Part shown: piece by piece, positions 1 to 64,000 of the stretch
Layout: each line of letters starts with the position of its first letter
Numbering within the stretch: the stretch's first letter is position 1
Source of the DNA: a virus
IMG/VR virus record: IMGVR_UViG_3300020048_000026
Location: 32,001 to 96,000 of that record
Length of the DNA: 64,000 nucleotides
Strand: one strand, 5' to 3'
Position numbers and translations under genes: made by a program
Notes under the pieces: model-generated
What the model saw: only the letters and a program-made list of their open reading frames with translations
Database searches by the model: none
Told to the model about the DNA's origin: nothing

Positions 1-740
1 CAACCTTTGACAATTGGAATTTAGTTAGTAGATATCCTATATCATATTACAATCAAGTTATTTTAGAATCTGCACCCAACAATAATAATATCTATATTAA
101 TACTTGGGTTGGTCAACAAAATTGGATCACAAAAAGTGGAATGAATAGAAATAGAGATGATAGATATTGTTCCTTATATTCACATTATGAGTTATATGAA
201 GATATATTTAGTACATTAGGATTACCGATTGAACCTATTGAATATTATTTACCAGAAATTGATTTTGATTTTATAGAAAAAGAAAATATTGATAATTTTT
301 TCTCCAATAATAAATTTGATTTAAGTGTATTAATTGTAAATAATGATCCAGATACTATTAGGATTCAAATGGATATGGAAGGTATTGTAGATATGTTATC
401 AAATAAATATCCAAATATTTTATTTATTTTAACAAGAAAAGCAAATTTAAATAGGGAAAATATCGCTTATACTAATGATATAATAGGTTTAGCTTGTGAT
501 TTGAATGAAATTAGTTATTTATCAAAATTCTGTGATATTATAGTAGGACGACCATCTGGTCCTTATACGTTTAGTATAATAAAGGATAATTTTGTAAAAG
601 AGAAATGTTTAATTACAATTTCAAATAATAAATATGATCAGTTTTATTTTGAGTCTGATGCAGATATATTTTTATTAACTAATCATACTTCTAATGCTCT
701 AATAAATGTGTTAGAAAATAAAATAAATGAAAGATTATGA
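1..740 (+). CDS. Glycosyltransferase, GT9/GT-B-like (5'-truncated by window edge)
   Basis: Frame is open from position 3 to the listed ATG at 141; DLNEISYLSKFCDIIVGRPSGPY resembles the GT9 C-terminal motif. Confidence 0.5.
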   Translation, partial: TFDNWNLVSRYPISYYNQVILESAPNNNNIYINTWVGQQNWITKSGMNRNRDDRYCSLYSHYELYEDIFSTLGLPIEPIEYYLPEIDFDFIEKENIDNFFSNNKFDLSVLIVNNDPDTIRIQMDMEGIVDMLSNKYPNILFILTRKANLNRENIAYTNDIIGLACDLNEISYLSKFCDIIVGRPSGPYTFSIIKDNFVKEKCLITISNNKYDQFYFESDADIFLLTNHTSNALINVLENKINERL

Positions 741-1561
741 TAGAAAAAGTATTTTATGAAATAGAAGAAGATTTTTGGTGCGAAACTAGATATTTAAATA
801 CAGTTTATGATTTAATTAAGGATAGATTAGATGGTGATTATTCAATAGTTATAACTCCAAATTTGAGAAGTTTACCAGAAACAAAATATAAAAAAATAGT
901 TTTATTGACAGGTGATGAGTTAGGCTTTCTTGGTATGAATCCTTATAACCGTAATGATGTTGTAGCAGTATTTAGAATTTTTAATAGAATAGGAAGATTT
1001 GATAATAAATATATTTTTCCAATTCCAGTTGGATATAATTGGACAATGCATAGCGATAAAACTAAAAAAATGGTAAAAATGTATCCTGAAAAAAAATTAT
1101 CAGAAAGAAAATATGATATTTTTTATGCTGGACAACCTTTACCATGGAGAAATGAATTGGTTAGTAATTTGGTCAATTTGAAAGATAAGTTTAATGTATT
1201 TTTTAATCAATCACCTTCTTTTAGATCAGGTATAGATATTGATGAATATTATAAGCTATTAGGAGATACTAAGATTGCATTAGCACCAGATGGTACATCA
1301 GTTGATACTTTTAGATATGTTGAAGCGTTTGGTAGTGGGTGTATTGTTATATCAACACCTAAAGATGATTTATGGTATTATAGAAATTCTCCTGTTTTTG
1401 TGATTAATTCTTGGAGTGAGTTGAATGAAAATTTAATTCAAAATATATTATCAACAAATATTGATGATTTATACTATAAAAATTTACAATATTATGAGGA
1501 AAAATTATCAGAAGAAGCTGTAGCAAGTTATATAATAAATAGTATTCAAAATGGAAAATAA
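737..1561 (+). CDS. Exostosin/GT47-like glycosyltransferase
   Basis: RKYDIFYAG and KIALAPDGTSVDTFRYVEAFGSGCIV motifs. Confidence 0.6.
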   Translation: MIEKVFYEIEEDFWCETRYLNTVYDLIKDRLDGDYSIVITPNLRSLPETKYKKIVLLTGDELGFLGMNPYNRNDVVAVFRIFNRIGRFDNKYIFPIPVGYNWTMHSDKTKKMVKMYPEKKLSERKYDIFYAGQPLPWRNELVSNLVNLKDKFNVFFNQSPSFRSGIDIDEYYKLLGDTKIALAPDGTSVDTFRYVEAFGSGCIVISTPKDDLWYYRNSPVFVINSWSELNENLIQNILSTNIDDLYYKNLQYYEEKLSEEAVASYIINSIQNGK

Positions 1562-2012
1562 TATACTTTTCAATGTAGATGAATATTTTGAAAAAAATCA
1601 GAATCTTTCTGGTGGTAATACTATGTATTCTGTATCAAGAGAACTTGGTAGCAAGTTAACAAAAAAAATTGAAGAATTTAAAGAATTTAAAATAAATAAA
1701 ATCATAACTAATGGTAATATTGCAAGTGTTCTGATGGATTTAATAAGTTATACTTTTACACCTAATATTAGAAATATAACAAATGGACAAATATATCCTA
1801 TGGGAAAATTTCAAGATATTCCTGTGTTTGTTGATCCCTATATGAGATGGAGTGATAATTTTATTCATTTTGAGTATGAACCAGATATTAAACACTTTAG
1901 AAAAATTAAGATTCAGAGTCTTGAAAATACTCTACCAGAAGAGGATAAAAATATTAAATATGGAAGAATATATAGTGGAGTTATAATAGATACAAAAGGT
2001 ATATTACTTTAA
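1551..2012 (+). CDS. Hypothetical protein, possible fragment-like paralogue of major capsid protein C-terminal region
   Basis: IYPMGKFQDIPVFVDPYMRWSD resembles the G-x-x-x-x-x-x-VY(V/I)DP/QY segment of gp23-like capsid proteins; RKIKIQSL motif. Confidence 0.3.
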   Translation: MENNILFNVDEYFEKNQNLSGGNTMYSVSRELGSKLTKKIEEFKEFKINKIITNGNIASVLMDLISYTFTPNIRNITNGQIYPMGKFQDIPVFVDPYMRWSDNFIHFEYEPDIKHFRKIKIQSLENTLPEEDKNIKYGRIYSGVIIDTKGILL

Positions 2013-2335
2013 TCTTCTTCTTGAGGATTAACTTTTTTCTTTCTTATGTATTGTTTTCTTTTGTTCGGTACAACTTTTGTGTCTAATTTTACACCAGATT
2101 TAAGTTGATCTTCACGCTTCATTTTTTTGATAGTTTTATCAATTTCTAGTTTTTCTTTTCTACCTTCATTTATAAAAGTTTCAAAGTTAAAAATTCTTGA
2201 TTCTTTTTTATAGTAATCCCACATACCATAACATTTACCAACAGCTTGTTTCTGATCTGTACCTTCATGTCTAACAGCACTAATACATCTAGAAATGTAT
2301 TTGTTCTTTTTTTCTTTTTTCTTTGGCTTTGGCAT
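2009..2335 (-). CDS. Hypothetical basic phage protein
   Basis: 108-aa ORF; internal RIFNFETFINE motif. Confidence 0.6.
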   Translation of the reverse strand: MPKPKKKEKKNKYISRCISAVRHEGTDQKQAVGKCYGMWDYYKKESRIFNFETFINEGRKEKLEIDKTIKKMKREDQLKSGVKLDTKVVPNKRKQYIRKKKVNPQEED

Positions 2336-2469
2336 TACTTTAAAGATTGTATTTTTCTGCTATTTCTAATTCTTTTATTTTTGTTTTTATATCTTTAATT
2401 ATTCTTTTCATTACGCCTTCGTGTGTTTCATAAGTGTATATATTATTTTTTTAATTCAAATTTTAATTG

Positions 2470-2477
2470 TATATTTG
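2470..2477 (+). promoter_or_regulatory. Bacteroidota-type -7 promoter box TATATTTG
   Basis: Matches TAnnTTTG just upstream of MSLAKRALE (likely true start of the 2423-2656 ORF). Confidence 0.55.
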
Positions 2478-2689
2478 TATTAAATATAAATGATATGAGT
2501 CTGGCAAAAAGAGCATTAGAAATGAAGGATACGAATCCTTTAAAAAAACAAATCTTAGATTTTTTAAATGAAAAACCTAAGATTGAAAAAGTTGTTAAGA
2601 CTAGAGTTGTAAAACCAAAAAAAGGTTCTACTACTGGATTTATTTCATTTGGTTGAAATTCTAAAATTAGTTTCTATTTTTGACTTTTT

Positions 2690-3091
2690 TTATTTTATTG
2701 TACTAAGTTTAGATAATCCATAAAAAATATCTATTATTCTAACTTTTAATAATCCCATTGATTGTGTATTATATACAACTGAACTTGATGGTCGTTGTAA
2801 TAGACATGTTATCCATATTTCTTGACCTCTTTTTACTTGTTTGAGACTTAAATCGGTATTTAATACGGGACCTCCGGCAATTTCATCTAATTTTTTTATT
2901 TCTTCGGGATCTTCTATCATACCAGTTATTTGAACTATTTCCATAGGTCCCTCAATTTTCCTATATTCGCCATTATCTAATCTTGAAATGGCAATAATAT
3001 CATCAGAAAGAGGTTGAAATTCTTTATTTTTACTAAAGTCTTTCACCTTTTTATTTTTGAATTCATCAAATTTTTTAGTTATATCTGACAT
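2690..3091 (-). CDS. Hypothetical protein
   Basis: 133-aa ORF; N-terminal KKFDEF motif. Confidence 0.65.
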   Translation of the reverse strand: MSDITKKFDEFKNKKVKDFSKNKEFQPLSDDIIAISRLDNGEYRKIEGPMEIVQITGMIEDPEEIKKLDEIAGGPVLNTDLSLKQVKRGQEIWITCLLQRPSSSVVYNTQSMGLLKVRIIDIFYGLSKLSTIK

Positions 3092-3096
3092 AATTT

Positions 3097-3396
3097 TTAT
3101 TGAATTTCACTATTAGGATCTGAAGGTATTAATTGCTTAGGAATATCCATATCATTTTCCATATCATTTTCACCTAAATGTTCTATAATTTGGTCTAAAA
3201 GTTCAACAACATGACCCACGGAGCCAGCATATCCCCAATTTCTCAAATCACTTTGATATTTTTCTTTAAATATATTTAATCTTGATTTAACTATATCTAA
3301 TTTAGATTGTGCTTCAGCAAAACTATGATCAAATACCTGTTGTGCTTGTGTACTTTCTTTTAGTAAATCTTCTTTTAATGTTGTAAATTTTTTCAT
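3097..3396 (-). CDS. Hypothetical protein
   Basis: 99-aa ORF in operon-like run. Confidence 0.65.
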   Translation of the reverse strand: MKKFTTLKEDLLKESTQAQQVFDHSFAEAQSKLDIVKSRLNIFKEKYQSDLRNWGYAGSVGHVVELLDQIIEHLGENDMENDMDIPKQLIPSDPNSEIQ

Positions 3397-3411
3397 TTTG
3401 TTTTTATTTTT

Positions 3412-3903
3412 TTAAATGTTATAAAGTTCTGCACTTTTTTTTGTTAAATAAAATTCATATTCTTCTGGAAATTCTTTTTTAATAGTGTCAAATATCATTT
3501 CTCTATACTTACGTTTAGATGCTTTAGGATCATTTAGAATATCAAAAAAATCTTCATTTGAATCACTTTTTATACTTAAATCGGCACCAGATTTTATTAA
3601 TAACCTTATTATATCAATTTTAGGTTGATAAGCCGAAACTATTAGTGCTGTTTCACCTAAGTCATTTTTCCAATTTATATCTGCTCCTGCGTCAATTATT
3701 TCTTCACATATTTCTAAATTAGTATCAAAATCTTTTGCAAAATATACAGCATCAATTAGTGGTGAACTTAAAAATCTGGTATATTTAGTAATATCTGCTC
3801 CTAATTCTTTTAATTTTTTAAATTGAGTTAAGTCACCATTTGCTGCAAAGAAATGTAATTCACGATCAAAATTTGTAGATTCAAATTTTTTAATATATTT
3901 CAT
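3412..3903 (-). CDS. Ankyrin-repeat protein
   Basis: GADINWKNDLGETALIVSA and LIKSGADL ankyrin consensus; MKYIKKFE start, YNI end. Confidence 0.85.
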   Translation of the reverse strand: MKYIKKFESTNFDRELHFFAANGDLTQFKKLKELGADITKYTRFLSSPLIDAVYFAKDFDTNLEICEEIIDAGADINWKNDLGETALIVSAYQPKIDIIRLLIKSGADLSIKSDSNEDFFDILNDPKASKRKYREMIFDTIKKEFPEEYEFYLTKKSAELYNI

Positions 3904-4361
3904 TCTTCAAATTTTTTTATAAATAATGGATTTTCATCATCTGATGATAATTCCTCTATTGGTTCTACATCACCTCCAATTTTTTCAATGCTTGGATCAT
4001 CTACTTTAACAAATTTATAATCTTGTAATTCTTCAACAATTGCATCTTCTGAAATTTCAGTATCTGTAAATGAATTAACTATATTATGTATGTCATGTAA
4101 GGTTAAAACATAAACACCTTCTTCTGAATCCTCAATTTCTATGGTAGATTCATTTAGATAATCAGAATACTTTGTAATATTTTTTTCAAAAGATAAATCT
4201 TCAGGATTACTTGGTTCAAGTTCATTATCATAATATGTATCTAAGAATTCTTGTATTTCTTCTTTTACATAAATAGTTTCATTTAGAAAATCTTCTTGTG
4301 CTTCTAAGCTTCTTATCCATTTTTCTAAAAGAGATTTTGAAATATTTAAAGTTTCTTCCAT
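3900..4361 (-). CDS. Acidic hypothetical protein
   Basis: 153-aa ORF, overlapping stop/start with neighbour. Confidence 0.65.
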   Translation of the reverse strand: MEETLNISKSLLEKWIRSLEAQEDFLNETIYVKEEIQEFLDTYYDNELEPSNPEDLSFEKNITKYSDYLNESTIEIEDSEEGVYVLTLHDIHNIVNSFTDTEISEDAIVEELQDYKFVKVDDPSIEKIGGDVEPIEELSSDDENPLFIKKFEE

Positions 4362-4370
4362 TTTTTTGTT

Positions 4371-4850
4371 TTATTTTTCTCTTAATTTATAATCTTGAAC
4401 CAAGTATTCTTTATATTTATTTATTAATTTATCAATTAATATTTCATTTGTAAAGTTTTTATTATCAAGATCGTAAACTAAATCTTCATTTATTGTAATA
4501 TTAATATTATTTAAATTTTCATCTTGATAAATAGATAATTTTGCTTTAATCTTATCTCTATTTGAAAGATTTATAGTTAAATATGTATTATATATTAATT
4601 TAATATTTTTAAAATTCCGCTTATTAAAATATCCGCTTATTTCCATAATTCTTATGGAACTTGGACTATTTCTTCTTTTATAGGTTATTATTGATAATTC
4701 ATGTTTAATTTTTTCAATTAAATCTTTATTTTCATTCTCAACATTAACTGCTATGTCTGTTAAATCCATATTTATCTTCTCATGAAGTTTCTCAAATTTT
4801 GTAATCATTATTGTTTCCTCCTTTTTCATCATGTATATATAATTTTTCAA
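4371..4850 (-). CDS. Hypothetical protein (true start probably MITKFE near 4808)
   Basis: ORF; MITKFE matches the shared N-terminal motif. Confidence 0.6.
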   Translation of the reverse strand: MKNYIYMMKKEETIMITKFEKLHEKINMDLTDIAVNVENENKDLIEKIKHELSIITYKRRNSPSSIRIMEISGYFNKRNFKNIKLIYNTYLTINLSNRDKIKAKLSIYQDENLNNINITINEDLVYDLDNKNFTNEILIDKLINKYKEYLVQDYKLREK

Positions 4851-4890
4851 AGTATAAAAATTATATATACATAAAAATTATTACTTTAAA

Positions 4891-7173
4891 ATGGCAATTA
4901 TTCGTATAAGAGATTTAGAAACAGAAGCAACTTTAACAGGTGAAAATTATATACCAATAGATAGAGATGATTATTACACTAACGCTAAAAAACTTTCTTT
5001 ATCAAATTTCAATAATTATATTACTGGTATTACATATAGTTTCTCATCAGGATTAACTTCAGGAACAGATGGTACATCAGGTAGTTCAGGTAGTTCAGGA
5101 ACTAATGGAACCTCTGGTAGTTCAGGTAGTTCAGGTCAAGATGGTACTAATTTTGGAACTTCAGGCTCATCAGGCTCATCAGGCTTTGGTATTAATGGAA
5201 CCTCTGGTAGTTCAGGTAGTTCAGGTATTAGTGTTGCTGGTACTGATGGAACTTCTGGCTCATCAGGTAGTTCAGGAATAGGTGTTGCTGGTACCTCAGG
5301 CTCATCTGGAACCAATGGAACCTCTGGTAGTTCAGGTATTAGTATTGCTGGAACCTCTGGTAGTTCAGGTATTAGTGTTTCTGGTACTGATGGAACTTCA
5401 GGTACAAATGGCACTTCGGGAGTTGGAACTAATGGAACCGATGGAACCTCTGGTAGTTCAGGTACGTCAGGTGTTGGTGGTAGTGGTACTGATGGAACCT
5501 CTGGTAGTTCAGGCTCATCAGGTATTGGTGGTGGTACAGATGGAACCTCAGGAACCAATGGAACCTCAGGAACCAATGGAACCTCAGGTAGTTCAGGTAT
5601 TAATGGAACCTCAGGAAGTTCAGGAATTAATGGAACCTCTGGTAGTTCAGGAATTAATGGAACCTCAGGTAGTTCAGGAACTAACGGAACCTCAGGAAGT
5701 TCAGGAACCAGCGGTGGAGGTCTTCAAGAATTTCCTTTCTATGTTGTAGTATCTGGTGAAACATATTTATCTACACCTCAACCAATAAATTCTGGTGGTA
5801 CGATTGTTTTTAATCAGTTAAGTGGTATTTATATAAGTACTGGTTTAACATCACAAGGATTCTTAGAATTAAATTTATCAGCATCACAAGGTTTAGATGA
5901 ATGGGTTGTTGTAAATGTTCCTGAGTTAGATGCTGCTTGGGCAGAATCTATGGCAAGTACAAGATATGGTAGAATTTGGTGTGTTGGTACAGGATTTACT
6001 TGGACACAAAATACTGATTATATAATAATGCCTTCTGGTAATACAGGTGCACATAAAATTGAAATCGTTGGCTTACCTGAGGCAACATTTAATGTTGATA
6101 CATTTACTGTTAGATTTGGTGATGGGTTTTTAAGTAATATTATTTGGCGAACAAATACCACTAATTATATAACTTCATATAATGGTAGATTAAAATTAGT
6201 AAATAATTATTTTATTGATGATATATCAGGTACAACAAGTGGTACACAAAGGATTCATATAAATATAGATGGTTATGTAAGAGATAATACAGGGTTAATT
6301 GATATAGATGGAATTATGCATTATACTCAAAATTATACTTGGAATAACACAGAGATTATACAACCAATTAGAATTCATAATACAGAGAATAGTCCAGTAG
6401 CATTTGATAATTTATATGTAAATATAAGAGGTGTTGATACTGTTAGTTCATTTGAAAGATTTAACAGAGTTAGATTAAGCGCTTCTGTAGGTACAGATTT
6501 TAAGGTTTCAGGAGATGAGACATGGTTTTTTTCTCCTCAACAAGAATTGCCAGGTACTGGTAATATTGATGCTACTTCAGAAATTTTAAAAACATCATCA
6601 ATTGATAGAGTTCGTGGTGAAAGAATTCCAACAGGTACTACATCTTTAACAAAATATGTTATGTTAGATACTGATAATTATTTAAAAATAGTTACTTTAA
6701 CTGGTGGTACAGGTGGAGGTACATCAGGAACTAACGGTACATCAGGTAGTTCAGGATCATCAGGAATCAATGGCACCTCAGGCTCATCAGGTATTAATGG
6801 TACCTCAGGTTCATCAGGAACCAATGGTACCTCAGGTTCAAGTGGCATCTCACCATCAATATTTACTTGGTCGCTTGATACGCCAGAAGTTGATGGAATA
6901 CCAGGACCTAGATTATATCATAATATGAGAGTTCAAAGGGTTGATTCTTATTGTGTATCATTATCTTCTGTTACATTTACTGTTTCATATAAGAGTACAC
7001 CAACAGGTTCAACAACATATATTTATTCTGGTGTTACAAATACAACACAAGGAGATTCATCAGGTGCGATATCTGAAAGTGTATCGGCAGATAATTGGTT
7101 ATGGTTAGATATTAATAGTATTCAAGGTGCGCCTGATAAATTGGTCGTCTCACTTGCTTTAATATATACGTAA
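4891..7173 (+). CDS. Tail-fibre-like protein 1 with Gly-X-X (GTS/GSS/GTN) repeats
   Basis: 760 aa; two low-complexity Gly-every-third-residue tracts; N-terminus shared with 7886-11161. Confidence 0.65.
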   Translation: MAIIRIRDLETEATLTGENYIPIDRDDYYTNAKKLSLSNFNNYITGITYSFSSGLTSGTDGTSGSSGSSGTNGTSGSSGSSGQDGTNFGTSGSSGSSGFGINGTSGSSGSSGISVAGTDGTSGSSGSSGIGVAGTSGSSGTNGTSGSSGISIAGTSGSSGISVSGTDGTSGTNGTSGVGTNGTDGTSGSSGTSGVGGSGTDGTSGSSGSSGIGGGTDGTSGTNGTSGTNGTSGSSGINGTSGSSGINGTSGSSGINGTSGSSGTNGTSGSSGTSGGGLQEFPFYVVVSGETYLSTPQPINSGGTIVFNQLSGIYISTGLTSQGFLELNLSASQGLDEWVVVNVPELDAAWAESMASTRYGRIWCVGTGFTWTQNTDYIIMPSGNTGAHKIEIVGLPEATFNVDTFTVRFGDGFLSNIIWRTNTTNYITSYNGRLKLVNNYFIDDISGTTSGTQRIHINIDGYVRDNTGLIDIDGIMHYTQNYTWNNTEIIQPIRIHNTENSPVAFDNLYVNIRGVDTVSSFERFNRVRLSASVGTDFKVSGDETWFFSPQQELPGTGNIDATSEILKTSSIDRVRGERIPTGTTSLTKYVMLDTDNYLKIVTLTGGTGGGTSGTNGTSGSSGSSGINGTSGSSGINGTSGSSGTNGTSGSSGISPSIFTWSLDTPEVDGIPGPRLYHNMRVQRVDSYCVSLSSVTFTVSYKSTPTGSTTYIYSGVTNTTQGDSSGAISESVSADNWLWLDINSIQGAPDKLVVSLALIYT

Positions 7174-7187
7174 AAATAAATTATAAA

Positions 7188-7868
7188 ATGGATATTGCAT
7201 ATTTAGGATCAACCAATGTGGTTTCAGGTTCCTCATCATTAGAGATTGTAACGTTAAATCAAACATTAACAAAACAACATACGATTTTGGCTTTTGTAAA
7301 TTGTCGTTCAAATACAAAAATTACTCCAGTTGCACCTAATGGATGGACTCAAATTGCCAACGTTGATGGTGTAAGTGGTAAAACATTTGTATATTTAACA
7401 CAACCAACTGGAACAACAGTTGATCCAACATATACAATATCCGGGTTATCTCCCACTTTAAATTGTGCATTTGCATTATTTTTTAGTGGTTGTTCATATC
7501 ATTCTTCTAATGTTATTAATGCGATTGTACAAAAACACAATACTCTTGGTACTGGTGTTAGTGGATTTACCACGACCACAAAAAATACAATGATAGTAGA
7601 ATTTGTTGGTACTGTAACAAATACCCAAATAAGTGCTTATGCAAGTACACCTTCTTTGACTTGGACTGAAAGAAGAGATTCTGGTTTTTTCCATTCTACC
7701 AATATTCAATTACGTATTGCAGCAGCAACTTCGTCGTTGGCACCAACAGATAATTATACTTTTTTTGATTATAGTTTCTTAGGTGATACAGGAACTGAAA
7801 GTGAGGTAATAGTTGTTGCGTTAACACCAAGAAAAGGTAATGTTCCTATGTCTATGAGCAGTTTGTAA
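7188..7868 (+). CDS. Beta-rich fibre-associated protein
   Basis: Thr/Ser-rich 226 aa between the two fibre genes; APNGWTQI motif common in phage fibre-tip domains. Confidence 0.45.
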   Translation: MDIAYLGSTNVVSGSSSLEIVTLNQTLTKQHTILAFVNCRSNTKITPVAPNGWTQIANVDGVSGKTFVYLTQPTGTTVDPTYTISGLSPTLNCAFALFFSGCSYHSSNVINAIVQKHNTLGTGVSGFTTTTKNTMIVEFVGTVTNTQISAYASTPSLTWTERRDSGFFHSTNIQLRIAAATSSLAPTDNYTFFDYSFLGDTGTESEVIVVALTPRKGNVPMSMSSL

Positions 7869-7885
7869 AAATATATAGAAAATGA

Positions 7886-10800
7886 ATGGCAATTATTCGT
7901 ATAAGAGATTTAGAAACAGAGGAAAATTTAATAGGAGAGAATTACATACCTATTGATAGAGACGATTATTATTCAAATGCTAAAAAACTTTCATTATCAA
8001 ACTTCAATAATTATATTACTGGAATTACCTATAGTTTCTCATCAGGATTAACCTCAGGAACAGATGGAACTTCAGGTAGTTCAGGTAGTTCAGGAATCAA
8101 TGGAACCTCAGGTTCGTCTGGTAGTTCAGGTCAAGACGGAACCAATTTTGGAACATCAGGTTCATCAGGCTCATCAGGCATTGGCGTTAATGGAACCTCA
8201 GGTAGTTCAGGTAGTTCAGGTATTGATGGTACAAACTTTGGAACATCAGGCTCATCTGGTAGTTCAGGAATAGGAATATCAGGAACAGATGGATCTTCAG
8301 GATCATCAGGAAGTTCAGGTCAAGACGGAACTAATTTTGGAACATCTGGATCTTCAGGTAGTTCAGGTACTTCTGGTGGTGGAAGTGGAACCGCAGGATC
8401 ATCTGGAACAGATGGAAGTTCAGGGACAGATGGAACCAATGGAACTTCAGGTAGTTCAGGAACTAATGGAACCAATGGAACCTCAGGTAGTTCAGGAACA
8501 GATGGAATCAACGGAACTTCAGGTAGTTCAGGTCAAGATGGAACATCAGGCTCATCAGGAACCAATGGTAGTTCAGGTAGTTCAGGATCGGATGGAACCT
8601 CAGGTAGTTCAGGAACTAATGGAACCAATGGAACCTCAGGTAGTTCAGGAATTTTACCACCATTAGGTACTAGTGGTGAATTGGTTTATACTGATCCATT
8701 GGCAACTTATGGATATAATGTAAATTTAGGATTAATTTTTTCTGGAAACACTTTATCTTTATCAGGTATAGGATTTAAATATGCTAATGGTTCTGAAGGT
8801 GTTGAAAAAATTCTTACAAGTGATGTTTTTGGTAATGCTGAATGGATAAGTGTTGTAACTGGAATAACAGATGTAATTGATAGAACATTTGATTTGAAAA
8901 TTTCAAATCAAGTATTATCTGTAGTACCGTATGCGACTAAAAAATCTTCTGATCCAGGATTTGCATATTTTTATTTAACAGGAAATACGAGTGGTCAAAC
9001 TCCAACATTTTATAATCCTTTGACTTTAGATGGCTATTTAAATTCTACAGGACAAAATATCTATACTATTGAAAATACTTCAGTTTTGGGTCCTGAATTG
9101 AATGTGAATCCTGATGGATGGACCGTAACAGGTGATGCTGTTAGTGTTGGAAGTGGAAAATACACTTTTAATACAAGTGGCGTAGCAGGTTCAATAAGTT
9201 ATAATTTTGGAACATTTTCATTATCTGATGTTTATATTTTTATTTTTTATTTTTCAAATGCTGTTGGTGGCGGTTTTCCTGGAATTACATTTGCTGGTGC
9301 TACTAAAACCTATATGGGTGGTTCTTATTCAGGATCTCAATTTAATCATTATGAAATTAATCCTTTAAATGTATCTGGTGTTTGTACATTAACAGTTGAT
9401 GCTGGTGCATATTCAAATTATTATATTAATCAAATAACAGTTAAAAAAGTATTGGCTCCTTCAAATAAATATATTACTCATTACACAACTGGTACAACTT
9501 CTAATGAATTTAGATCATCATATTCAAATGAAAATATTTCTGTTGGATTGGATTCTGGTAAATATCTTGTACCAACAAACACCAATATACCTACTGGAAC
9601 AGGTAATTTATCATTTGGAAAACAATCAATCTATAAGGCTACTGTGGCTACTGATAACCTAGCATTTGGAAATTATTCACAATGGGATTTGAGAGAGGGT
9701 GAGGATAATATAAGTATTGGAAATTATTCTTTATATTCCAATAAATTAGGTATAAGAAATATTGCAATTGGATCAAGGGCTCTTTTTACAACAACATCTA
9801 ATTATAATATAGCCATAGGGTATAGAGTTATGTCATTAGCCACTTCGGCATCTAGCAATGTTGGTATTGGAGTTGGTGTAATGCAATCTCTAACTACTGG
9901 CACATATAATACAGCAGTAGGGGCAAATAGTTCATTGGCTGTAACAAGCGCAAGTTATAATACTTCTTTGGGGACTGGATCTTTGCAAAATAATAGCACT
10001 GGTTCACATAACACTGGCGTGGGATCTTATTCTTTTACTTCGGTTTCATCTGGGACTTTAAATGTGGGGTTGGGGTATTATGCTGGATATGGAATATCTA
10101 CGGGCAGTTATAACGTACATTTAGGCCCTTACGCTGGCGGTGGATCAACTGATTATTCAAAAGAAGTATCGCAATATGCTTATAATTCGGCTGATAATAA
10201 TAATGTTTTCATTGGAAATTTAGCATCAAAATCAACATATACGGCAGCAGCGACATCTAATAGTGTAGCAATTGGGATAGATGCAAAAATATATCAAGAT
10301 AATCAAGTTACATTGGGTGGTAATAATGTATCATCAACATTTTTAAAAGGATCTGTTGAACTTCGAGATTTCACAATACTTGCTAACGAAACATTGAGTG
10401 ATATAAATCCTATTGATAATTCAAAATGGACAACAACAGGTGATATGTCGGTTTTACCCGGAAGCGGATTAACATATACTTATAATACAGGTTCTGGAAT
10501 ATTTTCCCAAACATTTGGTAATCAATTAAATCCTTTGAAGGGAAACAGGTGGTATAAAGTTATTCTTACTACAGCGGGCACACTGGCAATTCCTGGTCCT
10601 TATTATTCAACTTTTACTATATCAATTACAGGAAACACATTTGCCCCAACAACATTAAATTTTTATCCTTATACAAACACATCTCAATTTTTATATTTAA
10701 AAACTGTTACTAACCCAACTGATATAACATTTAATATAACTTGTGCACTAGGAACAGGTAATGGGATAGTTAGAATTTCAAATATAAGTATCAAAGAATG

Positions 10801-11161
10801 TATTGGTGGTGATTTATTTGTAAATAGAAAAATTACAGGATATGGTCCAAATGTAAGATTTCAATTAGATCCAACTGTTATAAACTCGGGCACAAGTACA
10901 GCATATTTCTTTGATACTGAAAATATATTAACTGCAACTGGCTCTACACTATTATCAATAAGAAATAGTGGTCAAACTAAATTTGATGTTGATTATGATG
11001 GAAATACTCAAATTCCTTTAGGAAAAGCAACATATCATAGACAAGTTATGGGTATTGATACTGTTGGTGATTGGAGACAATGGGCAAGTATAACTAATTT
11101 TTATACTGATATTTGTACAAGTATAAATCCAACTGTTTGGACTAATAAACAAACATTATGA
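7886..11161 (+). CDS. Tail-fibre-like protein 2 with Gly-X-X repeats and YadA-like N(I/T)A(I/V)G repeats
   Basis: 1091 aa; GTSGSSG tract; about 14-residue repeats NIAIG/NTAVG/NTSLG/NVGLG typical of trimeric beta-roll adhesin heads. Confidence 0.7.
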   Translation: MAIIRIRDLETEENLIGENYIPIDRDDYYSNAKKLSLSNFNNYITGITYSFSSGLTSGTDGTSGSSGSSGINGTSGSSGSSGQDGTNFGTSGSSGSSGIGVNGTSGSSGSSGIDGTNFGTSGSSGSSGIGISGTDGSSGSSGSSGQDGTNFGTSGSSGSSGTSGGGSGTAGSSGTDGSSGTDGTNGTSGSSGTNGTNGTSGSSGTDGINGTSGSSGQDGTSGSSGTNGSSGSSGSDGTSGSSGTNGTNGTSGSSGILPPLGTSGELVYTDPLATYGYNVNLGLIFSGNTLSLSGIGFKYANGSEGVEKILTSDVFGNAEWISVVTGITDVIDRTFDLKISNQVLSVVPYATKKSSDPGFAYFYLTGNTSGQTPTFYNPLTLDGYLNSTGQNIYTIENTSVLGPELNVNPDGWTVTGDAVSVGSGKYTFNTSGVAGSISYNFGTFSLSDVYIFIFYFSNAVGGGFPGITFAGATKTYMGGSYSGSQFNHYEINPLNVSGVCTLTVDAGAYSNYYINQITVKKVLAPSNKYITHYTTGTTSNEFRSSYSNENISVGLDSGKYLVPTNTNIPTGTGNLSFGKQSIYKATVATDNLAFGNYSQWDLREGEDNISIGNYSLYSNKLGIRNIAIGSRALFTTTSNYNIAIGYRVMSLATSASSNVGIGVGVMQSLTTGTYNTAVGANSSLAVTSASYNTSLGTGSLQNNSTGSHNTGVGSYSFTSVSSGTLNVGLGYYAGYGISTGSYNVHLGPYAGGGSTDYSKEVSQYAYNSADNNNVFIGNLASKSTYTAAATSNSVAIGIDAKIYQDNQVTLGGNNVSSTFLKGSVELRDFTILANETLSDINPIDNSKWTTTGDMSVLPGSGLTYTYNTGSGIFSQTFGNQLNPLKGNRWYKVILTTAGTLAIPGPYYSTFTISITGNTFAPTTLNFYPYTNTSQFLYLKTVTNPTDITFNITCALGTGNGIVRISNISIKECIGGDLFVNRKITGYGPNVRFQLDPTVINSGTSTAYFFDTENILTATGSTLLSIRNSGQTKFDVDYDGNTQIPLGKATYHRQVMGIDTVGDWRQWASITNFYTDICTSINPTVWTNKQTL

Positions 11162-11506
11162 GTTTGGTAAAACAAAATCATTACTTATTCCACCAGCGTT
11201 TCCTCTTGCCGCAGGTGAATAATCTGTACCTACTGGTTGTTCTTGAGTCCAAGATGGTTTATAAGGTTCTTTCATATCATCAGTTTTATTAATAACCATA
11301 CCTTTATCAAAAGGTATAGGTCTTTGATGAGGAAAAGGATTATTTTGAGTATTGAAAGAAAACTGATAATGAATACCGTCTTCTGTGATGATTTTAACAG
11401 GTACAATTTCTCTTTTATCTGTTTTTGGTATTTTATAGAGAATTAATACTATGTCTCCAAGATTAAAGCCACCTAGTTGTTCGTATAATTTAAAGTTTGT
11501 TATCAT
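11156..11506 (-). CDS. Hypothetical protein (MITNFKLYE family)
   Basis: ORF with shared N-terminal motif. Confidence 0.65.
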   Translation of the reverse strand: MITNFKLYEQLGGFNLGDIVLILYKIPKTDKREIVPVKIITEDGIHYQFSFNTQNNPFPHQRPIPFDKGMVINKTDDMKEPYKPSWTQEQPVGTDYSPAARGNAGGISNDFVLPNS

Positions 11507-11952
11507 TATAAGTTATATTTTTTTACATTTTTATAGAATTCAATTTCTTCTGGTGTTAATATTATTTCTCCTATATATATTGATTTTTTTGTTGGTTTTC
11601 CTTTAGCCGAGAAATGAGATTTTATATTATCATCATTATAACTTGTATCTTCAATTTCTTCACTTATAGTATTTATATATTTTTTACTTGTTGGGTACCC
11701 CACACGATGTTTATCAACTTCATAAAAATCCCAAATATCATCGTAGAATCGCAAGAAAAATCCTTTATATTGATTAAAATAATCATCTTCTTCATTTTTA
11801 AAATATTCAATTATATCATTTTTTATTGATTCACTAACATTAATTTTTTTTATCGTTAAAAAAAATAATTCTTTTGTATTTTTATTTACAAATGGAATAT
11901 AACAATGAAAAATCTTTTCTTTATTTTCAAATATTTTAAAATTTGTTATCAT
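11506..11952 (-). CDS. Hypothetical protein (MITNFKIFE...KKYNL family)
   Basis: Shared terminal motifs. Confidence 0.7.
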   Translation of the reverse strand: MITNFKIFENKEKIFHCYIPFVNKNTKELFFLTIKKINVSESIKNDIIEYFKNEEDDYFNQYKGFFLRFYDDIWDFYEVDKHRVGYPTSKKYINTISEEIEDTSYNDDNIKSHFSAKGKPTKKSIYIGEIILTPEEIEFYKNVKKYNL

Positions 11953-12266
11953 AAATTATATTTTTGTGCTGAATTTTTTAATTCCCATTCTTCTAAAGTT
12001 ATAAAATCCTTTTTTAAAAAAAATTTTTTTCTTTTTATTTTTCCTTTTTCATTATAACTATCTCTAACATACTTATCGTCTTTATCTTTAACTCTAATTA
12101 AAGCATTATCAATACTTACAATTTCATAACTATAATCTTTAACTAATATACCTCTTGATGAATAATAATCTAATGGTGCCATTCTTCTTATTCCATTTAC
12201 TGCAACAATAATATCACCTACTTTCCAATCAGAATGTGATTCAAATAACTTAAAATTTGTTATCAT
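11949..12266 (-). CDS. Hypothetical protein (MITNFKLFE...QKYNL family)
   Basis: Shared terminal motifs. Confidence 0.7.
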   Translation of the reverse strand: MITNFKLFESHSDWKVGDIIVAVNGIRRMAPLDYYSSRGILVKDYSYEIVSIDNALIRVKDKDDKYVRDSYNEKGKIKRKKFFLKKDFITLEEWELKNSAQKYNL

Positions 12267-12748
12267 AAATTATATTTTTTGTCAGCATCTATAATATGTT
12301 CAAATTCTTCTTTTCCAAACACATCCATGTATGGTGCTCTCTTTTCTTTTATATAAAAATTATATAGTTCCATAAAGAGTTTTTGATTATTATTAGCAAC
12401 TTCATCTATACTTTTAATATCTGTTATATTTAACATATTTACTCTATATTTAGAATAAAAATCTTTAAAGATGATAGATTTTCCTGGTTGTGAGTAAGAT
12501 ATAGAAGTATCATTTGTATCTAATTCTATTTTTGATGGTATAAAAATCTTTTTTTCATCAACAAAAACAACAAATTCTTTAACAAAATCATTATATTGAT
12601 GAATATCATGTTTAATATTAAATAATATTTCATCTATTTCATTTAAATCTGACTTCCATTTTTTGAGAATATCCATGTCAATATTAGCATATTCATCATA
12701 TTCTTTATAATGTACATCAGCCATTTCATTAAATTTTTGTATTTTCAT
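12263..12748 (-). CDS. Hypothetical protein (MKIQKFNE...KKYNL family)
   Basis: Shared terminal motifs. Confidence 0.7.
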   Translation of the reverse strand: MKIQKFNEMADVHYKEYDEYANIDMDILKKWKSDLNEIDEILFNIKHDIHQYNDFVKEFVVFVDEKKIFIPSKIELDTNDTSISYSQPGKSIIFKDFYSKYRVNMLNITDIKSIDEVANNNQKLFMELYNFYIKEKRAPYMDVFGKEEFEHIIDADKKYNL

Positions 12749-13090
12749 TTAGAAATCTGTTTTTAATTCTTCTTCGGTTTTAATTTGAATCATATTACTA
12801 TCTGCCCAATCATAAATATCATCCCATACAGAAGAACTTTCAACAATTTTATTCTTTTCTTCTGTTAATCTATCAATTAATTCCTTTAATTTTGTCCAAG
12901 CATTTTCAGAGGTTTTCTTTAAAATTAAATCTTTTTGATTATTTAAAAAATTGATATATTGTTCGTTAAATGTTGATAATTCATTACTATTTTCGTATAT
13001 TGAATCTTTCCATATTTTAGATATATCTAAGACTAATTTCCAGTCTTCTTCATTTTTACTCTGTTCAAATAATTTAAAGCTTGTTATCAT
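12749..13090 (-). CDS. Hypothetical protein (MITSFKLFE family)
   Basis: Shared N-terminal motif; TATATATA box upstream at about 13097. Confidence 0.7.
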   Translation of the reverse strand: MITSFKLFEQSKNEEDWKLVLDISKIWKDSIYENSNELSTFNEQYINFLNNQKDLILKKTSENAWTKLKELIDRLTEEKNKIVESSSVWDDIYDWADSNMIQIKTEEELKTDF

Positions 13091-13177
13091 AAATCATATA
13101 TATAAAAATTATAAATATAAATTTTACTTAAACAATTACTTTATTTTGTTATATATTTTAAAAAATAATAGTGAATT

Positions 13178-13810
13178 ATGCTAAATCCAAAAGTTAGTGT
13201 TATTATGGCTTCATATTTATTACCATATCCAGGAAGCCGTTCTAATCCAGATAAAAAGTTTATTCGTGCTGTTAATAGCTTCAAAAAACAAATTTATCAA
13301 AATAAAGAATTAGTTATTGTTTCTGATGGTTGTCCATTAACAGTTGATTTATACAATAAATATTTTTCTAATGATTCAAATATCAAATTATTACAAATAC
13401 CAAAACAACAACTTTATTCAGGTGAAATGAGAAATGCCGCACTCAATTTAGTTGATGGTGATATAATTTCTTATTTAGATACCGATGATGTATTAGGACC
13501 AAAACATTTACAAACAATAGTGGATCAATTTGATATGGAAAATTATGATTTTGTTTTTTACAATGATTATATGGTTCTTGATCCAACTTTCAAAAAATTA
13601 CAATTAAGAATAGTTGAGCCTCGTTGGGCTAGTATAGGTACTAGTTCTGTTAGTCATAAAAATCTTAGAAATGTAAGTTGGTCTAAATCTGGTGGTTATG
13701 GACATGATTTTTTATTTGTTTTTAACATGGCAAGTCAAGGTTTAAGATATAAAAAATTAGAAAAAGTTCCTGAATATTTAGTTTGTCACTATTATAATGG
13801 TGATTTTTAA
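13178..13810 (+). CDS. Glycosyltransferase family 2
   Basis: KVSVIMASY, ELVIVSDG, RNAAL, ISYLDTDD (DxD) motifs. Confidence 0.85.
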   Translation: MLNPKVSVIMASYLLPYPGSRSNPDKKFIRAVNSFKKQIYQNKELVIVSDGCPLTVDLYNKYFSNDSNIKLLQIPKQQLYSGEMRNAALNLVDGDIISYLDTDDVLGPKHLQTIVDQFDMENYDFVFYNDYMVLDPTFKKLQLRIVEPRWASIGTSSVSHKNLRNVSWSKSGGYGHDFLFVFNMASQGLRYKKLEKVPEYLVCHYYNGDF

Positions 13811-13823
13811 AAAATTATAAAAT

Positions 13824-14597
13824 ATGAAAAATAAATTTTATGTACATGGTACAGATGAATTAGTAGATTTGGAAGTTGATTCTTCAATTTTAATAAATAA
13901 TTGGGGAAGAAGATTTGAAGTTTTATATCCAGAATCTGTTGCGTATTACGAAATCTATAAAAGAGAAGATTATTTCAAAGGTGATTGTATTATTTTACCA
14001 GGTGATATTGTAGTTGATTGTGGTGGTAATGTAGGAATTTTTACATCAATGGCACTTGATATGGGAGCAGCAAGAGTATTATCCTTTGAACCTTTTGTTA
14101 ATAACTTTGAAATAAATAAAAAAAATAATCCTAACGCAGAAGTTTTCTGTAACGCAGTTTCAAATAAAACAGGTGACAAAACTGAGTTATTATATACATC
14201 ATCAGGGAATGGTGGTCATACTATAATTGAATCTGAAATTGATAGACAAGTTGGTCTTTATGAACATAAAAACCTATTCGTAACTACAGTAACTTTAGAT
14301 GATATAATTTCTCAAAATTATCTTGATCATATTGATTTTTTAAAAATTGATACAGAAGGCGCAGAACTAAAAATTCTTGAAGGATTATCTGATACAAATT
14401 TAAATAAAATTAGATGTATAGCATTAGAATACCACCATAATGTTTTTAATTATGATGATGATATTTTTATTAATTTCCAACAAAGATTCCTTAATAATGG
14501 ATTTAATGTATTTACCTGGATATTAGATAATTATACAAGAATGGTTTATATTAGTAGAGGTGATGTATTCGTCATAAATCCAAAACATCCAGTATGA
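13824..14597 (+). CDS. FkbM-family methyltransferase
   Basis: VVDCGGNVGIF, SFEP, IDFLKIDTEGAE motifs. Confidence 0.9.
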   Translation: MKNKFYVHGTDELVDLEVDSSILINNWGRRFEVLYPESVAYYEIYKREDYFKGDCIILPGDIVVDCGGNVGIFTSMALDMGAARVLSFEPFVNNFEINKKNNPNAEVFCNAVSNKTGDKTELLYTSSGNGGHTIIESEIDRQVGLYEHKNLFVTTVTLDDIISQNYLDHIDFLKIDTEGAELKILEGLSDTNLNKIRCIALEYHHNVFNYDDDIFINFQQRFLNNGFNVFTWILDNYTRMVYISRGDVFVINPKHPV

Positions 14598-14965
14598 CAG
14601 ATTTTACAATTAAAAAAGAAGAACATATAAAATTCATAATAGACAATTTTGATTTTGTCGCAGTTAAAAAATATATGGATTGTGTAAATTGGAAATGGGT
14701 AGGAATATCACCTGATATAAATGCTTTAATTGAAAATGCCACACAATTGTTAAACGATGTGTATAATAGAGATGTTATATCTATATCAACAGGAGGATTT
14801 AAAGCTACAAAATATGATGATCATTTAGAATTAGAATTTATACTTTCTAGTTGGAGAAGTGAAATTTTAAATTATGGACCTGAATATGAAAAACTTAAGA
14901 AAATAAAACTTAGAAAAAGAAAACTTAGAACAATAACTCAAAACTTACAAAATGAAAACTATTGA
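14594..14965 (+). CDS. Hypothetical protein with RKRKL tail
   Basis: 123-aa ORF. Confidence 0.65.
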   Translation: MTDFTIKKEEHIKFIIDNFDFVAVKKYMDCVNWKWVGISPDINALIENATQLLNDVYNRDVISISTGGFKATKYDDHLELEFILSSWRSEILNYGPEYEKLKKIKLRKRKLRTITQNLQNENY

Positions 14966-15188
14966 AATTTACGAAAAAACAAAGACAAAAAAATTACAAC
15001 TTCTATTAAATCAATATGAAACTTATGTTGAAAATGGTAATCTTATTTTAGAAAAATTTGAAGAAAATAATGTTAAGGATGAAGGTTACGTAGCATTAAA
15101 GAATAAAGTTAATGATTATGAAATAGATGTTCATTTAATCCGCATGATACTTACAAAAAGATTATGGTTTGAGGACCAAAAAGAGTAA
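14952..15188 (+). CDS. Hypothetical protein
   Basis: 78-aa ORF. Confidence 0.55.
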   Translation: MKTIEIYEKTKTKKLQLLLNQYETYVENGNLILEKFEENNVKDEGYVALKNKVNDYEIDVHLIRMILTKRLWFEDQKE

Positions 15189-15246
15189 TATAAAATATTA
15201 CTCTTTTTGAGGACCAAAAAGAGTAATATAAAATATTACTCTTTTT
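15171..15246 (+). terminator. Tandemly duplicated 38-bp terminator-like hairpin
   Basis: gaggaccaaaaagagtaatataaaatattactcttttt occurs twice back to back; each copy has a 14-bp inverted repeat ending in a T-run. Confidence 0.8.
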
Positions 15247-15299
15247 ATTTTTATGGAGTTCTAAATTTTATATATAATATAAAATATTAGAATTTTTAT

Positions 15300-17984
15300 A
15301 TGGCAACACCTCTTTATAAACCAATGAAATCAAAGGGAACATCTTTCTATTGTTTCCCTAGTGCCGCAAGCGATTTAAATTTAGCAAATTATAATGATTA
15401 TTATGATCTTAATTTTACTAAATTTATGTTATTAAATATTCCTCGTCTTGAAAACGGTAGTCCAAATCCTACAGATGGTATTTTTGATTTTATTCCAAAA
15501 AGTAGAATAGGTGAAAATCCTTTCTATTCAGATGATCCAAATTATACAACACCAACAAAATTATCAGATCAGATAGTTGAGTCTTTAAGAAATTATGTTG
15601 CTAATTATGATACATCTATACACGAAAGTAGAATAAATACAAATACAGATTTTTATAATATAGCAGAAAAATATACACCAACTGAGCACATTTTCTGGAA
15701 ATGGTGTAGAAAAATGAATATTATTGATTTTGAACCAGCAGTTCATAAAGTTGATTGGGATAAAAATCTTTCAGATTTTGATAATCCAAATGCATCAACA
15801 ATAACTAATGTAGATTATTTTAGAAAATATTTATGGAAAGAAAGAGAAGTTATTGATTATCAAACAATACATGTTGAAGAAAGTAATGATTATAATGGTA
15901 GTACTGGTACATATTCTACACCTAAATTTACATTAAATGAAATTACAAAATTTAAGGTAGGTGATAAAGTTATATTAAAAAGTGATGAATTATTAGATCA
16001 ATCAAGTTTAACCGCATTAACATTTGGTCAGGCTTATACAATTGGTCAAATAGAATTTAGTGGAAATACTACCACATATATTTGGTTGGATGTTGATTAT
16101 ACTGCTGGTCCGCCAGTTGATTTAACTTCAACTTATGTTTATTTGAAATATAATAGGTTAGTGCAGTATATTGGTGAAATTAATCAAATTACAAATATAC
16201 AAACTGCGTCAAGAGTTGGTCAAGAGGTTACGGCTTATATTCCACATCAAGCAGGTAGAACACCAACAGTTCTTTTTGGTACAAGAGATAACACAAATTA
16301 TTATCCAGATTTATCAATACCTATTTTAGCAAGTGAAATTCAAACGGAGATTGTTGGTGCAGAAAGTTTAAATTCACCAATAAGAACTGATCCACAGAAT
16401 TATCCAGGCTCATATTTCGGACAATTTGATACAGAAGATAATACTTACTTGTGTTCTAATGGAGATAGTGTTAGATATCAGGGAGATTATTATGGTGTTC
16501 AATTAACAGATAATACTGGATTAAATGCTGAAAATTATATAGAAAAATTAACTGAATTTAATTCAGATGCTATTGATGGACTTTTTATAGATGTTGATAG
16601 ATATCATTATTATAAAATGAATATTCCATCAATGGAAACAAGAAATTTTGATGAATTTAGTTCTATTTCTATACAAGGTCAAGCACCTGAAGATTTTGAT
16701 TTTAATGCTATTTTATGGTACTATGAATTAATAGAAAGAGATCAAAATAATAATATAAATTCCTATGTAAATTTATATGGAATTGAATTTCTAAACAATC
16801 CTGATAATGATGATGATAATTATGCCGAATTAATTACCCCATATCAGAAATTAGTAACAAATGGTGTTCATGATGGCTTATCTTATATGTTTAATTTAAA
16901 TCTTAATTATAATATTGATAATGATGTTTTACCATTAACTTATGATCCAAGTACAATTTATAATATGTTTGGATTTGATATGTATAATGAAATGATGAAA
17001 AGATTATATCAAGTTAATGAAAATTTTGTTAATATAATAGAGGAATTTGTAAGAATAAATATGGACCTTCAAGATATGAAGAGTTTAATCTATTCACAAA
17101 CTGATATAGATGATTTAAAGTCTAGAATGAAGAATATGGAAGAACTTTTGAGATTATATGCATCTAATCAATTTGTTGATTCAGATACTGCTAAAATATC
17201 AGTAGATAATTCTGGAATTTATCCTAAATTGAAATTTAATGTTGTTGGTGTTGAATATGATGAAATTAAAAATATAAGTACAACAGTTGCTTATAATTAT
17301 AATTTCACTAATACTGGTGCTTCTTATCCTGTTACTCTATCATTTACTAATAAGATGTTATTAAACATTGTAAATGATAACGTTTCAACCGATAGTGGAA
17401 ATGTTATTGTAATGTTAGATAGAGATCTTAGGAATAAACAAAGATTAGATATTATTATTAAGCCTGAATATGCACAATATGTACAGAAATTATACTTAAA
17501 TATGTTATTTAATTATAATAATACTAAATCAGAAATCAACATTTTTAATGTTGATTTACCAAAGGATATTGAGTCGTATAATGTTTTATTACCTGATTCA
17601 TCTGTATTTGCAGATAGTTATTATTTGAATGAAAATATTTATGTTAATTGTACTGATATAAATACTGGTGGAACATGGTGTTCAACAGGATTTACAGAAT
17701 TAGTTTTAACAGAAGATATATTTAAAACTGGTGATACTATTTATGTACAAAATTTATATCTACTTGATCCATCAGGAAATACATTGGATTATAGTGGTGC
17801 TTATAAAATCTTACAAAGAGTTGGTATTGATTTGACAATAGATTTACAAGCATATGGTTATAAACTATTAGGGCAGCCTAGGGTTAGTTATTATAGAGGT
17901 ATTCAAGTCTCTATACTCCGAGTGAATGGAGATGATAATACTACTTTTAATCAAAGATATGATGTATCTTACAAAATAATTTAA
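15300..17984 (+). CDS. Large virion structural protein (baseplate/tail region)
   Basis: 894 aa, Asn/Thr/Tyr-rich; upstream of baseplate genes; TATATA box upstream. Confidence 0.5.
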   Translation: MATPLYKPMKSKGTSFYCFPSAASDLNLANYNDYYDLNFTKFMLLNIPRLENGSPNPTDGIFDFIPKSRIGENPFYSDDPNYTTPTKLSDQIVESLRNYVANYDTSIHESRINTNTDFYNIAEKYTPTEHIFWKWCRKMNIIDFEPAVHKVDWDKNLSDFDNPNASTITNVDYFRKYLWKEREVIDYQTIHVEESNDYNGSTGTYSTPKFTLNEITKFKVGDKVILKSDELLDQSSLTALTFGQAYTIGQIEFSGNTTTYIWLDVDYTAGPPVDLTSTYVYLKYNRLVQYIGEINQITNIQTASRVGQEVTAYIPHQAGRTPTVLFGTRDNTNYYPDLSIPILASEIQTEIVGAESLNSPIRTDPQNYPGSYFGQFDTEDNTYLCSNGDSVRYQGDYYGVQLTDNTGLNAENYIEKLTEFNSDAIDGLFIDVDRYHYYKMNIPSMETRNFDEFSSISIQGQAPEDFDFNAILWYYELIERDQNNNINSYVNLYGIEFLNNPDNDDDNYAELITPYQKLVTNGVHDGLSYMFNLNLNYNIDNDVLPLTYDPSTIYNMFGFDMYNEMMKRLYQVNENFVNIIEEFVRINMDLQDMKSLIYSQTDIDDLKSRMKNMEELLRLYASNQFVDSDTAKISVDNSGIYPKLKFNVVGVEYDEIKNISTTVAYNYNFTNTGASYPVTLSFTNKMLLNIVNDNVSTDSGNVIVMLDRDLRNKQRLDIIIKPEYAQYVQKLYLNMLFNYNNTKSEINIFNVDLPKDIESYNVLLPDSSVFADSYYLNENIYVNCTDINTGGTWCSTGFTELVLTEDIFKTGDTIYVQNLYLLDPSGNTLDYSGAYKILQRVGIDLTIDLQAYGYKLLGQPRVSYYRGIQVSILRVNGDDNTTFNQRYDVSYKII

Positions 17985-17987
17985 TGA

Positions 17988-18638
17988 ATGGATATTTTAG
18001 TTGGAGACTTAGTAAATAAAATAAAAAAAGTTTTTGATTCTACAAAGGTACTTTCTGTTGAAAGTGTTTATGAAAAAACAGAATCAAGTGATTTGAAGTT
18101 GGTTATTTCAATGAACAAAATTTTATATGATGATGTTAATGTTATTTATACAAAATTGATATTTGTTACAGATGCAAGTAAAGCTAAGATTATAAAGAAC
18201 AATTTTACTTATTTATTTGATATTAATTGTGAATATGTTAGAGTTGATTTTTCTAGTATAGAAGATTTCTCAACTAAAATTTCAAATATTTTCAAAGAAA
18301 ATAAATTTGGTGAAAATATTAAAACTTTATCAAAATTTGTCAAATCTCCTTCAACATTAATAAATGAATGGTTTCAAGAAAACGATATTACTGATATTTC
18401 AGTTACAAATGTAAAAGAAGATAAAATATCAATTATGCCTTGTAAATCATTATATTTTAAGTTTATTATTGATTTAAATAATAACCAAAATATAGAATTA
18501 ACAATTTCAAAAGAAAAAGAAACCGAATATGTATATCAATTCAAATTTTTAGATAATATATATGAAGATAAACAATCAAATTTAAATACACTTGTTGAAA
18601 CAATAGGTGATAATCTTAAAAATAAAATTAAAATGTAA
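17988..18638 (+). CDS. Hypothetical protein
   Basis: 216-aa ORF in structural operon. Confidence 0.65.
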   Translation: MDILVGDLVNKIKKVFDSTKVLSVESVYEKTESSDLKLVISMNKILYDDVNVIYTKLIFVTDASKAKIIKNNFTYLFDINCEYVRVDFSSIEDFSTKISNIFKENKFGENIKTLSKFVKSPSTLINEWFQENDITDISVTNVKEDKISIMPCKSLYFKFIIDLNNNQNIELTISKEKETEYVYQFKFLDNIYEDKQSNLNTLVETIGDNLKNKIKM

Positions 18639-18640
18639 AG

Positions 18641-20635
18641 ATGGCAAATAGTACAAAACTTAACAGAGTTTTTAATTTCATAGAATTAAATTATAAAAAT
18701 TTAACAAATCAAATAACGAATTGGTTAAGTTCCGCATATGACAAATCAGGTATTCTTTTTAATTCAGCGTCACCTTATGGACAAATTTTAGAAGTTGTAA
18801 AGGAACTTTTTCTTCAGAATATTTTATATTTGAAAAATTTCGTTAAACAAATTGATATTGATCAATCTAACTCTAAAAGAATGATAAGCAATATTGCTAG
18901 AATATCAGGACATAATCCTTCAAGAGCAATATCAGCAAAAGGTACACTTAAATTTAAACTTAAACAAGGTATTAATATTGATCAAACAGTTGCTGGTGGT
19001 CAAGTTACTATTTACGATGATACAATTGTAAAAAATAAAACTAATGGATTATACTATGCTTTGAAAGTTGGTACAGATAAAAATATTTATCCTTTAACTC
19101 CTGGTTGCCAATTTTTTGTGAATATTGTTCAGGGAAAATATGAGAAACAAAATTTTACCGGAGATGGCACTATGATGCAGTCATTGCAAGTTACTGTTAG
19201 TAACAATTCTACTATTGATAATTTTGATTATCAAGTTTTGTTAAATGGTATAAATTTGCAAATTAGAGATCATTTATATGATATGCTTGAAAATGAATAT
19301 GCTTGTTATACAAGAACTGGATTCAATGGCGGCTTAGATATATATTTTGGAAATGGTGTTAATGGTATTATTCCTCCAATTGGTTCTCTAATAGAAGTGA
19401 AATATTTATTAAATAATGGATTACAAGGAAATATTTTAAATAATAAAGTTAATGATTTTACTTTTGTAGATGATATGTATGATGAAAATGGTACAGCAAT
19501 TCAGGCAAGCCAATTATTTGATGCTTTTGTTGAAACAAATATACAATTTGCTAGTGATGGTGAAAGTATTGAATATACAAAATCAGTAATACCTTATGTT
19601 TCTAGAAATTTTGTTCTTGCTACACCAGCACAATTTATCTATCATCTTAAAAAATTGAATATGTTTTCAAAAGTTAACGCTTTTAATACTCTTGATATGA
19701 TAAAAATTGATATTGATAGTGATGGAAATTTGGATAATATAAACATCAATGAAATGTATCTTTATTTAATTCCAAGAATAACTGACTATTTCTCATCTGA
19801 TATTAATTATTTTAACGTTCCTTTTGATAGTTTCTTTTTAGATCAAGTAGAGAAAGATAGAATAATTACTTATCTAAAAATGCAAGGTATTGTGAGTATA
19901 ACATCAGTTATAAAAATTATTGATCCACAAATTAAAAGATTTATTGTCAATATTTTTATAAGAAGATATGAAGATGTAACCGAAGAAAATATTAGAGAAC
20001 AAATTACTAATATATTATCATCATATTTTTCAAGTTATAATAGATATGATAGAGTTGTTAAATCAGATTTGATAAGTCAATTAAAAAATATTGATGGCGT
20101 TGATTCGGTGAATCTTGAATTTGTTAGTAAAGATAATGAAGATTATCATAGAGATGGTGCACTTTTATCATCAACACAAAAAAATGTTACACAAACCACA
20201 TATGCTACAACTACAGCATCAGTAAATGTTCCTGCCGATTCTTATAGAACAGCAATGACAGCTATTAAACAATCAAAAACAACAGATTCAAGTGAAAGTT
20301 CATCACAAAAAAGTAAAATTGCACCTATTAGTAATAAATTAGCAGGAATTAAATCTTTGAGTATGACAACTAAAAAAGATTCTGTAGATTCATCATTAAC
20401 ATCTGTAGGTAATACAACAGTTATTTCATATACAGATACAACTCAATATGATTCTAAAAAATTAGTAGGAATTGATCCAGTTTTAGGTGATATAGTTATT
20501 GGAAGAAATGAATTAATTATTTTGAGAGGTGGCTGGAGTAATAGAAATGGTGTATTTTTTCACGAAGATCCAAAAACAAATACAGGATTTAGCACAGTAA
20601 ATATTATTTGGAAAGGTATAACTCCAAGAAAATAA
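18641..20635 (+). CDS. Baseplate wedge subunit, T4 gp6-like
   Basis: IARISGHNPSRAISAKG, IYFGNGVNGIIP, DGESIEYTK motifs of gp6/baseplate-J-like proteins. Confidence 0.75.
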   Translation: MANSTKLNRVFNFIELNYKNLTNQITNWLSSAYDKSGILFNSASPYGQILEVVKELFLQNILYLKNFVKQIDIDQSNSKRMISNIARISGHNPSRAISAKGTLKFKLKQGINIDQTVAGGQVTIYDDTIVKNKTNGLYYALKVGTDKNIYPLTPGCQFFVNIVQGKYEKQNFTGDGTMMQSLQVTVSNNSTIDNFDYQVLLNGINLQIRDHLYDMLENEYACYTRTGFNGGLDIYFGNGVNGIIPPIGSLIEVKYLLNNGLQGNILNNKVNDFTFVDDMYDENGTAIQASQLFDAFVETNIQFASDGESIEYTKSVIPYVSRNFVLATPAQFIYHLKKLNMFSKVNAFNTLDMIKIDIDSDGNLDNININEMYLYLIPRITDYFSSDINYFNVPFDSFFLDQVEKDRIITYLKMQGIVSITSVIKIIDPQIKRFIVNIFIRRYEDVTEENIREQITNILSSYFSSYNRYDRVVKSDLISQLKNIDGVDSVNLEFVSKDNEDYHRDGALLSSTQKNVTQTTYATTTASVNVPADSYRTAMTAIKQSKTTDSSESSSQKSKIAPISNKLAGIKSLSMTTKKDSVDSSLTSVGNTTVISYTDTTQYDSKKLVGIDPVLGDIVIGRNELIILRGGWSNRNGVFFHEDPKTNTGFSTVNIIWKGITPRK

Positions 20636-20920
20636 TTATTCTTGTAAAAATTCTTTAAAAATTTCTTCTTTATTGTTTAGAATAAAAGTATGTATGTAAT
20701 ACGCTAATTTCTTATAATTTTTATATTCATAAATATTTTTAATGTTATAATCTTGTAAGAAATTCTCATCTATTGACATTATATAATCATTTTCTTTATT
20801 GAACCAATATACGAGTTGATAAATCTTTTCTTTTACTTTTAATGATAATATAACAGCAACCCCATCATTGATCTCACCAATATAATCTATGATTGAAATA
20901 AAATTAACTTCTTCTTCCAT
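20636..20920 (-). CDS. Hypothetical protein
   Basis: 94-aa ORF. Confidence 0.6.
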   Translation of the reverse strand: MEEEVNFISIIDYIGEINDGVAVILSLKVKEKIYQLVYWFNKENDYIMSIDENFLQDYNIKNIYEYKNYKKLAYYIHTFILNNKEEIFKEFLQE

Positions 20921-20966
20921 TTAGAAAACATATTTTTTTATATATATAATAAAAATAAGGTTTCAC

Positions 20967-21338
20967 ATGGCTTTAAAAGACGTAAAAGATTTAGTTATAA
21001 GATATCCAGGTCACCCAAAATACCAAGAAGGTAGAATAGTTGAAGATGATGAAATTGAAGTTATTGTTCAAAAATTGGAAATGATATTATTTACTAATAA
21101 AGGTGAAGTATTAGGTGATATTGAAATGGGCTGTAATTTAGAGTATTATTTATGGCAAACAAGAGTCACCACAGGAAATCTAAAAAGTAAAGTAGAAGAA
21201 CAAATATCAATATACATACCAGAGTTAGTTAACTTAGGCTATTCCCTAAGTGTTGATTTATACGAAGGTACATTAAGAGATATCCTTTATTTAAATTTTA
21301 TAATAAAGGGATATAATATTGAATTTATCTTTGAATAA
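20967..21338 (+). CDS. Baseplate wedge protein, gp25-like
   Basis: MILFTNKGEVLGDIEMGCNLEYYLW matches the gp25/GPW motif (LxTxxGExxxxPxFG). Confidence 0.75.
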   Translation: MALKDVKDLVIRYPGHPKYQEGRIVEDDEIEVIVQKLEMILFTNKGEVLGDIEMGCNLEYYLWQTRVTTGNLKSKVEEQISIYIPELVNLGYSLSVDLYEGTLRDILYLNFIIKGYNIEFIFE

Positions 21339-21353
21339 AAATTAAAAAAATTT

Positions 21354-23432
21354 ATGAGTGAAAGAGTTGATGAATTTATCTTAACCACAGATATAATTGA
21401 AGATATTGAACAAAGAGAAAATCTAGGAAAAATTCTTAAAAGACATGAAAAAGTATGGTTTTCAAACACTAAAGGTGTTCGTAAACCATATTTAACATTT
21501 GCAATGACTGATGATGAATTTGAAGAATATATTAAATGTAAAATTAATATACAATATTTTGCAGAGAAATATTGTCAAATTAAAAGAGAAGATGGTACCG
21601 TTGGACCAATGACACTTCGTGATTATCAAAAAGATATTATTGACCTCTATACAAAAAATCCAAGAAGTATTTTAATGGCTTCAAGACAAACTGGTAAAAC
21701 AGTTTCAGCCGCAATTGTTATTATTCATTTTGTTTTATTTAATGATGATAAAGGGGTTATGATTGTAGCAAATAAAGGTAAAACCGTTAAGGAAATTATT
21801 AGAAAAATTAAAGATATTTATAAATTACTACCATTTTTTATAAAAAAAGGCGTTACTAACTGGAATGAAACTCAAATAGCATTTGAAAATAATTCACGTA
21901 TTCAAACAGAAAATAGAACAAAAGATCCATCAATCGGTTTTACAATTGACCTTTTATATCTTGATGAGTTCGCCCACATACCAGATAATTTTATTCGTGA
22001 CTATTATGGTGCTATTGTACCAGTCGTTTCATCTGTTAATAACTCTCGTATTATAATTACGTCTACTCCAAATGGATATAATATGTTTTGGGAATTAATG
22101 ACTGCCGCAGAATTACCCGATGAGGATCCAAATAAAAATCCATATAAAGCAATGAGAGTCTTATGGACTCAAGTACAAGGTCGTGAAGATACTAAAATAA
22201 AAATTTTAGATGTAAAATTAAAGAAATTTGGATTCAATAAACAACAAGTATTAAGAGAAATAAGAGAAAAAGGTAATATAACACTTTATAAAAAACACGT
22301 TAATGATGATATAATTGATTGTGTAAAATATGATGTTGAAGATGAAAAAACCTATATTGATAATATTAGAAAAATTCGTATAAATGGTATTCCTTTACCT
22401 GAACTTGCTGTTGTCTCCAATTGGCAAGAAGAAGAAACAAAACTTTTAGGCTCACCTGATAAATTTGACCAAGAATATGGATTACACTTCGTTACTGGTG
22501 ATAAAATCTTATTCAATAAAGAAACTATTGATTTATTAAAAAGTAAACAAATACCATTTGATTATATGGAATTACCACAATTTAAAAGATTGAACATTCC
22601 TTACGATTCATTGAAATTTGTTAGAAATTTGGATTTATTTAATCCACTCCGAGCAAAAGATTATTATATTTTAATATCAATTGACTTATCTGAGGGGTTA
22701 GCCAAAGACTATTCTGTTATAAACATATTTAGGCTCTCTCTGAGAGATAAATTAGAAATAGAGAAGTACAAGTATGAAAGTTTATATGAGTTGTTCAAAA
22801 TTGAGCAAATTGGCTTATATCGCAATAATCTTTATTCAATTAGAGAACTTGCACATATTTTTTATTTAATTGCATTTGAAGTATTTAATCCTGAAAAAGT
22901 TAAAGTTGTACTAGAATACAATACATACGGTTCAGAATTTTTAACACACCTACCCAATGTTTTTGATGGTGAAAATCAGTATTCAAATTCTGTCTTTTTG
23001 AGATTTAAACATAATAGAGAAGATTTAGTAGGAAAAATAGGATTAAAACTTACTAAAGATAAACATCTTATTATTGATAAGGAATTTCAACAATCAGTTA
23101 GAAATAGAAGAATGGTGCTACATAGCGATATTAATATTAGCGAAATTACAACATTTAGTAAACACGAAACTACTTCTGGTAATGTAACATATAGAGCAGA
23201 ATCAGGAAACGATGATGTTGTAATGTCAACAATCACATTATCAACTTGTTTTGATAATGTCGGTTATAAAAATCTCGTTGATTTATATATCAATAATGAT
23301 TTACAAGGTGATGTTTTAAGATATATTGAAAATATAACAAGTAAATCAACTAATACTGGTAGTGTTGTAGGTGCCTATAATAAGATTTACAAAAGAAGAC
23401 CAGAGTATTCAAACATGAGATATCCGAGATAA
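21354..23432 (+). CDS. terL: Terminase large subunit, T4 gp17-like
   Basis: LRDYQ, Walker A SRQTGKT, Walker B LYLDEFAH, ITSTPNG, nuclease DLSEGLAKDYS and NDDVVMS. Confidence 0.95.
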   Translation: MSERVDEFILTTDIIEDIEQRENLGKILKRHEKVWFSNTKGVRKPYLTFAMTDDEFEEYIKCKINIQYFAEKYCQIKREDGTVGPMTLRDYQKDIIDLYTKNPRSILMASRQTGKTVSAAIVIIHFVLFNDDKGVMIVANKGKTVKEIIRKIKDIYKLLPFFIKKGVTNWNETQIAFENNSRIQTENRTKDPSIGFTIDLLYLDEFAHIPDNFIRDYYGAIVPVVSSVNNSRIIITSTPNGYNMFWELMTAAELPDEDPNKNPYKAMRVLWTQVQGREDTKIKILDVKLKKFGFNKQQVLREIREKGNITLYKKHVNDDIIDCVKYDVEDEKTYIDNIRKIRINGIPLPELAVVSNWQEEETKLLGSPDKFDQEYGLHFVTGDKILFNKETIDLLKSKQIPFDYMELPQFKRLNIPYDSLKFVRNLDLFNPLRAKDYYILISIDLSEGLAKDYSVINIFRLSLRDKLEIEKYKYESLYELFKIEQIGLYRNNLYSIRELAHIFYLIAFEVFNPEKVKVVLEYNTYGSEFLTHLPNVFDGENQYSNSVFLRFKHNREDLVGKIGLKLTKDKHLIIDKEFQQSVRNRRMVLHSDINISEITTFSKHETTSGNVTYRAESGNDDVVMSTITLSTCFDNVGYKNLVDLYINNDLQGDVLRYIENITSKSTNTGSVVGAYNKIYKRRPEYSNMRYPR

Positions 23433-23481
23433 TTTTTCAAACTATAATCCTATTTTTTTATATAAAAGATAAAATAGTTTT

Positions 23482-24243
23482 ATGGCAAATATATCTTATA
23501 AATTCACTATATCAATGGGACAAATGAGTCTTTTTTTAGAAAAAGTTCATGATCTTTTAACTATTGATGATGAAATTTTATTAAAAATAGATAAAAACAA
23601 TATTCTTATATATTCTATTGTTGGTGAAAAAACAAACGTTAATGCATTTAAATCTTTCATTTTTAAAACAGATGAGATATTTACATTTTTAGATGAGATT
23701 CCAAAAGAAATAAGATTTATAATAGTAGATGGTTCTAAATTTGAAAATAGTTTAAGAAATTATCTTGATTTTAAAGAAGATATTGATTGTGAATTCTCAA
23801 TGAGTGATAATGTTTATGCAGACAATTTTAGACTTAAAAATTCTAAATTGAAATTAGGTATCATAGGTGGTGATATTCAAGCAATGAATACCTCAATTGA
23901 TATTGAAAAAATGAAGAAAACTTTTGATAAAAATAATATAGATTTCAAGTTTATTTTAGATAAAGGCTCATATACAAAAATTAAAAAAATTGCATCTATT
24001 GATATCGAAAATGATATTTTAACATTAGTTGTTGATGAAAATAAATTAACAATTGGTGAAGGTCATTGGAACCTTAATATTTGTGATATAGAACACGAAG
24101 ATTTATCAATAACATTTCCAAAGAAATACTTTAAATCAATAGCATTTACAGAAGCTGAAATTGATATTTATGTTTTTGATACTTTTTTATTAATAGATAA
24201 TCAAAATACAACAATGGTCATAGCACTCGAGATGAGTGTGTAA
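23482..24243 (+). CDS. Putative sliding-clamp-like protein
   Basis: 253 aa, two-domain beta-rich acidic pattern resembling gp45/PCNA; no diagnostic motif. Confidence 0.4.
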   Translation: MANISYKFTISMGQMSLFLEKVHDLLTIDDEILLKIDKNNILIYSIVGEKTNVNAFKSFIFKTDEIFTFLDEIPKEIRFIIVDGSKFENSLRNYLDFKEDIDCEFSMSDNVYADNFRLKNSKLKLGIIGGDIQAMNTSIDIEKMKKTFDKNNIDFKFILDKGSYTKIKKIASIDIENDILTLVVDENKLTIGEGHWNLNICDIEHEDLSITFPKKYFKSIAFTEAEIDIYVFDTFLLIDNQNTTMVIALEMSV

Positions 24244-24264
24244 CAATTTAAAAATTAAAAAGTT

Positions 24265-24930
24265 ATGGGTACAAGAGGTTCATCAGGGTTTATCTATAAA
24301 GATACACCTTATTTAAATTACAATCATTATGATTCCTATCCAGATGGTTTAGGTAGAGATGTTTTACATTTTATTGTAGATGTAAATAAAGAAAATGGTT
24401 GGGATAAATTCAAAGAAAATTCAAATGATATTATTCCAATAACAGAAAAAAGGATAACAGATCCTGATATAATTGAAAAATATAAGAAATATGCCGATTT
24501 AAGTGTTTCAACCAAAACATATGATGATCCATATTGCTTATTTAGAAAAATACAAGATTCTTGGATGCCTGAAATTTTAAAAGGCGAACTTAAACATTTT
24601 ACTTTTAATGATAATTTCATTAAAGAATCACTATTTTGCGAATATGCTTATGTTATTAATCTAGATACCATGAAATTGGAATTTTATGATGGATATCAAA
24701 AAGAAAGTCAACCTTCTAATAGATTTGGTGAAATACCTAATGAAGATGGTTATTATCCTTGCCGTTTAGTTGCTGTTTTTGATCTTCAAAAAATTCAAAA
24801 TAGTACTGACGTTGGACATATTGTAGAAAAAATGGATTTAATTTGTGATTTAAAAAAAGATGATCCGTCCATTTTACAATATTTCCGAAAACCAAAATTG
24901 GATAAAATAAATGAAAAAGCCTCTTTATAG
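24265..24930 (+). CDS. Conserved-looking phage hypothetical protein (ends in TAG)
   Basis: MGTRG...YNHYDSYPDGLG...CEYAYVINLD; RKPKLDKI tail. Confidence 0.7.
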   Translation: MGTRGSSGFIYKDTPYLNYNHYDSYPDGLGRDVLHFIVDVNKENGWDKFKENSNDIIPITEKRITDPDIIEKYKKYADLSVSTKTYDDPYCLFRKIQDSWMPEILKGELKHFTFNDNFIKESLFCEYAYVINLDTMKLEFYDGYQKESQPSNRFGEIPNEDGYYPCRLVAVFDLQKIQNSTDVGHIVEKMDLICDLKKDDPSILQYFRKPKLDKINEKASL

Positions 24931-24940
24931 AGGCTTTTTT
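24914..24940. terminator. Bidirectional intrinsic terminator
   Basis: aaaaagcctct-ttat-agaggctttttt between convergent CDS and tRNA genes. Confidence 0.8.
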
Positions 24941-24944
24941 CTTG

Positions 24945-25017
24945 CCCTAAGTGTAGGACTTGAACCTACGACCAACTATTTTAGAGATAGCTGCTCTACC
25001 AACTGAGCTAACAAAGG
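24945..25017 (-). tRNA. Amber suppressor tRNA (anticodon CUA) 1
   Basis: Cloverleaf; anticodon arm GCTAT-CTCTAAA-ATAGT; T-arm GTAGG-TTCAAGT-CCTAC; acceptor CCTTTGT/ACTTAGG with two U-U mismatches; G73. Confidence 0.85.
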
Positions 25018-25023
25018 ATTTTG

Positions 25024-25096
25024 AGATCCAGGTGGGGATCGAACCCACGACCAACTATTTTAGAGATAGCTTCTCTACCAACTGAGATACAAGATC
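25024..25096 (-). tRNA. Amber suppressor tRNA (anticodon CUA) 2
   Basis: Cloverleaf; identical anticodon arm; acceptor GATCTTG/CTGGATC with one U-U mismatch; U73. Confidence 0.88.
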
Positions 25097-25102
25097 AAGT
25101 AA

Positions 25103-25130
25103 GTTATTAGAGGATTCGTCCTCTAATAAC
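25103..25130. other. Perfect 12-bp hairpin in the suppressor-tRNA leader
   Basis: gttattagagga-ttcg-tcctctaataac. Confidence 0.75.
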
Positions 25131-25134
25131 AATA

Positions 25135-25142
25135 CAAAAGTA
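25135..25142 (-). promoter_or_regulatory. TAnnTTTG promoter box for suppressor tRNAs
   Basis: TACTTTTG on minus strand. Confidence 0.55.
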
Positions 25143-25166
25143 CTACTTTTCTTCCATAGAAAAAAA

Positions 25167-25583
25167 TTATTTATAAAAATTACCTTTTTCTAATTTATAT
25201 ATTTTTAAAAGCCTATCAGCCTCATTTCTCGCCTTAATCCATTCTTTTCTGGCGTTCTGGATTTTTTCTTCTTTAACAGATGGTTTAATACGAACCTTTT
25301 CTATTTCAAAAAGTCTTGATAACAATCCTAAAAAAGTGTTAATCTTCCTTAATGATGGCTTTTCACTTCTTTCAATCCAGTAACAATATTTCTGGATTTT
25401 TTTCATTTGATTTTGTGATAAATTTTTCCATTTAATCTCATAATATTTTTCAATATCACCTGATACTTGGTAATTATTTTCTTTGATAACTTTTTCAATT
25501 TTTTCAATTGCGTCTGCGATTTTGCTATCAATTTCACTTCTACTGTAGGTATACTCAATACCTGATGCTAATGTTGTTTCCAT
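25167..25583 (-). CDS. Hypothetical protein downstream of amber-containing leader
   Basis: 138-aa ORF. Confidence 0.7.
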   Translation of the reverse strand: METTLASGIEYTYSRSEIDSKIADAIEKIEKVIKENNYQVSGDIEKYYEIKWKNLSQNQMKKIQKYCYWIERSEKPSLRKINTFLGLLSRLFEIEKVRIKPSVKEEKIQNARKEWIKARNEADRLLKIYKLEKGNFYK

Positions 25584-25673
25584 AATGTTTTTTTGTTTTT
25601 TGTTTTTTTATAAAAAATTGTTTAATTGTAATTGAATTCTTGATTCGCGAATTGCGAATTTCTTATGGAAACT

Positions 25674-25697
25674 TTAAGGTGGTTTGTTCTACGTCAT
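25674..25697 (-). promoter_or_regulatory. Leader minigene ATG ACG TAG AAC AAA CCA CCT TAA (MT*NKPP*)
   Basis: Preceded by AAAGGAG; same ATGACGTAG start as the Pth-like gene. Confidence 0.6.
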
Positions 25698-25718
25698 AAC
25701 GTTCTCCTTTCTTTTTTT

Positions 25719-26099
25719 TTATATAATTTCTAATTTTTTTAATTTTGTTTTTCTCTCTTCTTTTTTTGATATATCAATCAAAAAATATTTTCCTTCTTTT
25801 TCATTATATTTTATTTGATAAATAAAAGGTCCCTCAGATATAACATCAAATTCAAAATAATTCTGTTTTGATTTTACAATATCATAACCAATTTTAGCAT
25901 TATTGTAAAAATTTAGAGTTTGAGTTCTATCTTCATTGTCATATTGACGATTAAGTAAACTAATTAAATTGTTCGCTAATCTCATATCACTAAATTCATC
26001 ATGAACTTTAGCATCCTTTATATCATCAAATAAACTCCAAAAAGAATCTGCTTTATATGATATTTTACCTTTTGATTCAATTTTAAATATCTTGCTCAT
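25719..26099 (-). CDS. Hypothetical protein with RKTKLKKL tail
   Basis: 126-aa ORF. Confidence 0.65.
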   Translation of the reverse strand: MSKIFKIESKGKISYKADSFWSLFDDIKDAKVHDEFSDMRLANNLISLLNRQYDNEDRTQTLNFYNNAKIGYDIVKSKQNYFEFDVISEGPFIYQIKYNEKEGKYFLIDISKKEERKTKLKKLEII

Positions 26100-26362
26100 A
26101 AATTATATTTTTTTGTTGCTTGATCTAATTCTACTCTTTCTTTAATTTTTTTCTGACTATACTCAATTGCAGTATCCATATACTCTGCTAAATGTTCACT
26201 ACAACAATTCGCTTCTAAATTTGATAACTGAGATCCACCAATAAAAACTAAGTATTTATCGTGATTTTGACAGTTTTCTTTACAACAATGTGAAGTATCT
26301 GAAAAACTTCCATGTATAACATGAACTTTGTAAAATTCGTAATATTCTTTATATGTAGCCAT
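26096..26362 (-). CDS. Cys-containing hypothetical protein (KKYNL family)
   Basis: 88-aa ORF. Confidence 0.65.
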   Translation of the reverse strand: MATYKEYYEFYKVHVIHGSFSDTSHCCKENCQNHDKYLVFIGGSQLSNLEANCCSEHLAEYMDTAIEYSQKKIKERVELDQATKKYNL

Positions 26363-26366
26363 AATT

Positions 26367-26627
26367 TTAGATGTTATAATTGTTTAATTCATTGAAAAAT
26401 TCGTAAACTTCTTTTAATTTTTTAACCATTTCATTTCTATCACTCTCGTCAAAATATCCCATATAAGTTCCTTCATACCAACCGCCTCCACCAGATATTG
26501 ATTCACTTTGATGCCCAGTATAAGAACATTCACTTAGAGATTCTAATTCATTAATGACCTCTAATAATAATTTATCTTCAAGCATAAACCACCTCCTCTC
26601 CTTTGAAAGTATTTTTATCAATTCCAT
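26367..26627 (-). CDS. Hypothetical protein (likely start MLEDK at 26585)
   Basis: ORF ends NNYNI. Confidence 0.55.
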   Translation of the reverse strand: MELIKILSKERRWFMLEDKLLLEVINELESLSECSYTGHQSESISGGGGWYEGTYMGYFDESDRNEMVKKLKEVYEFFNELNNYNI

Positions 26628-26967
26628 TAAATATATTGTATTCCTTTAACATTAAAGGTAAAGATGAGGTAAGCCTACGAGTTTTATCAGAAGGCTCAAT
26701 AGCAATCGCAGTAATCTGATTCCTAATATCAGGTTCACGAAAAACGACAAATTTTAAATGATTTTTTTCCAATTTTGAAATGAGAGAATATAATTCTTCT
26801 TCATTTTCTACAGAAAGCTGTGCTAAATAAGGGTCGTTGTACCAATAATTGGAAATTTGGTGATGTTCAACGAAAAACATAATCGCAGCATGGGTTGCTT
26901 GCGTTGCCTGATATCCAGGACTTAAATCTCTTCTTGTTACTGTTGTTAATTTGTTAACCTACGTCAT
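26578..26967 (-). CDS. Peptidyl-tRNA hydrolase (Pth2-like) with in-frame TAG at codon 3
   Basis: ATG ACG TAG then in-frame VNKLTTVTRRDLSPGYQATQATHAA joined to the 100-aa ORF containing FREPDIRNQITAIAIEP; both are Pth2-family motifs. Confidence 0.8.
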
Positions 26968-27017
26968 GATTTCTAAATTGTTTTTAATGTATATATTAAT
27001 TTTTGTGTTTTGTTTTA

Positions 27018-27025
27018 CAAATGTA
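27018..27025 (-). promoter_or_regulatory. TAnnTTTG promoter box
   Basis: TACATTTG upstream of the Pth-like gene. Confidence 0.55.
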
Positions 27026-27063
27026 TGGAACTTTTTTAATAAAAAAAATTTTAAAAAATTAAT

Positions 27064-27280
27064 TATCTCATAGCCGCGATCTTGTTTCTAATCTCACATT
27101 TATCTAAGTCTTTCAACTTCCTTTCCAACGAAAGGTGCTCCAACCCGACCTCACAGGGAAACCGACACCCTCAGTCTGTTTGGATTGCTACTTGTGTGGT
27201 GATAACGAATTTCTTCTCCCACAGTAGGTTTTGTAGTCGCGAACTTCCTCTAATATTTCTACCAGCGTAAGATCGAATAA
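27064..27280 (-). ncRNA. rnpB: Minimal RNase P RNA
   Basis: GAGGAAGTTCGCGAC (CR-I-like), AGATAAATG (CR-IV-like), ACAAGATCGCGGCTAT (CR-V-like); P4 pairing GTTCGCGA/TCGCGGC with bulged U; GC-rich intergenic island. Confidence 0.8.
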
Positions 27281-27287
27281 TTAATTT

Positions 27288-27701
27288 TTAAAATTCAGGT
27301 TCGTTATAAATAACTTTTGCTTTTGCATCTTTTTTTACACCATTTTTGAAATAATATCTACTTGGATCATCACCAAATCCATTATCCCAATCAATATCCA
27401 ATTGAAAAACTAAAGTTGGATATTTTTTTGAAAATTCTTTAATATCATCTTCAATTTTATAGCCACTACCTGGCTCATTTGAATTACCATCAGAATTTAG
27501 TAAATATGAACAATCATCACTTGTGTCTAAAAGTTCATCTATGATTGTGTTGCTTGATACAATCATATCAATTTCATCTGAAGGTGAACCACATTTTGAA
27601 CAAAATTGACCATTGATTTGTGTTTTACAATTTGGACAAAATGGTACTTTATTTGTAATTTCACCAATAATTTTTAATTTAAAGTAATTTTCGTAACTCA
27701 T
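27288..27701 (-). CDS. Zinc-ribbon hypothetical protein
   Basis: CPNC...CSKCG. Confidence 0.65.
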   Translation of the reverse strand: MSYENYFKLKIIGEITNKVPFCPNCKTQINGQFCSKCGSPSDEIDMIVSSNTIIDELLDTSDDCSYLLNSDGNSNEPGSGYKIEDDIKEFSKKYPTLVFQLDIDWDNGFGDDPSRYYFKNGVKKDAKAKVIYNEPEF

Positions 27702-27705
27702 AATT

Positions 27706-28296
27706 TTATTTCAAGTTAAATCCGTTGTTTTTTAATGTGTCTTTTATATCTTCTACTGAAAGGTCACTTGTAAGTCCAACAAAGCCATTTTCATCCAATT
27801 GAATTTCACCAAGGTCAAGTTCTTCTATTTCTGGAAGTTCATCACAGGGATCCTGGTCTGATACATATTTTCCATTTTTCATCCAAACTGTTATTCCAAT
27901 ATTTATACCATCATTCTGATATAATTCTTTTTTCCAAGTTTCATTTGATAAACTGAAATCTTCAACTTCTAATAGATATTTAGAAACTTTTGATTTTGCT
28001 TTATAAATTGATGATGGTATACCATTTCCCTTTTTTACTAAAGTTGCATATTGTAAAATTGCAAGTCCGTAATCAGACATAATTTTATCTTTTTTTAATT
28101 TTAGTAAATTTTGATTTGTATTATTAATACCAATATTAGAATTTACTACTTTTAAAACAACTAATCCTGCATAATTATCATCTTTCAATTTGATAATTTC
28201 AAGTTCCATGTTATCTAACCAGCCATCTTTAACATTTATAATATCACCTTCGGAAAAACCGTTATAATTTGGTGAATAGTTTTTTACGTGTTTCAT
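27706..28296 (-). CDS. Hypothetical protein (start revised to MKHVKNY)
   Basis: TACATTTG box at 28318-28325 lies inside the longer ORF call, favouring ATG at 28296. Confidence 0.6.
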   Translation of the reverse strand: MKHVKNYSPNYNGFSEGDIINVKDGWLDNMELEIIKLKDDNYAGLVVLKVVNSNIGINNTNQNLLKLKKDKIMSDYGLAILQYATLVKKGNGIPSSIYKAKSKVSKYLLEVEDFSLSNETWKKELYQNDGINIGITVWMKNGKYVSDQDPCDELPEIEELDLGEIQLDENGFVGLTSDLSVEDIKDTLKNNGFNLK

Positions 28297-28350
28297 ATTT
28301 TTTAATTTTTGATACAACAAATGTATAACAATTTTCTGAAACAAAAAAAT

Positions 28351-28611
28351 CTATTTCAAATTTTTTTGTGTAATAGGTTCATTACATTTAGGACATTTTA
28401 TATATCCCATACCCGATTCAGTTACAGACAAATAATCAAATGTATGCTTACACTTTGGACAAATAACAAGATTTCCTATCCTATCAAGAACTTTTTGTTT
28501 TTCATCATCTGTCATTCTCTTCCATTTAGCAATTTCTTTTCCAGTTCGTTTACAACCTTTACAAACTCCATCTACTAAACCACATTTATCTACACAAGGA
28601 CTCTTTATCAT
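28351..28611 (-). CDS. DUF1289-like Cys-rich protein fused to zinc ribbon
   Basis: SPCVDKC...CKGCKRTGKEIAKW plus CPKC...CPKC. Confidence 0.7.
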   Translation of the reverse strand: MIKSPCVDKCGLVDGVCKGCKRTGKEIAKWKRMTDDEKQKVLDRIGNLVICPKCKHTFDYLSVTESGMGYIKCPKCNEPITQKNLK

Positions 28612-29150
28612 AACGATTTATTATTAATTTTTAAATATTTCAAAGGTACACTATCAGTTAACCAAACACCATTTTCACTCAAGTAAAATTTATAACCATC
28701 AGTATTCATTGCAGCTGAGTCAACTTCCAATATAATTGGAGCATTTCTTTTAGAATACCTTTTTCCTACACTATATGCAACTTCAATATCATCAGTTAAA
28801 TGTACATGAAGCCTTCTCATTTTTTCTAAACCCTTACCCCTAATAATCTTTTCATAACTATCAGGACTTGTACCATGATAAAGTACCCTTGGAGGTCTAA
28901 TCGCCTTTAATCCAACATCAACCTTAACCGAATGACCCTGAGATGCGCGAATTTTAGACTTATCCTGATTATAAGCCAATCTTTTCTTATCATTCGTATC
29001 TACAATATGATTCAATTCTTCCTGTGTTATACCAACCTTATTTAAAAGTGATTTAACATCAACATACCCACTAGTATCCATTATTAAATCCTCTGAATTG
29101 TGCCTTAATAGATAAGTTATCTTCTTTCCTATTTGTATATAATCTTTCAT
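28608..29150 (-). CDS. kptA: RNA 2'-phosphotransferase (Tpt1/KptA)
   Basis: LLRH, DKKR, IRASQGHS, LYHGT, RLHVHL, NGVWL motifs. Confidence 0.95.
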   Translation of the reverse strand: MKDYIQIGKKITYLLRHNSEDLIMDTSGYVDVKSLLNKVGITQEELNHIVDTNDKKRLAYNQDKSKIRASQGHSVKVDVGLKAIRPPRVLYHGTSPDSYEKIIRGKGLEKMRRLHVHLTDDIEVAYSVGKRYSKRNAPIILEVDSAAMNTDGYKFYLSENGVWLTDSVPLKYLKINNKSL

Positions 29151-29353
29151 GATTTTTGTTTATTTCCTATTAATTGATAAGCATCTAAAAGATGTCTTTG
29201 TGCCTTACCAATACTCTTTTTTATCTTTTTGTGCTTTTTCACTACAGGATGCGTAACTAACATATCCTCCATCATATTTGCTATACAATACGCCCTGTCT
29301 AATACTTCATGATAACTAAAAGCATCAAATTTTTTCTTTTTCTTATTTTTCAT
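29147..29353 (-). CDS. Hypothetical protein
   Basis: 68-aa ORF. Confidence 0.6.
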   Translation of the reverse strand: MKNKKKKKFDAFSYHEVLDRAYCIANMMEDMLVTHPVVKKHKKIKKSIGKAQRHLLDAYQLIGNKQKS

Positions 29354-29607
29354 ATAAAGTCTATTTGCTTTAATTCAATTATACCATCTTTACCATTATT
29401 CCATTTTACATACCAAAGATCACAATCCCTAAAAGCATTTTTATCTTTTGGTAACCACAAACAAGAAATTTCACCTTGAAAATCTTCTCCAAATTTAGGT
29501 TTAAGTTGAATTTTTTTACCTATTAATCTAGAATCAATTTCAATTAATGAATAATATTCTTCTCCATAGGTTTCTTTGAACCTTTTTATATAATCAGAAT
29601 TTGTCAT
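29350..29607 (-). CDS. Hypothetical protein
   Basis: 85-aa ORF. Confidence 0.6.
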   Translation of the reverse strand: MTNSDYIKRFKETYGEEYYSLIEIDSRLIGKKIQLKPKFGEDFQGEISCLWLPKDKNAFRDCDLWYVKWNNGKDGIIELKQIDFI

Positions 29608-30032
29608 TATTTTCCTTTTAATTTTTCTAATTTTTTCCTTCTCTGTTCCTTAATCGGATCCTCCATTTTAATTTTTTCAAAATCCGCACTCTCTGAATAA
29701 TATCCATTAGACGAACCATACCAACGAATTGTTACATAACCTTTTACAGTTGCTAATTTATAAAAAGTCCAAGTTGCTGATTCATCATAACCATCATCTG
29801 TTTTTGTTGCATCCTGAGTTGATTCTTCTGCCTGTAAAATACGACTTCCAATTAAATCATCTAAATCACCTTCAATATCTTCAATATACACATTTTCACA
29901 GCAATCTTGTGAATGATACATTTTATATTCTGCACCATTCGCAAGATAAAAATAGACAAATTCATCATTAATTCTTTCAATTTTAATGATGAATTTATTC
30001 AATAAGTCACTAATATTAACATGTTCCCTCAT
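29607..30032 (-). CDS. Conserved phage hypothetical protein (YHxQDCCE type)
   Basis: MYHSQDCCENV and RWYGSSNGYYS; RRKKLEKL tail. Confidence 0.75.
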   Translation of the reverse strand: MREHVNISDLLNKFIIKIERINDEFVYFYLANGAEYKMYHSQDCCENVYIEDIEGDLDDLIGSRILQAEESTQDATKTDDGYDESATWTFYKLATVKGYVTIRWYGSSNGYYSESADFEKIKMEDPIKEQRRKKLEKLKGK

Positions 30033-30553
30033 TATTCAAATTTAATTTTTAATCCCATATTCTGCATTGCTAATAATGCTTCTGCATTTCCCTTAGCATC
30101 ATTCACAGGATTATGATCATGAGTTGTTTTTCTTAACTTTTTCCAACTTGACCTTGAATCCATCTTCATACCACAATATAAATCACCTATCCTACGACTT
30201 GACCATCCAAAAGGATTAACTCCTCCATTAAACTCTTGAAAATAAAGATTAATCCAACCTGCATCATATCCATTATTATCCGATATTAAAATAGGCTGAC
30301 CAATTGATACCGATTTAATCCACTCCGCAAATTCTTTCATAACCTTAACTGGTTCATCAAAAGTTTCATGCTCCTCCCTTGAAAATCCACTAATCGCAAG
30401 AGCCTCCGGAACCCAAATACCAGATATCGGTCTTACTTTACCATAAAACGTTTTACTTAAACTAGGCTCCACCACAACCGCTCCAAAACAAACCATTGAG
30501 TGCCTTAAAAAATTCTGTCCATCTGACTCTACATCTACTACTATAAAACTCAT
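30032..30553 (-). CDS. DEDDh 3'-5' exonuclease
   Basis: VVDVESDG, NNGYD, HNPVNDA motifs. Confidence 0.85.
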   Translation of the reverse strand: MSFIVVDVESDGQNFLRHSMVCFGAVVVEPSLSKTFYGKVRPISGIWVPEALAISGFSREEHETFDEPVKVMKEFAEWIKSVSIGQPILISDNNGYDAGWINLYFQEFNGGVNPFGWSSRRIGDLYCGMKMDSRSSWKKLRKTTHDHNPVNDAKGNAEALLAMQNMGLKIKFE

Positions 30554-30577
30554 AATTTTTCTTTTATTTTACAAATA

Positions 30578-30585
30578 CAAATATA
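30578..30585 (-). promoter_or_regulatory. TAnnTTTG promoter box
   Basis: TATATTTG upstream of the exonuclease operon. Confidence 0.55.
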
Positions 30586-30602
30586 TAACAATTTTTAAAT
30601 AA

Positions 30603-30635
30603 AAAAAAGGAATAAAAATAATTTTATTCCTTTTT
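30603..30635 (-). terminator. Intrinsic terminator
   Basis: aaaaaggaataaaa-ataa-ttttattccttttt hairpin after 30655-30837. Confidence 0.7.
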
Positions 30636-30654
30636 AGCTTTTCATTTGGAATTA

Positions 30655-30837
30655 TTACTTTCCTTTAGTTACTTCAACAGATGCTTGTCTATATGGTGTT
30701 ACCAATTTCTTAATTTCACCTAAAGCCTTACGAACATCAGCTTCCGCTGTTTTGTTGCCTTTTTCAACAAATTTTGCGTGTCTTTCTTGTACAATAGCAA
30801 ATTGCTCTTCAATTTTTGCATAGAGTTCTTCTAACAT
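30655..30837 (-). CDS. Histone-H1-like (Hc1-type) small DNA-binding protein
   Basis: EKGNKTAEADVRKALGEIKKLVTPYRQASV resembles Bacteroidota Hc1-like proteins. Confidence 0.65.
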   Translation of the reverse strand: MLEELYAKIEEQFAIVQERHAKFVEKGNKTAEADVRKALGEIKKLVTPYRQASVEVTKGK

Positions 30838-30991
30838 ATTTATTTAATTATTTTTATAATCAATTCAATGATTGATTTTATTGAATACAGATTATATAAC
30901 AATGCTATTATAAAGTTTAATTTTTTTGTTGTTATTTGTTGTTTTTATGATTTAATATTATTAATATATACTAAAAAATGATATTACTATC

Positions 30992-31282
30992 ATGAAAAAT
31001 TATAACGAAGGTAAATTATACGATGAACAAATTAATAGTTTACAAGAAGAACTAGAAGAATTATTAGTGAAAGCTGAAAAAATTCTTGATTATAAATCCG
31101 AAGATATTAACGAAGTAGTTGAAAAATTGCTAATCTTAAATACCGAAGAATCAGATACATTAGCAGCAGATATTATCTCAATAGAAGATGATATGATCGT
31201 TACCGAAGAATATTATTCTGAAATTGAATCCGAAGATCCTTTTACTAACTTGTATGATCAAGATTCAGATTTATCTTTTTGA
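30992..31282 (+). CDS. Acidic hypothetical protein
   Basis: 96 aa, very D/E-rich. Confidence 0.6.
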   Translation: MKNYNEGKLYDEQINSLQEELEELLVKAEKILDYKSEDINEVVEKLLILNTEESDTLAADIISIEDDMIVTEEYYSEIESEDPFTNLYDQDSDLSF

Positions 31283-31505
31283 TTTTCTTTGCTCTTAACC
31301 TCTTTTCAAACTCAACATGATTTGATTCTATAACCTTCAATACCCAATGATAAAATAAATTTTCATGAAATTCCATTAAATGTGATTTGCCTTTATAAAA
31401 AGCACATTGAATTAATATATCATTATTAGATAACTTCTTTCCTAAATCAACTAAAATATCAAGAATATCTTCAGCTGAATACTTTTTTATTTCTGTGAGT
31501 GTCAT
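31245..31505 (-). CDS. Hypothetical protein (start revised; listed upstream part is tRNA-Ser)
   Basis: ATG at 31505 immediately after tRNA CCA; RAKKIKKI tail. Confidence 0.6.
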   Translation of the reverse strand: MTLTEIKKYSAEDILDILVDLGKKLSNNDILIQCAFYKGKSHLMEFHENLFYHWVLKVIESNHVEFEKRLRAKKIKKINLNLDHTS

Positions 31506-31507
31506 TT

Positions 31508-31598
31508 TGGCGGAGAGTGTAGGATTCGAACCTACGGGACCCTTACGAGTCCTACAGTTTTCAAGACTGTCGCGATAGACCAACTCTGCCAACTCTCC
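31508..31598 (-). tRNA. tRNA-Ser(UGA)
   Basis: ACAGT-CTTGAAA-ACTGT, long variable arm, G73, encoded CCA. Confidence 0.95.
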
Positions 31599-31631
31599 AA
31601 TATTTTATATATAAAATTTATTCCTCTATGT

Positions 31632-32261
31632 TTAAATTAATATTAACCTATCTACACCAATCGCAAACCCAATTCCTCCATCATAACTACCACCACCACA
31701 AATTTGTTTCTGCGCACCCAATTTATCACAAGATATTTCAAATCCTTTTCCATCCTTATAGTAATCTAACCCCCTCTTCACATCTGTATTTATATCAAAA
31801 TCTGGTGTTACTAATTCAATTATTTTACTAGATATTTCTATAAGTTCATCTAAATAGTCCTTATTTGGATTCAAAATTTCAACTCCAAATTGTGTAAATT
31901 CCCTATATCTTCCTGCTTGTGGTGATTCACCTCTAAAACATTCTCCAATGTAAAATAATTTTACGTTTTTTTGATATTTTAATTTTTCCTTCGCTATTAA
32001 TTGAACAACAGCCGTATATTCAGGTGCTAAACATATATCACGATTACCAGCATCAGTAAATTTATACATCATATTCCTATTTTCCTCTCCAACCTTGGAT
32101 TGAAAAATTTCAGAATTTTGTATAATTGGTATCATAATTTCTTGATAACCATAAGAATACATAATATCAATCATTTTATTGATTAAATCTCTTTTGTATT
32201 TTGCTGTTTCATTAAAAAGAATCCTAGTTCCTTTATATGTATTTTTAAGTTTTATTTCCAT
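31632..32261 (-). CDS. hisS: Histidyl-tRNA synthetase-like protein, catalytic core only
   Basis: Motif 2 FRGESPQAGRYREFTQFGVE, RGLDYY, GGGSYDG, motif 3 GFAIGVDRL; ends right after motif 3. Confidence 0.85.
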   Translation of the reverse strand: MEIKLKNTYKGTRILFNETAKYKRDLINKMIDIMYSYGYQEIMIPIIQNSEIFQSKVGEENRNMMYKFTDAGNRDICLAPEYTAVVQLIAKEKLKYQKNVKLFYIGECFRGESPQAGRYREFTQFGVEILNPNKDYLDELIEISSKIIELVTPDFDINTDVKRGLDYYKDGKGFEISCDKLGAQKQICGGGSYDGGIGFAIGVDRLILI

Positions 32262-32292
32262 AATTTTTAAATTTTAAATTGAAGAATTATTG

Positions 32293-32366
32293 TAGGTTTG
32301 GTGGGACTCGAACCCACACAGCATTGATTAAGAGTCAATTTCAATATCCAGTTATGATACAAACCC
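32293..32366 (-). tRNA. tRNA-Lys(CUU)
   Basis: ATTGA-CTCTTAA-TCAAT; T-arm GTGGG-TTCGAGT-CCCAC; A73. Confidence 0.85.
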
Positions 32367-32370
32367 AATT

Positions 32371-32456
32371 TGGCACGAAAAGTAGGATTCGAACCCACGA
32401 ACTCTTACGAGATTTGTTTTGGAGACAAACGCCTTTGACCGCTCGGCAATTTTCGT
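32371..32456 (-). tRNA. tRNA-Trp(CCA) with long variable arm
   Basis: TTTGT-CTCCAAA-ACAAA; variable arm CTC-GTAA-GAG; A1-U72, G73, CCA. Confidence 0.85.
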
Positions 32457-32503
32457 ATTTAAAGATGTGCCTGTGTTAATTACATCACACATCTTAATAT
32501 TTT

Positions 32504-32740
32504 TTAGTTAAGTTGAATTAACTTATCATTATCTATTGCTTTTCTTATCCAACGCATAAGTTCAATACTTCTCATTTCTGGTAAAAAATATACATTTGCA
32601 AATTCTACATGATCAGTAGTGTCCATTTCTAATTGATATAATGTACCTTCAACTTGAATTATGTAATATACAACTCCGTTACATACATATGACATTTTAG
32701 CCATTGTTCCTTTTACGATTTCTTTTAAAGTGTGTTTCAT
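32504..32740 (-). CDS. Hypothetical protein within tRNA cluster
   Basis: 78-aa ORF. Confidence 0.65.
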   Translation of the reverse strand: MKHTLKEIVKGTMAKMSYVCNGVVYYIIQVEGTLYQLEMDTTDHVEFANVYFLPEMRSIELMRWIRKAIDNDKLIQLN

Positions 32741-32870
32741 TTTATTTATTATTTTTATTGTTTCTAAATAAGATAGTTTTTTTCAAAATAAACTGGACAT
32801 TTTTCATTTTGAAAAGTTTATGTGAGTAAGAAAAGGATAACTATCACCTATTGATGAAAATTATACTAAG

Positions 32871-32959
32871 TGGCGGAAAAAGAGGGGCTCGAACCCTCGC
32901 ACCGATAACGATCTATACGCTTTCCAAGCGTACCCCTTCACCAACTTGGGTATTTTTCC
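32871..32959 (-). tRNA. tRNA-Ser(GGA)
   Basis: TACGC-TTGGAAA-GCGTA, long variable arm, CCA. Confidence 0.93.
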
Positions 32960-32964
32960 ATTTG

Positions 32965-33037
32965 TGACCCGAAACGGATTTGAACCGCTGACGCAAAGAT
33001 CTTCAATCTTTCGCTCTACCAACTGAGCTACCAGGTC
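32965..33037 (-). tRNA. tRNA-Phe(GAA)
   Basis: AAAGA-TTGAAGA-TCTTT; canonical D and T arms. Confidence 0.93.
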
Positions 33038-33063
33038 AAAATTGTGGAATAAATCCACATTTG

Positions 33064-33137
33064 TGGTACCGACAGGCGTTGACCCTGTATTTTTGGCTTT
33101 TCAGACCAACACTCTTACACACTTGAGTTACGGCACC
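33064..33137 (-). tRNA. tRNA-Phe(GAA), atypical D/T loops
   Basis: TTGGT-CTGAAAA-GCCAA; T-loop GTCAACG; D-loop lacks GG; stems intact. Confidence 0.75.
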
Positions 33138-33143
33138 TTGTTG

Positions 33144-33228
33144 CGGGGAAGATTGGATTCGAACCAAAGAAGTTCTTTGCTGTAAATAATCTTTTCAGAA
33201 TATTCTCTCACCGTGAGAGATTTTCCCC
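33144..33228 (-). ncRNA. tRNA-like RNA A (ACAGCAA motif stem in anticodon-arm position)
   Basis: GGGGAA/TTCCCC acceptor, 7-bp D-like hairpin, AATATTCT-GAAA-AGATTATT-TACAGCAAA, TTGG-TTCGAAT-CCAA T-arm. Confidence 0.6.
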
Positions 33229-33241
33229 ATTTTATTTGTTG

Positions 33242-33316
33242 GGTGCTATGTCGGATTTGAACCGACGACCACTTGAACCACAATCAAGCATTCTAACCAA
33301 CTGAACTAATAGCACC
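33242..33316 (-). tRNA. tRNA-His(GUG), canonical with G-1
   Basis: CTTGA-TTGTGGT-TCAAG; G-1 and C73. Confidence 0.93.
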
Positions 33317-33321
33317 ATTTG

Positions 33322-33409
33322 GGTGTTAGACGGGACTCGAACCCGCAAGGAGTTTAACCTCTCCAGAGTCACAATCTGGCCCGATAACCTATTTACGGAC
33401 TACTAACAC
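33322..33409 (-). tRNA. tRNA-His(GUG) with long variable arm, no encoded G-1
   Basis: CCAGA-TTGTGAC-TCTGG; variable region AGAGGTTAAACTCCTT; C73; base at -1 is T. Confidence 0.82.
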
Positions 33410-33411
33410 AG

Positions 33412-33502
33412 CGGAAGTTGAGGGGCTCGAACCCTCGCGACGTTTTTCAGACGACCTATCAGTTTAGCAAACTGACCCCTTCACCAACTTGGGTAAACTT
33501 CC
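33412..33502 (-). tRNA. tRNA-Ser(GCU)
   Basis: TCAGT-TTGCTAA-ACTGA, long variable arm, G73. Confidence 0.93.
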
Positions 33503-33508
33503 ATTTTG

Positions 33509-33595
33509 CGGAGACAGACGGAGTTGAACCATCACATCAATTCTCATTGATTTCACCGTTTTCGAGGCGGCTAACTACACCAAATAGGTGTCTCC
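33509..33595 (-). tRNA. tRNA-Ser(CGA), atypical D-arm
   Basis: GCCGC-CTCGAAA-ACGGT; variable arm ATCAAT-GAGA-ATTGAT; C at position 8. Confidence 0.8.
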
Positions 33596-33600
33596 AAAAT

Positions 33601-33680
33601 CAGAATACTTTTTTGGATACGAACCAAGTGAACAAATTTCAAGTTTGTTTTTTTACCTTTGATTTTGCTGTAAGTATTCT
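33601..33680 (-). ncRNA. tRNA-like RNA B (ACAGCAA motif stem in acceptor position)
   Basis: AGAATACT-TACAGCAAA...ACAAA-CTTGAAA-TTTGT...TTGG-TTCGTAT-CCAA...AGTATTCTG. Confidence 0.6.
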
Positions 33681-33681
33681 T

Positions 33682-33771
33682 TGGCGGAAGATAAGGGAAT
33701 CGAACCCTTACACCGGCTCTCACCGATATCACTGTTTTCAAGGCAGCTTACCTCACGCAATGGGATCTTCC
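33682..33771 (-). tRNA. tRNA-Ser(UGA), atypical D-arm
   Basis: GCTGC-CTTGAAA-ACAGT; long variable arm; C8; CCA. Confidence 0.82.
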
Positions 33772-33778
33772 AAAGATG

Positions 33779-33860
33779 CACGCCCAAAAGGATTCGAACC
33801 TTTAACCACGCTTACGCATTACCGGGTTGGAACCGGCTGGTCACTCCAATGAGTGGACGC
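33779..33860 (-). tRNA. tRNA-Trp(CCA), long variable arm and atypical D-arm
   Basis: GCCGG-TTCCAAC-CCGGT; variable arm ATGC-GTAA-GCGT; C8; G73. Confidence 0.78.
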
Positions 33861-33876
33861 ATTTATTAATTTTTTG

Positions 33877-33960
33877 TGACCCCTATGGGACTCGAACCCA
33901 TGACTCCCTGATTAAAAGTCAGGTACTCTTCGCTTTCGCTACCAACTGAGTTAAGAGGTC
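33877..33960 (-). tRNA. tRNA-Lys(UUU) with D-loop insertion
   Basis: CCTGA-CTTTTAA-TCAGG; extra GC-GAAA-GC in the D-loop. Confidence 0.88.
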
Positions 33961-33965
33961 ATTAG

Positions 33966-34052
33966 TACGCCCGAAGGGAATCGAACCCTTGTACAACTTT
34001 CGTATCCCAGATTAAAAGTCTGGTGCCTCACGCCTATCTCGGCCACGGACGC
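33966..34052 (-). tRNA. tRNA-Lys(UUU) with long variable arm
   Basis: CCAGA-CTTTTAA-TCTGG; variable region GATACGAAAGTTGTAC; A73. Confidence 0.85.
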
Positions 34053-34064
34053 ATTCTAATTCTC

Positions 34065-34080
34065 CAATATGTCAAATAAC
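34065..34080 (-). promoter_or_regulatory. boxA-like antitermination element
   Basis: GTTATTTGACATATTG just before the first tRNA; resembles rrn boxA (TGCTCTTTAACA). Confidence 0.4.
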
Positions 34081-34139
34081 TTTTTTTACTCTTTTACTCT
34101 TTTACTTTTTTACTTTTTTAGTCCAAAATTCTAATTTTT

Positions 34140-34179
34140 AAAACAAAAAAATCCGAACTTTTTTATGGTTCGGATTTTT
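34140..34179 (-). terminator. Attenuator terminator upstream of tRNA array
   Basis: AAAAATCCGAAC-CATAAAAAA-GTTCGGATTTTT followed by TTGTTTT. Confidence 0.85.
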
Positions 34180-34204
34180 ATATCTGTGTTTAAATGTATT
34201 TTTG

Positions 34205-34294
34205 TTACATCAAATAAGGCATAATAGTCTCCGAACCTTGGCTATGTGACCAAAATTTAAAGGATTTACTACTATGTTTCTTAACTAATGCCAT
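34205..34294 (-). CDS. Leader peptide MALVKKHSSKSFKFWSHSQGSETIMPYLM
   Basis: 29 codons; codons 5-18 are only K/H/S/F/W; contains GGTTCGGA complementary to the terminator 5' arm. Confidence 0.85.
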   Translation of the reverse strand: MALVKKHSSKSFKFWSHSQGSETIMPYLM

Positions 34295-34383
34295 GATTTC
34301 TATTTTATTTGAGTTGTTTATGTTTTTTATTTGTTTTCTATATATAATTAAAATTATATCGTTTTTTTCTATTTTTGTTTATT

Positions 34384-34488
34384 TTATTTTCTTCTTTTTT
34401 GAATTTTTCCCTTAAAACTATACCAGTTAAGCATAAAAGCCATGTATAACAGCTTAAACTTCAAGTATATGTATGCTAATCTTGTCAT
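34384..34488 (-). CDS. Small hydrophobic peptide MTRLAYIYLKFKLLYMAFMLNWYSFKGKIQKRRK
   Basis: 34-codon ORF just downstream of TAATTTTG box at 34507-34514. Confidence 0.45.
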   Translation of the reverse strand: MTRLAYIYLKFKLLYMAFMLNWYSFKGKIQKRRK

Positions 34489-34656
34489 AGTTCCGATTTG
34501 ATTGTACAAAATTACATCTTTTTTCTGAATAAAAAAATTATTTTCAAATTATTTTCAAAAATATCTTTTTTGCTACCTTTAACCTTAGTTAATTAAGCCG
34601 AACGTATAGGTCTTGTGACCGATTTTTAGAGGTTCTGCGACTCAAAAAAGTTATTT

Positions 34657-34854
34657 TTAAAATTCAATTTTACCATTATCTAATAGATCCTCAATCATAT
34701 CATCAATATTATCAAGTAAAAAATTTTTTACTTGATATTTTATGTATTTCTTTTTTGAGGCTTTATCAGCATTATTCCAATCATTTAAATTTGGATTTGC
34801 TTCTATTTCAAATTCAGAATCTATTTTTACTCTTATTTTAAGTTGTTTTTCCAT
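34657..34854 (-). CDS. Hypothetical protein
   Basis: 65-aa ORF with TAATTTTG box at 34871-34878. Confidence 0.65.
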   Translation of the reverse strand: MEKQLKIRVKIDSEFEIEANPNLNDWNNADKASKKKYIKYQVKNFLLDNIDDMIEDLLDNGKIEF

Positions 34855-34901
34855 TTTTATTATTTGATTACAAAATTACATTTTTTTTCTGAATAAAAAA
34901 A

Positions 34902-35330
34902 TTATTCTGATAATTTTTTCAATTTTTTTATTCTTTCTTCTCTCATTTTGAGTAATTCGTATTTTTTAAAATCTTTAATTTCAATTTCGTATATGACTGG
35001 CATTTGGATATTATCTCTTGTAAAGAATGTTGTTTTTATGATAAAGTCTCCTGTAGATAATTTATCAAATATTGGAGGTAGTTCAACGACTTTATTAAAT
35101 GTTCCCCAATGTTGTCTTGTTGACCATTGATTTTTTCTTAATTTAGAGATTATTGGATAGTTATTTTTATTAGGATTTACTTCATATTTAACTGTTACCC
35201 AATCGGCTAAAATTTTATCTTTATAAGAAGCGTTTGTTGGTACTACGGGGCAATCGCAAGAACATATTTTAATATTTCTTGAATAATTTCTTGGTTTCCA
35301 TGAAACGTATTCGTGATTTTCTATTCTCAT
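34902..35330 (-). CDS. Hypothetical protein with RIKKLKKL tail
   Basis: 142-aa ORF. Confidence 0.65.
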   Translation of the reverse strand: MRIENHEYVSWKPRNYSRNIKICSCDCPVVPTNASYKDKILADWVTVKYEVNPNKNNYPIISKLRKNQWSTRQHWGTFNKVVELPPIFDKLSTGDFIIKTTFFTRDNIQMPVIYEIEIKDFKKYELLKMREERIKKLKKLSE

Positions 35331-35332
35331 TT

Positions 35333-35560
35333 TTATTCTTCTATTAAATCAAAAACAATTGCTGTGTATGAGAAATAATCTTCCAATTCGTTTATTACAA
35401 ATTTGTCGGAGATTTTGGTATTTTCATCAAAATCAGATATCCATTTTACAATAAGGGAGTGTTCTATATAGATAGCATCTTTAGAATGAAGAGTTTCATC
35501 CCAAATGAAATAAGGTTTATAACCTTTGCTAATTGCGAATTCTATTAATTTTGTTTTCAT
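35333..35560 (-). CDS. Hypothetical protein
   Basis: 75-aa ORF; TATCTTTG box at 35565-35572, so probably near-leaderless. Confidence 0.6.
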   Translation of the reverse strand: MKTKLIEFAISKGYKPYFIWDETLHSKDAIYIEHSLIVKWISDFDENTKISDKFVINELEDYFSYTAIVFDLIEE

Positions 35561-35602
35561 TATGCAAAGATAAAGAATATTTTCAGATAAAAAAATTAAT
35601 AT

Positions 35603-36496
35603 TTAATCTTCATATTTTATTTTATTTATAAATCCAGAACTACATCCTGTCAATTCCTTGATTTCTCTGTATTTCATATTTTTATTTAATAATTCATGTA
35701 TTTTTTTTCTTTTATTTTCTGTTATTTGCCATCTATTATTATTCAGTCTATTCCATTTTCTCTCCATTATTGGTAATTTTAATTGAATTGCCTTATTTTT
35801 AATTTCATTTAAATTTTTCCAGCCTCCAATCTGAATGATTGAACAATTATCAGAAGTTAGTTTAAATATTTTATTTTCTTTTGTTAGATGAAAATAGAAC
35901 ATTTCTAGTATATTTTTCCAATTGGCATCACATTTTACTTTTAATGTAGAGCCATTTTTATTAATTGAACCATCACCATCAATAAATCCTATAATTAAAC
36001 TAAATAATTGATTATCATCTAATAGTTTTGGAATAATTGGAATATTTTTAGTTTTATTAGTTTTCCAATTAAAAATTTCTTTTATTTTTATGATTGTTTG
36101 TTTATCTGATAAAATATATCTAACTGCATTTAATTTTTTTACGTAAGATGGTTTCAGAACCAAAGTTAAGTGATTTTGTATTTGCTGAAAATATATTTCA
36201 TCTTTTATGTTTAAATTTACATTAAAAGCATAAGATTTACTTATATGTGCGTCCGCTAATAAAAATCCCAACCAATAGCAACTAATATAATCAAAATTCA
36301 ATAATTTTATTAATGTCCTAGGACTATCATTAAATTCTCTTTTTATACCAAATAAGTGTGATATTTTTTGAATATAATTCCAAGATAAATTCAACTCTTT
36401 TGTTATATCTTCTTTTGTTTTTGTTGAATAATTTTTAATTAGATAATTTTTTAAATATTGACTTCTTTCAGTTTTTAGATTTTTATAGTATTCCAT
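35603..36496 (-). mobile_element. Free-standing LAGLIDADG homing endonuclease
   Basis: Two motifs YWLGFLLADAHI and LIIGFIDGDGSI; terminal HTH-like segments. Confidence 0.85.
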
Positions 36497-36516
36497 AATA
36501 CATAAAGTTTTTTACC

Positions 36517-36960
36517 TTATATATTAATATTAAAATCTCGTTTTATTTTAATTTTTTCTTCCCTATCACGAATGGTATTTCTTTTATCGTGGTTCTTTTT
36601 TCCTTTTGCTAGTGAGATTGTAACTTTACAGAATCCTTTGTCGTTTATAAACATTGTGACTGGTACTATTGTTAGTCCTTTTTCTGATGTTTTTCCTCTA
36701 AGTTTTTTCAATTCTCTTTTTGTTAGGAGGAGGACTCTTGGTCTTTTTGGTATGTGGTTAAATTGGTTACCGAATTCGTATTCAGCGATATGTGTATTTT
36801 TCAAAAAGAGTTGGTTACCTTCAAATGAGCAAAAGCTATCTGTGAGGTTAACTTTACCTTCGCGGATAGATTTTATTTCTGTGCCGGTTAATACGATACC
36901 TGCTGTAAATTGTTCAAGTAGGAAGTATTCGTATCCTGCTTTTTTATTTTTAATTATCAT
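36517..36960 (-). CDS. smpB: SsrA-binding protein SmpB
   Basis: NKKAGYEY, AGIVLTGTEIKSIREG, KGLTIVP, AKGKKNHDKR. Confidence 0.97.
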   Translation of the reverse strand: MIIKNKKAGYEYFLLEQFTAGIVLTGTEIKSIREGKVNLTDSFCSFEGNQLFLKNTHIAEYEFGNQFNHIPKRPRVLLLTKRELKKLRGKTSEKGLTIVPVTMFINDKGFCKVTISLAKGKKNHDKRNTIRDREEKIKIKRDFNINI

Positions 36961-36962
36961 TT

Positions 36963-37151
36963 TTAAGGTTCTTTTAATATTTCTATTAATTCATCGTATC
37001 TTTTACGTTCTTCTGGTGTAAAGCTATTAATATGTCTCATTAGTAGTTTACCGAGTTCTTGTTTTAGTTCGTATTGTGGATCTTGTTTAAATTTGTTTAA
37101 TAATTTTTCAAGATATGCTTCGTATTCTTCTTCTGTTGGTTCTTTTTTCAT
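36963..37151 (-). CDS. Hypothetical protein
   Basis: 62-aa ORF. Confidence 0.55.
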   Translation of the reverse strand: MKKEPTEEEYEAYLEKLLNKFKQDPQYELKQELGKLLMRHINSFTPEERKRYDELIEILKEP

Positions 37152-38194
37152 AGTATTTCTTCTCCTATATTTCGGTATATAAATTTTGAATTATTGACAA
37201 TTTTCATCATTTCCTGTAAATTTTTTGTAGCGATAATAAAACCATGATTTTTTAAATTTATCGCAAAATTTCCTTGATGGAATTGTTCTTTTATTTCTTG
37301 TACTTCTCTTAAATCTCCACATGGGTAATAATGATTAGTGAATGGTGCTGATTCTATGTATGCGTGTCCGTGAATTATATAATTGATATTAAAGTTATTA
37401 TAAAGTTGTAATTGTACAGGTGTATCTACGCTGGGTTTGGCTGAAGGATTATTAGAATTGTAGTATATATCAGCATTTAGAGTTGGTGCTGCGTTTATTT
37501 TCAATATTGGTAAACGGTACAAGGATGAAGTTACAAAATCTTCTGGTGTAATTCTATCTTTTGCGATATTTCTTGCTGATACTAGGATGCTATAGTCTGT
37601 TCTTGCGGATGGAAACATTTTGGAGCATCTTGTTGATGCGTTTCCAAAGTATCTACCTCCTCTTTCGTTTTCAACTTTATCTGCGACGATTTTGATAATA
37701 TCGCAGAATTCTTGTAGGGGATAATCAATTTTTAATTGTGTATTTTTTTCGGATTTTACTCTTATTGATTGTTTTGACCAATTATAGAGTTTTAATATTG
37801 AGTCTGATAATTCTTTTAAGTCAGTTGTCTTGCACCATTGGTTTCCGAGTGCGTCAACAAATTGAAATGAAAATGGTTTGGTTGTGTTATTTATTGCGAT
37901 AACAGCGTTTGCGTTCATTTTGAATACTCTACTAACAGCGTCTCCGATATTACGATTTTCTCTTAGTACTTTGGAGCAGATTAGAACTGAGCCTATATCT
38001 TTTTTTGGATAAGTTTTTTCTATTTCGTTATCAATATTTGGTATCCAGATAATTAGGTCGTAGCCATGTAAATCAATATCAAGTGTAGTTCCACCGTTTA
38101 TGATTTCGCCACCTAAATTTTGGTGTAATTTTGTTGCTACTGATGATGGTTTTGGTGTTTCTCCAAAATTTCCGCTCACTATAATGCTTTTCAT
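37148..38194 (-). CDS. Class II aldolase/adducin-domain protein
   Basis: GNAS, KPSVDTPVQ, IIHGHAY, LKNHGFII metal-binding pattern. Confidence 0.7.
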   Translation of the reverse strand: MKSIIVSGNFGETPKPSSVATKLHQNLGGEIINGGTTLDIDLHGYDLIIWIPNIDNEIEKTYPKKDIGSVLICSKVLRENRNIGDAVSRVFKMNANAVIAINNTTKPFSFQFVDALGNQWCKTTDLKELSDSILKLYNWSKQSIRVKSEKNTQLKIDYPLQEFCDIIKIVADKVENERGGRYFGNASTRCSKMFPSARTDYSILVSARNIAKDRITPEDFVTSSLYRLPILKINAAPTLNADIYYNSNNPSAKPSVDTPVQLQLYNNFNINYIIHGHAYIESAPFTNHYYPCGDLREVQEIKEQFHQGNFAINLKNHGFIIATKNLQEMMKIVNNSKFIYRNIGEEIL

Positions 38195-38351
38195 TTTTTT
38201 GTATTTAATTTGTGTCGGTATAAGTCTAACATAAAACTATTCCAATAGTTTTCGCCTTCAAATTTAAAGTCTTGTCCATTCCAACGAATATAAATGGAGA
38301 ATTTATCTCCATTTATATAGAATTTTTTGAAATTTATATAGACTTTTCGTT

Positions 38352-38885
38352 TCATAGTAATTCTCTTCTTTTTTTAATGAGGTCTGTCAATTCTTTTACA
38401 AAATCACTATTAACTTCTTCTGCCATTGGTATAATATATTTTTCGGTTTGGTCTAAGTAAGAAGCAATTTTCATGTTTGTGTGTGTGTCTAAGTGTAAAT
38501 CAGTAAGGTTGCTGATTCTATCTGCACATTTCAATCTTTTAGCGTTTAAACTTCCATTTAAAACTCTGTTGAGGTATTCTTCTTTTGTTTCGTTATCTCT
38601 TTTTGTTACTTCAAGAATTAACTCAACGACTGCTGGTCCATCGCTATCAATTTGGCAAATTTCGTCAAGATGTGGATCACTCCAATCTTCTACTATATCG
38701 TGAAGCATTGATGCTTTCAGAAGAACAGGATTATCGTAATACTTATAATCAAAGAGTATTCCGAGTGTTGCAAATTGGTGTCTAAATTGATTTCCACCAA
38801 CTTTACGTTTTACTCCTATTAAAGCGGTTGACTTTAACATATAGGGTGCGAGGCACAGGTCTATTAAACATCTTAACTGATCCAT
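38352..38885 (-). CDS. HD-domain hydrolase (RelA/SpoT hydrolase, small alarmone hydrolase-like)
   Basis: MLHDIVED, EVTK, KCADRISNL; TATCTTTG box at 38906-38913. Confidence 0.8.
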   Translation of the reverse strand: MDQLRCLIDLCLAPYMLKSTALIGVKRKVGGNQFRHQFATLGILFDYKYYDNPVLLKASMLHDIVEDWSDPHLDEICQIDSDGPAVVELILEVTKRDNETKEEYLNRVLNGSLNAKRLKCADRISNLTDLHLDTHTNMKIASYLDQTEKYIIPMAEEVNSDFVKELTDLIKKRRELL

Positions 38886-38967
38886 AATATTAGTTTTTAG
38901 AACAACAAAGATACAACAAATATTTTGATTAAAAAATTAATATATAATAAAAAGGTATCAAAATATT

Positions 38968-39294
38968 ATGAAAATACAAAAATTTAATGAATCATCTGAA
39001 GAAAGTCACAAAAGTTGGAGTAAAGAAAGATTAACTCAACATATAAATGAGAGAGATTATTTACAAGAAGTTTTAAAAAAATATTTATTTTGGAAATCTG
39101 GTGCAGATCCTTCTGAAACTGCATATGATGTTGATAATTATTTTTTAGATTATAAAAACAAGTTCTGTATAAGTTATGAAGATGGTGATCGTGAAAATTT
39201 GGTTGTTCGTGTTCAAGAAAAAGATTTTGATGAATTAATAATGTTTTTGAATAATCCTGAAATGATGATGAATTCAAAAAAGTATAATTTATGA
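38968..39294 (+). CDS. Hypothetical protein (MKIQKFNE...KKYNL)
   Basis: Shared terminal motifs; AATATATA upstream. Confidence 0.7.
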   Translation: MKIQKFNESSEESHKSWSKERLTQHINERDYLQEVLKKYLFWKSGADPSETAYDVDNYFLDYKNKFCISYEDGDRENLVVRVQEKDFDELIMFLNNPEMMMNSKKYNL

Positions 39295-39626
39295 AATATA
39301 TAAAATTATTTGAGGGTCGTAAACCATTTTCTGAGAAGTATAAAGGAGGAGATTTGCTTTTAGTTGATTTTAAGGCTATTGTATATAATAAAACTTGGTA
39401 TAAGAAAGATGGTTCTCCTCCGCTTGTTTTTCCTAATAATGTAGTAGAAGTTATAGGTTACACAGATTATATAAAAAGTTATTTATGTCGTTCAGTTATC
39501 AACGGTATAAATATTAATGTTCAATCAAATAAAATTATTCAAAAAATTGAAAGAGATAGTCCATTTTTACAACAAATGCTAGATGATATTGCATTTCATA
39601 AAGAAGTCAGTAAATATAATTTATAA
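39291..39626 (+). CDS. Hypothetical protein (MKYIKLFE...SKYNL)
   Basis: Shared terminal motifs. Confidence 0.7.
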   Translation: MKYIKLFEGRKPFSEKYKGGDLLLVDFKAIVYNKTWYKKDGSPPLVFPNNVVEVIGYTDYIKSYLCRSVINGININVQSNKIIQKIERDSPFLQQMLDDIAFHKEVSKYNL

Positions 39627-40592
39627 TTTTATTTTACCTTTATTTTCAGTTATTACTTTCAATTCATAATTTTTTATTATTTCATCGTAAACTTGGTCTG
39701 TTGTTGGATGACATTTATAAATAAGAGGGTCTGGATCAACATCTTGACCTATTGTAGAATGATTTTCTAAACAGAATGAAACAGGAGCCATGATATTATG
39801 TTTTCCATTATGTGCGATATTATATTTCATATCTGATGCGCAAAATAAATTACAACTACCTAAGACATAAGAATATTTATAATCTTGTGAACCGTTTCTA
39901 TAAGGTGCTCTAAAATGTGGATTTATAGAACTTCCTAATTGAACTATATGTGTATCTGTTGTACCTGCAAAATGTAGAATTCCTGAGTCCATAGTTACAA
40001 TCATATTTGCTTTATCTAAGATATGCCATGTTTGATGAATATCTATTTGATTAATTAAGTTTAATCCATTTTTTATATCTAATTCATAAACAGGTTTTTG
40101 TATATGGTAAGTACCATATTCTTTTGAATCTTTTCCTATAGCAACAACTGGTATATTTATATCATTTAATCTATTTACCAATTCTTGCCATCTTTCTTTT
40201 TCCCAAGTTCTTGATGTCCAGGTTTTTACTGGATGTATAACTATATAGTTATCTGGTAGATTTATTGGAATGAAAGGGTCTGGATAGAATTCTATTTGCA
40301 TTTCATCGGGTAGTAGTTGAAATCCGGAATTTAATGAGTGTAATTGTCTAATATCTACTCTAGTGTGTATTAGTTTATCTGTTTGAAATGTTTCAATTAA
40401 GGTATCTCCTTCTTCTATATTATAGTTATCTGAGAGAGTTATATATGAAAAATTTTTAAATAATTCAGGTTGGTAGGTAAACACATGAATATTTTTGTTA
40501 TATATTTTATTAAGATGTTTAATAGTAGGAATTGCGCATAAGGTATCACCGAGGCTTCTTGAACCTATGAGAACCAATATTTTATTAGTCAT
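39621..40592 (-). CDS. Glycosyltransferase family 9 (heptosyltransferase-like)
   Basis: SLGDTLCAIP, IVIHP...RTW, VTMDSGILHFAG. Confidence 0.85.
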   Translation of the reverse strand: MTNKILVLIGSRSLGDTLCAIPTIKHLNKIYNKNIHVFTYQPELFKNFSYITLSDNYNIEEGDTLIETFQTDKLIHTRVDIRQLHSLNSGFQLLPDEMQIEFYPDPFIPINLPDNYIVIHPVKTWTSRTWEKERWQELVNRLNDINIPVVAIGKDSKEYGTYHIQKPVYELDIKNGLNLINQIDIHQTWHILDKANMIVTMDSGILHFAGTTDTHIVQLGSSINPHFRAPYRNGSQDYKYSYVLGSCNLFCASDMKYNIAHNGKHNIMAPVSFCLENHSTIGQDVDPDPLIYKCHPTTDQVYDEIIKNYELKVITENKGKIKL

Positions 40593-40647
40593 AATTAAAC
40601 AAATATTTTAATTTAAACTATATCAAATTACAAATAAAGTTTATAAA

Positions 40648-41829
40648 ATGGGTGAAATTTTAGACCTTGATAGGGAATATATCAAGTCAAAGATTCAAGA
40701 GATATTGAATCAAGTGCATGTTGAGCCACAAAAAAGGTATATTAAAGATTATCCTGAAAGGTTAAATATGGCTTGTCCAATTTGTGGTGATTCGGAAAAG
40801 CAGATGACTAAAAAGAGGGGTAATTTATATCTTAAGAATATGCAGTTTATATGTTTTAATGAATCTGGATGTAATCGTTCTTTTCTTAAATTGCTTAAAA
40901 CATTCAATATTGATATTGATATGCAAAAAAAGTTAGATATTTATAATTATATAGATACTAATATTAGGTATAAGAAAGAGGATAATTTTGTAATTAACAA
41001 GTTGGATAGGTTGATTGATATTGATTTTCTTCTTGAGAACTTTAATAATAATCCACAGACTCAATTTTCTAAATTTTCTCCAATAAAGGTTAATTCAGCG
41101 GCTTATCAGTATTTAAAGTTTGATAGATTAATAGAGAATTTTGATAATATTTATGAAGCGGAATATTCTTTATCTCCAAAATGGAAAGAGAAGGTAATAG
41201 TTTTGCTGAATAAATCTGGTAAGAAGGTATTAGGTTTACAGATTAGAAATTTAAAACCTGGTGATAAGAGATTTTTCAAGACGTTTAATTTTGAGAAGTT
41301 GCATAATATGTTGCATCCTGAAGATCCTTTAGATGAGATAGAGGCAGTTTCGTATAACAAGATTTCAAATTTTTACAATATACTGAATGTTGATTGGGAT
41401 CAGCCTGTTACTATTTTTGAAGGATATTTAGATAGTATATTTTATCCAAATTCTATTGGTGCTATTGGTATTAATTCTATGGAAGAAATGAATTTTTTAA
41501 TGAGTGAAGATTTAGATATTCAATTCTTTTTTGATCAAGATAATATAGGTGTTCGTAAAGCTGCTTCTATGCTAAATAAGGGTAATAAGGTATTTTTATG
41601 GCAAAAGTTAGTTGAAGATTTGATTAGAAACAAAAAAGATAAGTATCAAGCAAAGAGTTATTCACTTAAAATCAAGGATTTGAATAAGTTAGTTCAGGAG
41701 ATGAAGAATCCTGATCCATATACTAAATTAAAATTGAGTAAATATTTTTCAAATGATTTATTTGATAAACTTTATTTAGATGATACTTTATACCCTAAGA
41801 ATGAGGTAAAAAAGACTAAAAAGTATTAA
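40648..41829 (+). CDS. DNA primase, T4 gp61-like
   Basis: CPICGDS...KRG...CFNESGC zinc finger; TOPRIM IFEGYLDS and FFDQD; KDLN. Confidence 0.9.
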   Translation: MGEILDLDREYIKSKIQEILNQVHVEPQKRYIKDYPERLNMACPICGDSEKQMTKKRGNLYLKNMQFICFNESGCNRSFLKLLKTFNIDIDMQKKLDIYNYIDTNIRYKKEDNFVINKLDRLIDIDFLLENFNNNPQTQFSKFSPIKVNSAAYQYLKFDRLIENFDNIYEAEYSLSPKWKEKVIVLLNKSGKKVLGLQIRNLKPGDKRFFKTFNFEKLHNMLHPEDPLDEIEAVSYNKISNFYNILNVDWDQPVTIFEGYLDSIFYPNSIGAIGINSMEEMNFLMSEDLDIQFFFDQDNIGVRKAASMLNKGNKVFLWQKLVEDLIRNKKDKYQAKSYSLKIKDLNKLVQEMKNPDPYTKLKLSKYFSNDLFDKLYLDDTLYPKNEVKKTKKY

Positions 41830-42496
41830 ATAATAGTCCAACACCGTGAATTTGTTGGTTATTAGTTTGGTATGTATATTCTTTATATTTTTTTCCTTCT
41901 TTAATTTCGTTCCAAAATTTTACTACACCTGGACATTTGCTATCGTTGATATCGTGAAACATAACAATTTTAGCATATTGTCCCATATTTTTATAATCTG
42001 TTGATACTCCTTCGTATGAATGATCAGCATCAATGAATGTTAAATCAAATGATTCGCCTTTAAAATCTTTGCTTGTACCAAGGTGGAAATTAATATATTT
42101 TTTAATATCTTCTGTTAGTCTATCTTTATAATCTATTCCAATAGATTTTAAATTTGGATTTTTAAGTTTTAAGAGTTCTGATATTAATAAGTATGAACCT
42201 CCTTTACATATTCCAACTTCGGCATATGAATTTATATCATATTTTAATAGTTCTAAAAGTGCGTCTGCAATTTGTCTAGGTGTTTGCCATATTGCTTCTT
42301 CGTTTATATTTTTAATTATAAAATTATTCCATTCACCGTAGCCATCTCTATCTTCATAAAACATACCATAATCACATACAAGTTTAATAATATCAGTATC
42401 TTTAATAGAATTTATTTCTAATTTTGATATATTATTGATTAAAATTTCATTTTTACTTGTTGGATATTTTTCTTGAAACTCATTAAATTTTTTCAT
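41816..42496 (-). CDS. Class I SAM-dependent methyltransferase
   Basis: YAEVGICKGGS, FIDADHSYEGV, MFHD. Confidence 0.85.
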   Translation of the reverse strand: MKKFNEFQEKYPTSKNEILINNISKLEINSIKDTDIIKLVCDYGMFYEDRDGYGEWNNFIIKNINEEAIWQTPRQIADALLELLKYDINSYAEVGICKGGSYLLISELLKLKNPNLKSIGIDYKDRLTEDIKKYINFHLGTSKDFKGESFDLTFIDADHSYEGVSTDYKNMGQYAKIVMFHDINDSKCPGVVKFWNEIKEGKKYKEYTYQTNNQQIHGVGLLFNTF

Positions 42497-42594
42497 ATTT
42501 TTTGTTGTTTTTTAAAATTCCATAAACTTTATTTAGAATTACATTTATATATTATAAAATTGTAGTACATTTTTTTAATTAGAAAAAATAAAAC

Positions 42595-42885
42595 ATGAAG
42601 CAAATAGAGATTGATAATTTAATTAGAATAAAAACAGAGGCTGATATTTTGAAACTTTATCCGAAGGCAATTCAAATTCAGAAAAAATTACAATTCGTGT
42701 TTTATAATATAAAGCCAAATGTTTGGATTAAATGCTTTTATATGATGAAAGATGGTACATGTTGCCGTGATTATACTTTTGCTAATACAGGTGATGTAAA
42801 TCAAAATTTTCTTAGTTTAGAATCTATATATAGTGGTAGTGAAGCCAAAGAAGATTATAAATATATTTGGAAATATAAAAAATAA
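42595..42885 (+). CDS. Hypothetical protein
   Basis: 96-aa ORF. Confidence 0.6.
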   Translation: MKQIEIDNLIRIKTEADILKLYPKAIQIQKKLQFVFYNIKPNVWIKCFYMMKDGTCCRDYTFANTGDVNQNFLSLESIYSGSEAKEDYKYIWKYKK

Positions 42886-42894
42886 AATAAAACA

Positions 42895-43074
42895 ATGCCA
42901 TTAGCACATTTTGGTGGACCAAATGCTTTTACTTGTCGTATATGTCATACGTATGTAGATTCTTTGATAAAAGGAATTCTTTTCACACAAGAGGCGGAAT
43001 ATTATTTTATTTGTCAAAATTGTCATAATATAAAGCAAAGAAAAGAAAAATTACAAAAAATAATTAAAAAATGA
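42895..43074 (+). CDS. Small zinc-finger protein (missed by ORF track)
   Basis: 59 aa; CRIC...CQNC; RKEKLQKI tail; TGA overlaps infC ATG. Confidence 0.65.
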   Translation: MPLAHFGGPNAFTCRICHTYVDSLIKGILFTQEAEYYFICQNCHNIKQRKEKLQKIIKK

Positions 43075-43592
43075 GACAAAAAGAAGCACAGCATAGAATT
43101 AATCAATTAATAAGAGGTTCAAGTGTAAGGCTTGTTGGTGAGAATGTAGAAAACGGTGTTTTTGATATTAGAACAGCATTAAAAATTGCACAGGAAATGG
43201 AATTAGATTTAGTAGAAATATCTAATGGTAATACACCTCCAATTTGCAAAATAATTGATTATCAAAAGTTTCTTTATGATAAAAAGAAAAAGGATAAAGA
43301 GCAGAAGAAAAAACAAAAGCAAAATCAAATTTTAGTAAAGGAGATTAGATTAACTCCTAATACAGATGATCATGATTTTAATTTTAAGTTAGAACATGCT
43401 AAAAACTTTTTAAATGATAAAAATAGAGTATTAGTTTCGGTATTCTTTAAAGGAAGAGAAATTAATTACAAAGAGCAGGGTGAATTAATATTACTTAAAT
43501 TTGCAGATCAATTGAAAGATATTGGTGTGCCTGAGAATTTACCTAAATTAGAAGGTAAGAGAATGCAAATAACCATGAAACCAAAAAAATAA
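43071..43592 (+). CDS. infC: Translation initiation factor IF-3
   Basis: HRINQLI, LDLVEIS, PPICKIIDYQKF, VKEIRLTPNTDDHD, FKGRE, PKLEGKRM. Confidence 0.97.
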   Translation: MRQKEAQHRINQLIRGSSVRLVGENVENGVFDIRTALKIAQEMELDLVEISNGNTPPICKIIDYQKFLYDKKKKDKEQKKKQKQNQILVKEIRLTPNTDDHDFNFKLEHAKNFLNDKNRVLVSVFFKGREINYKEQGELILLKFADQLKDIGVPENLPKLEGKRMQITMKPKK

Positions 43593-43593
43593 A

Positions 43594-43890
43594 ATGGAAT
43601 TAAAATCTATAACTAATTTAGATGAAATTTTAACTAATTTTCATTTTGATAAAATATATTGCTCAGAAGATTTTTTCAAAAAAATTGTAGAAAAATATTT
43701 CTTTATCACAAATGGTGAAATTACTTTAGATGGTTGGAGTGATAGTAGAATGGGACATATTATATTTAAAAATAAATCAATAGATTTGTATCTTGATTTT
43801 TCAATGAGTTCAAAAATAATATTAGGATATCAAAACATAAAGAGTGAAAGAAAGGTTAAGTTAGACGGAATTTATAATAGTACCAACTAA
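43594..43890 (+). CDS. Hypothetical protein with RKVKL tail
   Basis: 98-aa ORF. Confidence 0.6.
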   Translation: MELKSITNLDEILTNFHFDKIYCSEDFFKKIVEKYFFITNGEITLDGWSDSRMGHIIFKNKSIDLYLDFSMSSKIILGYQNIKSERKVKLDGIYNSTN

Positions 43891-44871
43891 TATTTTCATT
43901 TCTTCTTCGTTTCTTGCTAACTTAGAAATGTGAGGAAAATTCCACATAGAAAAATCTGAAAATTTCCAATCTTTTTCATTCATCCAAACGAATATAGGTT
44001 TATTCATAAATGATGTGGTTTGTAATTCTGCGTAAGTTCCTGCTGCTCCAGCAATATTTAATCCTAAGAATATAGCATCTACAACTCTTACAAGATGTTC
44101 ATCACCAGGTTCAATACTTCTTGATAATGTTTTTCTAATATCGGTCATAGTTGGTTCATATTCTTCTGGTGCTGTATTTTGACCAAATGTCTTATATTTT
44201 CCTGCGCCTGCTGCAAAAGCCATATCTTTTGTTCTATCAATTTCTTTTCTGATTGGATTAAGAATTAATGGTGAATCGTACATTTTTTTTATTTTTGATG
44301 GGTTTTCTAAAAACATATCAACATAGACACCATCAACGACTCTTTTTGGTTGAACCATTCCAAATTCTTTTAGGTCAACTTTTGGCACATCAGGTGATTT
44401 ACCAGGATATATTTCAAATTCGTGTTCTACTTCAATTCTCCAGCCTGCACCAACGTCTTTAGCTTTATCCATACCACCGGCTAAGTATAATGCTTCTAAT
44501 TTGAAGCCAGGGTGGTTTTTGAATACATCATCAAGAGAAGTTAAGTCAAAAATATTTAATTTTTCAGCTAATGCTAAATAGAAATCTTGTTTTCTATTGA
44601 TGAGATATTTCCACATTCTATCATCAATATCTTTTCTGAATTTTATACGAAGTTTAGATATCATATCAGTAACAAAGTTTTCATTTAAACTTTCGTTTTG
44701 AGTTCCCATTTTTTCAATAGCGTCTCTAAGTTCTATAATTTCTTCTGTTGGTACTTTTTCTAGATATTCTATCATTTTGATGATATCATTGAGCATCAGA
44801 GAGTATCCCGAAGCGTTAGTATCATCAAAAGATTCGTTTAAAAATTGTCCATAGTTTGTGATAATTTTCAT
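43861..44871 (-). CDS. Nucleoside 2-deoxyribosyltransferase-like fold protein (start revised to MKIITNY)
   Basis: LYLAGGMD...GWR and AGTYAEL...KPIFVW motifs. Confidence 0.5.
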   Translation of the reverse strand: MKIITNYGQFLNESFDDTNASGYSLMLNDIIKMIEYLEKVPTEEIIELRDAIEKMGTQNESLNENFVTDMISKLRIKFRKDIDDRMWKYLINRKQDFYLALAEKLNIFDLTSLDDVFKNHPGFKLEALYLAGGMDKAKDVGAGWRIEVEHEFEIYPGKSPDVPKVDLKEFGMVQPKRVVDGVYVDMFLENPSKIKKMYDSPLILNPIRKEIDRTKDMAFAAGAGKYKTFGQNTAPEEYEPTMTDIRKTLSRSIEPGDEHLVRVVDAIFLGLNIAGAAGTYAELQTTSFMNKPIFVWMNEKDWKFSDFSMWNFPHISKLARNEEEMKILVGTIINSV

Positions 44872-44887
44872 ATTTTTGTTTTTATTT

Positions 44888-45403
44888 TTATAAGTTATAT
44901 TTTTCTGCTTCTCTACGAGAAATGATAGCTTTATTAAATATATTAGTATTATTATTAATTTTCTGTTGTATTTCTTCATTTATAAAAAAATCTAATAAAT
45001 CTTTTAAAAGATAAGATGAAACTAATATCATTGAAACACCCTGATAATTTATTTCTAACCTCCAAGCACCATATCTATAATTTATTTTAATTGGTATTTC
45101 ATTTAATTTATATTCATAAGTTAATGATGCACTTCTTGTACTATCTTGATAAGTCACTAAGTCTGAATCATTGTGATGTATGGATAGATTTTTAATATCA
45201 AAATTATTTTTAATATCTGAAATCAATTCAATCATATCTTGATCTGATTCTTTCGCATTTTTTTTAGGTTTTGGTAATTCAATTTCTTCAGAAGAATCTG
45301 TCTTTTCTATATTCTTACTTTTTTTATCACCAAATTTAAAAAAATCTTTAAGTCCTTCAAATATTAAATGATTTTTATAGCTATCGTATTTTTTTACTTT
45401 CAT
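44888..45403 (-). CDS. Hypothetical protein (EKYNL family)
   Basis: Shared terminal motifs. Confidence 0.65.
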   Translation of the reverse strand: MKVKKYDSYKNHLIFEGLKDFFKFGDKKSKNIEKTDSSEEIELPKPKKNAKESDQDMIELISDIKNNFDIKNLSIHHNDSDLVTYQDSTRSASLTYEYKLNEIPIKINYRYGAWRLEINYQGVSMILVSSYLLKDLLDFFINEEIQQKINNNTNIFNKAIISRREAEKYNL

Positions 45404-45404
45404 A

Positions 45405-45659
45405 TTAGTTGTTATGTTTATTATAATATTTATGTACTGTATAATTAAACCAATTTCTTGCTACCAAATTTGATTCTATTGTATATAGTAAAAGTGATTT
45501 TATTTTGTTTAAAAAATCAAATGTCATTTGATTCTGAAACATAACATTTGAAAATGAATTTTTGATTAAATTTTCTTCATAATCAAATCCACTTTCAATT
45601 TTATCGTTCATGTGTTTTAATTCATATAATTCTTTTATTTGAGTATCTTTTTCTATCAT
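45405..45659 (-). CDS. Hypothetical protein
   Basis: 84-aa ORF. Confidence 0.6.
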   Translation of the reverse strand: MIEKDTQIKELYELKHMNDKIESGFDYEENLIKNSFSNVMFQNQMTFDFLNKIKSLLLYTIESNLVARNWFNYTVHKYYNKHNN

Positions 45660-45892
45660 TATAAATTATATTTTTTTGCATCTTTTGCATACACTAATCT
45701 TTCTTTTAATTCTTTCATTTTTTCTATAATTTTGTCAATATCAATTTTTTCAAGCGGTATTTTACTAATGTTATTAACAGCCATATTTAATATCGTTACT
45801 TGACTATGTATAGTGTGTGATAATTTTATTGTATAATCATCTAAATTTTGATTATTAGATTCATTAATATTATCAAACTTTTTAATTTTCAT
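45659..45892 (-). CDS. Hypothetical protein (KKYNL family)
   Basis: Shared terminal motifs. Confidence 0.65.
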   Translation of the reverse strand: MKIKKFDNINESNNQNLDDYTIKLSHTIHSQVTILNMAVNNISKIPLEKIDIDKIIEKMKELKERLVYAKDAKKYNL

Positions 45893-46353
45893 AAATTATA
45901 TTTTTTTGCTGATCTTCTTACTGGATCAATTTTAGAAATAACCTTATCTAATTTTTCTTTTTCCTTAATTTTTTTATATTCTATATCAATATTATATATA
46001 AATTCACACAAATAGTCATATTCATCTTTTGTGATACTTAACGTAGATGTAGGTCCACCACCTTCCTCAAAAGTAATATAATATATAGTATATTTGTTTT
46101 GATTTTTTTTATTTATTGTAATTTTTTTATATTCTTCCTTCCAATTATCCGCCCAAACTCCATTTTTACTTAAAGAAAAATCAACTTGCATATAATCAAG
46201 ATCTATAGAATTGATATCATCAAAATTATCTTCTATATATTCTACAGTAAATTTTACAATATCACTAAATTCTGGTTTTTTATCACCATAATTAACATTA
46301 ACATCGTCGGTTGCAGTGCTTGTCCAAGTTTCAAAAACTTTTAAATGTTTCAT
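45889..46353 (-). CDS. Hypothetical protein (MKHLKVFE...KKYNL)
   Basis: Shared terminal motifs. Confidence 0.7.
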   Translation of the reverse strand: MKHLKVFETWTSTATDDVNVNYGDKKPEFSDIVKFTVEYIEDNFDDINSIDLDYMQVDFSLSKNGVWADNWKEEYKKITINKKNQNKYTIYYITFEEGGGPTSTLSITKDEYDYLCEFIYNIDIEYKKIKEKEKLDKVISKIDPVRRSAKKYNL

Positions 46354-46883
46354 GCTGTCAATTTGTCTTTTTTATCTGACCAAATATAATAACCATTGTA
46401 TTCATTTTCATATGTCATTTCACCTAATGATGATATTACATTTAATGCTGTATCAAAAGTTATGGTTTGTTGAAATGAATATTTAACTGCTTCTTTATCA
46501 ACGAATGATAATGGTTTCATTTTTATACCAAAAACATCTATCATATCAGGAAGTTCTGAGTAGAATTCTGATAAACCGAATGTTACTAAATTTTCTCTGA
46601 TATTTTCTAAATCTTCTTTATCAAAAATCATACATTTGAATACAACTCTTTCAGTACCAAGAATATCACCTGATAAATCATTAATTTTATAAAGATGTTT
46701 CTTTTTATCAATCATATCAATATATTGTTCATATGATTTATAATATTCAACAAGAACTTTTGTATATTTTGCACTTGCTGTTTTTATATTATAGAAAAAT
46801 TCATCTAATTTTACATTAGGAATTTGAAATTCATAGAGTGAATTCCATTCTGTGAATTTTGTTATATTTAGTGTTTCTTTCAT
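46350..46883 (-). CDS. Hypothetical protein
   Basis: 177-aa ORF. Confidence 0.65.
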   Translation of the reverse strand: MKETLNITKFTEWNSLYEFQIPNVKLDEFFYNIKTASAKYTKVLVEYYKSYEQYIDMIDKKKHLYKINDLSGDILGTERVVFKCMIFDKEDLENIRENLVTFGLSEFYSELPDMIDVFGIKMKPLSFVDKEAVKYSFQQTITFDTALNVISSLGEMTYENEYNGYYIWSDKKDKLTA

Positions 46884-47683
46884 TATTCTTGATTATTTTG
46901 TATATCTTCTTGTGCGGCTTTTACTAGACCATCTATATCTTCTTGTGATATTTTAATTGGTTGTTCAAAATTCTCTTTATCTTTAATTACATAATTGTAC
47001 ACACCTTCAATTCTATTCCATCTTATAGTTTTTTCAAATTTATTTATTTTTATTGTTAAATCTCCAACTATAAAGACATAGTTTACATAATCTTCACTAA
47101 ATTTGATTTGACCACCTTTTTCTAAATGTTCTTTTATAAATCTATTCAAAATATTATACCTAGTGCTATCATATCTATCATAGAGATTCGCTTTATGTTG
47201 ATCAAGTTCTTGAGGTGTCATTTTTGCAACTCTTTGATTTTCTTTTTCTTGTGCTCTACTTTTTAAGAATCCTTTTATCGCTCTATAAAAGAAATATCCT
47301 GAACCTAATAGTAATAAAGCACCTTGTAAATCTTCATTTACAGGGTCATTTACAGGTTCATTTACAGGTTCATATGAATTAAATTCTTTAATGTGTTTCA
47401 TTTTTGAATTTTGTTTATTTTTATATTCTTCATCTTTATCTTTTGCGATAAAATCCTCAAGAATTTCGTATAATATTTCTCTGACTAATTTTTCATATTC
47501 GTCTTCATTTACAAGGTTTATACCTTTATTTTTAATATCTTCTAGAAGATCTCTAAACCTTTTTGAATTTTTATAATATTTTTTTAATGATTTGGGTTTT
47601 GCACCTTTATTTATATAAAAACTTATTATAGGATGAAGTTCCTTGAATATATCAGACTTGGCTTGTTTTTTAAAATTATCCAT
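46883..47683 (-). CDS. Hypothetical protein with internal MKHIKEFNSYE motif
   Basis: 266-aa ORF; may contain a second start. Confidence 0.6.
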   Translation of the reverse strand: MDNFKKQAKSDIFKELHPIISFYINKGAKPKSLKKYYKNSKRFRDLLEDIKNKGINLVNEDEYEKLVREILYEILEDFIAKDKDEEYKNKQNSKMKHIKEFNSYEPVNEPVNDPVNEDLQGALLLLGSGYFFYRAIKGFLKSRAQEKENQRVAKMTPQELDQHKANLYDRYDSTRYNILNRFIKEHLEKGGQIKFSEDYVNYVFIVGDLTIKINKFEKTIRWNRIEGVYNYVIKDKENFEQPIKISQEDIDGLVKAAQEDIQNNQE

Positions 47684-47737
47684 ATAGTTCTATATATTAT
47701 TTTTAATTTCTCAAATTTTGTTTTTTATATATAAGTT

Positions 47738-48584
47738 TGTGATAACTAATTTTAAAATATTTGAAAATTTGAATACGAAACTTTTTAAGAATGAATCAAA
47801 GCTAAAAGATTTATTATTAAAAGATCCATATTTTGCAAAAGGTGATGTACATCAAGCAATAATTAATATTATTCATCAATTTTGGACGACTGAAATAGAC
47901 TATTCTCAAATTTTAAATTATACAGAAGAAAATTTCGGCAAATTACCTTTATTAGCATTATATTTTGGAAAATATAATTATCAAGTTGGTAATGGTGGAC
48001 ATGCACAATATTTCGGTAATGGTTATGCAAGTTCTAATTCAAGTGGTTTCAGTAGTAATTATGATGATATAAGTAAGCATGAGGAGTTCTTAGAATTATT
48101 TAAGAATATGGGTATGATAGAAATATTACCATTAGGTTCTACTGCATATAGCATTATGGATGATTTTGAATTAGATTTAGATGATGATACAGAGGATTGT
48201 AGTAATTGTAATGGTAATGGAGATGAAGATTGTCCTACTTGTGATGGTAAAGGTGAAGTTGATTGTGAAGATTGTGGCGGTATAGGAGAAGATAGTGAAG
48301 GTGTTGAGTGTGATAGCTGTGGTGGTAGTGGTGAAATTGAATGTGAAGAATGTGAGGGTAAAGGACATGAAACTTGTAGAGATTGTGATGGTAGTGGTAT
48401 TTATGAGACCGGAACTGTATCACCAAATACAACGGAGTGGGATAAATTAGATGATAGATGGTATAAAATTGATGATGATATTATGGAGCAATTTAATGAC
48501 TATTTAAAATCTTTAACATTAGATGGAGAAAAAATGACTGATTTGATAGAGTTAGCAGAACAAACACAAAAATATAATTTATAA
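47738..48584 (+). CDS. DMP19/DUF4375-like protein with inserted DnaJ-type CxxCxGxG repeats
   Basis: YQVGNGGHAQYFGN; six CxxCxGxG; probable GTG start giving MITNFKIFE; QKYNL end. Confidence 0.65.
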
Positions 48585-48665
48585 TTTTCACCTATTTAGG
48601 TTTTGATATTTTTATTTTAAACATATTTTAAATATTTTCATATAATTAAAAAAGAATATGTTTAG

Positions 48666-50027
48666 ATGACCGCAGCAGAAAAGAGAGAGAAAATATCAGC
48701 ATTAAAGAAACAAATAGAAGAAACACAAGCCGATTACGATAGAGCAAAAGCAATGCAGTTAGCATTGAAACTTGTTATTAATGGCACATACGGTGCATTT
48801 GCACATCCAAAATTCGTATTATCAAATTCACATATCGCAAATGCTATTACAGCAATGGGACGAGATGTTATACAATACATGTTAAAGAAAATTGAACATT
48901 ATTTTTATAGTGAATGGCATTTAGATATAAAATCACATCAAAAACTTGGAGTTGAGTATATTGCTGAAAAAGGTGGAAAATATTTTCTATTAAATAGAAT
49001 AGGTGAGAACATTCATTATCCTCATGCTTCATTACAAGCATTAATGGAGAAGTTAAATATTTACAGAAATGATTTAAAAGATGATGTTCAACAGATTGGT
49101 GAATATAACGTCTTATATCGCAGAGATGTACATGATTTTTCAAATGTTTTAGAAATTCCTAAAGAAAAACCAATAACAATTTATGGTGATACTGATTCTT
49201 TATATATTTCATTTACACCAGTAATTGAATCTTGTGGATATAAAAAAGATGAACTTGAATTCATATTACATTTAGATAGAGTTATTATTAAGAAAAAATT
49301 TACTCAATATTTAGATGAATATGCTGAAAAATTTGGTGTTAAAAATATACATGACTTTGAACTTGAAACAATTAATCGTTCAGCTTTACATATACAGAAA
49401 AAACACTACATTAACAATGTAGCATGGGAAGATGGTATATTTTATGATAATTTAAGTTATTTTTATCCAAAAGGTGTAGAAATTGTTAAATCATCAACAC
49501 CACCTTTTGTTCGTGAAAATATTTATGAATTCTTAAGATATGTGTTTTCAAATCCAACAAGTATAAATATTAGAAAAGTTTTATTGTTAGTTAAAGATTT
49601 GAAAAAACAATTTATGATGGCAGATATTGAGGATATATCTATGACAACTAGTTGTTCAAATTATTATTCTAAAGTTATTGATGATGTGACTGATGTTGTG
49701 ACAGTTAAAGGTGCACATTTTGGTGTAAAGGCGGCTTGTTTACATAATTATCTCTTAAATAAGAATTCAGAATATAAGACTAAGTATGACAATATTCGTG
49801 GAGGTAGAATAAAATACTATTATTGTAATCATCCAAAGAATAATGTGTTTGCTTATATGAGAAGTATGCATCCTTATGAAATAGTTGAAAAAGAAGGAGT
49901 TAAAATAGATTATGATGAACAATTTGATGTAACTTTCTTATCAATTATCAATAGATTCTTAGAACCAATTGGATTACCAACAATTAATAAGAGGTTATCA
50001 GTATTAAATTCAATATTTTCAATATAA
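48666..50027 (+). CDS. Family B DNA polymerase, C-terminal subunit (split gene)
   Basis: KLVINGTYG (motif B), YGDTDSLY (motif C), KKHY, KGVEIVKSSTP; no exonuclease or motif A. Confidence 0.88.
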   Translation: MTAAEKREKISALKKQIEETQADYDRAKAMQLALKLVINGTYGAFAHPKFVLSNSHIANAITAMGRDVIQYMLKKIEHYFYSEWHLDIKSHQKLGVEYIAEKGGKYFLLNRIGENIHYPHASLQALMEKLNIYRNDLKDDVQQIGEYNVLYRRDVHDFSNVLEIPKEKPITIYGDTDSLYISFTPVIESCGYKKDELEFILHLDRVIIKKKFTQYLDEYAEKFGVKNIHDFELETINRSALHIQKKHYINNVAWEDGIFYDNLSYFYPKGVEIVKSSTPPFVRENIYEFLRYVFSNPTSINIRKVLLLVKDLKKQFMMADIEDISMTTSCSNYYSKVIDDVTDVVTVKGAHFGVKAACLHNYLLNKNSEYKTKYDNIRGGRIKYYYCNHPKNNVFAYMRSMHPYEIVEKEGVKIDYDEQFDVTFLSIINRFLEPIGLPTINKRLSVLNSIFSI

Positions 50028-50028
50028 T

Positions 50029-50172
50029 ATGCCAATAATAGATAGAGATTTAGGAAAATATAGAAGACCTCAAATTTTTGGTCCAATAAGTGATGAAGAA
50101 GCCAGAGAATGGGAAAAAATTAAAAAAAGATGCGAAAGAATAGAAAAACTAAAGAAATTAGCATCAAAATAG
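50029..50172 (+). CDS. Small protein with RIEKLKKL tail (missed by ORF track; ends in TAG)
   Basis: 47 aa directly after the polymerase stop. Confidence 0.5.
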   Translation: MPIIDRDLGKYRRPQIFGPISDEEAREWEKIKKRCERIEKLKKLASK

Positions 50173-50208
50173 AGTTTTAGCACAACACCAAAATAGAGTT
50201 TTAGCACA
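50165..50208 (+). repeat. 20-bp direct repeat x2
   Basis: caaaatagagttttagcaca at 50165 and 50189. Confidence 0.85.
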
Positions 50209-50480
50209 TGAAATATGGGATGAAAATTAATGAACCTGAACAATATATTCAAGGTATTTTTGTTTCTGGTCATATAGATTCAGAAACATGGTGTTTTGTT
50301 TTACGAATTAAGCATTCCGATCAAATTTTTGATTATAAAATGACAAGAGTTGAAATTGAAGATTCAAAAGCACTTGGAAAAGATATAATTGGTGATATTA
50401 TTGATATGAATATAAAAAAGTTTAGAAAATATAAATTAAACAAGTTACAAAATTATAATATTTCGGTAACTTTACCATAA
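50208..50480 (+). CDS. Hypothetical protein with RKYKLNKL tail
   Basis: 90-aa ORF. Confidence 0.6.
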   Translation: MKYGMKINEPEQYIQGIFVSGHIDSETWCFVLRIKHSDQIFDYKMTRVEIEDSKALGKDIIGDIIDMNIKKFRKYKLNKLQNYNISVTLP

Positions 50481-50743
50481 ATATTTTTAGTCCAACCATT
50501 TATACCACCTTTATTGTTGCCTATTAAACAACCTTTTTCCAAATCTTTACCTTTTACTATATGAGTATAATATGACCCTTTAACTTTACAATATACAATA
50601 TCATCAACTTTAACTTGTTCCCAAGTTACTGGTTCAATTTTCACTGGTTGTTTAGATTTAATTATTGGTAACATTGAATTTCCAGGTTCTTTACTTATTA
50701 TTGTTTCACCTGCCAATAATTTTTCTACTTTATAATTTCTCAT
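50453..50743 (-). CDS. Peptidase S24/S26-like small protein
   Basis: GNSMLPII...DDIVYC motif. Confidence 0.55.
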   Translation of the reverse strand: MRNYKVEKLLAGETIISKEPGNSMLPIIKSKQPVKIEPVTWEQVKVDDIVYCKVKGSYYTHIVKGKDLEKGCLIGNNKGGINGWTKNIYGKVTEIL

Positions 50744-50942
50744 TTAAATTAATTAATTTTTGTTTTCTTAGCCATTGTTCAATATTATCAAATTCGTTTT
50801 TTGAAATTTCATAACGTTTATTATTGAGATAAATAGCATAATACTCTACTCCTTTAGACGATCCGCCACCAGGACAATATAACCCCAATGGTTTAAGTCT
50901 TTTAGCATCAACTCCTTCTTTACCTTCAACGCCCCAAATCAT
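50730..50942 (-). CDS. Hypothetical protein with RKQKL tail
   Basis: 70-aa ORF. Confidence 0.55.
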   Translation of the reverse strand: MIWGVEGKEGVDAKRLKPLGLYCPGGGSSKGVEYYAIYLNNKRYEISKNEFDNIEQWLRKQKLINLNEKL

Positions 50943-51469
50943 TCAAATAAATTAATTATTGCATTAACACCATTTTGATTAATTTCTCTTGTACCAATAC
51001 CTGCAAATTTTTCTGTTAGTTCAGGAATACCTTCAAAAATTTGAAACATATCATCTTCATAATCAAAATAATACCATTGATTATCATTTTGTTCAAAAAA
51101 ATATATTGGTTTTTTTGTATCAACTGCGCAAGAAACTGCATATCCTGTACCACCTCTAACTGTTTTTTCTGTATCTCTTATACCAATTGCAAAAATAGCA
51201 TCAGAATTTTTTACTTGATACCAATCCCTTGATAGTAAGTTTTTTATATAAGGCGATAAATTGTTTATATTTCTTCCTAATCTAAGATTAGCAATTTTGA
51301 TATGTTCAAATCCTTCTTTTAGTTGAGAAGGTGTTAAAATTAATCTATTTTTTGAGGTTGTATTGTGACCATCAAAGGAATATGCTACTATTTTGTAGTT
51401 ATGTCTATTACTTTCTATTTCAAAAATTGTGTCAGATCCAGGTGCACCGCCAGAGTTACATGTTTTCAT
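50939..51469 (-). CDS. SLOG/DprA-like nucleotide-binding protein
   Basis: SGGAPGSD, RGGTGYAV, FAGIGTR. Confidence 0.6.
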   Translation of the reverse strand: MKTCNSGGAPGSDTIFEIESNRHNYKIVAYSFDGHNTTSKNRLILTPSQLKEGFEHIKIANLRLGRNINNLSPYIKNLLSRDWYQVKNSDAIFAIGIRDTEKTVRGGTGYAVSCAVDTKKPIYFFEQNDNQWYYFDYEDDMFQIFEGIPELTEKFAGIGTREINQNGVNAIINLFE

Positions 51470-51683
51470 TTAATTTATTTAATTTTTTTATTCTTTCAAA
51501 TTGTTTAAGTCTTTGATATATTTTTTCTAATTCTTTACTTTTTATGAAAAATCCATTTCTTTTATTATTTACATCAAGAATTTCAATATTTGGTATATAA
51601 GCACCACCATATGAACTATGAACTATATGTTTGAAAAATTTAAGGTATACTTGTACAGATTGTTCTTTTACTGTTAAGTTCAT
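51456..51683 (-). CDS. Hypothetical protein with RIKKLNKL tail
   Basis: 75-aa ORF. Confidence 0.55.
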   Translation of the reverse strand: MNLTVKEQSVQVYLKFFKHIVHSSYGGAYIPNIEILDVNNKRNGFFIKSKELEKIYQRLKQFERIKKLNKLNENM

Positions 51684-51750
51684 TAAAAAGTATTTTTTAG
51701 TTTTAATTTTTTATATATATACTTTGTAGTAAAAAAATAGACAAAAGTTA

Positions 51751-53160
51751 ATGAAAATTTATTCTAATGAATATATAACAGATTTTGACAAATTAAAGAA
51801 TGCTATTATTGGATTTGAGTTTGAATTTTATACAGAGAGATCTTACTATAAATTACTTGAATTATTAAATAATACTCTTGCTCCTATAAAGGTGCACGGT
51901 TATCGTAAATATCACTCTTCTTTTAAACCAGATGAAAATAATTTTAAAATTGAACCAGACCTTTCAGGAGGTCCCGAACTTGTTGAGTTAATTACAGGTC
52001 CATTACCTTATGTCAATTCAAAGATTATTTTACTTAAAATTTTAAAAGTTTTAGAAAAATATGCAAGAACAGATGAAAAGTGTTCAATTCACATAAATAT
52101 ATCATTTGAAGATACGGGTGATGGTAAAGTTTTAGATAATTTGAATCAATTGAAGTTAATTTTAGAAGTTGATGAAAATCTTATTTATAATTATTTTCCA
52201 GAAAGAGAAAATAATATTTATGCAAAATCGGTTAAAAATTTAATTCCTTTCAGAGGATTTGATTTTTCAACAAATGCAATTGAAATTTTACAAACCAACA
52301 TACAATTACCTGATACTAAGTATTATGGTATAAACGTTAAAACTGTTGAAAAAGGTAGATTAGAATGGCGTTATATTGGCGGATTGGATTATCATAAAAA
52401 AACTTCCGATATTTTGGCTTTAATGGATTATTTTATTGCTATAACTTGGAATTGTTTGAATGAAAAATTAGATGAAGAAGATTTAAAGAAATTACAAAAA
52501 TATTTATTTGAAAATATTAATATTTTCAAAACCTTTAATAATTATGATGATTTTATTGCTGAATTTCCAACTATTGATATTCAAATTGACAAAATGAGCG
52601 AGTATGGCATTATAAAAGGATATTATGATACATTTTATAATGAAATTTATGATATGGTTAGAAATATCTATAACCTTAAAAATTGTATTATTAATTTTGA
52701 TACAGAATTAAATAGGATTGAATTAGTAGATGCAACATTTAAGACTATTTTTGATTTATATAATATAGATTTTATTGAATGTTCAATGAATTCTGGTAGA
52801 TACAACAGTTGTAATTTTATTTCATCTGAGTTAGTGAATGGTACAATACATGGTGGTGAAATTATGGATAGTAATATTTTTAATTGTAAAATTGAAAATG
52901 CTAAAATAGATGTAGAATCCGAAATAGGGGATTCATATTTATATCAATGTTTTATAGATGGTCAGGTTAAGGGTAGTTCGGTTTTAAGAATGTGTAAGAT
53001 AGGTCCTAATGCTATAATTGACGATTCTGTTAGAATAGTAACGGATATTAATAATTACTTTAATACAACTCCAAAAGGTGTTGGTCCTAAAAAAGGTGGA
53101 CCTGCGGAACTTGATTTAAAGGATATGAAAATACCAGATACAAAAGGAAAGAAATGGTAA
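51751..53160 (+). CDS. Putative amidoligase (COOH-NH2 ligase type)
   Basis: IGFEFEF, ELITGP, CSIHINISF, KYYGIN, RLEWRYIGG; C-terminal beta-helix-like repeats. Confidence 0.7.
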   Translation: MKIYSNEYITDFDKLKNAIIGFEFEFYTERSYYKLLELLNNTLAPIKVHGYRKYHSSFKPDENNFKIEPDLSGGPELVELITGPLPYVNSKIILLKILKVLEKYARTDEKCSIHINISFEDTGDGKVLDNLNQLKLILEVDENLIYNYFPERENNIYAKSVKNLIPFRGFDFSTNAIEILQTNIQLPDTKYYGINVKTVEKGRLEWRYIGGLDYHKKTSDILALMDYFIAITWNCLNEKLDEEDLKKLQKYLFENINIFKTFNNYDDFIAEFPTIDIQIDKMSEYGIIKGYYDTFYNEIYDMVRNIYNLKNCIINFDTELNRIELVDATFKTIFDLYNIDFIECSMNSGRYNSCNFISSELVNGTIHGGEIMDSNIFNCKIENAKIDVESEIGDSYLYQCFIDGQVKGSSVLRMCKIGPNAIIDDSVRIVTDINNYFNTTPKGVGPKKGGPAELDLKDMKIPDTKGKKW

Positions 53161-53543
53161 AAATTAATAGATTTTTTGGTAGAAAAGAAGAAAAAAATCA
53201 TGATTTTTGCTTAAAAATCAAAGATTTATTACATGATTATTGTTTAAAAGATTTAGAATATAAATATGATAATGTTGAATATTTTAAAAATGGGAATTTA
53301 CTTATGTATATAAAAATATTTGGAATGATTAACAAAGGCTGGTTAAATACACCAGGCTTAAAATTAACAAAAGAAAATTATGTTCCATTCAAAAAACTTT
53401 TAAATTTTATTGAACAAGATACAGAATTTTGGATGGATTTTGATAGAGGAGTTATGAGGATTGGTATTTTATTTGAAAACAATATTGAAAAAAATATAGA
53501 AGATTTAGAATCAATGTTAAATGCAAAAAAATATAATTTATGA
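53154..53543 (+). CDS. Hypothetical protein (KKYNL family)
   Basis: Shared C-terminal motif. Confidence 0.65.
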   Translation: MVKINRFFGRKEEKNHDFCLKIKDLLHDYCLKDLEYKYDNVEYFKNGNLLMYIKIFGMINKGWLNTPGLKLTKENYVPFKKLLNFIEQDTEFWMDFDRGVMRIGILFENNIEKNIEDLESMLNAKKYNL

Positions 53544-53968
53544 TTACAAGATTTGAAGATAAAACAAAAGATAAGTTATTTTATACTCCATCAGTTGCGG
53601 GACCTGAAGGTAAACTTCCGTTTGCTGGTACAAATGCGGGTGGTGATAATAGAATAAAAACATTTAAGGAATATTCTGGTGAATATCGTAAAGGTTCTAG
53701 TCAATACGGAAAATTGGTAAGTAGGATTATGGAATTTTTAAGATTACCAGAATTTAAGAATCACTTAGAGGAGAATGATGGTTTAAAATTTGAAATAGCC
53801 GACTTTGAAACAAGGTCACATATAAAAATAGATAAAATAAAACAATTATTAAACAAAGATCATAACTTATACAGTTTTGATATAAATGTTGATGACAAAT
53901 ATATCACATTCTCTAATATAAAGAAAACTTATAAAGATAGATACGTTTCTGGACGTAAGGAAAAATAA
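53540..53968 (+). CDS. Hypothetical protein
   Basis: MITRFE start and internal RIKTFKEY. Confidence 0.65.
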   Translation: MITRFEDKTKDKLFYTPSVAGPEGKLPFAGTNAGGDNRIKTFKEYSGEYRKGSSQYGKLVSRIMEFLRLPEFKNHLEENDGLKFEIADFETRSHIKIDKIKQLLNKDHNLYSFDINVDDKYITFSNIKKTYKDRYVSGRKEK

Positions 53969-53995
53969 TCTTTATGAGCAAAAAATAAATAAGTT

Positions 53996-55207
53996 ATGAA
54001 AAATTGGTTTTTTATTATAATGCTGTCTATAGCCGCATTGGCATTGGCAGGAACAGCCGCATACTTTTCAGTATTTGGTTTAACACAACTATTTTACGCT
54101 GCAGGTATTGGTATCACTATACTTGCTGCTTCTTTGGAATTTGCAAAATTAGTTACTGTTTCTTATGTTTATAGATTTTGGAATCTTATTGAAAAAGGAT
54201 TAAGAGGATTTTACATTTTTGCTGTAGTTTTTATTATGTTTTTAACATCAATGGGTATTTATGGATTTTTAACTTCTTCTTATCAAAAGTCTGCAAATAA
54301 AATAGAATTAAGAGATGCACAAATTAAAATATCAGAAAATAAAAAAACATTGTTTGTTAATCAATTAGATAGAATTAATAAATCTATTGAAAGTTCAAGT
54401 GATCGGATTAATACAATTTCTGGATTAAGAGGTCAGCAAGAAAAAAGATTAGATAATTTATATGATCAGAAATATATCAGTGTTGCTAAGAGAACTGAAC
54501 AACAAATATCAGGATCTGATGAGCAAATAAAGTTATTAAATGATGATATAACTATAAAAATGCAACAAACGAATGCTATTAATGATTCAATTGCTTTTTA
54601 TGACCAAAAAATTGCTGAATTAAAATCATCAGATATTAGTAATGAAATTGGTTCTTATCAATTTATATCATCATTAACTGGTGTACCAATGAATAAAGTT
54701 GTTAATATCGTTGTACTTTTGATTATACTTGTATTTGATCCATTAGCAATTGGCTTATTAATAGGTGTTAATAAATTACTTATGAATAAAATACCTTCAG
54801 AGACGAAAGAATCTTTCTTAAATAGATTTAGAAGAAAGAAAAAAAAAGATGAAGTTGCCGAACAAGTTGATGAAGTTGCCGAACAAGTTTCCAAACAAGT
54901 TGAAGTTGCCGAACAAGTTTTTAATCCATTAGATGATACCGATTGGATTCAACAATATATGCCTTCTAATAATGTGTATGTAACAGAACAAGTAATTGAA
55001 CCTGAGGTTATTGAGTCAGAAAATGAGTCAGAAATTAAAAAAGTCATTGAGCCAGAAGTTATAACTCAATCAATTGAAAATAATTTTAGAATTCTACCGA
55101 TTCAGAAATTTGATGAAAAGAAAAAAGAATATGATGAATTTGAACCAAGACAAGTTGCATCTGTTCAAGTTAATACGGCACATTTTGTACCAAATGAGAA
55201 TTTATAA
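53996..55207 (+). CDS. Multi-pass membrane protein with coiled coil
   Basis: N-terminal TM helices (SLEFAKLV, SMGIYGFL), coiled coil, VFDPLAI TM; EVAEQV x3 repeat at 54851-54918. Confidence 0.7.
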   Translation: MKNWFFIIMLSIAALALAGTAAYFSVFGLTQLFYAAGIGITILAASLEFAKLVTVSYVYRFWNLIEKGLRGFYIFAVVFIMFLTSMGIYGFLTSSYQKSANKIELRDAQIKISENKKTLFVNQLDRINKSIESSSDRINTISGLRGQQEKRLDNLYDQKYISVAKRTEQQISGSDEQIKLLNDDITIKMQQTNAINDSIAFYDQKIAELKSSDISNEIGSYQFISSLTGVPMNKVVNIVVLLIILVFDPLAIGLLIGVNKLLMNKIPSETKESFLNRFRRKKKKDEVAEQVDEVAEQVSKQVEVAEQVFNPLDDTDWIQQYMPSNNVYVTEQVIEPEVIESENESEIKKVIEPEVITQSIENNFRILPIQKFDEKKKEYDEFEPRQVASVQVNTAHFVPNENL

Positions 55208-56053
55208 ATATTTTTTTACTTTTTTATCTCCACCAGTATCAAAAACTGAATAATTTATATTCTTATTTTTATCTTTAAGTTCCATAAATTCTTCTGCTGC
55301 TGCTTTAACAAATCTAGGATCATCATCGGAAAATCCATATTCAGCTACTACACCTAAATCATCTGCGAATCCTTTAACCATTTGATTAAAATCTCTTAGA
55401 GACATTTTTTTAGCATCTTCCATACTTACATCGTGTCCGAATTTTCTTTTACAATAAACAGAAGATATAGTATATACTGGACAAAGTTCTATATATGAAT
55501 CTATTACTTGATCTGGCTCTGAACCAAATAGTTCATGATATTTTAAAAGATTCTCAATCATTTGGTCATCAAATGGTCTTGATTTATCAACATTTTGAAT
55601 AGGAAGATCTTTAAAATTGTCTAGTCCATATGTGTATATTAGCCAATAGAATGCTCTGCGAACATTATTTGGTTCGTGACCTCTTGATGTTATAATTGAA
55701 AATATATTTCCATTAACTAAACATTCAATAAATTTATTCCAAGAAGGACCAAATTTTTCATCAATAACAGCTTTTTTGAAATCAAAAAGAAATGTATTTT
55801 TGCCTTTTGGTCCCCAATCTCTAAATTCTTCAAAAGATTCATCACCACCTTTATATCTCCAGTTTGGATCTGTTCTAACTACTGCAAATTTTGCAGTATC
55901 AACAAATTCATCTATCCATTCACCATCCACTAAATGCTCTAATTTAATTTTAGTGTCCATGAATAATAAATTATCATCTATATCAAAGGAATAATAAACT
56001 AATTTTTTATCATCTTTTTCCACAAATTTTTCAAATATTTTTAAATGTTTCAT
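55202..56053 (-). CDS. HAD-superfamily-like protein
   Basis: FDIDDNL, ITSRGH, GFSDDD; MKHLKIFEKF start. Confidence 0.65.
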   Translation of the reverse strand: MKHLKIFEKFVEKDDKKLVYYSFDIDDNLLFMDTKIKLEHLVDGEWIDEFVDTAKFAVVRTDPNWRYKGGDESFEEFRDWGPKGKNTFLFDFKKAVIDEKFGPSWNKFIECLVNGNIFSIITSRGHEPNNVRRAFYWLIYTYGLDNFKDLPIQNVDKSRPFDDQMIENLLKYHELFGSEPDQVIDSYIELCPVYTISSVYCKRKFGHDVSMEDAKKMSLRDFNQMVKGFADDLGVVAEYGFSDDDPRFVKAAAEEFMELKDKNKNINYSVFDTGGDKKVKKYL

Positions 56054-56069
56054 ATTATCTGTTATTTTT

Positions 56070-56822
56070 TTATCTATCCATTATAAACCAAGCAACGTTG
56101 GATTCACTTTTAACTTTTTCTACCACAGCATCCATTTTTTCTTTGCCTTGTGATATCATATCAGCGGCATTATATTGAAAATTACCAGGCATATTAAAAT
56201 TGAAACGTCCAACAGCCTGACCCATTCTCATTTGTGATAAACCAGTTATATATTGTTTGAAATATACATGATCAAAAAGTTCTTCTTCTTCAATTCTAAC
56301 ATAACATTCTAACATAAGATCAACTTCAACTGTTGTTAAAAAAACTAATCTTTTATTAATGTGGTTGAAATTAAATCTTAATGTATTTGCTGTCATTTTA
56401 TTGATTTGATCTGCAAAATTACTAATAACTGAACGATAAACTCCTAATTCTCCTGCTGTTGATACGAATGATGTTAAAAAAGGTTGATTTGTAACACCCA
56501 TATTTATAGATAAATTTGGTGCTTGTATACCAAGCCTGAACATAGTTGGATTATCTACTTTTACTATTCTAACAATATCTTCTACTTCTGGTGGTAGAAT
56601 AAGATATTTATTTCTATGATATTGTTCTGTTGTTAAGAAATTTCTATCCAAAAAATAGAAAATTTTAATTTTTGAAAATTGATAGTTTTTATAGAACCAT
56701 TCTAATGCTTCTTCTCTAACTAAACGATAAATTTCTAAATCTGGTAAAATTTTATCAAAAAGACCTGTCATTGTTAAATCTGCCTGAACTATATCTACTA
56801 ATTGATCAATTGTCATTGACAT
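56070..56822 (-). CDS. Neck/head-completion protein, T4 gp13-like
   Basis: VREEALEWFY near N-terminus; C-terminal MGQAVGRFNFNMPGNFQYNAADMISQG resembles the gp13 G-x-x-L-x-K...LPGG...N motif. Confidence 0.6.
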   Translation of the reverse strand: MSMTIDQLVDIVQADLTMTGLFDKILPDLEIYRLVREEALEWFYKNYQFSKIKIFYFLDRNFLTTEQYHRNKYLILPPEVEDIVRIVKVDNPTMFRLGIQAPNLSINMGVTNQPFLTSFVSTAGELGVYRSVISNFADQINKMTANTLRFNFNHINKRLVFLTTVEVDLMLECYVRIEEEELFDHVYFKQYITGLSQMRMGQAVGRFNFNMPGNFQYNAADMISQGKEKMDAVVEKVKSESNVAWFIMDR

Positions 56823-56855
56823 ATATTTTCTATTGTTTTTCTGTATATATAAAAA

Positions 56856-57170
56856 TTATAAATTGTATCTTTCTGCGTCTTGTTTTCTATTATAATCTTC
56901 TATATCTTCGGGTGTAATTTCAATTTCTCCCTGATATTCACCATTCATTTCATATTGATTGAAACTATTCCAATCAAGTTCATTTCTTTCTGGTTCAACA
57001 TATAAAATTCTAGTTTCAAATCCATGATAAGTAGCATAATCTATTATTGCTTTTTTTCTATCTTCTGATAACGAACTTTTATATACTTTTACTCTTAAAT
57101 ATGGTTTTGTAAAATCAATAGACCAATATTTTCGTTGTTTTGCTGTTTCAAATAATTTGATATATTTCAT
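56856..57170 (-). CDS. Hypothetical protein (MKYIKLFE...ERYNL)
   Basis: Shared terminal motifs. Confidence 0.7.
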   Translation of the reverse strand: MKYIKLFETAKQRKYWSIDFTKPYLRVKVYKSSLSEDRKKAIIDYATYHGFETRILYVEPERNELDWNSFNQYEMNGEYQGEIEITPEDIEDYNRKQDAERYNL

Positions 57171-57217
57171 ATTTCTTATATATTAAAAATTTGTTTTTAA
57201 AATTAATATATAAGAGC

Positions 57218-57877
57218 ATGAAAATATTGAAAATTGAAGAATTTCTAATCAAGGAGGATATTTCCTTGATAAATCATGATGGTATACTTTTAATTGTTGA
57301 TGTTCAATCAGATTTCAAAAAATTCTTTCCAACAGATCCAAATGGTTATTTGAAAAAATTAGATAAATATTGTGAAGAATTTCCAAATGAAAAAGAATTA
57401 AAGGGTGTTTATCAAATCTGGGATTCTAATCGTGGATCCAAACCAACCTATAAGTTTAAGAATCAAAGAGAATTGGTTGAGAAGAAATTTGGTGTTAGGA
57501 AATTTTATTCTAAGTATAAAGGCGGATTTGATGAATGGACACATCATATATTTGATGAAAAGACTCTTGAACAATTCCAATCTAGAAAGAATAAATTTAA
57601 AGAAGGTGATGCTTTTAAAGTAAAAGATAAGAAGGAATTCTTAGTATATATTGGTAATACTCACAAATGGTTTTATGTAAATGATGAATTGGTTGAATTA
57701 TTTCAAAAATTAAGAGGTAAAAAAGTAGTTGTTTGTGGTGGAGCCGATGGTGAATGTCTTGAAGACGTGTTTATTGCATTAAAATCATTTAATGTAAAAC
57801 CTATCTATAATCATAAATATATTTATAGTGCAGAAACAGGTAATTATTTAAAGAAGAAACCAGAAGCCAAAAAATAA
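57218..57877 (+). CDS. Isochorismatase-like cysteine hydrolase fold protein
   Basis: LLIVDVQ and VVVCGGADGECL; start revised to MKILKIEEF. Confidence 0.65.
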   Translation: MKILKIEEFLIKEDISLINHDGILLIVDVQSDFKKFFPTDPNGYLKKLDKYCEEFPNEKELKGVYQIWDSNRGSKPTYKFKNQRELVEKKFGVRKFYSKYKGGFDEWTHHIFDEKTLEQFQSRKNKFKEGDAFKVKDKKEFLVYIGNTHKWFYVNDELVELFQKLRGKKVVVCGGADGECLEDVFIALKSFNVKPIYNHKYIYSAETGNYLKKKPEAKK

Positions 57878-57925
57878 AATTAAAAATTAATATATAATAT
57901 AACTTAAAATAATCCAATAATTATT

Positions 57926-58633
57926 ATGATATCTAGTATTTTACTCTTTGACGTTGTTGAACTCTTTCAAAATTATGGTATAGTAGTTGCTGTTTTAGTT
58001 TTAGCTGTTTTAACAGCTTTTTATATGATTAGGAATTCAACAAAAAGAATCAAAGATCAAGAAGAAAAGATAGATTCTTTATATGGTAGAATTGACAAAT
58101 TAATGACAAAATTTACACACGATGAAGAATCAAATGAATTGGCAGGAAAATTTATAAGTTTTGCTGAAAATGCAAATAAAATACAAATACAACTTTATCA
58201 TATTTTACAATCATTTGGTGCTGATAGGGTTTCTATATTTGAATTTCATAATGGTGGTAAAAATTTATCTGGAGTAGAATTCAAAAAGTGTAGTAATACA
58301 TTTGAGGCTGTAGAATTAGAAACTAAGCCGGTAATAAAAGAAATGCAAAATTTACCATTAAGTATAAATCCTTTATGGAGTAGGATATTATCAACCCGTG
58401 CAGATATTGAAATACCCGTTGTAGAAAATTTAGAAGATACTTTTTTAAGAGCATATTTACAATCTCAATCAATAAAAACTTATTATTCTTGTATATTATT
58501 GGATTATGCTAATACTCCAATAGGATTTATTTCTTTGGAATATTACAAAAATTCAAAAGAGTTGAATGTAAATCAACTTGATGAATTTAGTTCTATTGCA
58601 ATAAAAATATCCGTTTTAATTAATTTAAAGTAA
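57926..58633 (+). CDS. Single-TM protein with GAF-like domain (T4 holin T-like architecture)
   Basis: N-terminal TM; GADRVSIFEFHNG; PIGFISLEY. Confidence 0.55.
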   Translation: MISSILLFDVVELFQNYGIVVAVLVLAVLTAFYMIRNSTKRIKDQEEKIDSLYGRIDKLMTKFTHDEESNELAGKFISFAENANKIQIQLYHILQSFGADRVSIFEFHNGGKNLSGVEFKKCSNTFEAVELETKPVIKEMQNLPLSINPLWSRILSTRADIEIPVVENLEDTFLRAYLQSQSIKTYYSCILLDYANTPIGFISLEYYKNSKELNVNQLDEFSSIAIKISVLINLK

Positions 58634-59226
58634 TGATAACCGATTTACTATTAATATTCATAATTATAGTATTACTTGCGAATATCTATATAAGGCAAAT
58701 GAAGTGTGAAAAATCTTCATTTGAATTAATAAAGATTTTAAATTCTAATGTTGTACTTCTCAGTAGTTTAGAAAAAAGAAAAAAAATTCAGGATTTAAAA
58801 AATAGCTTAAAGATAAATACAGAACTTCAAGTTATATTAAAAATTTCTAATTGTGATTTTTTAAGCTTATTTAAGTATGATTTTCATTCAAAACAAAAAT
58901 TACATTATTTGGTATCTTTAGATAAAAATGGTTCAGTTGTTCAAAGTACTTTACTTGATAATTATATTGTATCAGATTCAATTGAAAATTTTGGCGGTGA
59001 TGATGAATTGGTTGAAATTAAATTAATGAATGTTAAAAGTAAAAAGATAGCCGATATTATGAGTTTTAGAGGTGTTAATAAATTGTATTGTCAAAATATT
59101 TCTGAAATAAAAAATAAACATATTGGTTTTTTAGCTTTATCATATAAGGATATAAATTATAATTTATCAGATGGTGATAAATTTGAAATTCAAAGAATAG
59201 CAGAAGAAATTGGTAGACTTATATAA
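58633..59226 (+). CDS. Single-TM GAF-like paralogue
   Basis: N-terminal TM; CDFLSLFKY; HIGFLALSY. Confidence 0.45.
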   Translation: MITDLLLIFIIIVLLANIYIRQMKCEKSSFELIKILNSNVVLLSSLEKRKKIQDLKNSLKINTELQVILKISNCDFLSLFKYDFHSKQKLHYLVSLDKNGSVVQSTLLDNYIVSDSIENFGGDDELVEIKLMNVKSKKIADIMSFRGVNKLYCQNISEIKNKHIGFLALSYKDINYNLSDGDKFEIQRIAEEIGRLI

Positions 59227-59241
59227 AAAATAATCCTTAAT

Positions 59242-59421
59242 ATGAATCTTTATGAATTATTAAAAGAAAAAAATTTAATTGTGAATAAAAAGGAATTTCA
59301 GGAATTGGTTTTAAATAGACAAATAAGAGTAAATAGCAAAATAATTAACGATCCTAAAGAAACAATAGATTTATCAGAAAATCAAATAGTTAGAATTGGA
59401 ATTCTAGAAATTCAATTCTAA
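59242..59421 (+). CDS. Stand-alone S4-like RNA-binding protein (missed by ORF track)
   Basis: MNLYELLKEKNLIVNKKEFQELVLNRQIRVNSKIINDP...VRIG follows the S4-domain pattern. Confidence 0.55.
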   Translation: MNLYELLKEKNLIVNKKEFQELVLNRQIRVNSKIINDPKETIDLSENQIVRIGILEIQF

Positions 59422-59444
59422 TTTTTTTGCTCGGAAATTTTCCG

Positions 59445-59452
59445 TATCTTTG
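59445..59452 (+). promoter_or_regulatory. Bacteroidota-type promoter (-7 TATCTTTG with upstream TTTG)
   Basis: tttttttgc...tatctttg upstream of 59470. Confidence 0.65.
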
Positions 59453-59469
59453 CCTTATAACAAAAAGAT

Positions 59470-59994
59470 ATGGAAATCAATAAAGAAAATATTTATAAAT
59501 TAGAAAATGCCTCTGATGTTAAAAAATTTATCATTGGTGGTAAAGCCATACTGACTTTAGAAAGTACAAAAACTGGTCGTTGGTTTACATATAAAATCAA
59601 AAAAGCAAAGAAAGATGATGAAAAATCACCTTTTTTTGTATCAGTATTAACTGGTGGTGATAATGAATCAGCCTATACGTATATGGGTACGATTTTTAAC
59701 AATGATAGATTATCATTCAAATTAACAAAAAATTCTAAAATTGGTGAAGATGCTTTATCATATAAAGCATTCAATTTCTTTTTTAATTTACTTATCAATA
59801 ATGATAAACTTCATTCTGAAATGAATGTTTATCATAGAGGTATTTGTGCTGTTTGTGGTCGTCCATTAACAACTCCAGAATCCTTAATAATTGGAATTGG
59901 TCCTATTTGTGATGGTAGACTTGGAAAACCTATTGAAATTAAAAAAGTTCGTAAGAAAAAATTACAAATGTTAAACCGTAAATTGGTAAAATGA
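59470..59994 (+). CDS. DUF6011-like protein
   Basis: CAVCGRPLTTPESLIIGIGPIC; RKKKL tail. Confidence 0.75.
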   Translation: MEINKENIYKLENASDVKKFIIGGKAILTLESTKTGRWFTYKIKKAKKDDEKSPFFVSVLTGGDNESAYTYMGTIFNNDRLSFKLTKNSKIGEDALSYKAFNFFFNLLINNDKLHSEMNVYHRGICAVCGRPLTTPESLIIGIGPICDGRLGKPIEIKKVRKKKLQMLNRKLVK

Positions 59995-60323
59995 AAAAAT
60001 TTGATTTGAGTACCGTAGAGGTGAGTAGTCTAAGTTCAGATGATATAATTGAATTAAAACGATATTTGAAAACTATTTCTGTAAGAGCATGTGTAAACTT
60101 TATTTTACATGTTATGGACACGGAATATACTTTATCTGAAATAAATAAAAATAATGATAAAGTTGAGAAATTCATAGCAGATAAGCAATTTGAATATCTT
60201 AGATATGTTATTATGCGGGTATCTGATGATGATTTTAGTGAATCTGAATGGATTCAAATAGAAAGAGAACACACAGTAAAACAAAGGAAAGAAAAACTAT
60301 CTAAAATTAATAAAAATGCGTGA
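59991..60323 (+). CDS. Hypothetical protein with RKEKLSKI tail
   Basis: 110-aa ORF. Confidence 0.6.
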   Translation: MKKFDLSTVEVSSLSSDDIIELKRYLKTISVRACVNFILHVMDTEYTLSEINKNNDKVEKFIADKQFEYLRYVIMRVSDDDFSESEWIQIEREHTVKQRKEKLSKINKNA

Positions 60324-60726
60324 ATGTAAAATAACAAATTATATTATAAGAGCAATTAGTGTATTATTTTTAATCTTTTTTGCCGTCACTTTTAAAAGTT
60401 GTAAAGAAGGTAATAAAGAACATAAACGATTATGTACAGTGCTTAAACACTACCAGTCTAATACCGTACATAAGGGTAGTGTTAATGATAATTTTATTTT
60501 AATATTGAAGGTTAGAAATGATACTACATTTAAAAATACTTTTGATCTTGATGTTTCCCCTTCAACTTATTATGATTGTAAAGATGGTGAAAATTGGTAT
60601 TTTTTCCTTAGGGACGAACAAATTGACTCTTCAAAAAATAGAAATATGATGGAAATGTTTACGACAATATCACTTATGCTTGGAATAGTATTATTAGTTG
60701 TAAGTTTTGTGGATTTTGAGGATTAA
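60316..60726 (+). CDS. Two-TM membrane protein
   Basis: Hydrophobic N- and C-terminal segments. Confidence 0.6.
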   Translation: MRECKITNYIIRAISVLFLIFFAVTFKSCKEGNKEHKRLCTVLKHYQSNTVHKGSVNDNFILILKVRNDTTFKNTFDLDVSPSTYYDCKDGENWYFFLRDEQIDSSKNRNMMEMFTTISLMLGIVLLVVSFVDFED

Positions 60727-60734
60727 AATAAACA

Positions 60735-60774
60735 AAAAAGTGTTTTTTATCTAAAAATAAGAAACACTTTTTTT
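60735..60774 (+). terminator. Intrinsic terminator-like hairpin
   Basis: aaaaaagtgttt...aaacactttttt. Confidence 0.6.
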
Positions 60775-60981
60775 ATGCCTTTTTGGAAAAAATTATTGAT
60801 TGATATTATATTTATTGCAATATATTATATTTTTTATAAAGTTATCGGATTTGAATTGACTGTTATTATAGCATTAGGACAGATATTATCAACTATCTTA
60901 CAAAAAGATTATCATAAAAAATCATTACCTCCTCCAACTAGTACTTACCGATTTCAGCAAAAAGGAAAAGTAAAATTTTAA
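60775..60981 (+). CDS. Small membrane protein
   Basis: 68 aa, hydrophobic. Confidence 0.55.
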   Translation: MPFWKKLLIDIIFIAIYYIFYKVIGFELTVIIALGQILSTILQKDYHKKSLPPPTSTYRFQQKGKVKF

Positions 60982-60982
60982 T

Positions 60983-61663
60983 GTGATAGAATTATTTAAG
61001 CATCAAATAAGAGCATTTAACAAAATTATTAATAATGATAAAAATTTCATATTTTGGCCTCGTCAATATGGTAAAAGTCATTTAATCTCAGCTTATTTAG
61101 AACATTTTATTAATAATAATTCTAATCAAAATATTTTATTTATTTGTTATGAAAAAAATTATATTAAGTATTCTAAACAGAAATTATTAAATGATATCGG
61201 ATATTTGACTGTAGATAAACACCGTACTGATGATCTATATTTTATTAATGATAATTTTTTGAAGTTTTGCTCAATAAAACAACATTTTGATACTATATCA
61301 GGTATGTTTAAAACTTTATCTCCATCATTGATAATTTTTAATGAGGTTTATGCCTTAAGTACTAATAATATTCAAAGATTATATAGTAACAATTTTTTAA
61401 ATGGAAAAATTTTATATACATCAAGTTTCATTGATATACAATTAATAAAAATGTTAGATTATAATAATGATTTTTATATAAACATAGAACAACCTGTTGA
61501 TAAAATAGATACTTTCGGATTATTTAAAGATGATATTAATCTTATTTATTTTGATATAAAAGAATTGAATTATAAACCAGATGATTTACTATATTTTTCT
61601 GATAAAGTTTATCAAAGAAAAATAAAATTAAAAAAAATAAATACAATTTCAAATGGAATCTAA
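60983..61663 (+). CDS. Degenerate terminase-ATPase-like protein
   Basis: LFKHQ, WPRQYGKS Walker A, IIFNE in place of DE; no nuclease domain; RKIKLKKI tail. Confidence 0.55.
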   Translation: MIELFKHQIRAFNKIINNDKNFIFWPRQYGKSHLISAYLEHFINNNSNQNILFICYEKNYIKYSKQKLLNDIGYLTVDKHRTDDLYFINDNFLKFCSIKQHFDTISGMFKTLSPSLIIFNEVYALSTNNIQRLYSNNFLNGKILYTSSFIDIQLIKMLDYNNDFYINIEQPVDKIDTFGLFKDDINLIYFDIKELNYKPDDLLYFSDKVYQRKIKLKKINTISNGI

Positions 61664-61925
61664 ATGTGGACTTTGCGGAAGATTAAAAGAATTAACATTT
61701 CATCACTATATACCAAGAACATTACATACAAATAAACTATTTAAAAAGATGTATAAAGTTGAATTTATGAAAAGTCATGGTATTGATTTGTGTGAAGATT
61801 GCCACACTAATATTCATAAATTTTTTAGCGAGAAGGAACTTGGTAGAAATTTTAATGATAAAGTTAAACTTCTTTCAGATGAAAGAGTTAGAAGATTTAT
61901 AAGATGGGTAAAGAAGCAGGATTAA
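61653..61925 (+). CDS. HNH-like zinc-binding protein
   Basis: CGLCGR...LTFHHYIPR...LCEDCHTNIH. Confidence 0.75.
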   Translation: MESKCGLCGRLKELTFHHYIPRTLHTNKLFKKMYKVEFMKSHGIDLCEDCHTNIHKFFSEKELGRNFNDKVKLLSDERVRRFIRWVKKQD

Positions 61926-62407
61926 ATATTTGGATCTTGAATATTATCATTTATTAAAGACTTGATTTGCTCTAATAATTCTTTTCTAAAGGTATATTTA
62001 TTTCCAGTAGAATTAACATATCCAATATTTAATAAAGTTTCTAACTGGCTATTATCTATGTTAAGTTCTATTGAAGCATCATCGGAGTAGATACTTATCA
62101 CTGAGTTAATTTCAATTTGATTGTTGTTGTACTGAATAGGTGAATATGATTGTTGTGTTGGTTCAGTATAACTATTACCTTTTATATTTTTAACAATTTC
62201 TGATGCTTCTTTTAAACTTGGTCTAGTTGTTTCTGCCCAGAGATAACCTAATATAATAGGTAATCCTGAAGTGAAATATACTGCAAGTGCATATAAGTCT
62301 GCTTTTAATAAAATAGCAAAGATTGCTAATCCTATCCAAACAGATAATACTAAGTATGTTAATTTTAATCTTCTACTTGACGACATTTTAAATTTATTTA
62401 TAGCCAT
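61922..62407 (-). CDS. Two-TM membrane protein (holin-like)
   Basis: Two N-terminal hydrophobic helices. Confidence 0.45.
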   Translation of the reverse strand: MAINKFKMSSSRRLKLTYLVLSVWIGLAIFAILLKADLYALAVYFTSGLPIILGYLWAETTRPSLKEASEIVKNIKGNSYTEPTQQSYSPIQYNNNQIEINSVISIYSDDASIELNIDNSQLETLLNIGYVNSTGNKYTFRKELLEQIKSLINDNIQDPNI

Positions 62408-62425
62408 AATTGGTATATATAAAAA

Positions 62426-64000
62426 TTATAAAATTTTTTCTTCTTCAATAGTTGAAAAAGACATTTTTTTATAAATTTTTATAATTCTATCAAAATAATT
62501 GATACCAAATGCTGAATTATCTGTAAAATAAACCTTTGGATCTAAAATTATAATATTAAGATTAAACTCTTTTGTGAATTTTTTTAATACTTTCAAAGCG
62601 TATTCAACATTTTCTGGCTCCATACTTGAAAAAACCTCATCTAAAAATAGTATATTTAATTTTCTAAATTTCAGTATCAATTTCAAATAAGAAAGTGCAA
62701 TTGCAATATTTATTTTTTTACTTTCACCCATAGATAAACTTTCTGGATGTACTTCATTTGTTAATCTTTCAAAGATATTAACATTAAATTCTTCATCTAT
62801 TCTTATGTTATAAGGCGATTTTAATTCATCTAAAATATCTTTCAGATAAACATTAATAGGCTTTACAATATTTTTTATTATACTTTTTCTAACTCCTTTA
62901 TTACTAAATACTTCTTTTAATTCTTCTTGAATTTGAATATTTTTATCTATTTCATTGATTTTATTAGAATTTTCTATATTTTTTGATTTGAGTTCATTAA
63001 TATTTTTAGTGAGTTCATCAACTGATATATCATTTTTTGTTTCTTTTAATTCTCCAATTTTTTTGGTTATTAACTTCAGGTCATATACTAAATTATTTAG
63101 TGTCATATTAGTACTATTCTTCTGTTTTAAGATAGTTTCTTTTTGATTTGATAACTGTGTTAGCTTTAAAAGTATCTCATTCTTATTCTTATCTAATTCA
63201 TCCATTTTTTTGATTAATTCATCTTGTTTTGAATAGATATCACTTAAATCATGTAAATGTTTTTCATCACTTAAATTTGTATTACAAAGTGGACAGATAC
63301 CTGATTCATAGACTTTTAGTTTTTCTTGTATATTTCTAAAATCCACTTTTATCTCAATAATATCATTTAAGATTATATTTTTCTGATTATCAAAATCTTG
63401 GCGTTGTTTTTCTAATTCAATTAACTTTTTATCAAATTCTAATATATCACTTTTTAGTTTAATATAAGGTTCTTTTTTAGTCATTTTTTCTTTTTCTAGA
63501 TTTTGAATTTCTAATTCTTTATCTAAAATACCAGTTCTTTTTATAGTTATGATATTTTGATTTAATGTATTAATAGTCTGTGAATTGGTTACTATTATAG
63601 TTTCATATCTAATTTTTTCTTCTTTTTGTTGTTTTATCAAACCGTTAGTTAGGTTTAGATAATTATCTAAATCTTGAAGATTAAATAGTTTGTTTATAAT
63701 ATTTCTTTTTTCTTCTGGTGATAAATCTATAAAGTTTGCAAAATCTGAGACTGACATTGAAATAAAACTTTTGTAAGTTTCAAAATCAAATCCTATAACC
63801 TTATCTCTATCTTCTTTTTTGAAATTTTTGAATTTTTTGGTTTCATCACTATCATTAATAAAAATTTTCGCATTGGTGGGTTCTAGATTTCTTTGAATTT
63901 TAATACTATCTGATAGATTGTTAATAAATTCAATTTCAGTTTCTAAATTTTTATTAATTCTATTTGGTAGGATTGCTTGTGGTACTCTTTTTCCATTTTT
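62426..64000 (-). CDS. Recombination ATPase gp46/SbcC/Rad50-like (5'-truncated by window edge)
   Basis: Frame open to 64000; coiled coil with CPLC hook; signature LSMGESKK; Walker B LFLDEVFSSM. Confidence 0.9.
   Translation of the reverse strand, partial: KNGKRVPQAILPNRINKNLETEIEFINNLSDSIKIQRNLEPTNAKIFINDSDETKKFKNFKKEDRDKVIGFDFETYKSFISMSVSDFANFIDLSPEEKRNIINKLFNLQDLDNYLNLTNGLIKQQKEEKIRYETIIVTNSQTINTLNQNIITIKRTGILDKELEIQNLEKEKMTKKEPYIKLKSDILEFDKKLIELEKQRQDFDNQKNIILNDIIEIKVDFRNIQEKLKVYESGICPLCNTNLSDEKHLHDLSDIYSKQDELIKKMDELDKNKNEILLKLTQLSNQKETILKQKNSTNMTLNNLVYDLKLITKKIGELKETKNDISVDELTKNINELKSKNIENSNKINEIDKNIQIQEELKEVFSNKGVRKSIIKNIVKPINVYLKDILDELKSPYNIRIDEEFNVNIFERLTNEVHPESLSMGESKKINIAIALSYLKLILKFRKLNILFLDEVFSSMEPENVEYALKVLKKFTKEFNLNIIILDPKVYFTDNSAFGINYFDRIIKIYKKMSFSTIEEEKIL

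Follow-up and report, generated by a model that had tools for sequence, protein, structure and literature searches.

We propose, with a probability of about one half, that the tRNA operon of this huge phage encodes a working set of cognate-charged backup tRNAs that would be induced on tRNA shortage, and that the rebuilt bodies of these tRNAs perhaps shield them from nucleases. As reconstructed from sequence, a leader and terminator switch would open once the pools of charged tRNA for Lys, His, Ser, Phe, or Trp are depleted, and the rebuilt isodecoders would then supply the codons of these five amino acids as a backup set. Their protruding hairpins and remodelled elbow would make them poor substrates for nucleases that read the tRNA body plus the anticodon (whether from host defences or a phage enzyme for host shutoff), so that decoding would continue after the host tRNAs have been cleaved. 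The operon runs from 34052 to 32293 on the minus strand of the 64,000-nt stretch that we analysed (the window) and contains 14 tRNA genes and two tRNA-like elements. The isotypes are Lys, Trp, His, Ser, and Phe, and every tRNA is on the minus strand. The tRNAs were called with ARAGORN and with Rfam RF00005, which were concordant for most genes, and the stems of all of the array genes are paired.

In the textbook view, long variable arms in bacteria are confined to the tRNAs for Ser, Leu, Tyr, and Sec. An earlier note on this DNA reported such arms on both tRNA-Trp(CCA), one tRNA-His(GUG), and one tRNA-Lys(UUU), and we find them on all four, with variable regions of 13–17 nt and stems of 3–5 bp; class II architecture calls for at least 10 nt that fold into a stem-loop. 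The long-armed tRNA-Lys(UUU) (Lys-long, 33966-34052; ARAGORN and Rfam) has a 16-nt variable arm on a class II body and A73. One tRNA-Trp(CCA) (32371-32456) also has a class II body, with a 13-nt variable arm (CUC-GUAA-GAG), A1-U72, C2-G71, G73, and an encoded CCA. Both have an enlarged D loop on a 3-bp D stem (GCC/GGC), and 3 bp is also the family consensus. The long-armed tRNA-His(GUG) (His-long, 33322-33409; found by Rfam only, 40.8 bits) has a variable arm of about 17 nt, the acceptor stem GUG.../...CAC, C73, and U at position −1. The five-arm cloverleaf is the minimum-free-energy fold of Lys-long, Trp-long, and His-long.

The other tRNA-Trp(CCA) (33779-33860), with a 17-nt variable arm and G73, departs from the class II D arm: its D stem has 4 bp (UCAU/GUGA), closed by a 4-nt loop and followed by the linker CCA. 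As had been noted, it has C8 and a non-canonical D arm in common with two tRNA-Ser, namely Ser(UGA) at 33682-33771 (8-bp variable arm capped by GAGA, G73, encoded CCA) and Ser(CGA) at 33509-33595 (21-nt variable arm, G73). In this compact D arm, a lone C separates the acceptor and D stems, the D stem has 3–4 bp and a loop of 4–7 nt, and 3 nt link it to the anticodon stem. The two compact-D tRNA-Ser are not tRNA-Sec: the RF01852 scores are 30.8 bits (33771-33686) and 28.6 bits (33596-33509), with a cut-off of 47, and the anticodons, UGA and CGA rather than UCA, are those for Ser codons.

Two further rebuilt tRNAs that had been described from the sequence are present as stated. The second tRNA-Lys(UUU) (33877-33960) has a short variable loop and A73, and the 3' part of its D loop contains an extra hairpin, GC-GAAA-GC, so that the D arm reads ACUC-AGUUGGUA[GCGAAAGC]GAA-GAGU. 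Its anticodon loop is the canonical CUUUUAA. ARAGORN instead reported Arg(CCU) at 33960-33876, which is a misfold that requires A33 and a broken D arm. One tRNA-Phe(GAA) (33064-33137; Rfam, 53.4 bits) has A73, a D loop that lacks GG (AAGUGUGUAA), and GUCAACG as its T loop; a tRNA-Phe with an odd T loop (GUUGAAC) also occurs in genome G005. The remaining tRNAs have ordinary shapes: Phe(GAA) at 32965-33037, class II Ser(UGA) at 31508-31598, canonical class II Ser(GCU) at 33412-33502 and Ser(GGA) at 32871-32959 (the latter with an encoded CCA), and near-canonical class I Lys(CUU) at 32293-32366 (all by ARAGORN and Rfam), as well as His(GUG) at 33242-33316, with an encoded G−1 and C73 (Rfam, 66.4 bits). 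The pattern of one near-canonical and one odd copy per anticodon holds for His, Phe, and Ser(UGA) but not for Lys(UUU) or Trp, for which both copies are odd.

The four long-armed and the three compact-D tRNAs have the usual 7/5 acceptor/T fold. Only the two tRNA-like elements deviate from it. The one at 33601-33680 (9/4) has a 9-bp acceptor stem, a 4-bp T stem, a CUUGAAA loop, and an A-rich stretch where the D arm would be. The one at 33144-33228 (8/4-like) has an acceptor stem and a T arm, a 7-bp D stem, and a 7-bp GAAA-capped stem that replaces the anticodon loop; relaxed ARAGORN settings called it Phe(GAA) (33228-33143), and we rejected it as a decoder because the supposed anticodon arm is this capped stem. 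Elsewhere in the window, the "Pyl" labels that ARAGORN gave at 24944-25096 signify merely a CUA anticodon.

The earlier note also took the paired stems as an argument against decay and proposed to look for covariation in related phages. Both points are borne out: in related megaphage contigs, the orthologues retain the stems by compensatory changes, and the large families covary. Compensatory changes are found in the Lys-long orthologues of contigs L102 (92% identity) and L063 (86%), and in the long-armed Lys family (88 sequences) 19 of 20 pairs covary. Orthologues of the compact-D tRNA-Trp in L003, L004, and L136 (86–88%) have compensated acceptor and T stems, the Ser(CGA) orthologue in L026 has compensated anticodon, variable, and T stems, and in the His-long orthologue of L074 (90%) a double change converts the variable stem from GAGG/CUCC to GAAG/UUCC. 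All three variable-arm pairs of the long-armed Trp family covary. In an alignment of 41 long-armed tRNA-Trp, 94.6% of the cells are paired, versus 61.5% after shuffling and 36–44% after sliding, in an alignment that was fitted to the structure of the model, which favours pairing. Even the tRNA-like elements have relatives: an orthologue of 33680-33601 in L069, with a compensated T stem, and a partial orthologue of 33228-33144 in L143. These changes indicate that the variants are selected as folded tRNAs and are not decaying.

A short leader ORF (MALVKKHSSKSFKFWSHSQGSETIMPYLM, 34205-34294, minus strand) precedes the array, and its codons 5–18 and 21 cover all nine array anticodons. It is followed on the same strand by an intrinsic terminator (AUCCGAAC...GUUCGGAU and a U run, 34144-34175), which we recognized by its sequence, its conservation in relatives, and a weak match to Thr_leader. 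The leader peptide (KKHSSKSFKFWSHS) and the terminator are conserved in three phages; the motif SKHS..KSFKFW is found upstream of the arrays in L078 (G005) and twice in L069. Also, a leader segment (GGUUCGGA, 34237-34230) is able to pair with the 5' arm of the terminator and is a candidate antiterminator. Because the leader codons are exactly those that are read by the array, the leader and terminator fit a switch that would open on a shortage of charged tRNA for Lys, His, Ser, Phe, or Trp. The leader-peptide attenuators of trp, his, thr, and pheA likewise begin with a short ORF in which the sensed codons abound, and alternative hairpins and a terminator come after it. In contrast to those systems, the leader here would control a tRNA operon and sense five amino acids together. 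The codon match suggests a tRNA-depletion sensor that can be tested.

The surroundings of the array support the view that the variants belong to a regulated operon with tRNA-handling genes as neighbours. A 209-aa catalytic core of HisRS, without the anticodon-binding domain, is encoded at 31632-32261 on the minus strand, in the same transcription direction (PF13393, 6.4e-25; 25 homologous loci), and a Tpt1 RNA 2'-phosphotransferase (1.5e-42) and an RNase-T-like exonuclease are encoded nearby. By eye, we also saw CR-I-like (GAGGAAGUUCG) and CR-V-like (ACAAGAUCGCGGCUA) motifs of RNase P RNA in 27289-27056. Since these motifs were seen by eye alone and Rfam has no match to RNase P RNA at 26700-27500, the RNase-P-like neighbour is only a lead. 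LysRS and TrpRS are not encoded in the window, so host synthetases must charge the Lys and Trp tRNAs.

Most of the identity elements point to cognate charging. Both tRNA-Lys(UUU) have the bacterial Lys identity (UUU and A73, with a CUUUUAA loop), and both tRNA-Trp have the bacterial Trp identity (CCA and G73), to which 32371-32456 adds the minor element A1-U72; the compact-D copy has G1-U72 and C2-G71. For His-long, the long arm is as the earlier note had it, but there is no encoded G−1. The base at −1 is U, here and in L074, so despite GUG and C73 the His identity set is incomplete. In other phages, 12 of 15 long-armed tRNA-His have G at −1 with C73. More broadly, in a set of 1253 distinct phage tRNAs, the discriminator bases of long-armed tRNAs are those of short-armed tRNAs with the same anticodon (Asn, G in 9/9; Cys, U in 10/10; Gly, U in 3/3; Ile, A in 5/5; Trp, G in 9/10; His, C in 5/6; Lys, A in 75/93), and 69 of 76 members of the Trp-long family have G73. 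As the identity marks match the anticodons, the rebuilt tRNAs are most likely charged by their cognate synthetases, LysRS, TrpRS, and HisRS.

The earlier note had raised the alternative that a long arm plus G73 could let SerRS mischarge the Trp-anticodon tRNAs. In its general form, SerRS, LeuRS, or TyrRS would load the class-II-shaped tRNAs and thereby place Ser, Leu, or Tyr at Trp, Lys, or His codons, either deliberately or as a tolerated error, as with allo-tRNAs and nev-tRNAs. Long arm and G73 do occur together in both tRNA-Trp, but G73 is also a Trp determinant, and Lys-long has A73 and His-long C73. The compact-D architecture is common to the tRNA-Trp and two tRNA-Ser, and a lone change of G35 to C would turn CGA into CCA. 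In two orthologues of this tRNA-Trp (L003 and L004), U73 replaces G73; 14 of 84 tRNA-Ser from phages carry U73, as against none of 34 short-armed tRNA-Trp. The A73 and U35 of Lys-long can also double as Tyr or Leu marks. Against this stands the acceptor stem. The bacterial Ser identity set requires C72 together with G2-C71, and the antideterminants for SerRS include C2-G71 (PMC9976931). Each of the six tRNA-Ser in the window pairs G1 with C72 and G2 with C71, whereas both tRNA-Trp have U72 and C2-G71, which makes mischarging by SerRS unlikely. An acceptor stem that starts with GGA is found in 67 of 84 tRNA-Ser, in 3 of 76 long-armed tRNA-Trp, and in neither tRNA-Trp of the window. Also, the discriminator tracks the anticodon in hundreds of phage tRNAs, the best variable stems are shorter in Lys-long and Trp-long than in tRNA-Ser (about 3.6 versus 5.3 bp), and mistranslation of AAA would be very costly at 26% G+C. 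We therefore disfavour the SerRS proposal and consider mischarging in general to be very unlikely.

The shapes could instead be tuned to tRNA machinery that the phage itself supplies, or be no more than tolerated by it. A minimal RNase-P-like RNA that lacks an elbow-reading domain, the HisRS core, the exonuclease, and Tpt1 might free the tRNAs from some host constraints or make them a semi-private set, with the GNRA-capped hairpins serving as handles for phage factors or being neutral, rather than shields. The CR-I-like and CR-V-like motifs and the presence of the HisRS core and the RNase-T-like exonuclease agree with this. So does a second natural D-loop hairpin, in a tRNA-His with G−1 and C73 of related phage contigs L003, L004, and L037, which in L003 and L004 comes immediately after the mini-HisRS gene. 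Many variable arms are also GNRA-capped (37 of 70 for Trp and 45 of 122 for Lys). This explanation is unlikely, however, given that long-armed Lys and Trp tRNAs also occur in many much smaller phages (contigs of 20–100 kb) and in Caulobacter phages, that Rfam finds no RNase P RNA, and that host synthetases would still be needed. It is improbable, too, that some of the odd copies do not decode and are decoys that soak up nucleases, regulators, or young pseudogenes in the operon. The two tRNA-like elements, which are clearly tRNA-like and lack a normal anticodon or D arm, would suit such roles; the PARIS paper suggests that viral tRNAs, when overexpressed, might act by competition; His-long lacks G−1; and patterns for tRNA-Lys with a D-loop insertion retrieved no orthologue of the D-hairpin tRNA-Lys from IMG/VR or metagenomes. 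(The only metagenome find was a tRNA-Lys of bacterial origin in which CAGTTGGTA is duplicated in tandem, with no hairpin.) Yet the odd tRNAs have canonical 7-nt anticodon loops, with U33 and the base expected at position 37, their identity elements are kept, and compensatory changes preserve their anticodon stems. The match between leader codons and anticodons is also sensible for decoders.

It is plausible, by analogy, that the shape variants may escape tRNA-targeting defences, as the earlier note had proposed. AriB cleaves between positions 40 and 41 and requires U16/U17 of the D loop; it acts on tRNAs for Lys, Thr, and Asn and, to a lesser extent, on tRNA-His. The bacterial Schlafen RorSlfn5 cleaves Lys(UUU) and Phe(GAA), among others. 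The isotypes that are most often long-armed in phages are Cys, Trp, Asn, Lys, His, and Thr, and the AriB targets Lys, Asn, Thr, and His are among them, an overlap that we noticed after the fact. This isotype bias could mirror the tolerance of synthetases for an extra arm and not nuclease attack. Lys-long has U41 where E. coli tRNA-Lys has A41. The D-hairpin tRNA-Lys and Lys(CUU) retain the E. coli AriB site UAAUC/A (the slash marks the cut), so any protection of these two would come from shape alone. A broader idea, possible but doubtful, is that phages armour their tRNAs generally: a hairpin at the hinge of the L (in the variable arm or the 3' part of the D loop), often GNRA-capped, would block nucleases that grip the anticodon stem and D loop while sparing the contacts with synthetase, EF-Tu, and ribosome. 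In this megaphage, the leader would sense the loss of the attacked host tRNAs, and the minimal RNase P RNA and the HisRS core that the phage itself encodes would service the set, giving a self-contained parallel decoding system that is triggered by attack.

The closest precedent for backup tRNAs is the resistant phage tRNAs of the T5 tRNA-Lys type. These are also phage isodecoders of host tRNAs that are cut by defences, with Lys(UUU) as a prime case, and they are normally charged and stand in for the depleted host tRNA, as we propose here. What sets the known resistant tRNAs apart is a handful of base changes in the anticodon stem-loop or D loop, whereas here whole elements are added or rebuilt (variable arm, D-loop hairpin, compact D arm) and resistance is putative. 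Allo-tRNAs and the (8/4) tRNA-Ser and tRNA-His of phage tRNA clusters (Mukai et al. 2017, PMC5389517) are similar in that they are irregular, are encoded in polycistronic clusters that in some cases belong to phages, and have long arms, Sec-like features, and non-Ser anticodons. However, allo-tRNAs have 8/4 or 9/3 acceptor/T stems (a 12-bp branch) and owe their Ser identity to a discriminator that is mostly G73 or U73, while the long-armed and compact-D tRNAs of the window fold as 7/5 with discriminators that fit Lys, Trp, and His. The nev-tRNAs of nematodes (PMC3333845) likewise carry a long arm with a class I-type anticodon (Gly or Ile), but they are charged with leucine against the code, and the identity elements here indicate cognate charging. 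Finally, canonical bacterial class II tRNAs (Ser, Leu, Tyr, and Sec) share the five-arm fold, the 3-bp D stem, the long D loop, and an arm that is often GNRA-capped; the tRNAs here differ from them in having anticodons and discriminators of Lys, Trp, and His and in having shorter variable stems than tRNA-Ser.

Lys, Trp, His, and other tRNAs that have long arms yet keep their own identity marks are present in hundreds of phage contigs. Lys-long was found in more than 117 IMG/VR stretches and Trp-long in at least 120; for long-armed tRNA-His, a strict pattern gave no match and a looser one gave nine. In the open-access literature, we came across no account of phage tRNAs for Lys, Trp, or His with a class II shape. 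If the hairpins protect from tRNA-cutting immunity, they would be a new class of counter-defence and part of the answer to why phages carry tRNAs. These tRNAs are natural ribosome-compatible scaffolds with free hairpin handles, which may be of use in tRNA engineering. An 86-nt tRNA-Trp is annotated in the cultured Caulobacter phage CcrColossus, and such phages bring the question within experimental reach.

The window (about 26% G+C) is phage-like, with a T4-type large terminase and numerous short ORFs, and it matches records of uncultured phages of 630-735 kb. Assembly gave a contig of 154,853 bp, whose tRNAs all fall inside the window. According to ARAGORN and Rfam, a minus-strand array (34052-31508) encodes, in order, Lys(UUU) with a long, class-II-type variable arm (34052-33966); Lys(UUU) with a D-loop hairpin (33960-33877); Trp(CCA) with a compact D arm and a long arm (33860-33779); Ser(UGA) with a compact D arm (33771-33682); a tRNA-like element (33680-33601); Ser(CGA), again with a compact D arm (33595-33509); Ser(GCU); long-armed His(GUG) (33409-33322); canonical His(GUG); a second tRNA-like element (33228-33144); Phe(GAA) with an odd T loop; canonical Phe(GAA); Ser(GGA); a 78-codon ORF (32504-32740) without a match in Pfam or PHROG; a second long-armed Trp(CCA) (32456-32371); Lys(CUU); a HisRS core of 209 aa; and Ser(UGA). 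All of the structural statements of an earlier note, which had described these arms and loops from the sequence alone, were borne out at the coordinates given by the sequence, ARAGORN, Rfam, and folds.

The two tRNA-like RNAs, also on the minus strand, have good acceptor and T arms and lack a normal anticodon or D arm. ACAGCAAA occurs in each of them, and partial orthologues are found in L143 and L069 (L-numbers denote loci fetched from other contigs). An extra "Phe" that relaxed ARAGORN reported at 33228-33143 was rejected as a decoder: its anticodon loop is replaced by a 7-bp stem with a GAAA loop. Outside the array, two class I tRNAs have the amber-reading anticodon CUA (25096-24944, minus strand); their CUCUAAA loops differ from the Trp loop CUCCAAA by one base.

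Judged by comparison with related sequences, the odd tRNAs are real genes under selection. The related contig IMGVR_UViG_3300028859_000009 encodes long-armed Lys, Trp, and His, an odd Phe, a Sec-like Ser, Ser(GCU), and Lys(CUU), in an order that largely matches the window's array. Closer orthologues were found for the long-armed Lys (L102, 92%; L063, 86%), the Trp with a compact D arm (L003, L004, and L136, 86-88%), the long-armed His (L074, 90%), and Ser(CGA) (L026, 80%). The differences are for the most part compensatory: between the long-armed Lys and L102, changes affect three to four pairs of the acceptor and one pair of the anticodon stem, pairs in the T stem and acceptor are changed in the Trp, and in the variable arm of the His, GAGG/CUCC becomes GAAG/UUCC.

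Covariation across related phages, which the earlier note had proposed as a check, extends this to whole families. Searching IMG/VR for tRNA-Lys(UUU) with 20-30 nt from the anticodon loop to the T loop gave at least 117 stretches, and ARAGORN confirmed the long-armed Lys in nearly all fetched loci; among 88 sequences, 19 of the 20 consensus pairs show double changes. The analogous search for Trp yielded at least 120 stretches, and ARAGORN confirmed a long-armed Trp in 71 of the 119 loci read. When 41 Trp sequences were aligned to a covariance model (a fit that itself favors pairing), 94.6% of cells were paired, versus 61.5% after shuffling (0 of 500 shuffles reached 94.6%) and 36-44% with slid partners, and all three variable-arm pairs covary. 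Thus, the claim that these tRNAs are not decaying holds, on both compensatory changes and family-level covariation. There is also a cultured example: the Caulobacter phages CcrColossus and CcrPW have an 86-nt gene, annotated merely as tRNA-Trp, whose alignment spans 94% of the window's copy.

We read the long-armed and rebuilt tRNAs as most likely charged with their cognate amino acids because of their identity elements, their anticodon-matching discriminators (position 73), and variable arms shorter than those of Ser. In bacteria, Lys identity depends on the anticodon and A73; Trp on CCA and G73, with A1-U72 as a minor element; His on the anticodon, C73, and G-1; and Ser on G73, C72, G2-C71, R4-Y69, C11-G24, and a large variable region (PMC9976931). 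The window's long-armed Lys has A73 and UUU. Its long-armed His has C73, GUG, and the acceptor GUG.../...CAC, without G-1 (as a correction, base -1 is U, not G). All six tRNA-Ser have G1-C72 and G2-C71. The earlier note had suggested that SerRS might mischarge the tRNAs with a Trp anticodon; this is disfavored because both have, besides CCA and G73, U72 and C2-G71, and the latter is an antideterminant against SerRS (PMC9976931). The case against mischarging is weakest for the Trp with a compact D arm, which shares its odd architecture with two tRNA-Ser and whose orthologues in L003 and L004 carry U73.

Among 1253 distinct ARAGORN tRNAs from the fetched loci, long-armed tRNAs have the discriminators of short-armed tRNAs with the same anticodon: G for Asn (9/9) and Trp (9/10), U for Cys (10/10) and Gly (3/3), A for Ile (5/5), Met (4/4), and Lys (75/93), and C for His (5/6). 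For comparison, phage tRNA-Ser have G in 62 of 84 and start with GGA in 67 of 84. In larger samples, long-armed Trp have G73 in 69 of 76 and start with GGA in only 3 of 76, and 12 of 15 long-armed His have both G at -1 and C73. The best variable-arm stems are about 3.6 bp in long-armed Lys and Trp versus 5.3 bp in Ser.

The D-loop hairpin may be another way to build a protrusion. Pattern searches of IMG/VR and metagenomes found no orthologue of the Lys that carries it. A cloverleaf scan of all fetched loci did find a second natural case, a tRNA-His(GUG) with G-1 and C73 whose D loop is CAGCGGUGA[GUCUGAAAAGAC]GA, with the hairpin GUC-UGAAAA-GAC (L003, about 6628-6716, plus strand; L004; and L037, 989-1077); in two related contigs it directly follows a mini-HisRS gene. 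Both insertions lie in the 3' part of the D loop. In class II tRNAs, this part packs against the variable-arm base, so by analogy the hairpin should stick out on the side of the molecule where a long variable arm does. In the D loop of a bacterial-type tRNA-Lys (L293, 2909-2993, minus strand), CAGTTGGTA is duplicated in tandem, a case we rejected as unrelated to the phage insertions.

The array may be regulated by attenuation. Upstream of its first tRNA, a 29-codon ORF, MALVKKHSSKSFKFWSHSQGSETIMPYLM (34294-34205, minus strand), is rich in Lys, His, Ser, Phe, and Trp codons, and its codons 5-18 and 21 together cover all nine of the array's anticodons. A strong intrinsic terminator follows (34175-34144, minus strand), and GGUUCGGA within the ORF could pair with the terminator's 5' arm as a possible antiterminator. 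The leader core SKHS..KSFKFW and the same terminator also precede arrays in two other phages (L078, and twice in L069). The logic is that of amino-acid-operon attenuators: stalling at codons for Lys, His, Ser, Phe, or Trp would switch the operon on. Such codon-matched attenuation would make sense only if the array supplies decoders for the leader's codons.

Why the odd shapes? Escape from tRNA-cutting nucleases is plausible, given published findings. Phage tRNAs with small sequence changes can neutralize tRNA-cutting defenses (PMC11464382, PMC10264068). AriB, the tRNA nuclease of PARIS, cleaves between positions 40 and 41 and relies on U16/U17 of the D loop and on additional body contacts; its targets are Lys(UUU), Thr, and Asn and, to a minor extent, His and Pro (PMC12409363). 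A bacterial Schlafen cleaves the anticodon arm of several tRNAs, among them Lys(UUU), Phe(GAA), and phage tRNAs (PMC13056530). A hairpin rising beside positions 44-48 or out of the D loop would stand between the two regions that such nucleases grip. In phage clusters, once the seeding isotype is left out, the proportion of tRNAs with long arms is highest for Cys (0.25), Trp (0.22), Asn (0.20), Lys (0.19), His (0.17), and Thr (0.16) and near zero for Ala and Asp. All three main AriB targets are among these top six, an overlap noticed post hoc, and differences among synthetases in tolerating an extra arm could explain the bias equally well.

The main rival to nuclease escape attributes the shapes to the phage's own minimal enzymes for processing and charging, which would loosen or redirect what constrains the form of a tRNA. 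The HisRS core is transcribed in the direction of the tRNAs, as are a Tpt1/KptA RNA 2'-phosphotransferase (28608-29150, minus strand; PF01885, 1.5e-42) and a weak match to an RNase-T/Rv2179c-like 3'-5' exonuclease (30032-30553, minus strand); the latter two genes hint at RNA repair or tRNA end processing. Also in this direction, GAGGAAGUUCG and ACAAGAUCGCGGCUA (27289-27056, minus strand) look like motifs CR-I and CR-V of RNase P RNA; Rfam gave no match there with E-values up to 1. The two non-decoding tRNA-like elements are likely to serve as decoys or regulators; such roles are less likely for tRNAs whose anticodon loops are canonical.

In function, the nearest analogues are the tRNA variants of T5 and mycobacteriophage. 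Structurally, the closest are allo-tRNAs, (8/4) phage tRNA-Ser and tRNA-His (Mukai et al.), and nematode nev-tRNAs. The window's tRNAs have neither the 8/4 or 9/3 feature that defines allo-tRNAs nor the identity, Ser-type or Leu-type, that allo-tRNAs and nev-tRNAs have. Searches of the open-access literature turned up no account of phage Lys, Trp, or His tRNAs with a class II shape. The window contributes long-armed Trp and His, with covariation at the family level and an example in culture; the D-loop hairpin, a second and recurrent route to a protrusion; the trio of Trp, Ser(UGA), and Ser(CGA) with compact D arms; and several body plans per anticodon, coupled to a codon-matched leader. The converse of the long-armed case also occurs: about 40% (67/166) of tRNA-Leu in phage clusters are class-I-shaped, with a short variable loop and A73 (L015, L017, L023, and others; for example, L017 3126-3500).
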